A DNA stretch of 64,000 bases from Mobula hypostoma (GCF_963921235.1 NC_086097.1:20648001-20712000), one strand, 5' to 3'; counted from the stretch's first letter, positions 1 through 64,000 are shown. Made by a program: numbers and translations. Notes: generated from the letters alone by a model not told the origin.

Positions 1-323
1 CCACCATAGGAAACATCCTCTCCGCATCCACTCTATCAAAGCCTGTCACCATTTAATAGCAGGAATATATATGTATTCCTTCTTTATTAATTTAATAAAG
101 GGCTTTGAGAAATTTAAACTTATCTTGCTATACAGACATTTCCTCTTAATTTGCATTACTATATCAATGTAGAAATCACAATAATTTCTTTAGTGCATAA
201 TTCTACATTAGACAGTGCCTTCAATGACAAAGCATTTGCAGGATCTAAAAAACATGCACGTTAACCTAGAATCTAAAAATATTGTTATAAGAGGCATAGT
301 TGATATTGTGATTATTCTTACAG

Positions 324-398
324 GCCATCAGTAAACTTGGACCAGGCAAGATCCAGCATGTCCCACAAGAAGATGCCCTGCTGTATAGTGAATTGACA
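324..398 (+). CDS. AK7: Adenylate kinase 7, internal coding exon (about human exon 9), AISKLGPGKIQHVPQEDALLYSELT
   Basis: ttcttacag|GCC ... ACA|gtaagc; 75 nt, phase 0/0; resembles human AK7 [26 protein letters not shown] (recalled). Confidence 0.9.
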
Positions 399-1471
399 GT
401 AAGCTCTTCTTCTTTGGTTTCAACTGTTTTGATGTTATTCAGCTGAGTATCAAACAAGCAGAGTGACATTTTCTCACTTGGGACACCAACTTCCAAATGG
501 GAAGGAGTACACCATATGAACATTCAACCTCCAGTGTCACTCTCCCTGTCTGTCTTCAGTAAAATACAAACCTTTTATCCAAGAATAAAGCATCAACACA
601 AAAAAAATTCTGCTAAAGATTAAGGGTCTTGGCTTAAATTGTCGACTGTTTATTCCTCTCCATAGATGCTATGTACTTGTTGAGTTTCTCCAGCATTTTG
701 TGTGTTACTTTGGATTTCCGGCAACTGCAGAATCTCTTTATGCTAATTATTACAATACTTTACAACATTAATAAGTAAAGCAAAATATGGTAATAAATGT
801 ATTTATGCAACCAGTGCTCTTGAGAGGTTCACCTCATTATGCAATGCTTTCTATGAATTGTGGTTTTCTTTTGAAGCAAGCTTTTATAAGGTTCATTTCT
901 CTTTCAACGGTTTCTCATTAGAGGTGTATGTAGTCAATTTCAGAACTTCACACAAATGAAATGGTCTTAATTGATGAAACACTGAGAGGAGACTTTTCAG
1001 GTGATCAGACCATGTTCACTACTGTAAAGTCTTATTCAGCAGGAAATATGCTGTAGGAAATAGACAGAATTTCAATTCAATTACCTTTGCTGACTTGGAT
1101 TTCCCCCTAATTTTGGCCATTTTGTTTTGAAACTGGTACTTCTAGTGTATTCCAATCAGATAGCTGTCTGGAGATTATTCCTTTTCCATTTGCCCATTCA
1201 TCAAAAAGTCAGTTCTTGTTTGGCAATGGCAATGATGCTTTGTACATCATTCAAGTCATTATGGAGACATAACAGACAGCAGATGCTGGAATCTGGAGAT
1301 ATAAAACAAACTTGGAAGAACTCAGCTGCTCAAGCAGTATCTGTGGAGTTAAAGGGATGTTAATGTTTTGGATTGAAACTTCACAGCAGGACTAAGGGTT
1401 GTTGAGGGAATCATCAGAATATTGAATTGAAAGGGAGGTCTGAGACAGAGATTAGCAGGTGAAAGTTGGTA

Positions 1472-1625
1472 CAGATCGACCTTCACTAATCTGACTACCT
1501 GTAATCCGGTTCCTTGGATAATCCGACAGTGATTGTGCTTAATGTGATCCTTCCGTAATTCGTCATTTTCACTAATCCGGCACTCCTCAGGTCCCAGTGG
1601 TGCCGGATTAGTGAAGGTCGACCTG
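1472..1625. mobile_element. Tc1/mariner-pogo (Tigger-like) MITE, 154 bp
   Basis: TIRs CAG(A/G)TCGACCTTCACTAATC(T/C)G, TA at 1470-1471 and 1626-1627; internal hairpin about 1568-1616. Confidence 0.8.
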
Positions 1626-1724
1626 TAGCAGGTAAGAGGAGCATGATGGTCAAATGAAGCCATTTGCTGGAGGGGGAGAAGAAAGTGTTGAGACAGAGGC
1701 TGGTGGGTGAAAGTATAAGAAGAG

Positions 1725-2120
1725 ACACACACAAAACACTGGAGGAACTCAGCAGATTAGGCAACATTTATGGAAAAGAACAAACAGTCGACGTTTTGGG
1801 CTGAGACCATTCTTCAGGACTGAGAAGGAAGGGGAATGATACCTGAATAAAAAAAGGCAGGGGAGGGCAAAGAGGCTCGATGGAAGGTGATAGAAGCCAA
1901 GTTGGTGGGAAAGGTCAAGGGCTGGAGAAGAGAGAACCTGATAGGAGAGGAGAGTGGACCATAGGAGAAAGGGAAGGAGGTGGGAACCCAGGGGGAAGAA
2001 ATAGGCAGGTGAGAAAAAGTTCAGAGTGCAGATAGAGGAAGTGGTGGGGAATTTGTTTACTGGAAGGAGAATTTGATACTCATGCTGCCAGGTTGGAGGG
2101 TACCCAGACGGAATATAAGA
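1725..2120 (-). mobile_element. Penelope-like element 3' end (older copy) with decayed hammerhead motif at 1785-1822
   Basis: Same terminal block as 49002-49450; minus strand CAGTC-CTGAAGA-ATGGTCTCAGCCC-AAAA-C-GTC-GACTG. Confidence 0.7.
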
Positions 2121-2577
2121 AGTGGAAAAAAATCAGGCAGATGGGCCATGTAGGAAAGAAGGGGGGAGAAGGTTGGTGTTGAGTGGAACAACATAATGAA
2201 GGGACGATTTGTAGATGGAAACATATGTGAGAGGGGTTAGGAAAGGGATAATAAACCCAGATAGGTAGATAAGTGGGTGATGGGCAGATGGAACCAGGTT
2301 TGGGAGAGTGGTTAGTCTAGGTATGGGGTGAATGGAGGAGGGATGGAAAAGGTGAACAAAGGGAGGGATGCTAGATGGACTGCCGGAAATGGGAAAGAAA
2401 TGCTGTGGGTGGATTACCTGAAATGGAAAAATTCAGTATTTTTGTACCTTTGGCTTATAAGCAACTCCAGTGAAATATGAAGTGTTGTTCTTCTGGTTTG
2501 TGAATGGCAGGGGAAGAATGTTGAGGACAGACACATTGGTGTGGGAATGGGGAAAGGCAATTGACACAACTGTCTAT

Positions 2578-3510
2578 ATTTAGGAGGGAGATTGAAAATA
2601 TGGCTGAGTGGTGCCACAACAACAATCTCTCACTCATCATCAGAACCTGATTATTGACTTCAGGAGGAGAATACCAGCGTTCCATGAGCCAGTCCTTATT
2701 AGGGAACAGAGGTGGAGAAGGTCAGCAACTTTAAGTTCCTCAGTGTTATTTTGTTCAGTGGATCTGTCCTGGACCCAGCACAAAAGTGTAATTATGAAGG
2801 AAGCACGGCAGCACCTCTATTTCCTTAGAAGTTTGCAAAAATTCAACATGACATCTGAAAGTTTGACAAACTTCTATAGATGTGTAGTGGAGAGTATATT
2901 GATGGGTTGCATCACCGCGTGGTGTGGAAACACCAATGCCCTTGAATGGAAAATCCTACAAAAAGTAGTGGATATGGCCCACATTGGACATTGGATATGG
3001 ATATGGACATTGCGGCTATAGCATTCCTCACCATTGAGCACATCTACACAGAGTGCCATCGCAGGAAGGCAGAATCCATCGTAAAGGACCCCCACCACCC
3101 AAGCCATCAGGAAGAAGGTTCAAAAACCTCAGAATACGCACCACCAGGTTCAGGAATAGTTATTACCGCTCAACCATCAAGCTGTTGAACCAGAAGAGAT
3201 AACTTCACGCGCCATATCACTGAACTGTTCCCACAACCTATGGACTCACTTTCAACAACTCTTCATCTTGTGTTCTCAATATATGTTGCTTATTTATCCA
3301 TCCATCCATCTATTATTTTTCCTCTCTTTTTTATTTGCACGGTTTGTAGTCTTTTGCGTGTTGGTTATTTGTCCATCCTGTTGGGTGCAGTCTCTCATTG
3401 ATTCTGTTGCGTTTCTCAGATTTACTGTGTATGTCTGCAAGTAAACAAATGCCAGGGTTGTATATGGTGATGTATATATACTTTGATATTAAATTTACTT
3501 TGAACTTTGA
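2578..3510 (+). mobile_element. Rex-Babar-like LINE 3' fragment (degenerate RT C-terminus and 3' UTR)
   Basis: ORF 2608-3021 ARQHLYFLRSL...LTNFYRCVVESILMGCITAWCG; tail TTTGAACTTTGA. Confidence 0.75.
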
Positions 3511-3926
3511 AATGGAAGCTTAGGAAGGCTGTTGAGGACAGACCAGAGGTGCTCCAGAAGATGGTTGCTTGGTCTGTGCATTGTCTCACTAATGTAGATC
3601 TTGTCGTTATTGCCCTGGACAAGGCTCACTCAAGCTCTTGAGTGCACTCCAAAGTTGGTAACTTGGGTAAGTAGCAGTTTAGCATTGGCACATAACAATA
3701 AAGTGTTCTCATACTCTGCATTTACAACCTGCGGCAGTGATGGCCATTACACGTATGTGTTGTGAACTCAGTGTTGATCAGTAAAGAATTCTCTGCTGCA
3801 TTATAGTAGTGGTGAATTAAGTTATTCATGCCAGTTCAGGAGCCTGATAGTTGTTCCTGAATCTGGTGGTATGGGACCTATGGCTTCTGTACCTCCTGCT
3901 CAATGAAAGTAGTGAGAAGAAGCTTC

Positions 3927-4210
3927 TTTGAGGACCATCACCTTGTCCTGGTGGAGAGGCTTGTGAGTTCCTGCGATCCAGAGAGTGATGCCATTTGGAG
4001 TTTAGCCATCTGGCGTTTAGCTCCTGATAGGGTCACCCATGGCAGTAAAGTCAACAGGGAGGTTCCAGGCAAAGAACAAGCCAACCAAGAACTCAACGGT
4101 GGAGCTAGCGGAGGATGATGACACATCACAATGGCAGTGAAGACAGAGGAAAGCAGCAACAGTGAAGGGTCTCCAGTCATTTTGCATTCCGTGTCACTAG
4201 ACATTGACCC
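3927..4210 (+). mobile_element. RTE-type non-LTR 5' leader-derived fragment
   Basis: CCATCACCTTGTCCTGGTGGAGAGGCTTG...GGGTCACCCATGGCAG resembles recalled RTE/Expander 5' UTRs. Confidence 0.5.
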
Positions 4211-5315
4211 CAATCTATCTGGTGGCTGCCCATGCTTCAGCCTCCCCACATTAAACAAAGTCACGTACAGGTATTCCCCTTTAAGGGAATCTACTAACAA
4301 CTACTTAAGAGAGCATCATACTCAACCTGAGTGATGGCACTACTAGTGCATCCTACTAGCATGCCCTGGATGATAGATACTGCTTTGCTGTGGCAGTGCC
4401 CCTTGTAAATGTATTCAAATTGGCTTAAATCATTTGGTTCTTGTGCCAGAGTAGTGTATGTGGATATAGTTATGAACTTTCCCAGGAAAGTACTCCATGT
4501 CAGCTGTTGTTTATAGACAGCTACAGATGCCACTTCTTTTAAAAGAGTTGTGACTCAGCTGCTTTAATAATGTTTCATTTCATTAAACAGAAGAATATTC
4601 AGTCTAAAAATAAGTGGTTTTATATGGCCAGTGCATACCATGTCTTGCTCCTAGCACCCAGCTCCCAACAATGCCAATGTTGCTCATATGTGACAACCAA
4701 AATAAAAGCAAACTGTTTATTCTCAAATATTGTTGTTGTTGAGAGTACCTTTTTCTGTAATGTTCAAATTGTCAGATCTTATTTGATTGACTTGTGCTTC
4801 TTTCCAAAAGATGATTTTGTTCCATTGAACTTTAGATTCTTGGCATGCTGCACTGGGTTGATTAGAAACCACCAGTGGGAAGGGACTGGGCTGCAAACAG
4901 TGTGGGAGGGAGGAGAGCAAGAAGGTGAAAATGCTGGAATGAAAATGTAGGCTGAAATTAGGAAATGAAGCTGAAGAAAATATTCAGGGAGTTTCAGAGA
5001 AAAATTAGAGTCCTACACAAGTTACACTAGTTTGAGGTTATTGGAAGAGAAGGCTTGGAACAGGAATTTCTGCCAAGCATGTAGTGTACGTTGATTGGGG
5101 AGGAAATGAAGAGGAAGCATCATATTCTATACAGTTATTTCAAGTAATATGCATTACAAATGCTCACACAAAATGCTGGAGCATCTGTGGAGGGAAATGA
5201 ACAGTCAGCGTTTTGGGCTGAGACCCTTCAACAGGACTGGAAAGGACAGGAGCAGATTTCAGAATTAGAAGTTGGAGGGAGGGGAGGCAGTACAAGCTGG
5301 CTAATGATAAGTAAA

Positions 5316-5494
5316 CGTAAACACGAGGAATTCTGCAGATGCTGGAATTTCAAGCAACACACATCAAAGTTGCTGGTGAACGCAACAGGCCAGGCAGCAT
5401 CTCTAGGAAGAGGTACAGTCGACGTTTCGGGCCGAGACCCTTCGTCAGGGCTGAGAGATGCTGCCTGGCCTGCAGCGTTCACCAGCAACTTTGA
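5316..5494. mobile_element. Non-coding Penelope-derived mini hairpin element
   Basis: 13-bp TSD AATGATAAGTAAA at 5303-5315 and 5495-5507; inverted arms; hammerhead core at 5416-5453 (-); nested in an older Penelope end. Confidence 0.85.
5416..5453 (-). ncRNA. Minimal type-I hammerhead ribozyme motif (Penelope-type)
   Basis: Minus strand CAGCC-CUGACGA-A-GGG-UCUCGG-CCC-GAAA-C-GUC^GACUG; all core nucleotides present, palindromic ACGU in place of stem III. Confidence 0.75.
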
Positions 5495-5784
5495 AATGAT
5501 AAGTAAAATCAGGCTTGTGTGGAAGAAGCCGTTCTTGAGTCTAGTCATCTGGGCTTGTCAAGCTCCTGTAACTTTTCCCAAAGGTAGAAGAGAAAAAAAG
5601 TGAATGGCCAGAGTAGCGGGCAGCCTTGACGATATTATTAAGCTTCTTGAAACAACTCAGCATGAAGAGGACTGCATAAAGGGATGCTTCAGGTTTAAGG
5701 CACACCATGAACTGTTTACTTGATTAAATCTTACCTTTCAGAATATCAAGTTTCAATGTTTGAACTTGCTTTCTATTTTAACAG

Positions 5785-5934
5785 CAATCAGACTATGATC
5801 ACCTGCTGGTGAACCTGACAATGGAGGCTTTCTTCATCAAGGAAAACTTCAATATCCGCTGGGTTGCTGAAGCTGGCATTGTAGAAAACATCCAGAACCT
5901 TTTCCAAGAATTCAAGCAATCTCGTGGACTCGTG
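5785..5934 (+). CDS. AK7: AK7 exon (about exon 10), [50 protein letters not shown]
   Basis: ttttaacag|CAA ... GTG|gtacag; 150 nt, phase 0/0; [19 protein letters not shown] matches AK7. Confidence 0.95.
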
Positions 5935-6121
5935 GTACAGCTGTTAATTATTTCAATAACTGATAATTTCTTGTAGAAATATCATTTTCTATTCCTTTAC
6001 ATAGAGAAAGAATGAACCAAGAGGTGAGCATGGGATTGTGGACCTTTGGAGTGTTCATTCCTCCACCCCCGCCCCCACCCCCCCCCGCCATAGTTGACAG
6101 TGCAAATTTACTTTTACTTTA

Positions 6122-6616
6122 CAGTAAAGCTCTGTTAATCTGACATGCTCAGTACTTCGGAGGTGCTGAATTAACGGATTTTCCAGATAATTAGCTGTTA
6201 TACTCAAACATGCTTTAATTCACCTCTTTTTTGATATTATACATTGGAATAATACAAGTTACAGGGCATGCTGTGTTTGAAGGGAATGCAGGGTAACAAT
6301 AGCCCAAATAGGTTTCACAGGAGCAGGAGAAATAGAAGCAGATTTCAATGCTCCTACGAGTTAAATGGAGCCTGGGGAACGGGGCTCCAATGAGTTAAAG
6401 GGAACATGAGAACTGGGGCCCTGGTTAGTCATTGGAATTGCAGGAACCAGTCCATAAGAGAAATTGTGAGAACTGGGGCTCTAGCGTAGCGAAGGGAGTG
6501 TGCCAACAAGTGCCTGGTCTGTTACAAAGGCTACGGCAATAAATATCTGGTGAGCCAGAAGCTAAACCATCAGGATTTCCAAACAATGAGATAGTGGATT
6601 ATTGGATTTTTTTCTG
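6122..6616. mobile_element. Old Tigger-like MITE with internal degenerate tandem repeats of about 33 bp
   Basis: TA|CAGTAAAGCTCTGTTAATCTG ... GGATTATTGGATTTTTTTCTG|TA; repeated GAGTTAAAGGGA..GAACTGGGGC units at about 6260-6560. Confidence 0.55.
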
Positions 6617-7039
6617 TACATATTGAACATTGGAAGAACATTTAACAGTCTTTCTCCCTCCCATTTTACCATGCCATGTTTTGAAGACCCCGTCCAGACT
6701 GTGCTGTTGTGGGTTTGCTTTATTATTATCTTGCCCAAAGACCTTTATTCATGAGGTGAGCCAAATTGAGAGCTCCACATAGATCCTAAGTGTCGCTAGC
6801 TTGATCTTCAGAGTAACTCAAACCATATTTAACTTCGTATTTCTGGTTTACCCTGTTTGAATATTGTGTAACTGAAGGTTTGAAAAGGTTAAGATTAGTG
6901 TTTGTCTTCTTGTTAGATAACCTCAAATTTGAACATCAGTAGCATGTCACACACCACCCTGCCTTGGAAATTTATTGCTATTCCTTCATACTCAAAGATC
7001 CTAAAGCAATACAGTGGAGCTATCTATCTGTCCATTTAC

Positions 7040-7270
7040 CCATCGATCTACCATGGTAACAAGGGCCTTCTAGCCCAACAAGCCCACGTTGTCCAGTGTG
7101 ACCAATTAATCTACTAACCCATATGTCTTTGGAATCTGGGAGGAAACCAGAGCACCTGGAGGGAGCCCACGTGATCATGGGGAGAATGTACACACTCCTT
7201 ACCGACAACGATGGGAATTGAACCTGAATCGCTGGGGCTGGAATAGCATTACTCTAACTGTTTCGCTAAA
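7040..7270 (-). mobile_element. tRNA-derived V-SINE (HE1-like)
   Basis: Reverse complement of the V-domain GGTGCTCTGGTTTCCTCCCAGATTCCAAAGACAT; other copies at about 13260-13600 (+), 15890-16200 (+) and 60985-61165 (+). Confidence 0.7.
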
Positions 7271-7680
7271 GATCTACAAAAAGATTGCTCACCGCCATAT
7301 TCTCAAGGGCAAATCGGGATGGACAATAAACACTGGCCTTCCTTGGTATTCCCAAGCTCCAGAAAAATGGATAATTTAAAAAAATCCAAGAAGACTACAG
7401 TAGCCCTACAAAGAAACAATAACCTTCCCTGCCCTTAATGGTATCCTCCTGCCTTTCCTTCCAACTAGGCCCACTTGAAATGCCCCTCACTCTCCACACC
7501 CCACCCCACCCCGAGGACCTCTACTCACATTTTCCATGCTAGAGGCTGGGAGCTGTCTCCTTCATTTCCTGCTGCAACTATGGTTGTTTTTGATTCCATC
7601 CAAAAGATTAATGATATTTTGCTGAAAACCATGTGGAATATTTTGTAGTTTTGACAAATGAATTACTTTATTTTTCACAG

Positions 7681-7809
7681 CCATTAAAAATTGCCATTTT
7701 TGGACCACCAGCTGTGGGGAAAAGCTCAGTGGCGGAGAAGTTGGCCAAGCACTACAAGCTGCACCACATCAAAATAAAAGATGTCATTACAGAGGCTATA
7801 GCAGATCTG
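7681..7809 (+). CDS. AK7: AK7 exon (about exon 11) with adenylate kinase P-loop GPPAVGKS
   Basis: tttttcacag|CCA ... CTG|gtacgt; 129 nt; [43 protein letters not shown]. Confidence 0.97.
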
Positions 7810-8453
7810 GTACGTTTACACTAACTGAGCATGAAAGAAGTCACAAAGAAGGAAAGGCCACTTGAACTGCCTGAGCCTTCTCCAGTCCTCAAATCTGATC
7901 TTCCAATCCCGGTAATTCTTCTTCTTTCCAGCCAGGCAGGTTATTCCAGAGCCAAGTAAAAAATTTTATTCTTGAACTAGATTTAAAACGTACTGATTTC
8001 TGATTATCTCTTCAGTTTTCCTGGTTACTTTGAGGTGCTTTTAAATATTTACAGTTGTATTTAATACTTCATGTGCTGCTATGTGATCCAATTTAATAAT
8101 TGTCTAAGTTTATAAAGACTAAGTTTCTCCAGTGTTTCCCAATAGTGTATTCTCTTCCACTCGGGGATCAGTGTTATGGTCCTTCAGTCAGGTACCTTTA
8201 TGAAGACTTCACTGCTTTGCATTTTTTTCCTGTGACTCATTTAGTTGCACTTATGCCTCTTGTATCAGTAGATTCTGGGTTCAAATCCCACTCCAGAGTT
8301 TTGAGCGTGAAAATCTTATCTGACATTCCACTGAAGTAATGTCAGAAGCATTGGCTTTCAGATGAGATGCCAACCTTTTTTTTTCTAAGTGAATGCAAAT
8401 AATACCATGGGACTTATTTAAACAAGAACAATGTAGAGCTACTAGGACTTGAT

Positions 8454-8729
8454 GTTTCAATCCCTTTGGTAATTTGGCACTCTCGATGTTGGCGGTGGGT
8501 TTGGAGTGGTGACAAGGAGGGAGGGTAGGTACGTTATCGGGGTCATCAGGTGGGCACCCTCCTTCTTTGATGTTTCGTTGATAAGCCCACGACGTCTCCA
8601 GAGGGCTCAACGGTGCTACCTGGCGTCCCAGATACACCCCCCTCAGTACCATACCCTCAGTTACAGCCCAGTTGTTGTCTTTCCTTTTAATCCAAATCCA
8701 ATTGCTGCTTTCTTCTGCTGCATTTGACA
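8454..8729 (-). mobile_element. 5'-truncated RLE non-LTR retrotransposon (HERO-like), extreme 3' end
   Basis: 10-bp TSD AGGACTTGAT at 8444-8453 and 8730-8739; translates AAEESSNWIWIKRKDNNW, homologous to AAERAWRWLWMRKSDPW at the end of the 48-51.7 kb element; CpG-rich. Confidence 0.75.
8534..8606 (-). ncRNA. Non-circularly permuted hammerhead-like RNA motif in the HERO-like 3' UTR
   Basis: Minus strand GCCCUC..GAC-GUC^GUGGGC-UUAUC-AAC-GAAA-CAUC..GAGGGU-GCCCAC-CUGAUGA-CCCC-GAUAA. Confidence 0.6.
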
Positions 8730-9074
8730 AGGACTTGATTGCTCTGTCTACTATTTATCCCTTAATCGATATCAGTAAAGCAGGTTAACTGGCTATTAAC
8801 ATTACTGCTTTTGTCAACTTGCTAGACACACACCAGCTGTTACATTTTCATTCATTACCACTATGTATGATTTTGAAAACCCTTCATTAGTTAAGCAGTG
8901 CTTTGGGGTGGTCTACTAAGATGTCAGAGTTATAAATAAATGCAAGCCAGACAAAGATACCTAAGTAGAAATGAACATCAAAAACCTGCAGAAGCTGGAG
9001 ATCTGAAATAAGAACGGAAAATAATAGAAACACTCAGCAGGGCGGGCAGCATCAACAGGAGTGAGACTGACTGA

Positions 9075-9800
9075 GTGAAATAACCATCACACACTCATTG
9101 TCAGCAAGACCAAGGAATTGATTGTGGACTTCTGGAAAGGGAGGTGAGGAGAACACACAGCAGTCCTCACTGAGGGGCCAGCAGTGGAAAGGTGAGCAGC
9201 TTCAACTTCCTGGGTATGAACATCTCAGATGATCTATCCTGGGCTCAACACATTGATGCAATCACGAAGAAGGCTCACCAGTGGCTCTATTTCATTAAAA
9301 GTTGAAGGAGATTTGATATTTTACAGAAGACTCATAAATTTCTACTGGTGTATGATGGAGAGCTTTCTGACTGGTTGCCTCACAGCTTGGTATGGAGTCT
9401 CTCGTCTCCATTGTACAGATCGCAAGGGTTGTAGACTCTGCCAGCTCCATTACGGACACAACCCTCCTAACCATTGACAACCTCTTCAAGAGGCAGTCTG
9501 TCAAGAAGGTGGAACCCATCATTAAGAACCCTCACCCTCTGGGAAGTTCCCTCTTATTGTTATGATCATCAGGAAGGAAAGAGGCATTGGAGCCCAAGAC
9601 CTACACTCAGCAATTTAACAATAGCTTCTTCCCTTCTTTCATCATATTTCTGAATGAACACTCTCACGTTCCCCTTTTCATTGTACTATTTATTTAATTT
9701 TGCAATGTATAGTAATTTTATGTCTTTGCACTAAACTGCTGCCATAAAACAAAAATAAAACATCATATGTGGCAATGATAATAAACCCTGATTCTGATTC
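9075..9800 (+). mobile_element. Rex-Babar-like LINE 3' fragment (degenerate)
   Basis: LINFYWCMMESFLTGCLTAWYG; tail AATAAACCCTGATTCTGATTC. Confidence 0.65.
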
Positions 9801-10442
9801 AACTATAGAAGGAGAGGCAAGAGTTCTGATGAAAGGTGTTGGCCTCAAGAAATTAAAAATCTGCCGAACAGCCAGCAAGAACACATCAAGGACAATAGAC
9901 AAGTAAACAAAAGAAATGTCTTTGTTCGTGTCATGTCATGGAGCCATAGAGCAGAGAAAGAGCATAGCTCATAGAGTTCAGCCCACCTAATCCATGCTGA
10001 ACTGTTATTCTGCCTAGTCCCATCAACCACACCTGGACCCCTTCCAACCATGTACTTAAACCAAATTTCTCTTAACTGTTGCAATTGAACCCACGTCCAC
10101 CACTTCCACACTCACACTCTGAGTGAAGAAGTTCCCAACCCCACCCAGGCTCTCCTTAAATATTTCACCTTTCACTGTTCTAGTCTCAACTGACCTCAAT
10201 GGAAAAAAAACCTGCTTGCATTTGCCCAATCTATACACCTCATGTGGTGGAAGAATTGTAGGTTGCCTATTTGTGAGACTGATCTTGTGACCTTCATTTT
10301 ATAAACTGATTTTCTGAACTAATATTAGATGTATTAAAGTAATCAAAAGTGTATATGATGAAGGTCCTATTGATAATCTGCTAAATAAGAGATCATTTCC
10401 AAATTAAAAAAATTTTTAATGGGATGCTCTTTGATAAGAAGA

Positions 10443-10911
10443 CCATAAGACCATAAGACATAGGAGCAGAATTAGGCCAGTGAGATTAAATGCATGTTTT
10501 TTAGGTTTTTATTTTTTGGAGTGTAGAAAGTTGAGTGGGACTTGATAGAGGTGTTTAAAATTATGAGGGGGATTGATAGAGTTGATGTGGATAGTCTTTT
10601 TCCATTGAGAGTGGGGAAGATTCAAATAAGAGGACACGAGTTGAGAGTTAAAGGACAAAAGTTTAGGGGTAACATGAGGGGGAACTTCTTTACTCAGACA
10701 GTAGTAGCTGTGTGGAACGAGCTTCCAGCAGAAGTGGTTGAGGCAGGTTCGATGTTGTCATTTAAAGTTAAATTGGATAGATATATGGACAGGAAAGAAA
10801 TGGAGGGTTATGGGCTGAGTGCAGGTCGGTGGGACTAGGTGAGAGTAAGAGTTCGGCACGGACTAGAAGGGCCGAGATGGCCTGTTTCCGTGCTGTAATT
10901 GTTATATGGTT
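10443..10911 (+). mobile_element. CR1 3' fragment fused to a short inverted CR1 tail
   Basis: ORF IEVFKIMRGIDRVD...FFTQTVVAVWNELP; 9-bp TSD ATAAGAAGA at 10434-10442 and 10912-10920. Confidence 0.8.
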
Positions 10912-11692
10912 ATAAGAAGAGTCTGTGTCTGTGAACTGAAATAACTTGAGCCCAGTGTCTTACTTGAACCAGCTGTAACTGGTTTGATATAGTCAGATTT
11001 GGGAGAAAGCAAAGGAACAACAGGAGATGTGTATCTTTATTTAGGAGAAGAGCAATGAGGTAATGCGACCTGTAGCCTTGACCTGTAGCTAATGAAAGAT
11101 CGACACAGACTAGCTTGATAAGTCAGAACAAATAGAATCAAAGTTTAACGGTAGAACTGATGAGGAAAAAGAATAAATATGAATGATTTCTGAGGTAAAG
11201 TAGAGAAAAATTCAGAAACCAACTATTGTAAGGAAGATCCCCTCTCCATGCCTGGGGCAGAGGGAAGAATCAATCGTTTGACCTTTGGGAGATTCCCTAA
11301 TTTGGTGTTATGTGTTAGTTGACCAGAAGTCAACATAATTATGACTGCTGGTATAAAGAGGAACAATAGCATCAGGAACTTGAATTACTAATACTATATA
11401 ATATTGATTATAACAACTTTACATGAACATTTACATTGATACAATAAAGTATTTTTGAATTAATTAAGATTAATTTGGTCATTTATCCAACATATGTTAG
11501 TTGAGTGAGGTAACAAATATCTTTGCTTGAAATGTTTACTCTGTGTTTCCACAGATGCTGCCTGATCTTTTGCATATATCCTGCATTTTCTATCTGCTAT
11601 TATTATAAGTAGACTGATCTCATAAAGATCTCACAATCTCATAAAGTACCTCTTTATGAGATTACTTTCCATTGGTAATTTTTCTCCTGCAT

Positions 11693-12320
11693 ATCAGGTA
11701 GAAAGGGTCATTAAGGGAGCTTTTAGCACATTGACCTTCATAAATTGAAGTATTGAGTACAGGAGTTGGGATGTTATGTTGAAGTTGTATAAGACATTGG
11801 TGAGGCCTATTTTGGAGTATTGTGTGCAGTTCTGGTTGTCTACCTTCAGGAAAGATGTAAGTAAGATTGAAATAGTACAGAGAAAATGTTGCCAGGACTT
11901 GAGGACTTGAGTCTTAAGGAAAGGTTGAATAGGTTAGGAATTTACTTCCCAGAGCGTAGATGATTGAGGAGAGATTTGATAGAGATATACAAAAGTATGA
12001 GGAGTATAGGCAGGCTAAACGTAAGCAGGCTTTTTCACTGAGGTTGGGTAAGACTAGAACTAGAGGTCATGGGCTAAGAGTGAAAGGTGAAATGTTTAAA
12101 GGAAATACGAGGGGGATCATCTTCTCTCAACAGATGGTGTGAGTTTGGAATGAGCCGCTGGTAGAAGTGGTGGATGTGGGTTCGATTTCAACATTTAATA
12201 GAAATTTGGATAAGTACATGAATGGGAGGAGTATGGAGGCTATGTTCCATGTGCAGGCTGACGGAACGAGGTAAATTCATAGTTCAGCATGAACAAGATG
12301 GGCCAAAGGGCCTGTTTTCA
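11693..12320 (+). mobile_element. CR1 LINE 3' fragment (degenerate)
   Basis: LKLYKTLVRP.LEYCVQFW and GHGLRVKG motifs; similar fragments at 16215-16745, 53625-54410, 55860-56430 (+) and 9940-10242, 45864-46110 (-). Confidence 0.8.
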
Positions 12321-12995
12321 TATCTGTAAAATAAGTTTTAAAAATATTATAAAATATTACTGAAAATACTTCATGGGATGTTAAACAATCCTGTACCTGG
12401 TTAAACTTGGGGCTGAATCCAAGAGTAGATTCATTCCCCAGCATACATACTGCAGATTCCCAACAGGTTCCTCCTCCACTGTGAAACCTGCGGCAAAGTA
12501 CAGCCAGGCAATCATGTCAGAATACAGAAAGCAATGTACTGGAGGAACTCATCAGGCTGAGCAACAAGTGTGGAGGAGAAAGGGCGGTTTGAGCTGAGAC
12601 TCTGTATCATGACTAAGAACTGAGAGGGTGCGACACAGGCTGAGGGTGATTAGTGAACAGAGGAGGAGTAAGGGATGATGGACATATGGAGAGGGTGGGT
12701 TGGACTTGGGAGACAGGTAGGTGAATGACAGGTGGAGGCAGGAAAGGGAAAAATAGGCAGGTGGCGGGGGAGAGGGTGAAGATAGTGCCTGGAGGCTGAT
12801 AAGTGGGAAAAGCTACGTACTATAATCTAGAATCATGTGTTTCCAATCATAACAGAACATCTTCTGTACTAAGGGAACCTTCCCAAATCTGATCCTTGGA
12901 AGCATCAGCACCTTGAACAGGCTGAATTCTTTTTCCAAAACTAGAATGGTTTCATTTTTACAGCTTTGTATAATGCTGTGTGTTTGTCACCACAG

Positions 12996-13125
12996 GAATT
13001 AAGGAGCTCACAGCCTGAAGCTGAGGCAGCTGAAGAAAGTGAGGAAGAAGAAGCTGCAGGAGCTGATGGTGAAGATCCCCAGGAACTCCTCGACCAAGTC
13101 AGAGAAAATATGGAGCAGTCTGGTG
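12996..13125 (+). CDS. AK7: AK7 exon (about exon 12), acidic linker ELRSSQPEAEAAEESEEEEAAGADGEDPQELLDQVRENMEQSG
   Basis: caccacag|GAA ... GGT G|gtaaac; 130 nt, phase 0/1. Confidence 0.93.
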
Positions 13126-14747
13126 GTAAACGATAGCTAGATTTTAATAGCATTTATTTTTGTTCATGATTAAAATGTATCAAGAGTGTAAATGTAAGAG
13201 GTAACAATTACCTCCATCAAATCGTAAGGCCAGAGTCTGACCAGGTGAATGGAATGCATGGGGTGAGACACAGTAGAGTTGCCTCAAAACAGATGCCTCA
13301 CTGTTCCAGCGACTCTCATTTGGCTGTTACCTCTGGTACATTGTGCAAGAGTTTTCATGTTTTCCCTGCAACAGGAAAGGTTTCCCCTGAGTGCTCTGGT
13401 TCCCTCCCACACTCTATAGTTGAGCTGGTTGTTAAGTTAATTGGGTACCTTAAATTGCCCTTAGTGTAGGTGGCTAATGAGAGAAGGAGGAAGTAATAAT
13501 TGGACGTGTGTGAGAGAATAAGTTACAAAGAAATAAATGGGGGAAATGAGATTGCTGTGACAACTAGCAGAGGCTCAATGGAGCAAATACCTCTTTATGT
13601 GCCACATGGAAGTATGAAATTTAGTGGTTCCCCAAAATCCGCAATTGTCCTGAACTCAGTTACATTATTTGCCTTGTTTGCTTTAATTCCTTCTCTATTC
13701 TGCAGCTCAAGAGTTCTGTGGGGATATAGTTAAAATGCCAGAGGTGACATAATACAAGGAGCTGTTCTTGCACCAATTAGGCTGACCTTTCATAAGAATA
13801 TAAGACCAAAATGAAAAGCAGGACTTGGCCATAGAGTCCCATGTGTCTGCTCTGCTTTTCAACAGGTTCATGGTTAATCTGACTTCAACTCCGTTTTCTT
13901 GTCTGTTTCCTCTCGTGTTGATTCTGCCATAGTCTAAAAATCTGTTAGTCTCAGCATTGATACATTCTATGATGCAAACTCCACTGTGCTCTGGGGTAGA
14001 GGATTTAATCAGAATCAAGTTTAATATCATCGGCGTATGTCATGAAATTTGTTGTTATGCAGCAGCAGTACATTGGAATACATAACAAGAGCTGTGAATT
14101 ACAGTATAAAGTATAATATATACAAGTTAAATATGTAGTGCCAAAAGAGGAGAGGAAAAAAAAGTAGTGAGGTAATGTTCATAGATTCAATATCCATTCA
14201 GAAATCTGGTGGTACATGGGAAGGAGCTGCCGCTGAATCATTGAATGTGTGCCTTCAGGCTCCTGTACCTCCTCCCTGATGGTAGCAATGAGAAGACGGT
14301 AAAAGCTGCCTGACACTTGGCAAGGGTAGAATGAATTTCTACTCATCTCAGTTTTGTAGATGACCCCTTATTTTGAAAGTATGCATTTTAATTCTACATT
14401 TTCCCATGAGTGGAAACTTTCTCTCAGCATCTACCGCTTCAAATCACCTCGGAATTTCAAAGCAAGTCAATAATATTTCAGAGAGGAGAATCAAGTGATA
14501 CAGAGTCAAGGCAGGAAAGTGATGCTAAAGTAAAATATAAGCAATTGAATTGTAGAGCAGACACGGAGGTCAAATTAACTATTTCTTATGTTCAAGTTCT
14601 CTAAGATTTGGTCATTTGCTTACTTTCTGATATGTGTTATCTGTGCATTCCATTGGTTTCTCACTTCATCCATTATCAATATCCACTCTTCCATTTCCTA
14701 CCAATAACTGTTTTCCTTCTCACTAAACTCTGTCCTCATTTTCCCTC

Positions 14748-15571
14748 TGTGACGAATGCACATAGATAAGATGTTAGCTGTCCTGTGTGATCAGCAGTTG
14801 GTCTGCCACCTGTCTTCAAGAGAGAGATAAGGGACACAATGAAACAGCACCTGGAGATGTGTAGAGAGCTGTCTGGAGCGGCTCCCCCTTTGAACCCTGA
14901 ACTGTTTGAAGTGATGGACAGGCGATACCGCAGCAGGGGGATAAAAAGGGGAAGGTTTGCTAAGGCAGGACACACACCACCCGAGGTAACGAGACCCTGG
15001 AAGCGGTACGCCTCTCACGAGTCGGTGGGAAGTATCAGACAATGGCCAGGGTGGAAAGGTACGATCAGCGGGAACCCGGTGTGTGTCCGCCCTTGCCTGG
15101 GTGCCGGGTTCACTGCAGAGGATCGACTGCATCTGGAGGAGGGGTCACAGTCGGTGACCTCAGGTGACATCACCAAGGACCTGCCCAAAAGCTGCTTGTG
15201 AGCCATATCGCCGGTCTGTGAGTGAAGCCGTGTCTGAATGATCAGTTGTTCCTGTTCTCTCTCTCTCTCCCCCCACGTTGTCCATCGCCATGGCAACGAT
15301 TACTGCGAGCTGAACTACTAAATTGGACTGAACTTTGAGTCACTTTGAAATTTGGTCATTTACCCCTAGACAACGATAGAGCTTGATTGATGCTGTTATC
15401 TTAATTCTGTGCACATGTGTGTTTATCATTGCTGAACTGTTGCATTTATTATCCTTTCGATTACTGTGTTGCTTGCTTCTTTAATAAAACTTCCTTAGTT
15501 CTAGTACTCCAGACTCCAACTGAGTGATCCATTTCTGCTGGTTTAGCAACCCAGTTACGGGGTACGTAACA
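14748..15571 (+). mobile_element. Solo LTR, 824 bp (probably Gypsy/Ty3-type)
   Basis: Termini TGTGACG...CGTAACA; 4-bp TSD CCTC at 14744-14747 and 15572-15575; TATA-like GATAAAA near 14940; AATAAA at 15483-15488; CpG-rich. Confidence 0.85.
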
Positions 15572-16851
15572 CCTCCTATTTGGCATTCTTAATACCCAAC
15601 CCTCCTAAGACTGAGTCCCTTTTTCCTTCCATTGATGGAACTTTGGTCAAAGTGAACCGGGCTTTATTTTCATTTGATTTGAACTTCACTGCATAAATAG
15701 AGCAAGCTTATGGAACTCGATATAAATTCAATAGTGAAACAACAGACTAGATATCTGAGCTTGGCCGTACATTTTATCTTTCTCCTGAAGCTAATGATAT
15801 ACTTGAACAAGGGCCGCCAAGAGTCCACTGCCATTTTTAGAATAAACTCTGACCCAATTACCTGCAGTCCATCTTCAAGGCGTTCTTCAGGATGGCACAG
15901 TAGTGCATCGGCTAGTGTAATGCTTTACAACACCAGCAATCGGGGTTCAGTTCTCACTGCGGTCTATAAGGAGTTTGTGCATTCTCCCTGTGACCAAGTG
16001 GGTTTCTTCTAGGTGCTCCACTTTCCTCCCACATTCCAAAGACTTATGAGTTAGGATTAGTAAATTGTGTACATGTTATGTTAGAATCAGAAGCTTGCAG
16101 GCTGCCCTTAGCACATCCTCAGAAGGCATTGGTTGTTGACACAAATGACATATTTCACTGTAAATTTCAAGATTTTGATGTACGTGTGATAAAGCTAATC
16201 TTTATTTTTAAAAAATTGTAGATCAGACCACACTTGGAGTACTATCAGTAGTTTTGAGCGCCTTATCTAAGAAAGGGTGTGCCACCATTCCAGAGGAGGT
16301 TCATAAAGGTGACCTTGGTAAAGAAAGGCTTAACGTATGAGAAGCGTTTAATGGCTCTGAGCTTTTACTCACTAGAATGAAGGGGGAGAGGGTGGTGAGA
16401 GGGATCTTATTGAAACCGATCAAATATTGAAAGGCCAGATAGAGTGAATGTGGAAGGGATGTTTCCAACAGTGGGAGAGTCTAGGACTAGAGAATGCAGC
16501 TTCAAAATACAAGGATGTCCCTTTCAAACAGAGGTGAGGAGGCATTTATTTAACCAGAAGGTGATGAATCTGTGGAATTCATTGGCCTTCGAGCCAAGAC
16601 ATTGGGTGTGTTTAAAGTGGAGGCTGTTAGGTTCCTGAGGGCATCAAAGGAGAAGTCAGGAGAATGGGGTTGAGAGGGAAAATAAATCAGCCATGATCGT
16701 ACTTGATGGGTTGAAGAGCTGAATTCTGCTACTACGTCTTATGGTTTACATTCTCTCACTTTGCAGAATTCTGGGTACCTTAAATATGTATGTTGAGAGG
16801 TCAGTAAGCTTCCTTCTGAATTCTAACAGTTGGACAATTTGGATTCTGTAG

Positions 16852-16980
16852 GTCGCTTGGATGACACCTATGTCACCAGGTTTATGAAGAAGAAACTGTT
16901 ATCTATGCCTTGTCAGAACCAGGGTTTTATTCTTGATGGATTTCCCAAGACCTATTTACAAACAAAGATCATCTTTGCTG
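16852..16980 (+). CDS. AK7: AK7 exon (about exon 13), (G)[42 protein letters not shown]
   Basis: ctgtag|GT CGC ... GCT G|gtaagt; 129 nt, phase 1/1; adenylate kinase signature GFILDGFPK. Confidence 0.96.
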
Positions 16981-18166
16981 GTAAGTTATGTTGTGCTCCA
17001 TGCACTCTGATAGCCTTGTCCAAAGGACTGAGTCTGATGAGAATTGGGGAAGGATATGCAACTAGAAGCAATAGAAGCAAGACTATAATGATTTTGTTAA
17101 TCCTATTTGTGATCTGAAGCCCATGCTAGCAGTTCGTATCTCACCTTGACAGTGGGAAAATTTGAATTTGGTTGATCAAGTAAATTGAGGTTAAATCAGT
17201 AATGGTGAGAATGGCCAAAGTTTTCACTGAGGTACAATAGAGGCATGTCCTTTCCTCCATGGCTTCAAAGTATCTTGGCACTGTCCACAATGACTGCCAA
17301 TTTTACCATCTTACCCTGGTTTTCATTCATGGCAGTCAACAAGGGAGAGGAGAGAAGAAGAGGAGCCATAATGAAGGATGGGAGAAGGAGAGAATTTGTG
17401 GCAAAAAAAGTAAACAGAAATGGGGAGAAGTAGCAACTAGTGATAAAAAGAAAAATTGCAGGAACAAAAGTATAAAGAAGTAGAAAATTGGAGAAAATGG
17501 AGTACAAGAAAATGCAAACTTTACTTATGACTGTGACTGACGTTACAGATAAATTATCTATTTTATTCTGAGATAGGTGTTTTGGAAATATAGAATATAG
17601 AAGGGTAATGTTTCTGGTGATATGTATGTTCTTTCATGTACATAAAATTATCCTTAAATGTTTCATGTTGTTTGCTTAAAGTTATATCTTTCCACTTATC
17701 AAAACATCCCGGCCCTGGCCATGCTCCAGTGTTCCCACTGTGACCCCTACTGCAGCTGCACACTTAGCCCACAATCTGGGCTTTGGTTCACAGTCCAAAA
17801 TTCAGCCCTGATCGCACTCCTGACCCATAGCCTATATGCTGGCCCACAGACTGGACGTTGCTCACAGTTCATGCCATCACACACCTTGCTTGAACTCTGA
17901 CGTCACTAGACGCTAGCTCATTGGAATTTCCACACAAGGATAAGATTAACAGTGTTTTACATATTTAACTTCCTCATGCAGCTTAAAAATAAACCAAAAT
18001 AAGATCATGTGGATTGCCTTGTATATTATTTTCATCTAACGTGCCTGTTTATTTTATCCCAAAATGTTGTTTTTCACATATGATCCAAGCAGCAGAGACA
18101 CAGCAGTGGTCTTTAGACATCCATGTCTAGACTCTCCTTCACTTTTATCTTTGCCTTACAATACAG

Positions 18167-18238
18167 CTCAAGAGGAGGAGGAGGAAGAAGAAAGTGGCAT
18201 GAACAAGGTACCACAGTATGACAAAGCAATTACTCCAG
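18167..18238 (+). CDS. AK7: AK7 exon (about exon 14), (A)QEEEEEEESGMNKVPQYDKAITP
   Basis: atacag|CT CAA ... CCA G|gttggt; 72 nt, phase 1/1. Confidence 0.9.
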
Positions 18239-19040
18239 GTTGGTAATGTTTTATTGTATTTATAATTTGTATAATTATCTCAGTAATGTCAAAAACACTT
18301 TATTCTTTTATACCCCCAAAGATCATCAACCTTAAATGTAATCACTTTTTCCCTCCTTGCAGATACTGCTGCACCTATTGACTATTACTAGGATTTCCTT
18401 TTGTTATCACCTTTTCTCCAGCTACCTGTCATCATCTAACGCACTGTTCAAGCATCTTAAACCCCTATATATCACACCCTGTTATCTTATTCTCTCAATA
18501 CTTCACTTATATACCTCCTTTCACGTTATCATGTGCCTCACAGCCAATTAAGTTCTTTAAAAGAGTAATCACCATTGTGATGTAGGAACCACAGCAGCTA
18601 ATCAGAACACAGTCAACTTCTGCGATCACTTTTTGTAAATAATAATCTGGACCATGTTGACTGTTGCAAATAGTTCCAAAGGCAACCTCCAGCATAATAA
18701 ATGTCACACGTACACTAGCTGACCAAGAATCTGAGATGTGCTGATGCATATATGACCCTGCAAAGGACCCGAAGGAAAATCCGGGCAATTCTGGACAATG
18801 TTTCTCACCCTCTGCATGCCACCTTGGCTGAACAGAGGAGCACTTTTACTAATAGTCTGAGACAACTGTACTGCTTTAAAGAGCGATATATGGGGTCATG
18901 TCTTACCACTTGGCCATTAGACTCAGTGATGAGCCAACCTATAGCCAGGGAAGTGATGGCCTCCTCCTGTTAGACTGTTTGTGGTAAATAATTTTTTATT
19001 CTTTCTGCTTCTCTTCTAATATTTATATCTGTGCACTTGT

Positions 19041-19342
19041 GGTGTGAGTGGTTAAGGCATTGGACTAGCTACCTGAAGGTCGTGAGTTCAAGCCCCAGCT
19101 GAGGGAATGTGTTGTGTCCTTGAGCAAGGCACTTAACCACACATTGCTCTGCGATGACACTGGTGCCAAGCTGTATGGGTCCTAATGGCCTTCCCTTGGA
19201 CAACATTGGTGTCGTGGAGGGGGGAGACTTGCAGCATGGGCAACTGCTGGTCTTCCATACAACCTTGCCCAGGCTTGCGCCCTGGTGAGTGAAGACTTTC
19301 CAGGCACAGATCCATGGTCTCGCGAGACTAATGGATGCCTTT
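19041..19342 (+). mobile_element. tRNA-derived SINE with CORE/Meta-like central domain
   Basis: A/B-box-like AGTGGTTAAGG...GAGTTCAAGCC, GTGTCCTTGAGCAAGGCACTTAAC; TSD ACTTGT at 19035-19040 and 19343-19348; nested in a Rex-Babar 3' end (about 18760-19395). Confidence 0.8.
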
Positions 19343-19578
19343 ACTTGTAATGATACTGTGACACTGTAACTTTCCCTGGGATCAATAAAGTATCTACCTC
19401 TCCTACTGAACACCATTTGAAGTCCAACAGTGATGGAACCTGATTTCACCAGACAAATCTGACGTAGGATTAAAATTCTCATTGATTGAATGGGGGCTTA
19501 CAACTGAGATTTAGGAGGAATATTTACTTTTACTTACTTTGTTTCACTTAATGTTTTAAATTATTCTCAGTGCTTAGG

Positions 19579-20915
19579 CATAGTCATAGTCTTACTTTAT
19601 TGATCCCGGGGGAAATTGGTTTTCATTACAGTTGCACGGTAAATAATTAAATAGTAATAAAACCATAAAATAGTTAAATAGTAATATGTAAATTACGCCA
19701 GGAAATAAGTCCAGGACCAGCCTATTGGCTCAGGGTGTCTGACCCTCCACGGGAGGAGTTGTAAAGTTTGATGGCCACAGGCAGGAATGACTTCCTATGA
19801 CGCTCTGTGCTGCATCTCGGTGGAATGAGTCTCTGGCTGAATGTACTCCTGTGCCCAACCAGTACATTATGTAGTGGATGGGAGACATCGTCCAAGATGG
19901 CATGCAACTTGGACAGCATCCTCTTTTCAGACACCACCGTCAGAGAGTCCAGTTCCATCCCCACAACATCACTGGCCTTACGAATGAGTTTGTTGATTCT
20001 GTTGGTGTCTGCTACCCTTAGCCTGCTGCCCCAGCACACAACAGCAAACATGATCGCACTGCCCACCACAGACTCGTAGAACATCCTCAGCATTGTCCAG
20101 CAGATGTTAAAGGACCTCAGTCTCCTCAGGAAATAGAGACGGCTCTGACCCTTCTTGTGGACAGCCTCAATGTTCTTTGACCAGTCCAGTTTATTGTCAA
20201 TTTGTATCCCCAGGTATTTGTAATCCTCCACCATGTCCACACTGACCCCCTGGATGGAAACAGGGGTCACTGGTACCTTAGCTCTCCTCAGGTCTACCAC
20301 TAGTTCCTTAACCTTTTTCACATTAAGCTGCAGATAATTCTGCTCACACCATGTGACAAAGTTTCCTACCGTAGCCCTGTGCTCAGCCTCATCTCCCTTG
20401 CTGATGCATCCAACTATGGCAGAGTCATTAGAAAACTTCTGAAGATGACAAGACTCCGTGCAGTAGTTGAAGTCTGAGGTGTAAATGGTGAAGAGAAAGG
20501 GAGACAAGACAGTGCCCTGTGGAGCCCCAGTGCTGCTGATCACTCTGTCGGACACACAGTGTTGCAAGCACACGTACTGTGGTCTGCCAGTCAGGTAATC
20601 AAGAATCCATGACACCAGGAAAGCATCCACCTGCATCGCTATCAGCTTCTCCCCCAGCAGAGCAGGGCGGATAGTGTTGAACGCACTGGAGAAGTCAAAA
20701 AACATGACCCTCACAGTGCTCGCTGGCTTGTCCAGGTGGGCGTAGGGACGGTTCAGCAGGTAGATGATGGCATCCTCAACTCCTAGTCAGGGCTGGTAGG
20801 CGAACTGCAGGGGATCTAAGTGTGGCCTGACCATAGGCCAGAGCAGCTCCAGAACAAGTCTCTCCAGGGTCTTCATTATGTGGGAGGTCAATGCCACCAG
20901 TCTGTAGTCATTGAG
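19579..20915 (-). mobile_element. 5'-truncated Rex1/Babar LINE; 330-aa RT C-terminal ORF, inactive
   Basis: FFDFSSAFNTI, GAPQGTVLSPFLF; catalytic motif reads KFSND instead of DD; upstream in-frame TGA; LNDYRLVALT at the 5' break; (GACTAT)n tail. Confidence 0.9.
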
Positions 20916-21549
20916 TCATTTTCAGAGATGTTAATAATTTTTAAACTTCTCTGATCATTATGTAAATATAGAAACTGATCAAAGTACCTCCCAACATTGA
21001 CAGGAGGTGAGGTTCCTTGGCCAGCTTCATTTGCTGTTAAAGACTTTAAAGATATTTTGGGGTTGGGCTCCAAACCGTTAGAGCATGTGGCCTAGTTGCC
21101 ATGAGGCCTCTTGAGTGCAGCAGCCCAGCCCAGGTAACTATAAGCAGGACTGGCAGCAGGATGAATCTTTATTTGGACCAGTGTCAGGGTGATCTGTTTT
21201 GGTGATGTTAGTTAAGGGAGAAAGCTCAGGACTCCATGGATAACTCATCATGTTGTCTTTGAACTTGTGCCACTGGATCTTTTATGTCCACAAGCATGAG
21301 CAGATGTTGGTTTATCCAAAAATAGCATCTCAGCATGAAACTACTGAACTGAAGTGTCAGCCTAGTTTTTTTGTGGTCAGCCTTCTCATGTGGGATTAGA
21401 ATCTTCAACTTTGCCAGTGAGATAGAGAGCCTGGAGTTTGTAGTCCTGTCATTGACTAGTACCGGGGTCTATACCAAAATTCAAAGCCCAAAGGTCGATT
21501 GGAAGTTGAAGCCCAAGAGCTGAAGTCTGGATACAGGAGGTCTGTCAAG

Positions 21550-22170
21550 TTCAAGTTTATTATTATCATACTATACATATATAACAAAACAAAACAATGG
21601 TTTTCCGGACCACGGTGGACCCACAAAACATACCAGACGCAACGCATAAACCAAAATGTGCCTTGTCCAAGTTGAGACTGATTGTTGGAGACTCCTCTGT
21701 ATGCCGACTCATCATTGTTGCTGATGAGACCACCCACTGTAGTATCATCAGCGAATTTGATGATGTAGATTGAGCTCAGTCGGGTGGTACAGTCACCAGT
21801 CATCTGTGTGAACAGCAGCAGGGTGAGCACACAACACTGGGTGGCGGTGGTGAGGGTAGGGGGACAGCAAAGCTCAGCATGCTGGAGCTTGAGATTTTGC
21901 TGCCAAATTGGACTGACTGGGGTCTTTCCATCAAGAAGTCCAAGATCCAGTTATAGAGAGGGGTGTTGAGTCCCAGTGAGGACTGTTTACCACCCCCTCT
22001 GTGGGATGATCATGTTAAGCACTGAGCTGAAGTTGATGAACAACATTCCGGCATATGATACATCATTTTTGAGGTGGGACAGGATGGAGTCGAGGGCCGA
22101 GACTATGGCATCATCAGTGGACTGGTTTGAGCAGTAGACAAACTGGAAAAGGGTTGGAGAACTGTCCAAG
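21550..22170 (-). mobile_element. Rex-Babar-like RT fragments (degenerate)
   Basis: IIKFADDTTVGGLISNNDESAYR; FQFVY...STDDAI...MLFINFSS. Confidence 0.65.
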
Positions 22171-22418
22171 TGGGTGGGTGTTAGGAAACAGGTTTGTTTT
22201 GCTATTGTTGTGTTCTGTGTTATTCTTGCCAAGCATTGTGGACATGATATGTTGGCAGTAGAATGTGTGGCGACACTTGTGGGCTGCCCTCAGCACATCC
22301 TTGGGTTTTGTTGGTTGTTAATGCAAATGATGCATTTCATTGTACATATGATAAATAAATGAATCTGAATCTGACTTCTGATGTAATGCTTTCTGTTGAG
22401 CTACAGATGATGGTGAAG

Positions 22419-22655
22419 CAACACACATCAAAGTTGCTAGTGAACGCAGCAGGCCAGGCAGCATCTCTAGGAAGAGGTACAGTCGACTTTTCAGGCCGAG
22501 ACCCTTTGTCAGGACTTCTCCATCCTGACGAAGGGTCTCGGCCTGAAACGTCGACTGTACCTCTTCCTAGAGATGCTGCCTGGCCCGCTGCGTTCACCAG
22601 CAACTTTGATGTGTGTTGCTTGAATTTCCAGCACCTGCAGAATTCCTGTTGTTTG
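22419..22655. mobile_element. Non-coding Penelope-derived mini hairpin element with two inverted hammerhead motifs
   Basis: TSD AGATGAT(G/A)GTGAAG at 22405-22418 and 22656-22669; inverted arms of about 100 bp; + strand core CTGACGAAGGGTCTCGGCCTGAAACGTCGACTG at 22525-22557. Confidence 0.85.
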
Positions 22656-22818
22656 AGATGATAGTGAAGGTGCCTCCGAACAATACTGTGCATCACTTAT
22701 CATCAACGACACCTAACCTTTTAAAGTAACTCACTAATTAATTTCTAAAATGCAACTGAGCCTTCACCTGTCCCAAACACTGCTTACAATTCAAACCCTG
22801 TATACTTTTTCTCTGTAG

Positions 22819-23016
22819 AATACATCTTTGCTTTGGAAGCTCCTGATGAGTTCCTGAAGCAACGTGTCTTAAATCTGCCAGAGAGTGATGTTGTTGGGAC
22901 TCACTATACACAAGAAAGGTTCTTGCGTTATCTGGCCCATTATAGGGAACAGAACGCGGAAGATGAAACTCTTCTGAACTACTTTGATGAGATTGAGATT
23001 CATCCAGTTCATATAG
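22819..23016 (+). CDS. AK7: AK7 exon (about exon 15), (E)[65 protein letters not shown]
   Basis: tttctctgtag|AA TAC ... ATA G|gtaagc; 198 nt, phase 1/1. Confidence 0.96.
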
Positions 23017-23607
23017 GTAAGCTTTGTTAATTTGAATGAAATGGATGTATTCAAGATAGTAATGCACTACTTTACTATTACACTTGCTTGAACTGAGAAT
23101 AATCAATATTGCATTTACAATTTTTAACTATTCAGTTTTGAGTTTGAGAGAATATTTGTACTGTATAGCACAGGGCTATAATAACAGGAGCTATAGAAAA
23201 TGCCCTTTTCCAGTATTTTCTTGATGCTGGATAGCTAGAAATAGCAGATCTAAATAACAAATAGCAGATATTTAGTGGTCTGTGACCATTACAATATAAT
23301 GGATTCTTCTGCACTATTTACTTATGTATTGTAACTTAAAGTAATTTTTAATGGCTTCAACTATATTGCTGCCACATAGCAACAAATTTCCAAAAAATGT
23401 AGAAGTGGAATCAGGCTATTTTTATCATCAAGTCTGCTCTGCCATTCCACCCTGCCTGATTTATTTTTCCTCTCAACCCTATTCTCCAGCTTTCTCCCTG
23501 TACCTTTGACGCCCTTACTAATCAAGAATCTATAAACCTCCGCTTTAACTATACCCGACTGTGACAATGAATTCCACAGAATCACCATCCTCTGGTTAAA
23601 GAAATTC

Positions 23608-26600
23608 ATAGAAAAACATAGAAAACCTACAGCGCAATACAGGTCCTGCGGCACACAATGCTGTGCAGAACATGTACTTACTTTAGAAATTACCCATAGC
23701 CCTCTACCTTTCTAAGCTTCATGTACCTATCCAAGAGTATCTTAAAAGACCCTATCGTATCCACCTCCACCACCGTCACTGGCACTCCATGCACTCACCA
23801 CTCTCTGTGTAAAAAAATAAACTTACCCCTGACATCTCCTCTGTACCTGCTTCCAAGCACTTTAAAACTGTACCCTTTCATGTTAGCCATTTCAGCTCTT
23901 GAAAAAAGCCTCTGATTATCCACACGATCAATGCCACTCATTATGTTGTACACCTCTATCAGGTCACTTTTCAAGCTCTGCCGCTTCAAGGAGAAAAGGC
24001 CAAGTTCACTCAACCTTTTCTCGTAAGGCATGCTCCCCAATCCAGGCAACGTCCTTGTAAATCTCATCTGCAATCTTTCTATGGTTTCCACATCCTTCCT
24101 GTAGTGAGGTGACCAGAACTGAGCACGGTACTCCAAGTGGGGTCTGACCAGGGTCCTATATAGCTGTAACAACTCAATCCCACAGTTGATGAAGGCCAAT
24201 GTACCATATGCCTTCTTAACCACAGAGTCAACCTGCTCAGCAGCTTTCAGTATCCTATGGACTCGGACCCCAGTGCTGATCCTCCACACTGCCAAGAGTC
24301 TTACCATTAATACTATATTCTGCCATCAAATTTGATCTACCAAAATGAACCACCTCACACTTATCTGGGTTGAACTCCATCTGCCACTTCTCAGCCCAGT
24401 TTTGCATCCTATCGATGTCTTGCTGTAAACTCTGGCACTATCCACAACACCCCCAACCTTTGTGTCATCAGCAAATTTACTAACCCATCCCCCCACATCC
24501 TCATCCAAGTCATTTATAAAAATCACGAAGAGAAGGTGTCCTAGAGCAGATGCCTGAGGCACCGACCTCCATACAGAATATGACCTGTCTACAACCACTC
24601 TTTGCTTTCTGTGAGCAATCCACAAAGCAATTTCCCCTTGGATCCCATGCCTCCTTACTTTCTCAATAAGCCTTGCATGGGGTACCTTATCAAATGCCTT
24701 GCTGAAATCCATATACGCTACATCTACTGCTCTTCCTTCATCAATGTGTTTGGTCACATCCTCAAAAAATTCAATTAGGCTCATAAGGCACGACCTGCTG
24801 ACAAAGCCATGCTGACTATTCCTAATCATATTATGTCTCTCCAAATGTTCATAAATCCTGCCTCTCAGGATCTTTTCTACCAACTTACTAACCACTGAAG
24901 TAAGATTCACTGGTCTAGAATTTCCTGGGCTATTTCTACTCCTTTCTTGAATAAGGGAACAACATTTGCAACCCTCCAATCCTCCAGAACCTCTCCCGTC
25001 CCCATTGATGATGCAAAGATCATTGTCAAAGGATCGGTAGTCTCCTCCCTCGCCTCCCACAGTAGCCTGGGGTACATCTCATCCAGTCCCGGAGTCTTAT
25101 CCAACTTGATGCTTTCCAAAAGCTTCAGCCCATCCTCTTTCTTAATGTCTATATGCTCAAACTTTTCAATCCACTGTACGTCATCCCTACAATCGCCAAG
25201 ATCCTTTTCCGTAGTGAATGCTGAAGCAAAGTTTTCATTTAAGTATCTCCGCTATCTCCTCCGGTTCCATACACACTTCCACTATCACACTTGATTGGTC
25301 CTATTCTCTCACGTATTATCCTCTTGCTCTTCACATACTTGTAGAATTCCTTGGGGTTTTCCTTAATCCTACTCGCCAAGGCCTTCTCAATGGCCCCTTC
25401 TGGCTCTCCTAATTTCATTCTTAAGCTCCTTCCTGCTAGCCTTATGATCTTCTAAATCTCTATCGTTACATAGTTTTTTTGAACCTTTCATAAGCTTTTC
25501 TTTTCTTCTTGACTAGATCTTCAACAGCCTTTGTACACCACACTCCCTGTACCCTACCATCCTTTCCCTGTCTCATTGGAATGTACCTATGCAGAATGCC
25601 ACAGAAATATCCCCTGAACCTTTGCCACATTTCTGCTGCACATTTCCCTGAGAACATCTGTTCTCAGTTTACGCTTCCAAATTCTAGCCCAATAGCTTCA
25701 TATTTCCCTTTACTTCAATTAAATGATTTCCTAACTTGTCTGTTCCTATCCCTCTTCATTGCTATGGTAAAGGAGATAGAATTGTGATCACTATCTCCAA
25801 AGTGTTCTCCCACTGAGAGACCTGACACCTGACTAGGTTCATTTCCCAATACCCGATCAAGTACAGCCTCTCCTCTTGTAGGCTTATCTATGTATTGTGT
25901 CAGGAAACCTTCCTGAACACACCTAATAAACTCCATCCCATCTAAACTCCTTGCTCTAGGGAGATCCCAATCAATATTTGGGAAATTAAAATCTCCCACC
26001 ACGACAATCCTGTTATCATTTCACCTTTCCAGAATCTGTCTCCCTATCTGCTCCTCAATGTCCCTGTTACTATTGGGTGGTCTATATAAAAAAAAACAGC
26101 CAGAGGAGTTATTGACCCCTTCCTGTTTCTAGTTTCCACCCACAGAGACTCCGTAGACAATCCCTCTATGACTTCCTCCTTTTCTGCAGCCGTGACGCTA
26201 TCTCTGATCAACAGTGCCGCGTCCCCACCTCTTTTGTCTCCCTCCCTGTCCAAGGGTTCAAAGGTCCAATTTAATGTCAGAGAAATGTATACAATATACA
26301 TCCTGAAATGCTTTTTCTTCGCAAACATCCACAAAAACAGAGAAGTGCCCCAAAGTCCCCCCCCCGAGCTCCCCCCTCCTGCACGTAAGCGGCAGCGAGC
26401 AACAATTCCCCCCTCCCCTAACCAGCAAAAAAAAGCAAGCATTGGTACCATCAAGCACTGAGCATGAGTAAAGCAACAGCAAAGACACAGACTTGCAGTT
26501 ACCCCCGGCATTCGACATACCGCAGATACTCTCTCTCCCTAATAAGGGAGGAAAAGGGTGTCACCGTTTTCCCAGTCAGCGGGGAGACATAACAAACAGC

Positions 26601-27892
26601 TTGCTGGTTTACAATGTTAAAAAGTCCATTACATCACTTTTATCGTGCTTTGTGCTCGAAGATTGCAAAGATCCCGGGTCTTCAGGCCCACAGCAGATAT
26701 CCTGACTCCCCTGACAACACACTGGTCCCTTCTGGCACTCTAAGTAACCATTCCTGCCCCTGAGCCATCCAAGACTCTGTAATGGCCACAACAACATAGC
26801 TCCAAGTACTGATCCACGCCCTAACCTTATCCACTTTGTTCATGATACTGCTTGCATCAAAATAGACACATCTCAAACCATCAGTCTGCGTGCGTCCCTT
26901 CTCTATCACCCACCTATCCTCCCTCTCACACTGTCTCCAAGCCCTCTCTATTTGTGAGCCAACAGCTCCTTCCTCCGTCTCTTCAGTTCGGTTCCCACCC
27001 CACAGAAATTCTAGTTTAAGCTCTCCCCAATAACCTTAGCAAACCACCCTGCCAGGATATTGGTCCCCCTCGGATTCAAGTGCAACCCATCCTTTTTGTA
27101 CAGGTCACGCTTGCCCCAAAAGAGGTTTCAATGATCCCGAAATCTGAATCCCTGCCCCCTGCTCCAATCCCTCAGCCACACTTTTATCCTCCACCTCACT
27201 CTATTCCTATACTTACTGTTGCGTGGCACAGACAGAAATCCCATGATTACTACCTTTGAGGTCCTGCTTCTCAACTTCCTTCCTCACTCCCTGTAGTCTG
27301 TTTTCAGGACCTCCTCCCTTTTCCTCCATATGTCGTTGATACCAATATGTACCTCAACCTCTGGCTGTTTACCTTCCCACTTCATGATATTGTGGATGCG
27401 ATCAGAAACATCCCAGACCCTGGCATCTGGGAGGCAAACAACCATCCGCATTTCTTTCTTGCGTCCACAGAATTGTCTGTCTGACCCCCCCTAACTATAG
27501 AGTCCCCTATTACTGCTGTCCTCTTCCTTTTCCTACCCTCCTGAGCCACAGGGCCAGACTGTGCCAGAGGCGCAGCCACTGTTGCTTCCCACAGGTAGGC
27601 TGTCCCCCCCACAACAGTACTCAAACAGGAGTACTTATTGTTAAGAGGGACAGCTACAGAAGTACTCTCTAGTATTTGACTCCTCCCCTTCCGTCTCCTG
27701 ACTGTGACCCACTTATCTGTCTCCCGAAGCCCCAGTGTGACTACTTGCCTATAGCTCCTCACTTTCCCTGACCAGACAAAGGTTACTGAGCTGCAGCTCC
27801 AGGTCCCTGCAGCTCGACGCACCTAGTGCAGATGTGGCCTTCCAGGAGGCTGGGAGTCTCCCGGACTTCCCACATCTGACACCCAGTACAGG
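23608..27892 (-). mobile_element. Near-full-length CR1 LINE (ORF1 zinc finger and SGNH esterase; ORF2 APE endonuclease and RT), frameshifted
   Basis: CTGCQMW..HICTRC; VIGDSIVRG; VVAITESW, VGDFNFPNIDW, SDHN; YMDFSKAFDKVPH, SKFADDTK; (TTCTATG)n tail; AATTC duplicated at 23603-23607 and 27893-27897 inside an older CR1 3' end. Confidence 0.92.
26251..26720 (-). mobile_element. Non-coding retroposon inserted into the CR1 endonuclease region
   Basis: Interrupts CR1 ORF2 homology; minus-strand tail ATTAAATTGGACCTTTGAACCCTTG similar to Rex-Babar tails. Confidence 0.55.
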
Positions 27893-30800
27893 AATTCCTC
27901 TTCATCTCTGTTCTAATGAGATATGCTTCTATTCTGAGGCTCTGTCCTCTTGTCCTAGATTCAGCCACACGAGGAAACATCCACTCCACACCCACTCTTT
28001 CCATACTTCTCAATATTCTGTAAGTTTCAATGCATTTCCACCACCCCTCTCCCACCTTAGCCATTAAACACTCATTGTATATTAACTCTTTCATTTCTGG
28101 AATCATCCTCATAAGATAGGCTACAGTTATACTAAGTCACTATTAGTCCCACTTGGAGTGCCATGAATGGTTCTAAACACTTAAGCGAGTTTATATTGGA
28201 GAACAGCAGTGTGTGTTTAGTAGAGTGAATTCTGGATTCCAAGTGATAATATTATGAGGAGAAGTTACAAAAACTGGGTTAAATCACTGGAATCTAGATG
28301 TTTAAATTACTTGATCAAATATTTCAAGATATTGACAGGAACCATTAGCAAAGACAGAGAAACAGCTTCCATTATACAACAGCCTGCAGATGCTGTGAAA
28401 TGGAGCAACAAACAACTTGCTGGAGGAACTCAGTGGATCATGCAGCATCTGTAGGGGACAGGGAATTGCCAACATTTTGGGTTGAAACCCTGCATCTGGA
28501 CTGGGTTCTTCCAGCAGATTATTTGTTGCTGAAGAAACTATTCCTGCTAGTTTGGAATTCTACTATTAGATAGATTAATAGTTAAATCCAGTCCGTTCAA
28601 TCATGAAGTTATCAAACTCAGATTTGGTGCTCACTTGCACAAAAATCACTAAATACAAAAATAATTGGCTATTAATATTAAATCCGAGATTGGTGGATTG
28701 TTGTTAACCAAATAAAATAAAGGATTATGGGAAAAATGAGGGATAGGGAATTACTTGGCAGAGCACCTGTGATCTTGCTGAACAGACTCAAAGCCTCAGC
28801 CAATTCCTTTTCCCAGCGCCCTCTCAATTTTAAACCTGGAGTAGGGTCGAAGCTGCTAATTACCCTAATTATGCACCTTCAATAACTTTGTTCATTTGAT
28901 TCAGAGGGTCAGAGAGGAATTCCCATGAAATTTACTAGGCGCTCCTTTGTTTTTGTTTATCTGAAAAATTTTGAGGCTCGGTGAAGGCTCAATAATGTCG
29001 TGCAGCCTGAATATTCCTCCTTTACTTTTTCATTTGTTTGTCACTTGTGGTGATAGTGAAGGAAGAGTTTAAAGTCCAGTTGAATCGTGACTGTCCACTT
29101 CCCCATTTCTGCCTGACTCACTGAGTTCTTCCAGTGGTTTGTCTTTCTTTCTCCAGGTTTCAGCGTCCTCTGTCTATTGTATTTCTTGTTTAAAATGCAA
29201 GGTATTATTCCTGATGTATTGTACGCTTGACAATTTAATTTACTTGAAATGTTTTTAAACCCTTTAGACTCTGGAGTCTCAGTAATATCTTTGAATTTTG
29301 ATTCAACTACATCTCATAATTCAAGTTAAATACTCCTTGCCTTATAAGTTGTAATTATATCTCAACTCATACCATTCACTCCCAGAGCTGCCTAGAGATC
29401 AAACTAAATGACAGCTGTTAACTTCAGTGTAATTGCAACCAATCTACCCAATGAACTATGTTCCAGTTGTGGGGTTTCAGCACAGTTCTGGTGGGCTGAT
29501 TCAATTCCTAACAGTTCCTTTTCCCTACTATCCACACCTTTCCTTCTCTCCAGCCCAGACCAAAATAACAACAAAACCAACACTATCATGTCTAGGTCTA
29601 GATCAAGAACATCATCATTTTTGCTGTTTCCAAATCAAGTGATTAAAAGAGATCATATTTCTACTTGCATGATTCACTGAACCTTTATTTTCAAGTTCAA
29701 GTTTTACTATCATTCAACCATACATGCTTACTCCCTATGAATACAGCCAAACAAAACAGTGTGCCTCCAGGACCAAGGTGTAAAAAACAGTACCAACAGT
29801 CATACACAGCGCAAGGCACATTTAGCACATATAAGGTAGCAGTATGCTAATATTTACAGAAAAAATATATATATAGTCCAAGTCGCTGAGTGGCATGGCC
29901 TGTAAATTGAAGGTGCATGGATGTTATCAGCAAGAGCAAGCAGATCTCAGCATTCCACAGACGAACCCTCGCATGCAATCCCACTTGTCTTCCACCGAGC
30001 GAACACCGGAGGGCAGCACTGATGGGAGGGACCAGCCTCTAACCCAGACAGGATGCTGCACTACACTGTCTCCGGGACTGCAGCAACAGGCAAGCCCTTG
30101 GCTTAAGGCATAGTCCTCACTAAAACCAGGGCCACGCAGCTCCCTCACCATCTGTCTCTTCAATAAACAAGGGAAATGGACTTTCAATGTTTTACATTAC
30201 CAATGTTCAACTGGGTCTTGTCATCACAAGAGAAACATCCAAGACAATCATTCACTCTTAGACTAACCACTCCTTTGCGCACCAACTCTGTTGCCTCTCT
30301 GCAGCAGGCAGTAACACGGTCCACACCAAGTCCACCAACAAACAGCTCGCTGATGGGGTAGACCTTCAGTAGGTTCTTAATGTCCAGCATTGTCTGTGAT
30401 CATAAAAGTTACTTTTTAGAAAAGTCAAAAACACCTTTGGTTGCTCCTGGAGAGCCCACTGCAAACACATCTCCATCTTTCCAGAAGCTTGCAAATGGCA
30501 TTGCAGTGATTGCAAGAAGGCTGTGTATTTATATTGGATCGAGTTGGCTAACTATGTAGTGGTAGTTAGCCTGGAGGATCAAAATTCTGCAATAACTTGA
30601 TGGGAAGCCATGCATATACCTGGTCTTCAAGACTGTGTCAATGGCAATGCGGTGAGCCAGAAAGAAAAGTCTCATGAGCCAGTGTTGCTTCGTGGTTATC
30701 AAGGTCACTGGATCCTGTGATGAAACTGACGACATCTTGTTATTTGAACACCTCCTCCATGACCTCCCTCAGCACAGGAGCACAAAAAGCCGTGTGCTTA

Positions 30801-30975
30801 GCTCCTTGCTCTACTCGCTTTACACTTATGACTGTGCAGCTAAGCACAGCTCCAATGCCATTTTCAAGTGTGGTGACGACACCACTGACATAGACCGAAT
30901 CAAAGGTGGTGCCAAATCAGCATATAGGAGGGAGGTTGTAAATCCAGCTGAATGGTATCAGTAAGACAAAGGAGA

Positions 30976-33093
30976 CCATAAGATGTAGGAACAGAATTAG
31001 GCCATTTGGCCCATTGAGTCTACTCCGCCATTTCAGCATTTTCCCTTTCAGTTCCAGTCTCCTGACTTCTCCCTGTATCCATTCATGCCCTGACCAATCA
31101 AGAATCTATCAACCTCTGCCTTAAATAAATGGAAAGGGACTTGGCCTCACGGCTGCCTATGGCAATGAATTCCACAGATTCACCACTCTTTGACTAAAGA
31201 AATTTCTGTTTATTTCCATTTTGAGGCTGTGTCCTCTGGTCCTAGTCTTTCCCACCATTGGAAACATTCTCACCACATCCACTCTATTGCGGCCTTTCAG
31301 CATTCATTAAGTTTCAATTAGGTCACCCCTCATTCTTCTGAATTCTGGTGAGTAGAGGCCTAGAGTCATCAAATGCTCTTCGTATGACAGACCATTCAAT
31401 CCTAGATTTATTTTCGTAAACATCCTTTGAACCCTCTCCAGTGTCAGCACATCCTTTCTAAGATAAGGGACTCAAAACTGCTCACAATACTCCAACTGAG
31501 GCCTCACCAGTGCTTTATAAAGCATCAGCATTACATCCTTGCTCTTATATTCTAGTCCTCTTGAAATGAATGCTAACATTGCATTTACCTTCCTCACCTT
31601 AAATTAACCTTTATGAATCCTGCACAAGGACTCCCAAGTCCCTTTGTGCCTCAGACTTTTGAAATTTCTCTCCATTTGGAAAATAGTCTACCCTCTTATT
31701 TCTACAACCAAAGTGCATGATGATACACTTCCTTACGCTGTCTTCCATCTGCCACTACTTTGCCCATCCTCCTAATATAAGTCCTTCAGCAGCCTCTCTA
31801 CTTCCTCAAAACTACCTGCCCCTTCACCTATCTTCCTAATGTCTGCAAACTTTGCAACAAAGCCATCAATTCTGTCATCCCAGTCATTGACATATTATGT
31901 AAAAAGAAGCGGTCCCAACATAGGCCCCCGAGGAAAACCATTAGTCACCGGCATGCATTTTCATCTCCAATTGTAATTTGTAGACCGCATCGTTACTACA
32001 GTTTGAGGGTCTGTATATGATTCTCATCAGGGTCTTTTTACCCTTGCGGTTCCTTAGCTCTACTCACAACGATCAACATCTTCTGACCCTACGTCACATC
32101 TTTCTAAAGATTTGATTTCATTTTTTACTAACAGAGCCACGCCACCCCCTCTGCCCACCTGCCTGTCCTTCTGATACAATGTGTATCCTTGCACATTAAG
32201 CTCCCAGCTATAATCTTTCAGCCACGATTCAGTGATGCCCACAACATCATACATGCCAATCTGTAACTGCCTGCAAGTTCATCTGCCGTATACTGCATGT
32301 GTTCATATATAAGAAATTCAGTCCTCTTTTCACCCTTTTTGGTTTTGGCTGCCTTTTACATTGCAACTCATCCTGTTGACTGCAATTTTGCCCTATCATC
32401 AGCCTCTCCTTGCTCAGAGTCTTACTACACACTGCCTCTGCCTGTAAATCAACTACTTCATCCTCAGCACTATCCCCTTCCCGAACAACTCTAGCAACCC
32501 TGTCCACAAAGATATTGATCCCCCCCCCCCACCTTGTGTTCAGGTGTAAACTATCCCCTTTGTACAGGTCATACCTTCCCCAGCAGAGGTCCCAATGATC
32601 CATAAATCTGAACCCCTGCCCCCTGCACCAGTTCAGCAGCCACGCATTCACCTGCCCAATCATCCTATTCTTACCCTCACTGGTGCATGGCACAGGCAGC
32701 AGTCTGGAGATTACTTCCCTGGAGGTCCTCTTTTTCAGCTTTCTACCTAGCTCCCTAAAATCTCTCTTCAGGACCTTCTCACCTTGTCTACCTAGGTCAC
32801 TGGTGCCAATATGAACCAAGACTTCTAGCTGCTTATCTTACCCCTTGAGAATGCCATGTACCCGATCCGAGACATCGCTGACCCTGGCACATGGAAGAGA
32901 GCATACTATCTGGGTGTCTCTATTGCACCCACAGAATCCCAGCTCTGTTACTCTGACTATAGAGTCCCCTGTCAACACTGCAGTCCTCTTCAACACTCTG
33001 CTCCTCAGAGCCACAGCACCAGGCTCGGTGCCAGACACCCAGTCACTGTGTCTCTCTCTGGTAGGTTGTCCCCTTCAACAGTACCTAAAGTGG
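30976..33093 (-). mobile_element. Internally deleted CR1 (ORF2 3' part, endonuclease N-terminus, ORF1 esterase) nested in a Rex-Babar fragment
   Basis: YDVVGITESWL..DRQVGRGGGVALLVK; VHIGTSD..DSLHLN; LTGDSIVR; host homology at about 30770-30970 resumes at about 33094. Confidence 0.85.
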
Positions 33094-33711
33094 TAATTAT
33101 TGACTTCCATGAGCCAGTCCTCATCAGAGGATCAGAGGTGGAGAGTGTCAGCAACTTTAAATTCCTCAATGTTATTATTTTGGAGGGCCTGTCCTGGGCC
33201 CGGCACATAAATGGAACTATGAAGAAAGCATGGCAGCATCTCTTCTTTCTTAGAGTATGCAGAGGTTTGATATGACATCTAAAGCATTGACAAACTTCTG
33301 TTGATGTGTGGTGGAGAGTATATTAACTGGCTGCACCACAGCCTGGTATGGAAACACCAATGTCCTTGAATGAAAAATCCTACAAAAACTGGTGGATACA
33401 GTCCAGTCCATCATGGGTAAAGCCCTTCCCACCATTGTGCACATCTACTCGAAGCATTTTAACAGCTATTGCCCATCAACAATCGGACTCTTGAACCAAA
33501 GGCAATAACTTCACTCAACTTCTCTTGCCCCAGCATTGAAATGTTCCCACAACCTCTGGACTCACTTTCAAGGCCTCTTCATCTAATGTTCTCAATATTT
33601 GTTGCTTATTTATTAACTATTATCATTTCTTTTGTATTTGCATAGTTTGTTGTTTTTTGCATACTGGTTGAACGCCCAAGTTGATGCAGTCCTTCATTGA
33701 TTCTATTATGG

Positions 33712-34352
33712 TAGTCAGTGGGAGGAGGAGATAGCAGCGCGCCACGCGTGCGCAGCTCTCCAGTGAAAATAATATCGTATCCGTTAAATAGGGGCCGTGG
33801 ACAATTCTGATTTGATGGAGACAGACGTGAAAGCACAGAGGAACATCTGGAGAAATTTCTGAAATGCAGGTTCGCTGCCGCTGTTACTGGGTGATCGAGA
33901 ATCTTCCGAGGGAAGGCCCCCAAATCCCCAGCTTTACCTGCTGCTGGTGACCGAGATTGAGGTTGAATCATTCGGATAGAGATGGCGCTCGGTACTCGGT
34001 GTCGGAGGCTGATCAGAGGCTCAAAGTTTTCGGACGACTCAGAGTCGGATTGTGGTCGGGCATGGCAGGGAGAGTTTTCTTCCTTCTCCTGTCTGCGTGA
34101 GATGTGGGACATTTGAGAGACTTTGAACTTTTTACTGTGCCATGGACTGTTCTTCATCAAGTTATGGTATTGTTGCACTATTGTAACTATATGTTATAAT
34201 TATGTGGTTTTTGTTTGTTTTTCAGTCTTGGTCTGACCTGTGTTTTGTGATATCACACCGGAGGAAATATTGTATCATTTCTTAATGCATGCATTACTAA
34301 ATGACAATAAAAGAGGACTGCATGTCTTCATAATCTAATCTAATCTAATCTA
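33712..34352 (+). mobile_element. Non-coding retroposon of about 640 bp with CpG-rich head and (TAATC)n tail
   Basis: TSD ATTCT(A/G)TTATGG at 33700-33711 and 34353-34364; AATAAA before the tail; no recognisable tRNA boxes. Confidence 0.75.
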
Positions 34353-34669
34353 ATTCTGTTATGGATTTATTTAGTATGCCCGCAAGAAAGTTAATCTCAG
34401 TGTTGTATACGTTGGCATATATGTACTTCGGTAATAAATTTACTTTGAACTTTATCATTGATTTTATCTAACAGTGGTCTGAATCTGAACCAGACCTAGC
34501 AACTTTGGAATCATACTTTACTAAGCTGATTTTCACAACCTCTTCTAAGACTATCAATTTCTAGCTCTCTAACATTCTCCTAAAGCATTAATGTTGGTCC
34601 ACTGTTGAGTTAATTGCTATATAATTAAGCTTTGAAAGAAAATCTATTACTTCTACCTGTTGCTGTCAG

Positions 34670-34890
34670 ATGTTTCACAAGACAATGATGCTGAAAACAC
34701 CCCTGTGGTCCAAGATATTATTCAAGTTGTGGGAAAGCCCAAAAACTATGGACCCACACCTGAAGAACTGAAAGAACTGCAGCGCAAAGAAGCAGATGAG
34801 CGTCTAGCTAAAGAAGCTGCAGAACAAGCCGAGAAGGAACGCAAGGAGGCAGAGGAAGCTGCAGAAAAATTAGCACGGTGGGAGGAGTGG
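34670..34890 (+). CDS. AK7: AK7 exon (about exon 16), coiled-coil region ending ...KLARWEEW
   Basis: gctgtcag|AT GTT ... TGG|gtaagt; 221 nt, phase 1/0. Confidence 0.96.
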
Positions 34891-35134
34891 GTAAGTGAAG
34901 GAAGGTAGAATATTACACTCATGTGACTTACAACCTTCATGGATATTTGGCCATCTTTGAATTACCAGATGCTGTTGTATCTAAAAAGTACTTGTGGAAA
35001 AAATGATTGAAGATGATAGATGATCCTGTTCCTAACAACTTTAGCAATCCTAAATATGTTAATTGTTTCTAATCTAATCTTTAATAACTTGTTTTAATTA
35101 ATTGCTTTATCTGACCATAAATATAACATGGAGG

Positions 35135-35372
35135 CACAAAAGACTGCACATGCTGCAACCTGGAGCAAGCAACAAACTGCTAGAGGAACTCGGAGGCTTT
35201 GGCAGCATCTGTGGAGAAAATGGACTGTTGACATTTTGGGTTGAGGCCCTTTATCTGGGATGGGTCTTAGATCCCAGATGAAGGGTCTCGACCTGAAATG
35301 TCAGCTGCACATTTCCCTTCACAGGTGCTGTCTAACTTGTTGAGGTTGTCCAGCAGTTTGCTCTTTGCTCCA
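35135..35372. mobile_element. Older Penelope-derived mini hairpin element
   Basis: Inverted arms with decayed hammerhead cores (CAGATGAAGGGTCTCGACCTGAAATGTC); similar elements at about 28375-28531 and 46822-47110. Confidence 0.6.
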
Positions 35373-35395
35373 TAAAGTGATTGATGTGGAACTGA

Positions 35396-36363
35396 TATAC
35401 CCATGATTGTTTAGCAAAGTTTCCATCAAACTCAATATATAAGTTTGCTGATGACACAACAATTGTAGGCCGTATCTCGGGTAATGATGAGTTTGAGTGC
35501 AGAGAGGAAATTAAGAACCTGGTGGCATGGTGCGAAGACAATAACCTATCCCTCAACGTCAGCAAGATGAAGGAATTGGTTGTTGGCTTCAGAAGGAGTA
35601 GCGGACCGCACGACCCAATTTATATCAGTGGTGCGCAAGTGGAACAGATCAAAAGTTCCTCGGGGTCAATATCACAAATGACCTGACTTGGTCCAACCAA
35701 GCAGAGTTCACTACCAAGAAGGCCCACCAGTGCCTTTACTTCCTGAGAAAACTAAAGAAATTTGGCCTGTCCCCTAAAACCCTCACTAATTTTTATAGAT
35801 GCATAGTAGAAAGCATTCTTCTAGGGTGCATCACAACCTGGTATGGAAGTTGTCCTGTCCAAGACTGAAAGAAGCTGCAGAAGGTCGTGAACACAGCGCA
35901 GCACATCACACAAACCAATCTTCCGTCCGTGGACTCACTTTACACCGCACGCTGTCGGAGCAGTGTTGCCAGGATAATCAAAGACACGACCCACCCAGCC
36001 AACACACTTTTCATCCCTCTTCCCTCCGGGAGAAGACTCAGGAGCTTGAAGACTCATACGATCAGATTTGGGAACAGCTTCTTTCCAACTGTGATAAGAC
36101 TGCTGAACAGATCCTGACCCGGACCTGGGCCGTACCCTCCAAATATCCAGACCTGCCTCTCAGTTTTTTTGCACTACCTTACTTTCCATTTTTCTATTTT
36201 CTATTTATGATTTATAATTTAAATTTTTAATGTTTACTAATTTTTACTATTTTTAATATTTAATATTTGTAATCAAGGGAGTGGGAAACGCAGAATCAAA
36301 TATCGCTGTGATGATTGTACGTTCTAGTATCAATTGTCTGGCGACAATAAAGTATACAGTATG
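35396..36363 (+). mobile_element. Rex-Babar-like LINE 3' portion (relatively young)
   Basis: YKFADDTTIVG, LTNFYRCIVESIL, HPANTLFIPLPSGRRLRSLKT..RFGNSFFPTVIRLLN; tail AATAAAGTATACAGTAT. Confidence 0.8.
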
Positions 36364-36411
36364 GTACACCAGAGTCTCCCTGTATATTTGACAGGCTTAG
36401 TTAGGGATGGA

Positions 36412-38069
36412 AACACAAAATACTCTGCAGATGCTGGGGTCAAAGCAACATGCTCAGCACGCTGGAGGAACTCAGCAGGTCGGGCAGCATCAGTGGAAAC
36501 GAACAGTCAACGTTTCGGGCCGAGACCCTTTGTCAGGACTGAAGAGGGAAGGGGCAGGGGCCCTATAAAGAAGGTGGGGGGAGGGTGGGAAGGAGAAGGC
36601 TGGTAGGTGCCAGGTGAAAAACCAGTAAGGGGAAAGATCAAAGGGTGGGGGAGGGGATAGGCAGGAAAGGTGAAGAAGGAACGGGGAAAGCACAATGGGT
36701 AGTAGAAGGAGGCGGAACCATGAGGGAGGTAGTAGGCAGCTGGGGGAGGGGGCAGAGTGAAACTGGGATGGGGAGGAAATTACTGGAAGTTGGAGAAGTT
36801 CATGCCAAGGGGGCTGAAGACTACCCAGACAGTATATGAGGTGTTGCTCCTCCAACCTGAGTCTGGCCTCATCATGGCAGTAGAGGAGGCTATGTATGGA
36901 CATATCTTAATGGAAATGTGAAGCAGAGTTGAAGTGGGTGGCAACCAGGAGATCCTGTCTGTTGTGGTGGACGGAGCGGAGGTGCTCGACGAAGCGGTCC
37001 TCCAATGATCCCTGTGGAAAGCGGAGAGGGGTAGAGAGGGAAAGGTGTGCTTAGTGGTGAGGTCCTGTTGAAGGTGGCAGAAGTTGCGGAGGATAATGTG
37101 CTGGATCCGGAGGCTGGTGGGGTGGTAGGTGAGGACAAGGGGAACTCTGTCCCTGTTGTGGTGACGGGAGGATGGGGTGAGGGCCGAAGTACGGGAAATG
37201 GAGGAGATGCGGGTGAGGGCATCATTGATGCACCCCACCACTAAGCACATCTTTCCCTCTCTACCCCTCTCCGCTTTCCGCAGGGATCGTTCCCTCCGCG
37301 ACTCCCTGGTCCATACGTCCCTCCCCACGAATCTCCCACCCAGCACTTATCCCTGTAAGCCTAAGTGCTACACCTGTCCCTACACCTCCTCTCTTGCCAC
37401 CATTCAGGGCCCCAAACAGTCCTTCCAGGTGAGGCAACACTTCACTTCTGGGTCTGTTGGGGTCATCTATTGCATCCGGTGCTCCCGGTGCAGCCTCCTC
37501 TACATCGGTGAAACCCGACGCAGATTGGGGGACCGCTTCGTCGAGCACCTCTGCTCTGTCCGCCACAACAGAGAGGATCTCCCGGTTGCCACCCACTTCG
37601 ACTCTGCTTCACATTCCCATTCGGATATGTCCATACATGGCCTCCTCTAGCCATGATGAGTCCAAACTCAGGTTGGAGGAGCAACACCTCATATACCGTC
37701 TAGGTAGTCTCCAGCCCCTTGGCATGAACATTGAATTCTCCAACTTCCGGTAATTCCCTCCCCCTATCCCAGTTTCATTCTGCCCCCTCCCCCAGCTGCC
37801 CACCACCTCCCTCATGGTTCCACCTCCTTCTACACCTTTCCCGCCTATCCCCTCTTTGTTTCCCCTCCCCCACTCCTTTATCTTTCCTCTTACTGGTTTT
37901 TCACCTGGAACCTACCAGCCTTCTCCTTCCCACCCTCCCCCCACCTTCTTTATAGGGCCCCTGCCCCCTCCCTCTTCAGTCCTGATGAAGGGTCTCAGCC
38001 TGAAATGTTGACTGTTTGTTTCCACGGATGCTGCCCGACCTGCTGAGTTCCTCCAACATGCTGTGTGTG
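36412..38069. mobile_element. Penelope-like element, inverted (tail-out) structure with GIY-YIG endonuclease region
   Basis: TSD TTAGTTAG(G/C)GATGGA at 36397-36411 and 38070-38084; minus arm to about 37229, plus arm VIYCIRCSRCSLLYIGETRRRLGDRF with a premature TAG near 37648; hammerhead motifs at 36504-36541 (-) and 37977-38014 (+). Confidence 0.92.
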
Positions 38070-39497
38070 TTAGTTAGCGATGGAGGTATGTCTCCACCAG
38101 AAGAGGAGTTAGGCAATCCTTCCCTCTGCTAGCCTGCAGGTCACCCTTTGGTAAGGTGTAGCACCTGCTTAGCCCCATGATCATGGCCATGATGTGTTGG
38201 ATGGTCGTATGAGCAGCTGGTGCACATTACAAGTCCTGGTTATGCAACTACTAACACCATGCAGGCAATCTCTGAAAAGTATTGATAATGTCTGGGGACT
38301 CCTGTCTTGTAAAGACACCGACCAGAAGAAGTCAATGGCAAACGACTTCTGTAAATTTGCCAAGAACAATCATTGTCATGTGACCATGTCATACGACATG
38401 GTACATGATGATGATGTTATATTACTGTAAAGATTTTGTGTCTTTATTCTGATCTTCTAATAATTCCCCAGCTGAAATTCATAAAGATTCTCCCTTTTGT
38501 GGTTCTCTTTCCATCACAATCCTGTTGGTTAATAACATGGATAATCAGCAACCTTCAAATTACCGGCTCTGTTACTTCAGCTGGTCCTGGTGAAAAATAT
38601 ACCAATTATTTCCTTGCAGATTTTACCTTGAAAAGTTCAACTCAGTTTTCATGATCTGAAAACATTATTTCATTTCTTTTATAATCTGCGCACTACAATT
38701 TCCCAATATATTTATTGCTTGACACATGAGTACTGGATCACATATACTCAGTGCCCATATGGGCATCTGCCATGTCGGTACTTCACTAATAAGAGCAAAG
38801 ATATTGGTCCTAATTTAAAGTAGACCATATTTTTAAGTAATTTATTTTGGGGAAAAGTAGGAGGCAGAAGATGAAGGTCTGTTTCTACTCATTACAGGGA
38901 CTGAGGCTGCTTATTTGCTTTTTTCTGGATTTCCAGTGCATGATATTTTCTCTTTTGTTTGCCTTTTCTGCATAATTAAGTTTATTTTTAAATATTCCAG
39001 TTTTATACATCTTCAATCTGTGATCAAACATGCACTGGGGGAGGAAGAAATTTGTCTTTGTCTGTTAGTCTACAACACACTATTGGGTATTGTTGAGCTG
39101 CACTATTCCATTGCCATGTGTATATTTGACACTTATGACCAAGCTGAATTTATAAATAAATGTATTTGAACTTTTATATTCACAAACAGAAAGTAGTCAC
39201 TAGTATTAACTATTACTCCCTATTTGTGCTTGAGTTTAGTGGCTAGCGAGGTCATTTCCGTGGGCAGTTAAGAATCAATGGCATTGTTCAATCTGGTGTC
39301 ACACAGCAGGCCATGTAAGGACAGTACTTTTCTTTTCCAGTAAAGTTTTCATGAACCAGATGGATTTCTACACCATCCAAATAGTTTCTGAGTTTCTACA
39401 TTACTCACTCTATTATGTAATTACTTGAACTTAAGTTGTCCTTCTGCTGTGGTGCGATTCAAACTCATAGCAAAACTTTCGGTTTGCTTTTATGTAG

Positions 39498-39656
39498 AAT
39501 AAGCGACTGGAAGAGGTAAAGAAACAAGAACAGGAATTTCTTGAAGCACATTCCATCCCACTGCGAAATTATTTAATGCAGAATGTTATGCCTACCCTGA
39601 CCCAGGGTCTGATTGAGTGCTGCAAAATCAGACCTGAAGACCCAGTGGACTTTTTG
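39498..39656 (+). CDS. AK7: AK7 exon (about exon 17), [53 protein letters not shown] (Dpy-30-like motif)
   Basis: tatgtag|AAT ... TTG|gtaagg; 159 nt, phase 0/0; absent from the ORF track. Confidence 0.97.
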
Positions 39657-40945
39657 GTAAGGACTTTGCTCCATCTGTCCCAATGAATCTGTCTAGTAGG
39701 TTCTCTTCTCAATGCAAGAGAACATTGTGTGAATCAGTACAGGTTCAGATCAGTCTGTGTGGGGATGATGCAGCCAAATTCCCATTCTTGGGAATAGTCC
39801 ATTGACAGCTATGATTGACTCGCCCACTGTCGAGGGAATAGATTCCACAAAATGACCCAGGCTTTGATTTATTGCCAGCATCGTTATTCCCTCTATGTTT
39901 CCTATTCATTCATAAAAAGTGGGGATTGCCACCATATATTGCCCATCTGTAATTCCCCTTGCATCAAATGGCTTGCAAGTCAACTTGAAGTAGAACTAAG
40001 AGTCAGCCATGTTGTGTAGCACTTAGGTCAGACCTGCTGGGAAATTCACTTCCTAAGGGACATTATTATACCTGATGGGTTTTGATATCAATCTGATGGT
40101 TTCATCACTGACCTGCATGGTTTAGTAATTCACTGAGTTGTGGATGTGAGTTTTTGGACTTCTGGGGAACTAAAGGATGTTGGGAACCAGGCTGGAAATT
40201 GAATTGAAACCAAAGACCAGATTATTCATGATCTTATTGACTGAAGACTAGTCAAGCTTGAGGAGTGGCTTCTTCTGCTATTTTCTATTTTCTATGCCGT
40301 TATTCAAGATTTAATTATTTAATTGCATTTCGATTCCACAGCTGCTGTGGTGGGGATTGAACCAATGTTCCTGCACCTTCAGTCATGACCTTTTAATTTT
40401 CAAATATATCTCCAAAAAACATAAACTTAACTTGTAACATGAGAGCATTTTGATCTTTTTCATAGATGCCTGCAGAATTCTTCTAATGTTTCTCAGGAAA
40501 AAAAATGCAGATAATTTGTACATATCCAACGAATCTTTCAGAATCCACATTTTGGAAACTAAAGCAGATGCACTGGATAGCTGTTAAACTTCCTACCTTT
40601 AGGCAATGGACACTGGCAAAAATTGTAATTCAACATTTGAAGCAAACTACAGTTTCTCTTCTCCATCACTGAGTTCAGATAGCATATCAGGTTCACAAAT
40701 CTGCAATTTTTAAAGTTTACTTCCATTTTTTCCCTACTTGTTAAAAGTATGGTTTACCGGCATAGAAAAAGCAGCTAGTTACAGTAACTTTAGTTTTCAA
40801 GTCAATGTTTCCTCAAAAACACTGATTAGATGAGTTTAAAACATCATTGCTGTCTTTAATTACATCTCCTTAAAACACCTCTAATGGACACAAGCTGAAT
40901 TGACAAACCTTTGTAACATCCACTATACTTGTATATTTTTTTAAG

Positions 40946-40984
40946 GCTGAGTACTTGTTCAAGAACAATCCACAAATTGAATGA
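40946..40984 (+). CDS. AK7: AK7 terminal coding exon, AEYLFKNNPQIE*
   Basis: ttttttttaag|GCT ... GAA TGA; matches recalled human C-terminus AEYLFKNNPEAQ. Confidence 0.93.
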   Translation, partial: AEYLFKNNPQIE

Positions 40985-41346
40985 AGAAAGACATCAAGCA
41001 AACATGAAGATAAGCTTTGATGGAATACAATTGATAGAGTTAATTCACTTAACACAATTGTTGGAACAATGTTTCTTTATCAATTGTACTTTAGTAAAAT
41101 CAATTGTAGTAGAAATACTATCTGCGATATTAAATCCTTCTAATATATTCAAATATGGAGAACTCATCTATTTGTATTTCTACAATGCAATGTCCTTTTG
41201 CTATTTAGGAAAAAATCTAAAAAGTACACCATTTGTTCGTTAGACTTTGATTCATGTGAAATTTAGAGCAAATAAGTAATGTGAAAACAATTGTATTTTT
41301 AGTTTTAAAGTAAATGGATTCTCTTTAACAGGAGAATGTCTGGTTT

Positions 41347-41352
41347 AATAAA
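41347..41352 (+). terminator. Candidate AK7 polyadenylation signal AATAAA
   Basis: AATAAA about 360 nt after the stop codon, in an AT-rich 3' UTR and before repeats resume. Confidence 0.45.
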
Positions 41353-41953
41353 TGAAATCTTTCAGATAGCCAGCCTTTTTGAGTAGGTGTGAAAACTGGA
41401 TAGTTCTAAGTAAGTCAACAACCTGTTAAAAACTCATTGTTTTTGCTCTCCACACATATTGCTTGATCCATATTTATTGTAAATTTCCAGACTGGTGTAT
41501 TCTGTATTCTACAGTTTCTGCCTGGTTCCAGTACTGACCGTTCTGGGACCATTGGACCACAGGCCAAAAGTATAAGCAGGAGTAGGGCATTCTGCATTCA
41601 AGCCTACTCTCTCATTCAGATCACAGCTGATCTGACTTTCCTAAACTCCACTATCTATGCTTTCCCTTGACTCCCTAGTAATCTTATATGTTTCAGTAAG
41701 ATAGCCTCCTAGTCTTTTAAACTCCAGTGAGTAAGATCCCAACGTTTCCTCATATGACAATCCCTCCATAGAGGGGATCATCCTAGTGATCACTCGTAAA
41801 AACCTTCAATAAAATAATACCAGCACTATATTAGGTTTGGCTTCACTAAAGCCTTACACGATTGGAATAAGACTTCAGTACTTTTATGCTCCGTTGAAGT
41901 TAGAGCCAATATCCTATTAGCATTCCCTATTACTGCCTGCACTTGAGTACCAG

Positions 41954-42351
41954 TGTAGTAGCTAAACCAAACCAAAACCAAAACAATTGCCGCTGCTGGT
42001 GACCCTACCGATTTCTTATACTTGCATGACGTGCCCCTGTTCCAATAATGATTGCTCCAAACGTCGAGGATACGTATTCAATCATTTATTAGCAATTAGC
42101 AAATATAAAATATTGAAGTGATGAATCTTCAACGTACCCAAGTGTAAGCTAAGTGCAATTGAGCAGTCATCAAAAGATCTGGTATCTGCCGGCCCCCAAG
42201 CTACAAACTGTGACAAACAAAGCACGACTTTGTGACTTATTCCCTTTGCTTTTACCATGGCCCCACTCATGTGACCAGTTACCATAATAAACATAATAAA
42301 CGCGGAACACAGAATGCAATGCAGGTAGAGAACAGATGCATGGCTCCTACA
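41954..42351. mobile_element. Probable solo LTR, 398 bp
   Basis: Termini TGTAGTAGC...GCTCCTACA (8/9 inverted match); 5-bp flanks ACCAG/AGCAG; interrupts a CR1 fragment; CpG-enriched. Confidence 0.55.
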
Positions 42352-45300
42352 AGCAGTTTTCTATGTTTCATGTGCAAGGACCCCAAAACCATTTAAATAA
42401 TATCCCATTCATTTGTTCTTCCCTGCAGAAGAACATTTAAGACATTTCCTTCACTCTCTCTTCACCCAATCCCCTTTTCTACAACTTAGAACATGCTGGA
42501 ATTCAGAGGGACCTGTGCATCCATGTACATGAATCACTGAAAATGAGCATGTAGGTACAGCAAGGGATTACGAAGATTAGTGATATGGTGGCTTTTATTC
42601 TAAGATGATTTGAACATCAACCAGTCTGCTGACTCAAAGAAGTTCTGTGGAAGGTCATCTGTCTCCTCAGACCAGCACTACGAGAATTTCTCACCCCTCA
42701 CAGGAGTGAGACTTTAAACTATGTGTTATCTGCACTCCTAAAGCAGCCACATCTTCACCGAACTAAACTTTGGAATTCCCTCCATAAATTTCCGTATTTC
42801 TCCTTCCATCGTTCCTGCTTAAAAGTTACCTTTTTAAAAGAAAAGTTTGTGTAGTTCCTCATCCTAACAGCTTTTTCTTTATTCAACTTATGTCTATTTT
42901 GTCTTTTTCAAAGTGCTTAGGAACTTTACAGCGTTAACCCAAGCAGTTATTTTTCATTATTCAATTTGTTTGTAATTTTTATAATACAAGTTACATTCTT
43001 CCTCATTCAGGTTTATTGTCACTGACATATTTTGGGAAATTTGTTGGTTTGTGGCTACAGTGCAGAGAATGCACATAGCAAATGTTTCTATCCAACTTGA
43101 TGAAAAGGTGACAAAGAAACTCTCACAACAATCAGTCTGTTAATCCCTACCCTCTGCCACTTTGATTCCCTGCTTGTGTTCAGCCAAAGATATAAAACAC
43201 CAAACTCAGCAATTTTTCATTCAGGTTTTGTATTGTTCATACATTCGTTTAAGTTTGTTAGCAGATCTACAGAATTGGAAACTATTTATTCTATTCCTAA
43301 GTGCACCATATTGGACAACATTAAAGCAGCTAGAAATTTCATTTGAGGAGGCAGTACATAAATGGAGTGATCACTGGTTGGCCCGTGTACCAGCTTTTGC
43401 CTCTACACATTTTGGAGTCATACTGTTGATGATATGTTATTCAACAGTATCCTTGTATGCATAACACCAGCTCAACAAATGTTTACCTAAATTTAAGTCC
43501 TAACTAAGATATGTGTGCAATAAATGTGTTTTAAAGTAACATTAACAAAGAAAGCACACATTGTTACAACCATATACCTGTATAAAAAGTCCACCTTTTA
43601 ATTTCTTTGCTTCAAGAGAACATTAGCAATGTGCTGAATGTGTTAAAATTGAAACCAACTGAAATACCTGAGGTTAAACATTAAAGACTAAGTTAAAGGC
43701 ACTGGATATCAGTTTTGGGAAACAACTTCTGCTTTTTTAAATGTTTCCCAAACCAACAGAAACTCCGGCAGAGAAAATTATGATTCTACATAAACTGAAC
43801 TGCAACTCTGCGATTCCCATGTAAATAAAAGGTTCTGTTCTCATATTTCATTAGGTACTTCAAGATGAGGAAGGTGGTTTAGGCAGATTTATTTATTTGT
43901 CAAAAAAGCTATGCTTGTGCACTTACTTCTTTCTTAAACTATTTCCAGTTTCCAACATATCAGGATAAAGTTCATTACACCATGAACAAGTACTTTACAA
44001 TGGAGAGAAACTGCAGCCAGGTCTGAAGTGCCAGGATTCAGACCCACTCCCAAGGCCTTGTCCGTGGTGATGTTTAATCTGCCATAAGTACAGAATTGGA
44101 TGCAGATATCCGGGTGGAAGCAGAGGGGTCAGATCATTGCTGCAATGCCTCGGAGCACATGTATTGCCCATTCTCCCAAATTAAGGTTCAAATAGCCAGG
44201 CATTTCATAAAGTTTCTTACTTTCTAACAACTTTTAAACACAAGATATTTTGCACATGTTGGAAATCCAGGATAACACACACACCTGCTGGAAGAACTTA
44301 GCGGGTCAGTCAACATCCAGAAGGGAAATAAACAGTCAACTCTTTGGGCTGAGACTCTTCGGTAGGACTGGAAAGAAAGGGTTTGGGGAAGAAGTCAAAA
44401 TAAGAAGGTGGCTGGAGGGAGGAGGGATGGAGTATAAGCTGGCAGGTAATAGGTAAAGCTAGGTGAGGGCAAAGATGGGTGGGGGTGGGGAGAGGGATGA
44501 AGTCAGAAGCTGGAAGGTGTTGGGTGGAAAAGATAAAAGTGGCACTGGCAACTTTACCTCCAGCTGTTTTTTATTCAAGGATGTATATGAAAGTGATATA
44601 AACCCTGTATTTCCTTCTGTTCATCCAATCAACCAGGCTCACAATGCAGTTTTCTGTGGAGATGTGTAAATATTTATGTAGATAACCTGTACTCTATAAA
44701 AAAGAAGCAGCACCTTTCAGAACTTCACAGAAATTTGGGGACTTTTAATAGTCACTGTTATGCAATAGGAACAGCCAAATTTAGCACAGCAAACCCCTAC
44801 AAACAGCAAAGTGATAATGATATTTGATTGTTGGTTGAAGCGTAATATGTCAGGCACAACTCCAAGAGAAGCAGACCTGACCTTCTAAACGTGGAGATGC
44901 AAGAGACGGCAGATTTTAATTAGTTTTTAATTTAGAGATACAGCACCCTTCAGGCCCACGAGCCCATACTGCACAATTACACCCATGTGACCAACTAACC
45001 TACTAACCCATACATCTTTGGAAGAATAAGAGGAGAACTCATTGAAATGTTGAAAACAGACGGGGATAAACAGGCTGGAGGTTTCCTCCAGCTGAGCAGT
45101 CTCAAACAGCGTTGAGTATTGGAGTTGGGACTTCAAGTTGCAAGTGTATAAGTCATTGGTTAGGTGGCACTTAAGAATATTGTCTGCAATCATGGTTGTC
45201 ATGCTTTATGAAAGATGTAATCAAAATAGTAAGAATGCGAAAAGGTTCACAGGAACGTTGCCTGAACTGGAGAATTGGATCAACTGGGATTGTTTTCCCT

Positions 45301-48300
45301 GGAGTGAAGGAGGCTAAGATGTGACAATAGTGATGTACAGTATATGAAACTGAGGGGCACACATAGTTCTAACCAGGGCTATCAAGCCTTTTTGAGACTG
45401 TGCCCCCAAATTGGCAAAAATCCTCTGAAAAGAATTCTCTCACGTGCCATGGTAATCTTTTTTATCATTGATTAATGAATTAGTAACAAAAAATATGAAT
45501 GTTGGTAAATAAAAAGGATGAGTCGTGCTGCCTATTTACATGTATTCATTGTTTTACTATTAACATTAGTATTAATTTAGTATTTTACCATAAGATGCAT
45601 AAAGCTTTATTATCCTTTTTAATCATGCCAAATCTTTCTCCTCACTACTCTTGAAAATCTCTGCTTCTTCTCCCCCCATCATTTGAACATTTTTGTTTCT
45701 TTGCTGACTTAAAAATATCTCATTGTTAACTTAGATAACACAGTTTTACTAATATAATTTTGATTATTGTGAAAAATATTCATTGAGGTGCTAAGTAAAT
45801 ACATTATCTACTGTTATTGCCGGTGAATATCCAGTATTCACTCATAAACAACAGAAGAAAAAATAGAAACATAGAAACATAGAAAATAGGTGCAGGAGTA
45901 GGCCATTTGGCCCTTCGAGCCTGCACCGCCATTCAGTATGATCATGGCTGATCATCCAACTCAGAACCCTGTACCTGCCTTCCCCCCATACCCCCTGATC
46001 CCTTTAGCCACAAGGGCCATATCTAACTCCCTCTTAAATATAGCCAATGAACTGGCCTCAACTGTTTCCTGTGGCAGAGAATTCCACAGATTCACCACTC
46101 TCTGTGTGAAGAATATAAGCAGAGCATGCCAGTGCCAACAGGCCCAATCATTTGTGACCCAGATACTGATGTCAACTCCAGGTCTGAGATGATTTCAAAT
46201 TGTATTATCCAATGACACGTGTTCTCATATCCATCTAGCTGGCACCAAACCGGTGCGAGGTGTTTCCTGTGAAAATATCTCACTGCTTTCGGCTTGTAAA
46301 AATAATCATTTGCTGCTTCATTTGGCAAGAAAGATGGTTATGTATCTTTTTATTAATGGTAGGGTTTAAAGAATTGAGGAGTGGCACTGTACGCTGCATG
46401 CCAACAAAATTTTTGCTGGTGTTCTCTTGGACACAGGGCCTGGGGGAAAGCTAGTCATAGGTAGAAAGTGTAAAGCCAGCACAGACAGCAGGATTGGACT
46501 TGTGTTGCTGTGAGACAGCGGCACTTCCATTACGTCATCTTTATGTGTGCTTCTTGAGCATTGTGAGAGCTGCACTCAGCCAAGCAGGTATTCGGACTGT
46601 CCATTTTGCCCTGAAATGTTACCAACTCTTTTTCCTCTCACTGAGTTCCTCCACCTGGTTGTATATGGCTCCAGAATCCAGCATCTGCAGTGTCTTGCAT
46701 ATTCCATCATGTCCCTGGCTACAGTCTTTTAGGTAGTGGAGAAACTTTGGATGTCAGTAGGTGGTCACCATAGGATACCCGGCATCTGACCTGCTCTTGT
46801 GATCATGCTATTTATGTAGCAATACACAAGATGCTGGAAAAGCTCAGTGGGTCCGGGAGCATCTATAGAGAGAAAGGGACAGTCAGAGTTTTGGGTCCAG
46901 ACCTTTCTTACGGACTGAATGACAGAGGGGAAATAGGCAGTATGAAAAGACGGAGGGAAGGGGGTGGATCAAGCCCCTTGAACCCAGTTGAAGCCGTTTA
47001 ACCCAATTATGTCAACTCTACATTTTCCTCCACAGATGCCGCCTGACCTGCTGAGTTTCTCCAGAATCTCCTGTGTTGTTGCAGATTCCAGCTTCCTAAG
47101 TCTTTTGTGTCTAAATCAAAGTTGAGTTTATTGTCATATACATACATAAATGTGTGCACAGGTTCAATGAAAAACTTAATTATGGCAGCATCGCAACATT
47201 CCCAAGAAAATCAAAAACATAAATTATGCATCATTTTTCCCATGAAATAACACAATTTGAACAAAGTCCAAAATAAAGTTTTGAAAAAAGTCTTCACGAT
47301 ACTCAGATAAACCCACGAAGGTGCCGGCGGAACTCAGCAAGTCAAGCAGCATGTATGGCGGGAAATAAGCATTTGACCTTTTGAGTTCAATATTATTTTT
47401 TTATATTTCCATAGTTTGTCTTTCTTTGCACACTGGTTGTTTGTCAGCTGTACATTTCGCAACATAAATGTTACCCACTGAGTTCCTCCAGCATTCGGCG
47501 TGTTGCTCCAGATTCCAGACTCCAGTGACTGTGTGGTGTTTATGTATTTTATCCAGCTGAGGTTCTGTTCAGTGGTAATTCCCCACTCCCCCATGACTTA
47601 GCAAAGAAATCAACTTAAGTAGCTCTTAGTATCCTGACATCTGGTATTCTCCCATCAACTTCCACCAAATGGCATGGACAGTTCAAGTTCTGCTTTTTGG
47701 CATTCAACCATACTCACGTATACTGCCAAATGAAACAAGGTTCCTCTGGACCAAGGTGCACAATACAGTACATATAACTCACACAGTAATACTGCCATAA
47801 GTAAATTAACCAGATTCAGGAACCATCAACCATCAACCATCAGGCTCTTGAACCACGGGGGATAACTCAACTCAACTTCGCTTGCCCCAGGAGTCCCACA
47901 GCCTGTTGACTCACTTTCAAGGACTCTTTATCTCATGTTCGCAATATTTATTGCTTATTTATTTATTACTTTAAAATTTTCTTATTGTATTAGCACAGTT
48001 TTTTTGTCTTCTACACACCGGTTGTCTGCCCTGATGACGTGGTCTTTCATTGGTTCTGTTAAGGTTGCCCTCAAGCGCCACCATGTCCCAATGAAGACCA
48101 GGAAACTCATTCTGGACTACTGCAGTAACCTCAGTCTGAGTCACCTTTGGGACAGTCACATCTGATTTGCATCGTCTTGAGAAGGGGATTGGAGCAGGAT
48201 GTACAGTGTCTGTGATCATCCTCTCCTTGGCAAAGTCTGCAGAGGTAGAGTGCAGAGGCCCTTTGTCAGTGGATGACCTGACTGTAACAATGTCAGTTCC

Positions 48301-49094
48301 AGGATGCAGATGGATCTTCCAGGGTCAGAGAAGCTCACTGCTTGAGCTAAGAAATCCAGATCATTGGTACTTAAGAGAAGAAAGGTGGTGAACAAATTCC
48401 TCTTTCACCTGGAAGGCACCCAAATTCCATGCCTATTGGAGAAGCTGGAGAAGAGCCTTGGCTCACTGAAGGACACAACATCCACCAAAGCAGCCGGGAT
48501 AGAATTGCAGCAACGGTTGACAGCTGTGGACAAGTCAGGGCTGCCGGGTAAATTCTCCCCTGAATCCTGTGGCCTCTGCTAGCCTCTGGTGTCCCACTGC
48601 CAACAGCTGAGACCTTTGAGAGAGAAATCAGCCAGCACCCACGGAGGTGGTAGGGCCTGCCCAGGAGCCTAAACAGCATCGCCTTGTACGGGAAGAAAAA
48701 CAGACAAACTCCCCCATTGGCAGTGTGAGTGAGGAGTTCGTGGTTACCGTGCAAGAACAGTGTTGCAATTCAGAGAATCCAGCGACCCGAAGGTCCCACA
48801 CGCTGGCATTGAGGTGAGGACGAGCAGGAGGTGGAGGGCACAGGATGCAGTTGAACAAGCCGAAGCATGGCTGTGCCACAGGGTGCTGGTGGGCCCAGTG
48901 GCATCGGGGAGGGCAGGCTTGGGTTGCTTCCCAACAGTCCGCTACGGTAAGGTGCAAGGAAGAGCGAGGCGCCAGTTGGTCCAGCAGGAGGTGTGAGTTG
49001 TAAACACAAAATAATCTGCAGATGCTGGGGTCAAAGCAACATTCACAACATGCTGGAGGAACTCAGCAGGTCGGGCAGCATCCGTGGAAATGAA

Positions 49095-49132
49095 CTGTCA
49101 ACGTTTCGGGCCGGTACCCTTCGTCAGGACTG
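49095..49132 (-). ncRNA. Minimal type-I hammerhead ribozyme motif (Penelope terminus)
   Basis: Minus strand CAGUC-CUGACGA-A-GGG-UACCGG-CCC-GAAA-C-GUU^GACAG; core intact. Confidence 0.75.
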
Positions 49133-49662
49133 AAGAGGGAAGGGGCAGAGGCCCTATAAAGAAGGTGGGGGGAGGGAGGGAAGGAGAAGGCTGGTAGGTT
49201 CGAGGTGAAAAACCAATAAGGGGAATGATTAAGGGGTGGGGGAGGGGAAGCAGGGAGGGGATAGGCAGGAAAGGTGAAGAAGGAATAGGGGAAAACATAA
49301 TGGGTAGAAGAAGGCAGAACCATGAGGGAGGTAGTAAGCAGCTGGAGGAGGGGGCAGAGTGAAACTGGGATGGGGGAAAGGAGGGGGAGGGAATTACTGG
49401 AAGTTGGAGAATTCTATGTTCATACCAAGGGGCTGGAGACTACCTAGACGGTACATGAGGTGTTGCTCCTCCAACCTGAGTTTAGCCTCATCATGGCAGT
49501 AGAGGAGGCCATGTATGGACATATCCCACTGACTCTCATAACTACCTCAACTATACCTCTTCCCACCCAGCCACATGCAAAAATGCCATTCCCTATTCCT
49601 AGTTCCTCCATCTACGCCGCATCTGCTCCGAGGATGAGGTTTTCCATTCCAGGACATCTCAA

Positions 49663-50394
49663 ATGTCCTCTTTCTTTAAGGATCGTGGTTTCCCTTCTGC
49701 TGTCATCAATGATGCACTCACCCGCATTTCCTCCATTTCCTACACTTCAGCTCTCACCCCATCCTCCTGCCACCACAACAGGGACAGAGTTCCCCTTGTC
49801 CTCACCTACCACCCCACCAGCCTCCGGATCCAGCACATTATCCTCCACAACTTCCGCCACCTTCAACAGGACCCCACCACTAAGCACATCTTTCCCTCTC
49901 CACCCCTCTCCGCTTTCCACAGGGATCGGTCCCTCCACGACTCCTTAGTCCACACGTCCCTCCCCACGAATCTCCCACCTGGCACTTATCCCTGTAAGCG
50001 CAAGTGCTACACGGGTCCCTACACCTCCTCTCCTGCCACCATTCAGGGCCCCAAACAGTCCTTCCAGGTGAGGCAACACTTCACTTGTGAGTCTGTTGGG
50101 GTCATCTATTGCATCCGGCGCTCCCGGTGCAGTCTCCTCTACATCGGTGAAACCCGACGCAGATTGGGGGACCGCTTTGTCGAGCACCTCCGCTCCGTCC
50201 GCCAAAACAGACAGGATCTCCCAGTAGCCACCCACTTCAACTCTGCTTCCCACTCCCATTCAGATATGTCCATACATGGCCTCCTCTACTGCCATGATGA
50301 GGCTAAACTCAGGTTGGAGAAGCAACACCTCATATACCGTCTAGGTAGTCTCCAGCCCCTTGGTATGAACATAGAATTCTCCAACTTCCGGTAA
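49663..50394 (+). pseudogene. Penelope RT thumb/linker and GIY-YIG endonuclease C-terminal ORF (243 aa, 5'-truncated)
   Basis: RVPLVLTYHP, FTCESVGVIYCIRRSRCSLLYIGETRRRLGDRFVEHLRSV, LPVATHFN, LGSLQPLGMNIEF; upstream in-frame TAG. Confidence 0.9.
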
Positions 50395-51769
50395 TTCCCT
50401 CCCCCTCCCTTCCCCTGTCCCTACTTCACTCTGCCCCCTCCTCCAGCTGCCTATCACCTCCCTCATGGTTCCACCTCCTTCTACTACCCATTGTGTTTTT
50501 CCCTATTCCTTCTTCACCTTTCCTGCCCGTCCCCTCCTTGCTTCCCCTCCCCCACAACTTTATCATTCCCCTTACTGGTTTTTCGCCTGGAACCTACCAG
50601 CCTTCTCCTTCCCACCCTCCCCCCACCTTTTTTTTAGGGCCTCTGGCCCTTCCCTCTACAGTCCTGACAAAGGGTTCCGGCCCAAAACGTTGACCGATCT
50701 TTTCCACGGATGCTGCCCAACCTGCTGAGTTCCTCCAGCGTGTTGTGAGGAGGTGTGAGTTGTGCTGGAGGAACCACGTGCCAGCAAGACTGTTGGAGTG
50801 CGGCAACAAGGCGCGTGGACAAGATGGGACAAGGTAACATTTCGTCGGGGGAAATTTGGCGTGCTGGACCCCACCACATCAAGTTCCTGATCCAGTCGGT
50901 CTGTGATGCCCTGCCAAACGCAGCAAACCTCTACTGCTGTGGCAAGGCTGAAATACCAGCATGCTCCTTGTGCCGGGTGAAGGGGACATGAGAGCGCATC
51001 CTCAGCTGCTGCCCGTGAGCCCCTGGGGGAGGGGTGTTATTGTTGGCGCCACGACCAGGTGCTGAAGATAGTGGCTGACACCTTGTGCACAGCTGTCACC
51101 CAGGCCAAACACCATTGCCCAGCAAAGCAGGCAATTGCTTTTATCAAGGCTGGAGAAAAAGGCTCAAACCCAGTGCAAGGAGAATGCCGGCCTTTTCTGA
51201 AGAGCAAAGGACTGGCAATTGAAAGCCAACCTCAGATTCCCTGAGCACATCTTCTTGACAATGCTTTGGCCAGACATAGTGCTGGCGGGACCATGAGTCA
51301 GCAGGCAGGCAGTCACGTTGGAGCTGACTGGTTCCTGGGAAGATCGGACAGAGGTGGCCCATGGAAGGAAAAAGACAAAGTACTGGAGGAGTGCAGAAGC
51401 GAGTGGTGGTGGGCACACAGAGGCAGGCTGCAGAGGGTTTGCTGGTCAATCCCCCCCCCCGCAGAGCCCACAGCCGCATGGGCACTGCGGGAGCCCAGAA
51501 GGGGAAAGTCATCATAGAGGCAGCAGAGAGAGCCTGGAGATGGCTGTGGATGAGGAAGAGTGATCCGTGGCACAATACTTCTGATCAACCCCGGCTGGAT
51601 CACCCGGGCGAGTGAGGCTGATGTTGAAGGACCTGAAACACTGTTTGACCCTGGGTTACATCACTGATGCTGTCTCTGAGTGCATCGCAAGATGTATCAT
51701 TATATCAGGTCATTTGGATTTATTGAGTATGTCTGCAAGGAAATTAATCCAGAGTTGTATATGGTGACA

Positions 51770-52064
51770 CGTGGCCAAGTGGTTAAGGCATTGGTCTAGT
51801 GATTTGAAGGTCGTTAATTCGAGCCTCAGCTGAGGCAGCGTGTGTGTCCTTGAGCAAGGCACTTAACCACACATTGCTCTGTGATGACACCGATGCCAAG
51901 CTGTATCAGCCTTAGTGTCCCTCCCTTGGACAACATCGGTGGTGTGGAGAGGGGAGACTTGCAGCATGGGCAACTGCTGGTCTTCCATACAACCTTGCCC
52001 AGGCCTGTGCCTGGAAACTTTCCAAGGCGCAAATCCATGGTCTCATGGGACTAACGGATGCCTC
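51770..52064 (+). mobile_element. tRNA-derived SINE (same family as 19041-19342)
   Basis: TGGCCAAGTGG A-box, TTCGAGCC B-box; perfect 12-bp TSD TATATGGTGACA at 51758-51769 and 52065-52076. Confidence 0.88.
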
Positions 52065-52159
52065 TATATGGTGACATATATGTACTTTGATTATAAATTA
52101 ACTTTTGTCTTTGAAATCATGAAATGCATTTACGACCCAAGTTAAAAAGTAAACAGTAG

Positions 52160-53110
52160 AACGCTATTGGCGGGCGCTCCGTACATGAGACTGGGTGGTG
52201 GAAGGAGTTCAGTAGGCTCACGGCCCGGCAGGGGGGAGGCTGTTTCCATCCCAAACAGTTTTTGTCCTAATGCTACGGTACCTCTTGCCTGATGATAGGG
52301 GGTGAGAGAGATTGTTGGGCGGAGGGGAAGAGTCACTGACAATGTATGCTTATGGATAGGGAGATCCCGATGATCTTTTCCGGGAACCAACACACGAACT
52401 CAGCAAATGCACGGAGTTAAGCAGCAGACGCCACAGGACACGGGCAGACGCTGTCGGAGGCGGAGCTGAAGGTGGCGGCGGGGTCATGCGCGAGCACGCA
52501 CGCGCGCGCGCGAACGGGAGCTCGCGCCCACGTTCCCGGGCCGGGGTGACGTAGGAGAGGAGGGCCGACGTAACGTCGAGCCGGCTGGCGCTGGCTGCGG
52601 CGGGGTTGTTGTTTGTGCCCGGGTCTCCGCCATGTTGGGACGGTGCGCTTTGTTGTAGAGGCGGAGGGAGGGAACGGGCCCCGGAGTAGCGCACCTCCGT
52701 AGGAGCTGTTCGCTGAGGGCAGGGGGAATTAAAAAAAAGGAAAGAGAGCGATTACAGCAGGTGGCGGGCTCAAGATGAGAGTGAAGCTGGGAGACCGTTA
52801 GGGGACCGGGAGTGGACCGGAGCTGCGCCAAGCCATGCCATAGTAAGTACGGGCGGGGGTGGAGGGGGTTTACTACTCCAGCCGCAGGCTTGGCGGCCGA
52901 TGCTGGTACAAGGTCGGCACCATGCTGGCCGGTTGGCCCACTCGGCCTCCTGCCCACCCCCTCCCTCCGGCCCCATCAGCAGGCACTTTATGTATTTATT
53001 TACAATGTTTCTTATTTTTGTCAGGGTTTTATTTTCCGAACCAGCTTAGGGCACAACCTCCTGTTCCGTGGCCTATCCCTGGCGGCGGCGGCGGCCTATT
53101 ATATAAGCTA
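52160..53110 (+). promoter_or_regulatory. PAPOLA: CpG island promoter and 5' UTR, probably of PAPOLA
   Basis: Sharp rise in GC and CpG; GCGCGCGC runs (NRF1-like), TGACGT (CRE half-site), palindrome CGACGTAACGTCG, YY1-type CCGCCATGTT at 52627-52636, ATTGGCGGG near 52166. Confidence 0.85.
52835..52842 (+). CDS. PAPOLA: Probable PAPOLA (poly(A) polymerase alpha) first coding exon, ATG CCA TA|gtaagt
   Basis: Kozak-like GCCATG followed 8 nt later by a consensus GTAAGT donor. Human PAPOLA exon 1 has 8 coding nt (ATGCCGTT) and lies directly downstream of AK7 (recalled). Exon 2 was not found in the window. Confidence 0.75.
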
Positions 53111-56100
53111 TTTTTAATGAATCTGGGCTTGTGGGGAATCTTAACAGGCCTTTTTTTGCTATTATTTCCGTGGTTTTGAATCCTACCCAGCCTGAAATGT
53201 CGCTTGAAAAATTTGTATCCAAAACGATACCTGTTGAAATCCCATCTATCTTCCACATTCATGCAGATACACTCACTTTGATACTTTAAAGAATAAAATG
53301 TCTTCCTCATGAAACGTGAGAAATGTTGATGTTATTGCGACTTCTTAACTGTAACTCAAATGACCTTGGCTAGTAACTTTATTTGAAACCACACTTTCTG
53401 GTGCTGTCAGAACGCAACTAACTTAAAACCATTTTGAAAACACACCTTTTGGTGGTGGTGTGAAAGCTCTTCTTTTAAACTAGCTTCTGGGTGGTAAACT
53501 GTTACCTTTCACCCTGTGAGTAAAAGTAGCAAAGCAACAGATTTGTGTTCTTAAACATCCATGTGCTGTAACATAGTTTGGTGTATGGGAAAAGGCAGCA
53601 TTAACTTTCCATTAAGATGACGTCAGTGTTGTTGGAGTTGTGGATAGGCTAGAAGTTTGTCATAGGTTGCAACAGGACATTGATAGGTTGCAAAGCTGGG
53701 CTGAGAAGTGGCAGATGGAGTTCAGTCTGGAAAAGTGTGAAGTGATTCACTTTGGAAGGTTGGCTTTTGAATACAGAGTACAGGGATAATGCCAGGATTC
53801 TTATCAGTGTGGAGGAACAGAGGGATTTTGGGGATCTGTGTAAGCTAATGGGGTTTTGAAGGTGGTGTATGTTGTGCTGGTCTTCATTAGTCGGGGGAAT
53901 GAGCTGTGAGGTAATGTTGCAGCTCTATAAAACCCGAGTTAGACCACTCTTGAAGTATTGTGTTCAGTTCTGGTTGCCTCACTATAGAAAGGATATGGAA
54001 GCTTTAGAGGTGGTGCAGAGGAGATTTATCAGGATGGTGCCTGAATTAGATAGTGTGTCTTATGAAGATGGGTTGAGCGAGCTCGGGCTTTTCTCTTTGG
54101 AGCAGAAGACGATGAGAGGTTTACATGATAAGCATTGGTTTGAATGGACAGCCAGAGAATATTTTCTAGGGTGGAAGTGGCAAATGCGAGATTGAAGGAA
54201 GATATAGGAAGGTTGTCATGGTAAGCTTCTTACACAGTGGTGAGTGCTTGGAATGCCCTACCAGGGTAATGGTCGATGAGAGACATTTTAGAGACTCTTG
54301 GATAGACATGTGGATGAAAGAAAAATGGACGGCTTTGTGGTTGGAATAGGTTAAGTGATCAGTACAACATGGTGGGCAGAAGGGCCTGTACTGTGCTGTA
54401 ATGTTCCTTGTTCAATACTGATTCATCTTTTCAGCAGGTCAGGTAATATGGCCCATCAGAAACACGTGAAGCTCTTCAAGTAATTGTATACTATGAAGGC
54501 ATGCACTTTCATCTGCAAATGCTGGAAAAATATGCAGAATGCACAGCAGGTCAGTCTACATCAATAAAAGGAAAATGCAGCTCAGCATTCTTTGAATGTA
54601 AAATCCTATTTACAATTAAATTAGGATGGTAAGATTAAGGTAACAACATAGATCAGAAGTTGGCTAATAAAGCAAGACCAGTTGTGAACTGTGGCTTTTT
54701 GGACTGGAGTGTTGCTCTCCAGGATTGTTAGTGGGAACACTGTTCTCATTGGTCTATGATTAAGCTGGACTTTGGAACTCTAGACATCATTTCATCATTT
54801 GATCTGGTGAGTCATTCCAGAACTTTCTGCTCTTATTTCAGATTTCCAGCATTTGCGGTTGATTTTTTTTTATTTTCAATTTTGAAAAATTGACAGGAAG
54901 CTTGGAAATTGCAGTAAATAGGTGAGTGACTGCAGACTTCAGGTGGACAGAAACTGACTGCTGAGATGGGCAGGAATGGCAAATGACAGTTCACGTAGTG
55001 TAGGGTGAAGTGGTACACTTCGACAGGGGAAACAAATGTGGTGGAAATAGTTTTAAAGTGAGGTGGGGATTGAAACATCTGAGAAATATGTACACATCTG
55101 GGTAGGAAAGTACAAGATTACTTTTTTTAATTTGGCTTGGGATCTTTGAGTTCATTAATGGAACTGTAGATAGATTTGTGCTGAGTCTGTGGTTAAGCTT
55201 CTGCTGGAGTATTGATTATTGTTGTGATTACCACATGGTAGGGAGAATATCAGGCCTGTGAGAACATGTAGAGGTACTAACACAGTACCTAGGATGATTT
55301 GATGGTATTACTAGTGGCAGAGGTCAATTAAATGTTAATGCAGATAATGGTAATTGGAAGAACTAGAGGTGACATGAGGAAATATTTCTATAAGCAAATT
55401 ATATTCTAAAGTACAGAGTTTTAAAGGTTGCTGGATGCAGATGCTATACTAATTTTTGATGATTTGGAATGGATTCGTTGGAAAAGACATTTGTTCTGCT
55501 GTGGATATTCACTGTCGTATTGTCCCATTGGAGCCTCATCCAGGCATGATGAGCAGAATAGCCTCCCTCCCTCCTGTATAATTCTCTGACACTGTTGGTG
55601 CAGTCCTGATAGTAACTTTACTGCTGTGTCTACCTATTCAAAGCCACAGTAAACTGAGTAAACAATGTACATTGTTCCTGATCACAAATATTATACTTTA
55701 AAGAAAACCTTAGTCTTGAAACTTACAGAATTTGTTGCTGTTAATGCCATGAAAGTATTTGACATAAGGTGAAGTTACTGTATTTTAAATCTGGGCGAGC
55801 TTATGTTATTGATTTTGAAAAAGGCATCAAAATTTTAGATGAGATTTGAGGCTGGGAATAGGAAAGTGTTGTGGCTGCACAGGGTATTTGTGATACAAAA
55901 CCTGGAGTACTGCACGTAATTTTAGTAGCCTTACGTATGCAGATAAGTAATAACATTGTAGGCAGTCCAAGAAAGATTCAGCAGGCTGAATTCTCACAGA
56001 AAGAGATTGTTCTATCAAGCAAGGCGGAAAGGAGTCGATTTGTATTTGGAGTTTAGAAGAATGAGGGTGATGTTACAGGAAATTGTAAGAACCCAGTAGA

Positions 56101-57142
56101 GTGTGATGGGGTAGATGCTGAGATATTTTCACTAGTAGGAGAATCTCAGATGATGGGATTTAGTTTGAAGATGTGGCCAATTGGTTAAAACCCTGGTGTG
56201 CAGAAGTTTCTTTTCAAGCTGAATCTCTGGAATTTTGTACTTGAGAGAAATGCAGCGGTTGGATCATTAGTAGCATTTAAAGTGAAGCAAGATAATTTTT
56301 TTGACAGGTTATATAGGGATTTAGCATAAAGGAAGAGTTGATGCTGAGCAAAGATCAGCACAACTTTGAATGGCAGAGCAGGCTGGAGGGGCTGAATTCC
56401 TACTTCTGTTTCCAGATTGTGTGTTTTGGAGAACTGCAATTAATGAGTTGTGATGAACAGAAAGTGGAAATAAAATAGAAAAGTATTCCACTGGCACTAC
56501 TCAGTGGAAGATGGTCATTTGTTGGAGATTGCCATTCCTTCCTTGACATTGTTATGAGATCTTCAAGGCTAACTGTACCAGAATCAATGATTTTTATCCG
56601 TGACTTTCATTATCAAGTCAGGTGCTTGATGAAATCGAAGGAATGGGCCATTCCGTACAAAATTAATCATAGAGCTTTATAGCACAGATACAGGCCCAAA
56701 TACTCCACGCCAGTTGCCGTGCCGATCCAGCTACTCCCAATTTCCTGTATTTGGCCCACATCCCTCCAAGCCCCGACCTTCCACGTACCTATCCAACTAC
56801 TACTTAAACAATACGGTTGTATCTGCCTCAACCACTTCCTCTAGCACCTCATGCCATATTCTCATCATCCTCTCCTTGGAAAAAGTTGGCGCTCTTTAAA
56901 TCTTTCCTGTCTCACCCTAAACCTATGCCCCTATCTTGGGGAAGAGACTGTTACCATCCACCTTATCTATGTCTTTTATAATGTTAAGCATTTTTATATA
57001 AAGTTGCCCCTCATTCTCTTATATTCCCAAAAATAAAGACCTAGACTGGTCAACCTCTCATACACTTTGGATAAGTTCTATACATTCGTTTCGGGTTAAC
57101 CATATCTTTTCTATAATAGAGCAACCAAGACTGTACATAGTA

Positions 57143-59785
57143 CAGGTTTCCCCTGCCATCCGACAGTAGAATGTTCCAATGAAACGGTTCGTAAGCCAAA
57201 ATGTCGTAAAGTGAAGAAGCAATTACCATTTATTTATATGGGAAAAATTTTTGAGCGTTTCCAGACCCAAAAAATAACCTACCAAATCATGCCAAACAAC
57301 ACATAAAACCTAAAATAACAGTAACATATAGTAAAAGCAGGAATGATATGATAAATACACAGCCTATATAAAGTAGAAATACTTTTTGCAATCATTGAAC
57401 TACTGTCTAGCGCAGCGAAAATCTCACGCATGCACTCTCGGCAGAAGCACTCTCTCCAGTAACCTTTAAGCTATGAGGCTGCCAAATCGTACCAAATAAC
57501 AAATCATACTAAATAACACAAAAATACACAGCCCATATAAAGTAGAAATACTTTTTGCAATCATTGAAGCACAGTCTAGCGCAGTGAAAATCTCACGCAT
57601 GCGCTCTCAGCGGAAGCACTGTCGGCGCAGGTACTGTCAGTGGAAGCACTCTCTCCAGTAACCTTTAAGCTATGAGGCTGACAAATCATACCAAATAACA
57701 CAAAAATACACAACTTATATAAAGCAGAAATAATGTATGTACAGTGTAGTTTCACTTACGGGAATCGGGATGGTGTGTTAGGCTGAGTCGTCAGAAATTG
57801 GGATGGTGGGAGGTAGAGGAGACTGGGGTGTCATCTCATCGTAGTCTATTTCTAATAGGGCAGCCAGGTCATCATCTTCTATGTCTGCCTGCCTCGATGT
57901 CGAAGGTCGAGGTTCGTCGTCTGCTGTAGCTGATGTGCAAGGCTTGAAAAACGACAGTATACTTGACTGAGCCTCGCGCATTTTTAGATCATAGAGTTCT
58001 TTGTAAGCACTCAAATCATCCTGCAAACCTGCCCTAAACCTACGTGCCCTTTCAAAATTAAAGTCATACTTTTCTGCAATCATTGCAGCGCTGTCAACCA
58101 CAGCGAAAATCTCTCACAACTGCTTCACGTTCAGTCCCTGGATGACTTCATTTTCGCTACTGCGTTCGGTTTCAATTGTTATCCTTTCCTCTTGCAATTG
58201 CATCAGCTCTTCATCTGTCAATTCTTGGTCATGGGATGACACCATCTTCGTCAACTTCCACAAACCCAGCCTCCTTAGCCAAGCTCACTACTGTCGTATT
58301 TATTGTTGATGGTTCGAAGCCTTTAAAATCGTTCACTGCTTCGGGACATAGTTTCCTCCAAACGCCATTTCTCATCGAGACTGTTAGCCTATGTTGGCGT
58401 CTGCCAGTTTTATATTGTAGTCTTTCGAGATCTCTCGCAAAGATGCTTCGGAGTTGCCCTCTCTGTCAATAGCACTTACAATAAAACGCATCACATTTTG
58501 CGTATAGTAAGCCTTAATTGTGGCTATTAGGCCTTGGTCACACGGCTGCAGCAACAATGTCGTATCCGGCGGTAAGAACAGAACACGAATGTTACTGCCG
58601 TATTCGGTAATGGCATGCGGATGAGCAGCACAACTATTGACAATCACAAGACACCTATTATCGAGGTTATCTTCTCTACAGTATTTTTCAACGAAAAGAC
58701 TAACGTATCGGCTCATGTACTCAGAAAAAAGCACTTGGGTGTGAACAGAACACAACGGGAAGGGTTTTCTTATCAACACCTTTAAGTGCCCTCGGATTTT
58801 CTGAATGGTACACTGGTAGAGGCTTAGTGGCGTTAATAATAGGCATTAGGGTAAACCTGTCCTTCGATGCCTTGTGTCCCTTAGCCTGCTTTTCTTCTTT
58901 CGAAATAAATGTCTTACTCGGCAATTTTTTCCAATAAATTGCAGTTTCGTCACAGTTAAACACTTGCTTATACGAATAACCACCTTCTGTAATTATTTTC
59001 TTCAGTTCAGCTGGGAACCTTTCAGCAGCTTCAGTTATCAGCCGAAGCACTCTCTCCAGTAAACGATAAACTATGAAGCTGCCCTCACCTCAGAAACCGA
59101 TCAAACCACCCGTGACTACCTATAAATTCCACTTTCGCAATACTTTCAACACCATCGACCAGTGCTTTATGTTTCAGCTTATTAAAAAGACTGACTGATT
59201 TCTCCTTAAGTATAAGATAACTTAAAGGAACAACACATTTTGTACACCCATCAATCCACTCAAGCAATAGACTTTCCATTTTATCCATTACTGGATGCCG
59301 ACTAAGAGAGACCACTAAGAGAGAGCAGAACCAACAGTAACATCGGCAGCTTTCAAGATTTTTTCTCTCTGCGTATAAATAGTGCAAATGGTGGATGCAG
59401 GCAAGCTCAATGCGTGGACAATGTCCTTACTTCGTTCACCACGATCGAAATGCTTAATTATTTCTAGTTTTACGCTAAGTGTAACACCCTTACAAGCTCT
59501 TTTAGGCTTTTCCGATACCTTAGAACTCATCTTGCTAACAGATGCACAAAATAAATCGAGATAAAGCACGTGTTTCAGCAGTGGCGGCTAGAATGCAGTT
59601 CTGGGGAAGAGCTTGGCTGCCTGGGGCGCACGCTGCTTTATTTTCGCACGCTGCCATTTTTTTCGCACGTTGCTTTTTTCGTAACAGTGAAAAAACCTTC
59701 TGTTAGCAAAAACAGGATACTAATGTAGGTCTTTCGTAACAGTGATGTTTGGTAAAGCGAACGTTCAAAAAGCGGGGGACACCTG
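57143..59785 (-). mobile_element. Full-length Tigger/pogo DNA transposon with frameshifted transposase (ATG near 59530 to 57778)
   Basis: TA TSDs at 57141-57142 and 59786-59787; termini CAGGT(T/G)TCCCC; CENP-B-type HTH (TLSVKLEIIK, MESLLLEWI, SHGWFDRF); DDE region VFNCDETAIYWK, KDRFT, FLPPDTTLLLQPCDQGLI; inserted in a CR1 fragment. Confidence 0.92.
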
Positions 59786-60149
59786 TACTCAAGTGCGGCC
59801 TCATCAATGACTTGCACAACTGCAGCATAATGTTTCAACTCAGTGCCCTCACTGATGACTGTTTACCCAGCATGCTGAGCACCTTTTACACCATCTAACT
59901 GTGATGCCACTTTCAATGAACTATGTACTTGTACTGCTAGGTCCCTCTGTTCTGTTACATTTCCTGGTGCCCAATCGTTCATAGTTTTGACTTTCCAAAA
60001 TGCATCACCTCACAGTTATCTGTATTGAATTTATTTGCACCACCTCCCCCCATCCCCAGCCCACTTCCAAGATCTCTCATTATCTGTGATATCCTTCACT
60101 GTCAAAATTCCTAATTTTGTGTAATTGCAAACTTACTGATCAAGCCTTA

Positions 60150-60662
60150 AGCCTGGTTTATACTTCTGCGTCAACGCGTGGCCGTAAGGTCTGTGTCGCC
60201 GCAAACCCTACGCAAAGCCGATGCAGAACCCTAAGCGAGAGCTTGCGTTGCTGTGACGTGCACCTCTCCCAAAATGTAACTACGCATTGCGACAACGCAG
60301 AACACAACAACTGTGATTGGTCCGCTTGATAGTATCGCATGTCATCCTACGCTGCAGTCGCTTCCCATTGGGTGACTGAAGGGCAGGGAAGGAACTCTGG
60401 CTGCAATGCTTTCCAAAAAGCTTTACGGACCTCCGAAATTATGGAGGACACATTTCGCATGAAAAAAGACACTCGCGTCTTGTTTACCCTGAGACTACCA
60501 TGACCATGAAGCCTTGCGCGGGCAGGTGAGTGCGCGTGCGTGACGTGCGCGAATTGCCGAGCGATGCAGACACACCAATACACAAGTATAAATGCTCACA
60601 ACGTGCGTAGGCCACTTGCGTAGGTTACGGCGTCCAGTTAACACAGAAGTATAAACCAGGCT
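60150..60662. mobile_element. PIF/Harbinger-type MITE, 513 bp
   Basis: TIRs of about 26 bp AGCCTGGTTTATACTTCTGYGTYAAC; TTA TSD at 60147-60149 and 60663-60665; CpG-rich; inserted in a CR1 fragment. Confidence 0.85.
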
Positions 60663-63600
60663 TTATGCATTGACATCCAAACCATTTGTATACATAATGA
60701 ATTGAGTCATCAGGCTCCATTTCCAAGAACCTTCAACCAGCATTTCTACTACTTAGCTCTGAGTCAATTTGGAATTCACCAAATTAACTCCCTGTTAAAA
60801 GTTTGTGGCTGACTTTTTACCTCAGCACCACTTTCCTATTCTAGATACCTTTATTCATATACTTGAAAATATTGTGATTATCGAGCACCCTTCTGGCAAA
60901 AGAATTCCAAAAAATCAGAATCCTTTGCATGAAGAAATTCAGTCCTGAATGGCTGACTATTACTTTGAGATTGTGCTACTAGCCTGTGACCGCCTGGGTT
61001 TCCTTCGGGTGCTCTGGTTTCTTCCCACAGTCCAAAGACATGCCATTTGGTGGGCCGATTGATCATTGTAAGTTGTTCCATGATTAGGTTGGGATTAAAT
61101 TGGGGATTGCTGAGCGGCATGGCTTGAAGGGCCTATTCCACGCTGTATCTCAATAAATAAATAAAGAAAAACCACTTCCCAGCCTCCTCTTGAAAACCAC
61201 AGGAATGGGAAGAGTTATCCCTGCAATTTGCTGGTAAGAATTCTTTTTCAAATATACTGCCCCTCATTTCTCATATACTGAGAATATTGGCCCAGTATAC
61301 TTGATCTCATGTCGACGGCCTGATTCTGCGAGTCAATCTGGTGAATCTTTGTTGTACTTCCCTCCCCCCCCGACCCCCCAATCAAGATTTTATCTTCCTG
61401 TGGGTAAAGAGATCAGACTTGCACAATAGGCCAGGTGTTGTCTAACAAGGGTCAATTTTATTTGAGTAAGACCTTTACTATCAATCCTTGCTGTGTTAGC
61501 CAGCTTAAATTTAAAGTTTTAACATGTAAGTCATCCTATAATTCATCTCTTTGGGTGAGGAAAATGGATAATTTGTTCAAAAACTCCAAATTTTTATCTG
61601 TTGATTCCAGAGGCATTTGGTGAACTGAAATGCTTCTGGGAACTCAAAAAGTACATCAGAATTGTTTTCTAGATGACTTTAATCTGTTACCTTTTCCAGC
61701 AGACTTTTCTCATGTGCCATTTCCCACTAAATCTGCTACTGTTTGTAGGACAGTTGTTTAACAGACCAGGACTCTTGATTCATTCCCAATAACTGATTAT
61801 GCTCTGCATGTCTCTTGTAGGAAAGTTGTGATTTGTTTGGTAGAAAGCATTACCTGAAGCTGTGTTTTGAGGTTTCAGTTGGGAATTATATAGTTATAAT
61901 GAAGATCACATAATTTTTCTCTAATATTCTAAAATGTTGTGGGATGCGATGCTGTTGAATTAGATATATGCAACCCTCAAGAAATATCTTTTTGAGTTGC
62001 CGCTTAAAGTAGTACTTGGCTTTTCTGTGAATCCAAAACTCAGTACCCTAGATGAAAGGCTTTGTAGTCAGTGATTTTCTTGATAAAGCTTATTGAAGTT
62101 GGTGAAAGCATGCATGTAATTTTTGAAGTCCTGGATAGTTTTTCCACTAAATTTCTGAGAAATAAGAAGGACCCAAATTTGATTTCTGATCTAGATTGAA
62201 TCAACTTTGTAGGGAAGAAAAGGTAACCATGGCCATGGGTTGGGAATCAGAATTAGAATTATTATCACTTTCATATGATGTGAAATGTGTATGGCTTTGT
62301 GCTCATCAAGGCTATTTATCAACCTTAATGTTGGCCATTGAGAAAGGTTAGCTTGATTGTTCAGATTCATTCATCACGTACATTGAAACATGCAGTGAAA
62401 TACGTTGTTTATGTAAGGACCAGCACAACCTAAGGGTATGCTGGGGGGGGGCGGGGGGCAGGTTGCAAATGTCACTGTTCATTCTGGTGTCAATATAGCA
62501 GGCCTATAATGTTTTGCAGAACAACAAAACAAACCTTTTCTCCCACCCTCTCTTCCTCCCTTTATCTCACTCTTGCATTCACACACACCTACCTACCCAC
62601 CTCCAAACACAGGAGAGGTTGCCTTTGAGCCTCCAACATCCAGTTCCTGGTCCAGACTCACAGACATCTGGTTTTTGACTTCCGAAACTCAAGGGCTTTG
62701 ACTTGTGGACTGAAAAGCTAAAGTCTTTGAACTTTGGTATTGACCCGAGGACTCACCAATCACAGAAATTTGAATTCTGGGCTTCGAACTCTGGACTTGC
62801 ACGGACCTCTGACTCCAGGACTCAGTAACTTGAGGGGTCACCTGCCTTTGTCCATGGGGCCCACCGACTTCAGTCATTGACCACGTAGTTCGCTGGAATT
62901 CTCAGCACATGCCCATCGGTCATCATTCCATGGGGATCACTGGGCTTCTACCTTGGAGTGCTCTGACTTTTGATTCCAGCTCCTGTCCTTGATGCTCTAT
63001 TTACTGCCCTTAACCTCTAACTTCCCTCATTCCTGTCCTGAAATCCAAATCTCCCCCCTAACTTCCCATGCTGCCCTCAGAATCATCCTGATGAACATAA
63101 AAGAACAACAGTTTAAACCACAACCTCAACCTCGACAGAGACTGCTGCCTGCACCACTTTAATGGGAAGTTCTTGTTCCACATTCACTGTTCTATCTTGT
63201 TTTCTTTTGATTCTCTTTGCCTTAAGCCTGCTGGTACGTGGTTTCAGGCTTTTGTATCTTCTGCCCAGTGAGAGAGGGGAGAAGGGAAAGGGTCTGGAGA
63301 ATATTTTTATATTTCTGTGTGTGTGTGTGTACTGGAATAGCAGGAAATTGGCTGCTTCATTTGTGATGAAGTGGGTTGCTGGCAGGTAGAGAGAAAGAAG
63401 TCACAGTGCCCTTTCATAACATTTGATTCTGGATCAGCATATTGCTCAATGACATACAAGCATGAAAGTTGGTTGTTTGCCACTCAGCCACTCAAGTTTG
63501 CTTTGCTGTTTATTTTTTATAAGATCATATCTGATATGACTGCATAATCAGTAATATTTCAGCACCTTGCTTATCAAGTATTTAACTTCCTCTACCTTAA

Positions 63601-64000
63601 AAATAGTCAAAGACTTTTCCCCCTGCCTTTTGAGGGCTCATGACTCACTGAAAAGGAATTTTACATCTTTATCTTAATTGCCTATTTTTTTTAAACAGTG
63701 ACCCCATTTTAGATTTTTCCACAAGAGCCAACACCTTTCATATCTATTATGTCTCGTAGGATCTAAAGTGCTTCATTCAAGCCGCCTCTCATAAGTCTAG
63801 CCTGTCCAACATTTCCTCATAAGACAACATGCACTTCTCAAGTATCTATCTAGTGAATGAAAATGAAGAAAACTAGCAGATGTTGTAAAGCAGTCCAATA
63901 ACTGGTGATTATAAGACCATAAGATATAGGGGGCAGAAGTAGGCCATTCGGCCCATCGAGTCTGCTCCGCCATTCAATCAAGGCTGATCCAATTTTTCCA

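What the first reader, a model, noticed from the sequence alone, without database searches (positions are those of the whole stretch)
8534..8606. Non-circularly permuted, pseudoknotted hammerhead-like motif in the 3' UTR of a HERO-like RLE retrotransposon
Seen: the minus strand has all three hammerhead core strands, in the order [stem III'-GUC^-stem I] ... [stem II'-GAAA-stem III] ... [stem I'-CUGAUGA-stem II]. This fits none of types I, II or III. Stem I is a perfect GUGGGC (8590-8585) / GCCCAC (8555-8550) directly abutting GUC and CUGAUGA (8549-8543). Stem III is GACGU/ACAUC, with one mismatch explainable by CpG decay. Stem II is UUAUC/GAUAA, separated from the core by an internal loop. An extra helix GCCCUC (8606-8601) / GAGGGU (8561-8556) locks the knot. 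Knowledge: CUGANGA, GAAA and NUH form the hammerhead core; RLE elements such as R2 are known for 5' HDV-like ribozymes. I recall that natural non-circularly permuted hammerheads have been reported, but I cannot confirm whether this HERO 3' UTR case is among them. Inference: this is a ribozyme or a ribozyme-fold protein-binding element used in 3'-end processing or TPRT template recognition. Caveat: the inserted copy retains about 135 nt downstream of the predicted cut and lacks the canonical G10.1-C11.1 pair, so cleavage may be slow, regulated or absent.
Basis: partly seen in the sequence, partly recalled or inferred. Interest (0 to 1): 0.9.

Follow-up and report, generated by a model that had tools for sequence, protein, structure and literature searches.

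The report
Rearranged hammerhead RNA in a retrotransposon tail
A 69-base RNA fold with all the catalytic letters of the hammerhead ribozyme, wired in an order not met in the papers searched, sits just after the protein-coding part of an ancient family of jumping genes found in fish and many other aquatic animals.

Summary
The motif is real and under selection. The window copy (minus strand 8611-8543) belongs to a family of at least 1,448 copies (first-look candidates) of a LINE that encodes a restriction-like endonuclease (RLE). 61 of 80 distant relatives fetched from metagenome contigs carry the same domain after the ORF (52 of 58 with at least 300 nt of 3' sequence).

The core is nearly invariant: CUGANGA with a free N7, GAAA, and UH with H never G. 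Four helices covary: 89.8% of cells paired against 61.7% in shuffles, 0 of 500 shuffles as high.

Its stem II does not. The conserved stem II, with the canonical G10.1-C11.1 pair, uses a strand upstream of the cleavage block. The fold is therefore a circular permutation of the published type-SGC hammerhead, with the break between A9 and G10.1. In 32 of 51 elements a K-turn signature links stem III to the fourth helix.

Self-cleavage is inferred, not shown. No genomic copy starts at the predicted cut (0 of 30, 0 of 412, 0 of 13), so the RNA that is copied into DNA is uncut. I found no report of a hammerhead in RLE LINEs.

The parts
8433..8747 (-). 5'-truncated copy of the RLE-type LINE family. 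The element's 3' end is ...CUAGUAGCUCUAC at 8433.
   Evidence: 29 other genomic copies align to query positions 14-328 of window 8760-8380 at 92-96% identity. Homology stops at the same 3' base in all of them.
8662..8747 (-). Remnant of the ORF's C-terminus (..AIKSLSNAAEESSNWIWIKRKDNNWA). The family's stop codon is lost in this copy through a small deletion.
   Evidence: Homologues are 1076-1197 aa RT proteins.
8607..8611 (-). Stem II 5' strand (10.1-10.5), GUUGA. G10.1 is 8611.
   Evidence: pairs with 8577-8581. Helix 88.8% paired; 5 of 5 pairs change on both sides.
8600..8606 (-).
   Evidence: 94.1% paired; 6 of 7 pairs change on both sides.
8597..8599 (-). GGA: non-bulged strand of the K-turn-like internal loop (G8598, A8597).
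   Evidence: the GA / NNN-GA signature is present in 32 of 51 elements.
8592..8596 (-). Stem III 3' strand (16.5-16.1), GACGU.
   Evidence: 96.1% paired.
8591..8591 (-). C17. The predicted cleavage is 3' of it, between 8591 and 8590.
   Evidence: By analogy with hammerheads. At this position the alignment has C 22, U 19, A 14, G 0.
8585..8590 (-). Stem I 5' strand, GUGGGC.
8582..8584 (-). UUA linker between stem I and stem II.
8577..8581 (-). Stem II 3' strand (11.5-11.1), UCAAC.
8573..8576 (-). GAAA (G12 A13 A14 A15.1).
   Evidence: G12 in 55 of 56; A13, A14 and A15.1 in 56 of 56.
8569..8572 (-). Stem III 5' strand, CAUC. A8571 is a decayed G.
8563..8568 (-). AAAGAA: bulged strand of the K-turn-like loop (3-nt bulge, G8565, A8564, then A8563).
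8556..8562 (-). Helix H4 3' strand, GGAGGGU.
8550..8555 (-). Stem I 3' strand, GCCCAC.
8543..8549 (-). CUGAUGA (C3-A9).
   Evidence: C3 in 54 of 56, U4 56, G5 56, A6 55, G8 54, A9 55. N7 is U 31, C 12, A 8, G 5.
8433..8542 (-). 3' tail of the element downstream of the ribozyme-like domain.
51595..51672 (+). Second, decayed copy of the same RNA domain from another lineage of the element (core reads CUGAUGC; U16.1 lost).
   Evidence: model R1 scores 53.9 bits, E 4e-13; broken RLE frames lie upstream.

Best explanation
The 69 nt at 8611-8543 (minus strand) are one copy of a conserved RNA domain. It sits between the stop codon and the 3' tail of an old clade of LINEs that carry a reverse transcriptase and a C-terminal restriction-like endonuclease.

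The domain has the complete hammerhead catalytic core and four helices: stems I, II and III around the core, plus a helix H4. H4 ties the far ends of stems I and II to the far end of stem III. In most lineages the link is a K-turn-like bend.

In strand order it is a circular permutation of the experimentally validated type-SGC hammerhead. The helix that joins stems I and II in that type is here closed onto stem III, and the backbone is open between A9 and G10.1.

I think it most likely is a true hammerhead-class ribozyme that cuts after C17 (between 8591 and 8590), but slowly, reversibly or only when not held by the element's protein. The RNA that is reverse-transcribed is uncut, and the same fold probably also serves as the 3' UTR structure that the element's protein recognises.

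Shown: the fold, its conservation, its covariation and its position. Inferred: cleavage, its regulation and protein binding.
For: Core conservation over 56 model hits: U4, G5, A13, A14 and A15.1 in 56 of 56; A6, A9, G12 and U16.1 in 55; C3 and G8 in 54. N7 is free. H17 is C 22, U 19, A 14, never G. This is the hammerhead rule set (recalled).

Two related contigs read UUGACAA, that is U3-A8 in place of C3-G8. The same core covariation is noted in the hammerheads of Penelope-like elements (PLEs) (PMC4209133, passage read).

Covariation (alignment A6, 55 distinct rows, 25 pairs):
- 89.8% of cells paired against 61.7% in shuffles (0 of 500 as high).
- Covariation score 0.653 against 0.177.
- Slid partners give 36-45% paired.
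- 23 of 25 pairs change on both sides.
- Stems I and II were not part of the model that made the alignment and still pair at 80.5% and 88.8%.

Presence: 61 of 80 related loci, and 52 of 58 with at least 300 nt downstream. Descriptor controls: 0 of 80, 0 of 80 and 3 of 4000.

The four-helix architecture maps one-to-one onto type-SGC ribozymes, which cleave in vitro at the homologous site and need all four helices (PMC10085705, sections 13, 14 and 18 read).
Against: No direct evidence of cutting.
- Of 30 copies sampled by their last 97 nt, 5' ends lie from -814 to -5 relative to the cut, and none at +1.
- Of 412 exact matches to the 19 nt after the cut, 410 are preceded by C or T. The 2 preceded by a purine are point mutants of longer copies.
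- All 13 copies with a complete 5' UTR carry an upstream 3'-end fragment of random length. It starts at +16, +24, +74, +75, +106, +132, -50, -69, -120, -192, -304, -305 or at or beyond -385 from the cut, and 7 of the 13 span the uncut site.

The strand after A9 has no supported pairing partner, so the CUGANGA strand is anchored on one side only. This could weaken catalysis. A break between A9 and G10.1 has not been tested in any hammerhead I could read about.

Core letters also build the fold, so their conservation does not by itself prove catalysis.
Confidence: 0.55

Rival explanations
1. The fold is a purely structural module. It is the 3' UTR element that the LINE's protein binds to start target-primed reverse transcription. 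It keeps the hammerhead core only because that core builds the shape, and it does not cut in vivo.
For: No copy starts at the cut. Templates span the site. The domain fills the space between the stop codon and the terminal hairpin or tail, where R2-type proteins bind their RNA. An R2 protein 'binds a pseudoknotted' RNA (PMC12222951, abstract start seen in the search listing only).
Against: Every position that hammerhead catalysis needs is kept, the one free position (N7) is free, and G is avoided at position 17. The same four-helix fold cleaves in vitro in type-SGC RNAs. No protein-binding data exist for this clade.
Confidence: 0.35
2. It is a 5'-processing ribozyme for head-to-tail arrays. 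It cuts read-through transcripts in the upstream copy's 3' UTR, so that the downstream copy's RNA starts at G1.1. Hammerheads in PLE pseudo-LTRs and HDV-like ribozymes at R2 5' ends work in this way.
For: Head-to-tail neighbours are common. In 14 metagenome loci the N-terminus of a next element starts 350-855 nt after the ORF end. Ten of these are among the 29 loci with at least 900 nt downstream (example). All 13 copies in this genome that reach the 5' UTR start are preceded by a 3'-end fragment with one shared junction. The cut lies at the 5' side of the ribozyme, as in 5'-processing ribozymes.
Against: The model predicts upstream fragments that start exactly at +1 (158 nt long). Observed: 0 of 13 do, and 7 of 13 are longer. 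Among dispersed truncated copies, 0 of 50 have a downstream neighbour.
Confidence: 0.12
3. One reading: a plain type-SGC hammerhead whose stem II is UUAUC (8584-8580) with GAUAA (8538-8534), downstream of CUGAUGA and set off by an internal loop.
For: The two strands are complementary in this copy, and as UUAUC/GAUGA in the family majority. In a few lineages (L074, L076, L088, L090, L038) the letters after CUGANGA can also pair with the strand before GAAA.
Against: Across 48 elements, an element's own partner scores no better than partners from other elements (9.98 against 9.80; its own partner outscores at least 90% of foreign partners in only 1 element). No consistent register exists. The competing upstream strand pairs in register with 5 of 5 covarying pairs and restores G10.1-C11.1.
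Confidence: 0.04
4. It is a chance resemblance inside a young repeat, with no selected structure.
For: Copies inside this genome are about 93% alike and say nothing on their own. The nested minimum-energy fold of the 73 nt is unremarkable (z = -1.14).
Against: The domain recurs with different helix sequences in relatives whose proteins are only 35-73% identical. Controls are near zero.
Confidence: 0.01

Closest known systems
Type-SGC hammerhead ribozymes (HRIMA-1 motif and variants; Eckert, Friedrich, Weinberg and Weinberg 2023, PMC10085705)
   Same: The conserved blocks come in the same order (cleavage site, GAAA, CUGANGA). There are the same four helices: I, II, III and a helix at the far ends of I and II. 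A short linker joins stem I directly to the stem II 3' strand. The core is pseudoknotted.
   Different: The stem II 5' strand and one strand of the fourth helix lie upstream of the cleavage block instead of after CUGANGA, so their 'block C' is split between A9 and G10.1. The fourth helix is closed onto stem III, often by a K-turn-like loop. The published RNAs come from soil, spruce and sludge metatranscriptomes beside hairpin ribozymes (supplement passage). These are DNA copies in animal retrotransposons.
Classical hammerhead ribozymes, types I-III (Rfam hammerhead families)
   Same: Identical core letters, the A15.1-U16.1 pair, the NUH site, G10.1-C11.1, and three helices around the core.
   Different: The strand order cannot be reached by opening one loop. 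No Rfam model matches. There are no loop-loop contacts; a three-way junction with H4 takes their place.
Hammerheads of Penelope-like elements (Cervera and de la Pena 2014, PMC4209133)
   Same: A hammerhead core in the terminal region of a retroelement that forms head-to-tail partial duplications. The U3-A8 core variant occurs in both.
   Different: Those are minimal type I motifs in elements with a GIY-YIG endonuclease. This is a four-helix permuted fold in an RLE LINE. The endonuclease type of PLEs is recalled and appears in the abstract listing.
HDV-like ribozymes at the 5' end of R2 and other LINEs (Eickbush and Eickbush 2010; Ruminski et al. 2011; seen only in reference lists)
   Same: A self-cleaving fold in an RLE LINE that cuts at its own 5' edge.
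   Different: A different ribozyme class. Those lie at the 5' junction and this one in the 3' UTR. Their cutting is shown; here it is not.
Kink-turn (K-turn) motif
   Same: The sequence signature: a helix closed by G-C, a 3-nt bulge, tandem GA opposite GA, then a second helix (32 of 51 elements).
   Different: Only the sequence pattern was tested. The definition is recalled. I found no K-turn reported inside a hammerhead (listing only).

Membership tests
Hammerhead ribozyme | CUGANGA strand with only N7 free | tested here: met
   C3 in 54 of 56, U4 56, G5 56, A6 55, G8 54, A9 55. N7 is U 31, C 12, A 8, G 5. The window copy reads CUGAUGA.
Hammerhead ribozyme | GAAA strand, with A15.1 paired to U16.1 | tested here: met
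   G12 in 55 of 56; A13, A14 and A15.1 in 56 of 56; the pair of columns 32-55 is U-A in 54 of 55.
Hammerhead ribozyme | Cleavage triplet NUH with H not G | tested here: met
   H17 is C 22, U 19, A 14, G 0. The descriptor excluded G. The model did not exclude it but was built from seeds without G.
Hammerhead ribozyme | Stems I, II and III abut the core strands, with a G10.1-C11.1 pair | tested here: met
   all three helices covary. The 10.1-11.1 pair is G-C in 44, G-U in 6 and A-U in 1 of 55.
Hammerhead ribozyme | A9 continuous with 10.1 (at most 1-2 inserted nt in known alignments, as stated in PMC10085705 section 13) | tested here: not met
   the 10.x strand lies about 60 nt upstream of CUGANGA. 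The letters after A9 have no supported partner.
Hammerhead ribozyme | Site-specific self-cleavage leaving 2',3'-cyclic phosphate and 5'-OH ends | not testable with these tools
   Indirect genomic tests found no ends at the site. Only assembled contigs of runs of unknown type were available.
Type-SGC hammerhead (Eckert et al. 2023) | Blocks S, G, C in this order, each block uninterrupted | tested here: not met
   The order of the conserved letters is S-G-C. Block C is interrupted, because its stem II strand is 5' of block S.
Type-SGC hammerhead (Eckert et al. 2023) | A fourth helix joining the far ends of stems I and II | tested here: met
   H4 follows the 10.x strand and precedes the 2.x strand, as in the published consensus line. 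It is 94.1% paired.
K-turn | Helix, 3-nt bulge, tandem G.A/A.G, helix | tested here: inconclusive
   The sequence signature is in 32 of 51 elements and in the window copy. The other 19 have other bulges. The kink itself cannot be tested here.
RLE-type (R2-group) LINE | Reverse transcriptase followed by a Cys/His motif and a PD..(D/E)xK-like nuclease at the C-terminus | tested here: met
   Homologues of 1076-1197 aa carry PF00078 and PF13966. Invariant C36, H44, C49, P144-D145, E160-L161-T162 and K176 in alignment A1. Reading these as CCHC and RLE motifs is recalled knowledge. Pfam itself gives no hit for the 255-aa C-terminus.
HERO clade of RLE LINEs | Groups with Repbase HERO elements (HERO-1_BF, HEROTn and others) in an RT phylogeny | not testable with these tools
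   No reference sequences are held. Hosts of the homologues (teleosts, lamprey, amphioxus, bivalves) overlap those of the named HERO elements (PMC7650587 passage).

The most novel reading that the evidence does not exclude
An ancient clade of autonomous LINEs, found across aquatic animals, carries an active hammerhead in a topology outside the six permutations thought possible: block C is split, and a K-turn closes a cage. In this reading the cut-and-rejoin balance of the ribozyme is set by the element's own protein. The ribozyme would then act as a switch between messenger and template RNA. Alternatively it would make unit-length or circular RNAs from head-to-tail arrays.
Probability: 0.3. 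Interest if true: 0.9.

Novelty: new variant of a known kind. Interest (0 to 1): 0.8.

Why it matters
Non-circular permutations of a ribozyme are so far known from one study of environmental RNA. Here the same four-helix fold appears in a further strand order that the study's block rule excludes. It sits in DNA genomes of animals, at over a thousand copies in one vertebrate genome, and inside a defined mobile element. This gives three things:
- a natural test of how much backbone continuity the hammerhead core needs, with the break between A9 and G10.1;
- a candidate answer (a K-turn) to the published puzzle of how the end of stem III reaches the ends of stems I and II;
- a new link between small ribozymes and LINEs with a restriction-like endonuclease, whose 3' UTR RNA is what their protein must recognise.

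All of it can be tested with short transcripts.

Tried and rejected
- **Rfam.** No family reached threshold on the whole window. At E up to 10 on 8350-8800 there were only three unrelated weak hits.
Neither beats partners taken from other elements (9.98 against 9.80; 11.72 against 12.08).
- **Fixed-register search for stem II downstream of CUGANGA.** No antidiagonal.
- **RNA evidence.** No RNA holder was listed. All 23 runs are assembled contigs of guessed type. Four were laid and showed no ends or joints. Two short contigs that start 2 nt after the cut sit beside the variable CpG at the cut, and I read them as assembly breaks.
- **5'-end pile-up at the cut.** None found.
- **Downstream neighbours of dispersed copies in this genome.** 0 of 50.
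- **Nested minimum-energy fold.** z = -1.14. It pairs part of H4 with part of stem I and is not informative for a knotted RNA.
- **Six 6.6-kb stretches upstream of 3' ends.** All copies were 5'-truncated.
- **MAFFT alignments A2 and A3.** They put stems out of register, so I used a covariance model (R1) built from 10 in-register seeds instead.
- **Rows dropped.** Two low-scoring hits of R1 at other places (L088:486-561, L056:1093-1143) and the weak true hit in L073 were dropped by setting E to 0.3. L101 was left out and L105 out.
- **Earlier notes of this scan.** Nothing on this sequence.

Full report
**1. What is in the window**

The stretch is part of a repeat. A 381-nt query found 1,602 first-look candidates in the 3.47-Gb genome. 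The 40 that were scored include the window's own stretch; the other 39 are 92-96% identical. Thirty loci, the first being the window's own, share homology over query positions 14-328. So the window copy is 5'-truncated near 8747, and the element ends at 8433, which is 158 nt after the predicted cut.

The majority letters of the copies give a perfect stem III, so the window's mismatch is a CpG-to-CpA change.

Upstream lies the end of an ORF. A longer copy gives a 255-aa C-terminus. Its relatives are proteins of 1076-1197 aa with a reverse-transcriptase domain, from teleosts, lamprey, amphioxus and bivalves. The C-terminus keeps invariant Cys/His, PD, ELT and K positions. I read these, from recalled knowledge, as the zinc knuckle and restriction-like endonuclease (RLE) of R2-group LINEs. 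'HERO' could not be tested. The hosts fit the named HERO elements listed in PMC7650587 (passages read).

**2. Relatives elsewhere**

With an alignment of nine C-termini I fetched 80 loci from metagenome contigs. They are 35-73% identical in protein.

A plain descriptor asks for UH, a stem I of at least 4 bp touching UH and CUGANGA, and GAAA with a stem III of at least 3 bp. It hits 50 of the 80 loci. The controls:
- 0 of 80 reverse complements;
- 0 of 80 upstream coding stretches on either strand;
- 3 of 4000 shuffles;
- 4 hits in the remaining 340,650 nt of the loci.

Several misses are single copies with one decayed core letter, such as CG to CA at C11.1-G12. Two related contigs read UUGACAA and two read UUGAAGA. 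That is U3-A8 and U3.G8 in place of C3-G8. The same core covariation is reported for hammerheads of Penelope-like elements (PLEs) (PMC4209133, passage).

**3. The fold**

An element's own partner scores no better than partners from other elements (9.98 against 9.80), and no register is shared.

Instead, the five or six letters just before GAAA pair with the letters immediately 5' of H4. Examples are GUUGA/UCAAC here, GAUGA/UCAUC, GGGUC/GACCC, GCUCC/GGAGC, GGCGGC/GCCGCC and GGUGGC/GCCACC. This restores G10.1-C11.1.

I built a covariance model (R1) from ten in-register seeds, using only H4 and stem III as its structure. At E up to 0.3 it found 56 sites in the 81 loci plus the window. These include the finding (8541-8613, E 0.045) and a second, decayed copy at 51595-51672 on the plus strand.

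On that alignment the full four-helix structure gives:

| Measure | Observed | Control |
|---|---|---|
| Cells paired | 89.8% | 61.7% in shuffles (0 of 500 as high) |
| Covariation score | 0.653 | 0.177 in shuffles |
| Cells paired with partners slid by 1-3 columns | – | 36-45% |
| Pairs with changes on both sides | 23 of 25 | – |

Per helix, the paired share is stem II 88.8%, H4 94.1%, stem III 96.1% and stem I 80.5%. The last proposed pair of stem I is mostly unpaired. The alignment was fitted to H4 and stem III only, so stems I and II are the fairer tests.

Core letters are nearly invariant. N7 is free, and position 17 is C, U or A but never G.

Taking descriptor and model together, 61 of 80 loci carry the domain. 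That is 52 of 58 with at least 300 nt downstream and 59 of 67 with at least 150 nt.

**4. How it relates to published permutations**

Eckert et al. (PMC10085705; sections 13, 14, 15 and 18 and supplement passages read) divide the hammerhead into blocks S, G and C. They assume that the blocks cannot be interrupted. They describe type SGC with a fourth helix at the far ends of stems I and II, and they show cleavage and compensatory rescue for all four helices.

Reading their consensus line, the order is 16.x-C17-1.x-linker-11.x-GAAA-15.x-J5'-2.x-CUGAUGA-10.x-J3'.

The order here is 10.x-H4a-16.x-H17-1.x-linker-11.x-GAAA-15.x-H4b-2.x-CUGANGA.

So H4 corresponds to their helix J. Their 3' end is joined to their 5' end, and the chain is opened between A9 and G10.1. 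This is a circular permutation of type SGC that splits block C. It therefore lies outside their six types.

In 32 of 51 elements, the window copy included, stem III and H4 are joined by GA on one strand and NNN-GA on the other, next to a G-C closing pair. That is the K-turn signature as I recall it. The other 19 elements have other bulges at this place.

A sharp bend here would let H4 reach the far ends of stems I and II. The published paper names this geometry as unexplained. The bend is my inference.

**5. Does it cut?**

I could only test this indirectly, and all three tests were negative.

- **Copies sampled by their 3' end.** If cut RNA were copied, insertions should start at G1.1. Thirty copies chosen by their last 97 nt start between -814 and -5 relative to the cut.
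- **Exact matches after the cut.** Of 412 exact matches to the 19 nt after the cut, 410 follow C or T. The two that follow a purine are longer copies with a point change.
- **Full-length copies.** All 13 copies in the genome that reach the start of the 5' UTR are preceded, across one shared junction, by a fragment of the element's own 3' end. The fragments start at +16, +24, +74, +75, +106, +132, -50, -69, -120, -192, -304, -305 or at or beyond -385 from the cut. None starts at +1, and seven of them contain the uncut site.

So the RNA that becomes DNA is uncut. This fits slow, reversible or protein-blocked cleavage, or no cleavage at all.

After a cut the two products would still be held by stem II, H4 and stem III, about 17 bp in this copy. 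That should favour re-joining (inference).

Public runs gave only assembled contigs of guessed type, so they provide no information on RNA ends.

**6. Context**

- The domain starts a median of 60 nt after the end of the protein match.
- Head-to-tail neighbours are frequent in the metagenome loci. In 14 loci the N-terminus of a next element begins 350-855 nt after the ORF end. Ten of these are among the 29 loci with at least 900 nt of downstream sequence.
- Among dispersed truncated copies of this genome, none of 50 has such a neighbour.
- This layout recalls the pseudo-LTRs of PLEs. A 5'-processing role in co-transcripts is therefore a live but unsupported rival.

**7. Literature**

- 'type-SGC' occurs in one paper of the library.
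- No paper holds hammerhead, HERO, retrotransposon and ribozyme together.
- The only paper holding 'hammerhead ribozyme', 'non-LTR retrotransposon' and 'restriction-like endonuclease' together is an R2 engineering paper, seen as a listing only.
- A November 2026 paper's introduction lists the retrotransposon-linked ribozymes and has none in RLE LINE 3' UTRs (PMC13725137, passages).
- The supplementary text of PMC10085705 that is held does not mention transposons in connection with type SGC. Its alignment files were seen only in part.
- About 1.7 million PubMed Central articles and most subscription journals are not searched.

**8. Verdict**

The structured RNA is real and ancient, and it is a hammerhead-core fold in a new strand order and a new host. 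Catalysis is likely by homology but not shown, and its role is open.

Noticed in passing
window 51595-51672 (+), with broken frames at about 50750-51600: A second, decayed copy of the same RNA domain from another lineage of the element (53.9 bits). It is preceded by RLE-like frame fragments (..ELTGSWEDRTEVAHGRKKTKY.., ..AAERAWRWLWMRK..) and followed by a GAUGUAU tail.
   Followed up: partly
loci L129, L145 and L163: Three independent copies or fragments begin at the same base, 69 nt before the cut and just after the family's stop codon. This may be a preferred stop of reverse transcription or an RNA end.
   Followed up: no
L150:778, L151:658, L153:663 and ten more places; also L052 and L098: Full-length copies join the element's 3' end to a conserved 5' UTR (..GGGAGAAAACCAGUGACUGC.. 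then GGAAAGAC repeats) across one shared junction. The 5' UTR motif recurs in distant metagenome lineages.
   Followed up: partly
window 8631-8620 (-): A small hairpin, CUGG-GACG-CCAG, lies just upstream of the domain. One relative (L098) has CCGG/CCGG, a change on both sides. Seen by eye only.
   Followed up: no
L054, L056, L064, L085, L107, L113 downstream of CUGANGA: Many lineages end with a short hairpin (GCAGU..ACUGU) followed by AUU. In L107 a (TTG)n/(ATT)n run follows. This is probably the terminal signal and tail of the element.
   Followed up: no
L074, L076, L088, L090, L038: In these lineages the letters after CUGANGA can also pair with the strand before GAAA (for example CGCC/GGUG). 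A classical stem II may therefore compete with the upstream one.
   Followed up: no
window 51765-51830 (+) and L031:1752: A tRNA-like stretch (GUGGCCAAGUGGUUAAGGC..) that looks like a SINE head lies next to the second copy and also in another locus.
   Followed up: no
window 19722-20786 (-) and 10527-10838 (+): An open 354-aa frame and a 103-aa frame. By their letters (..WNxLP.. tail motif, a recalled resemblance) they look like pieces of other LINE families. They were not scanned against any family library.
   Followed up: no
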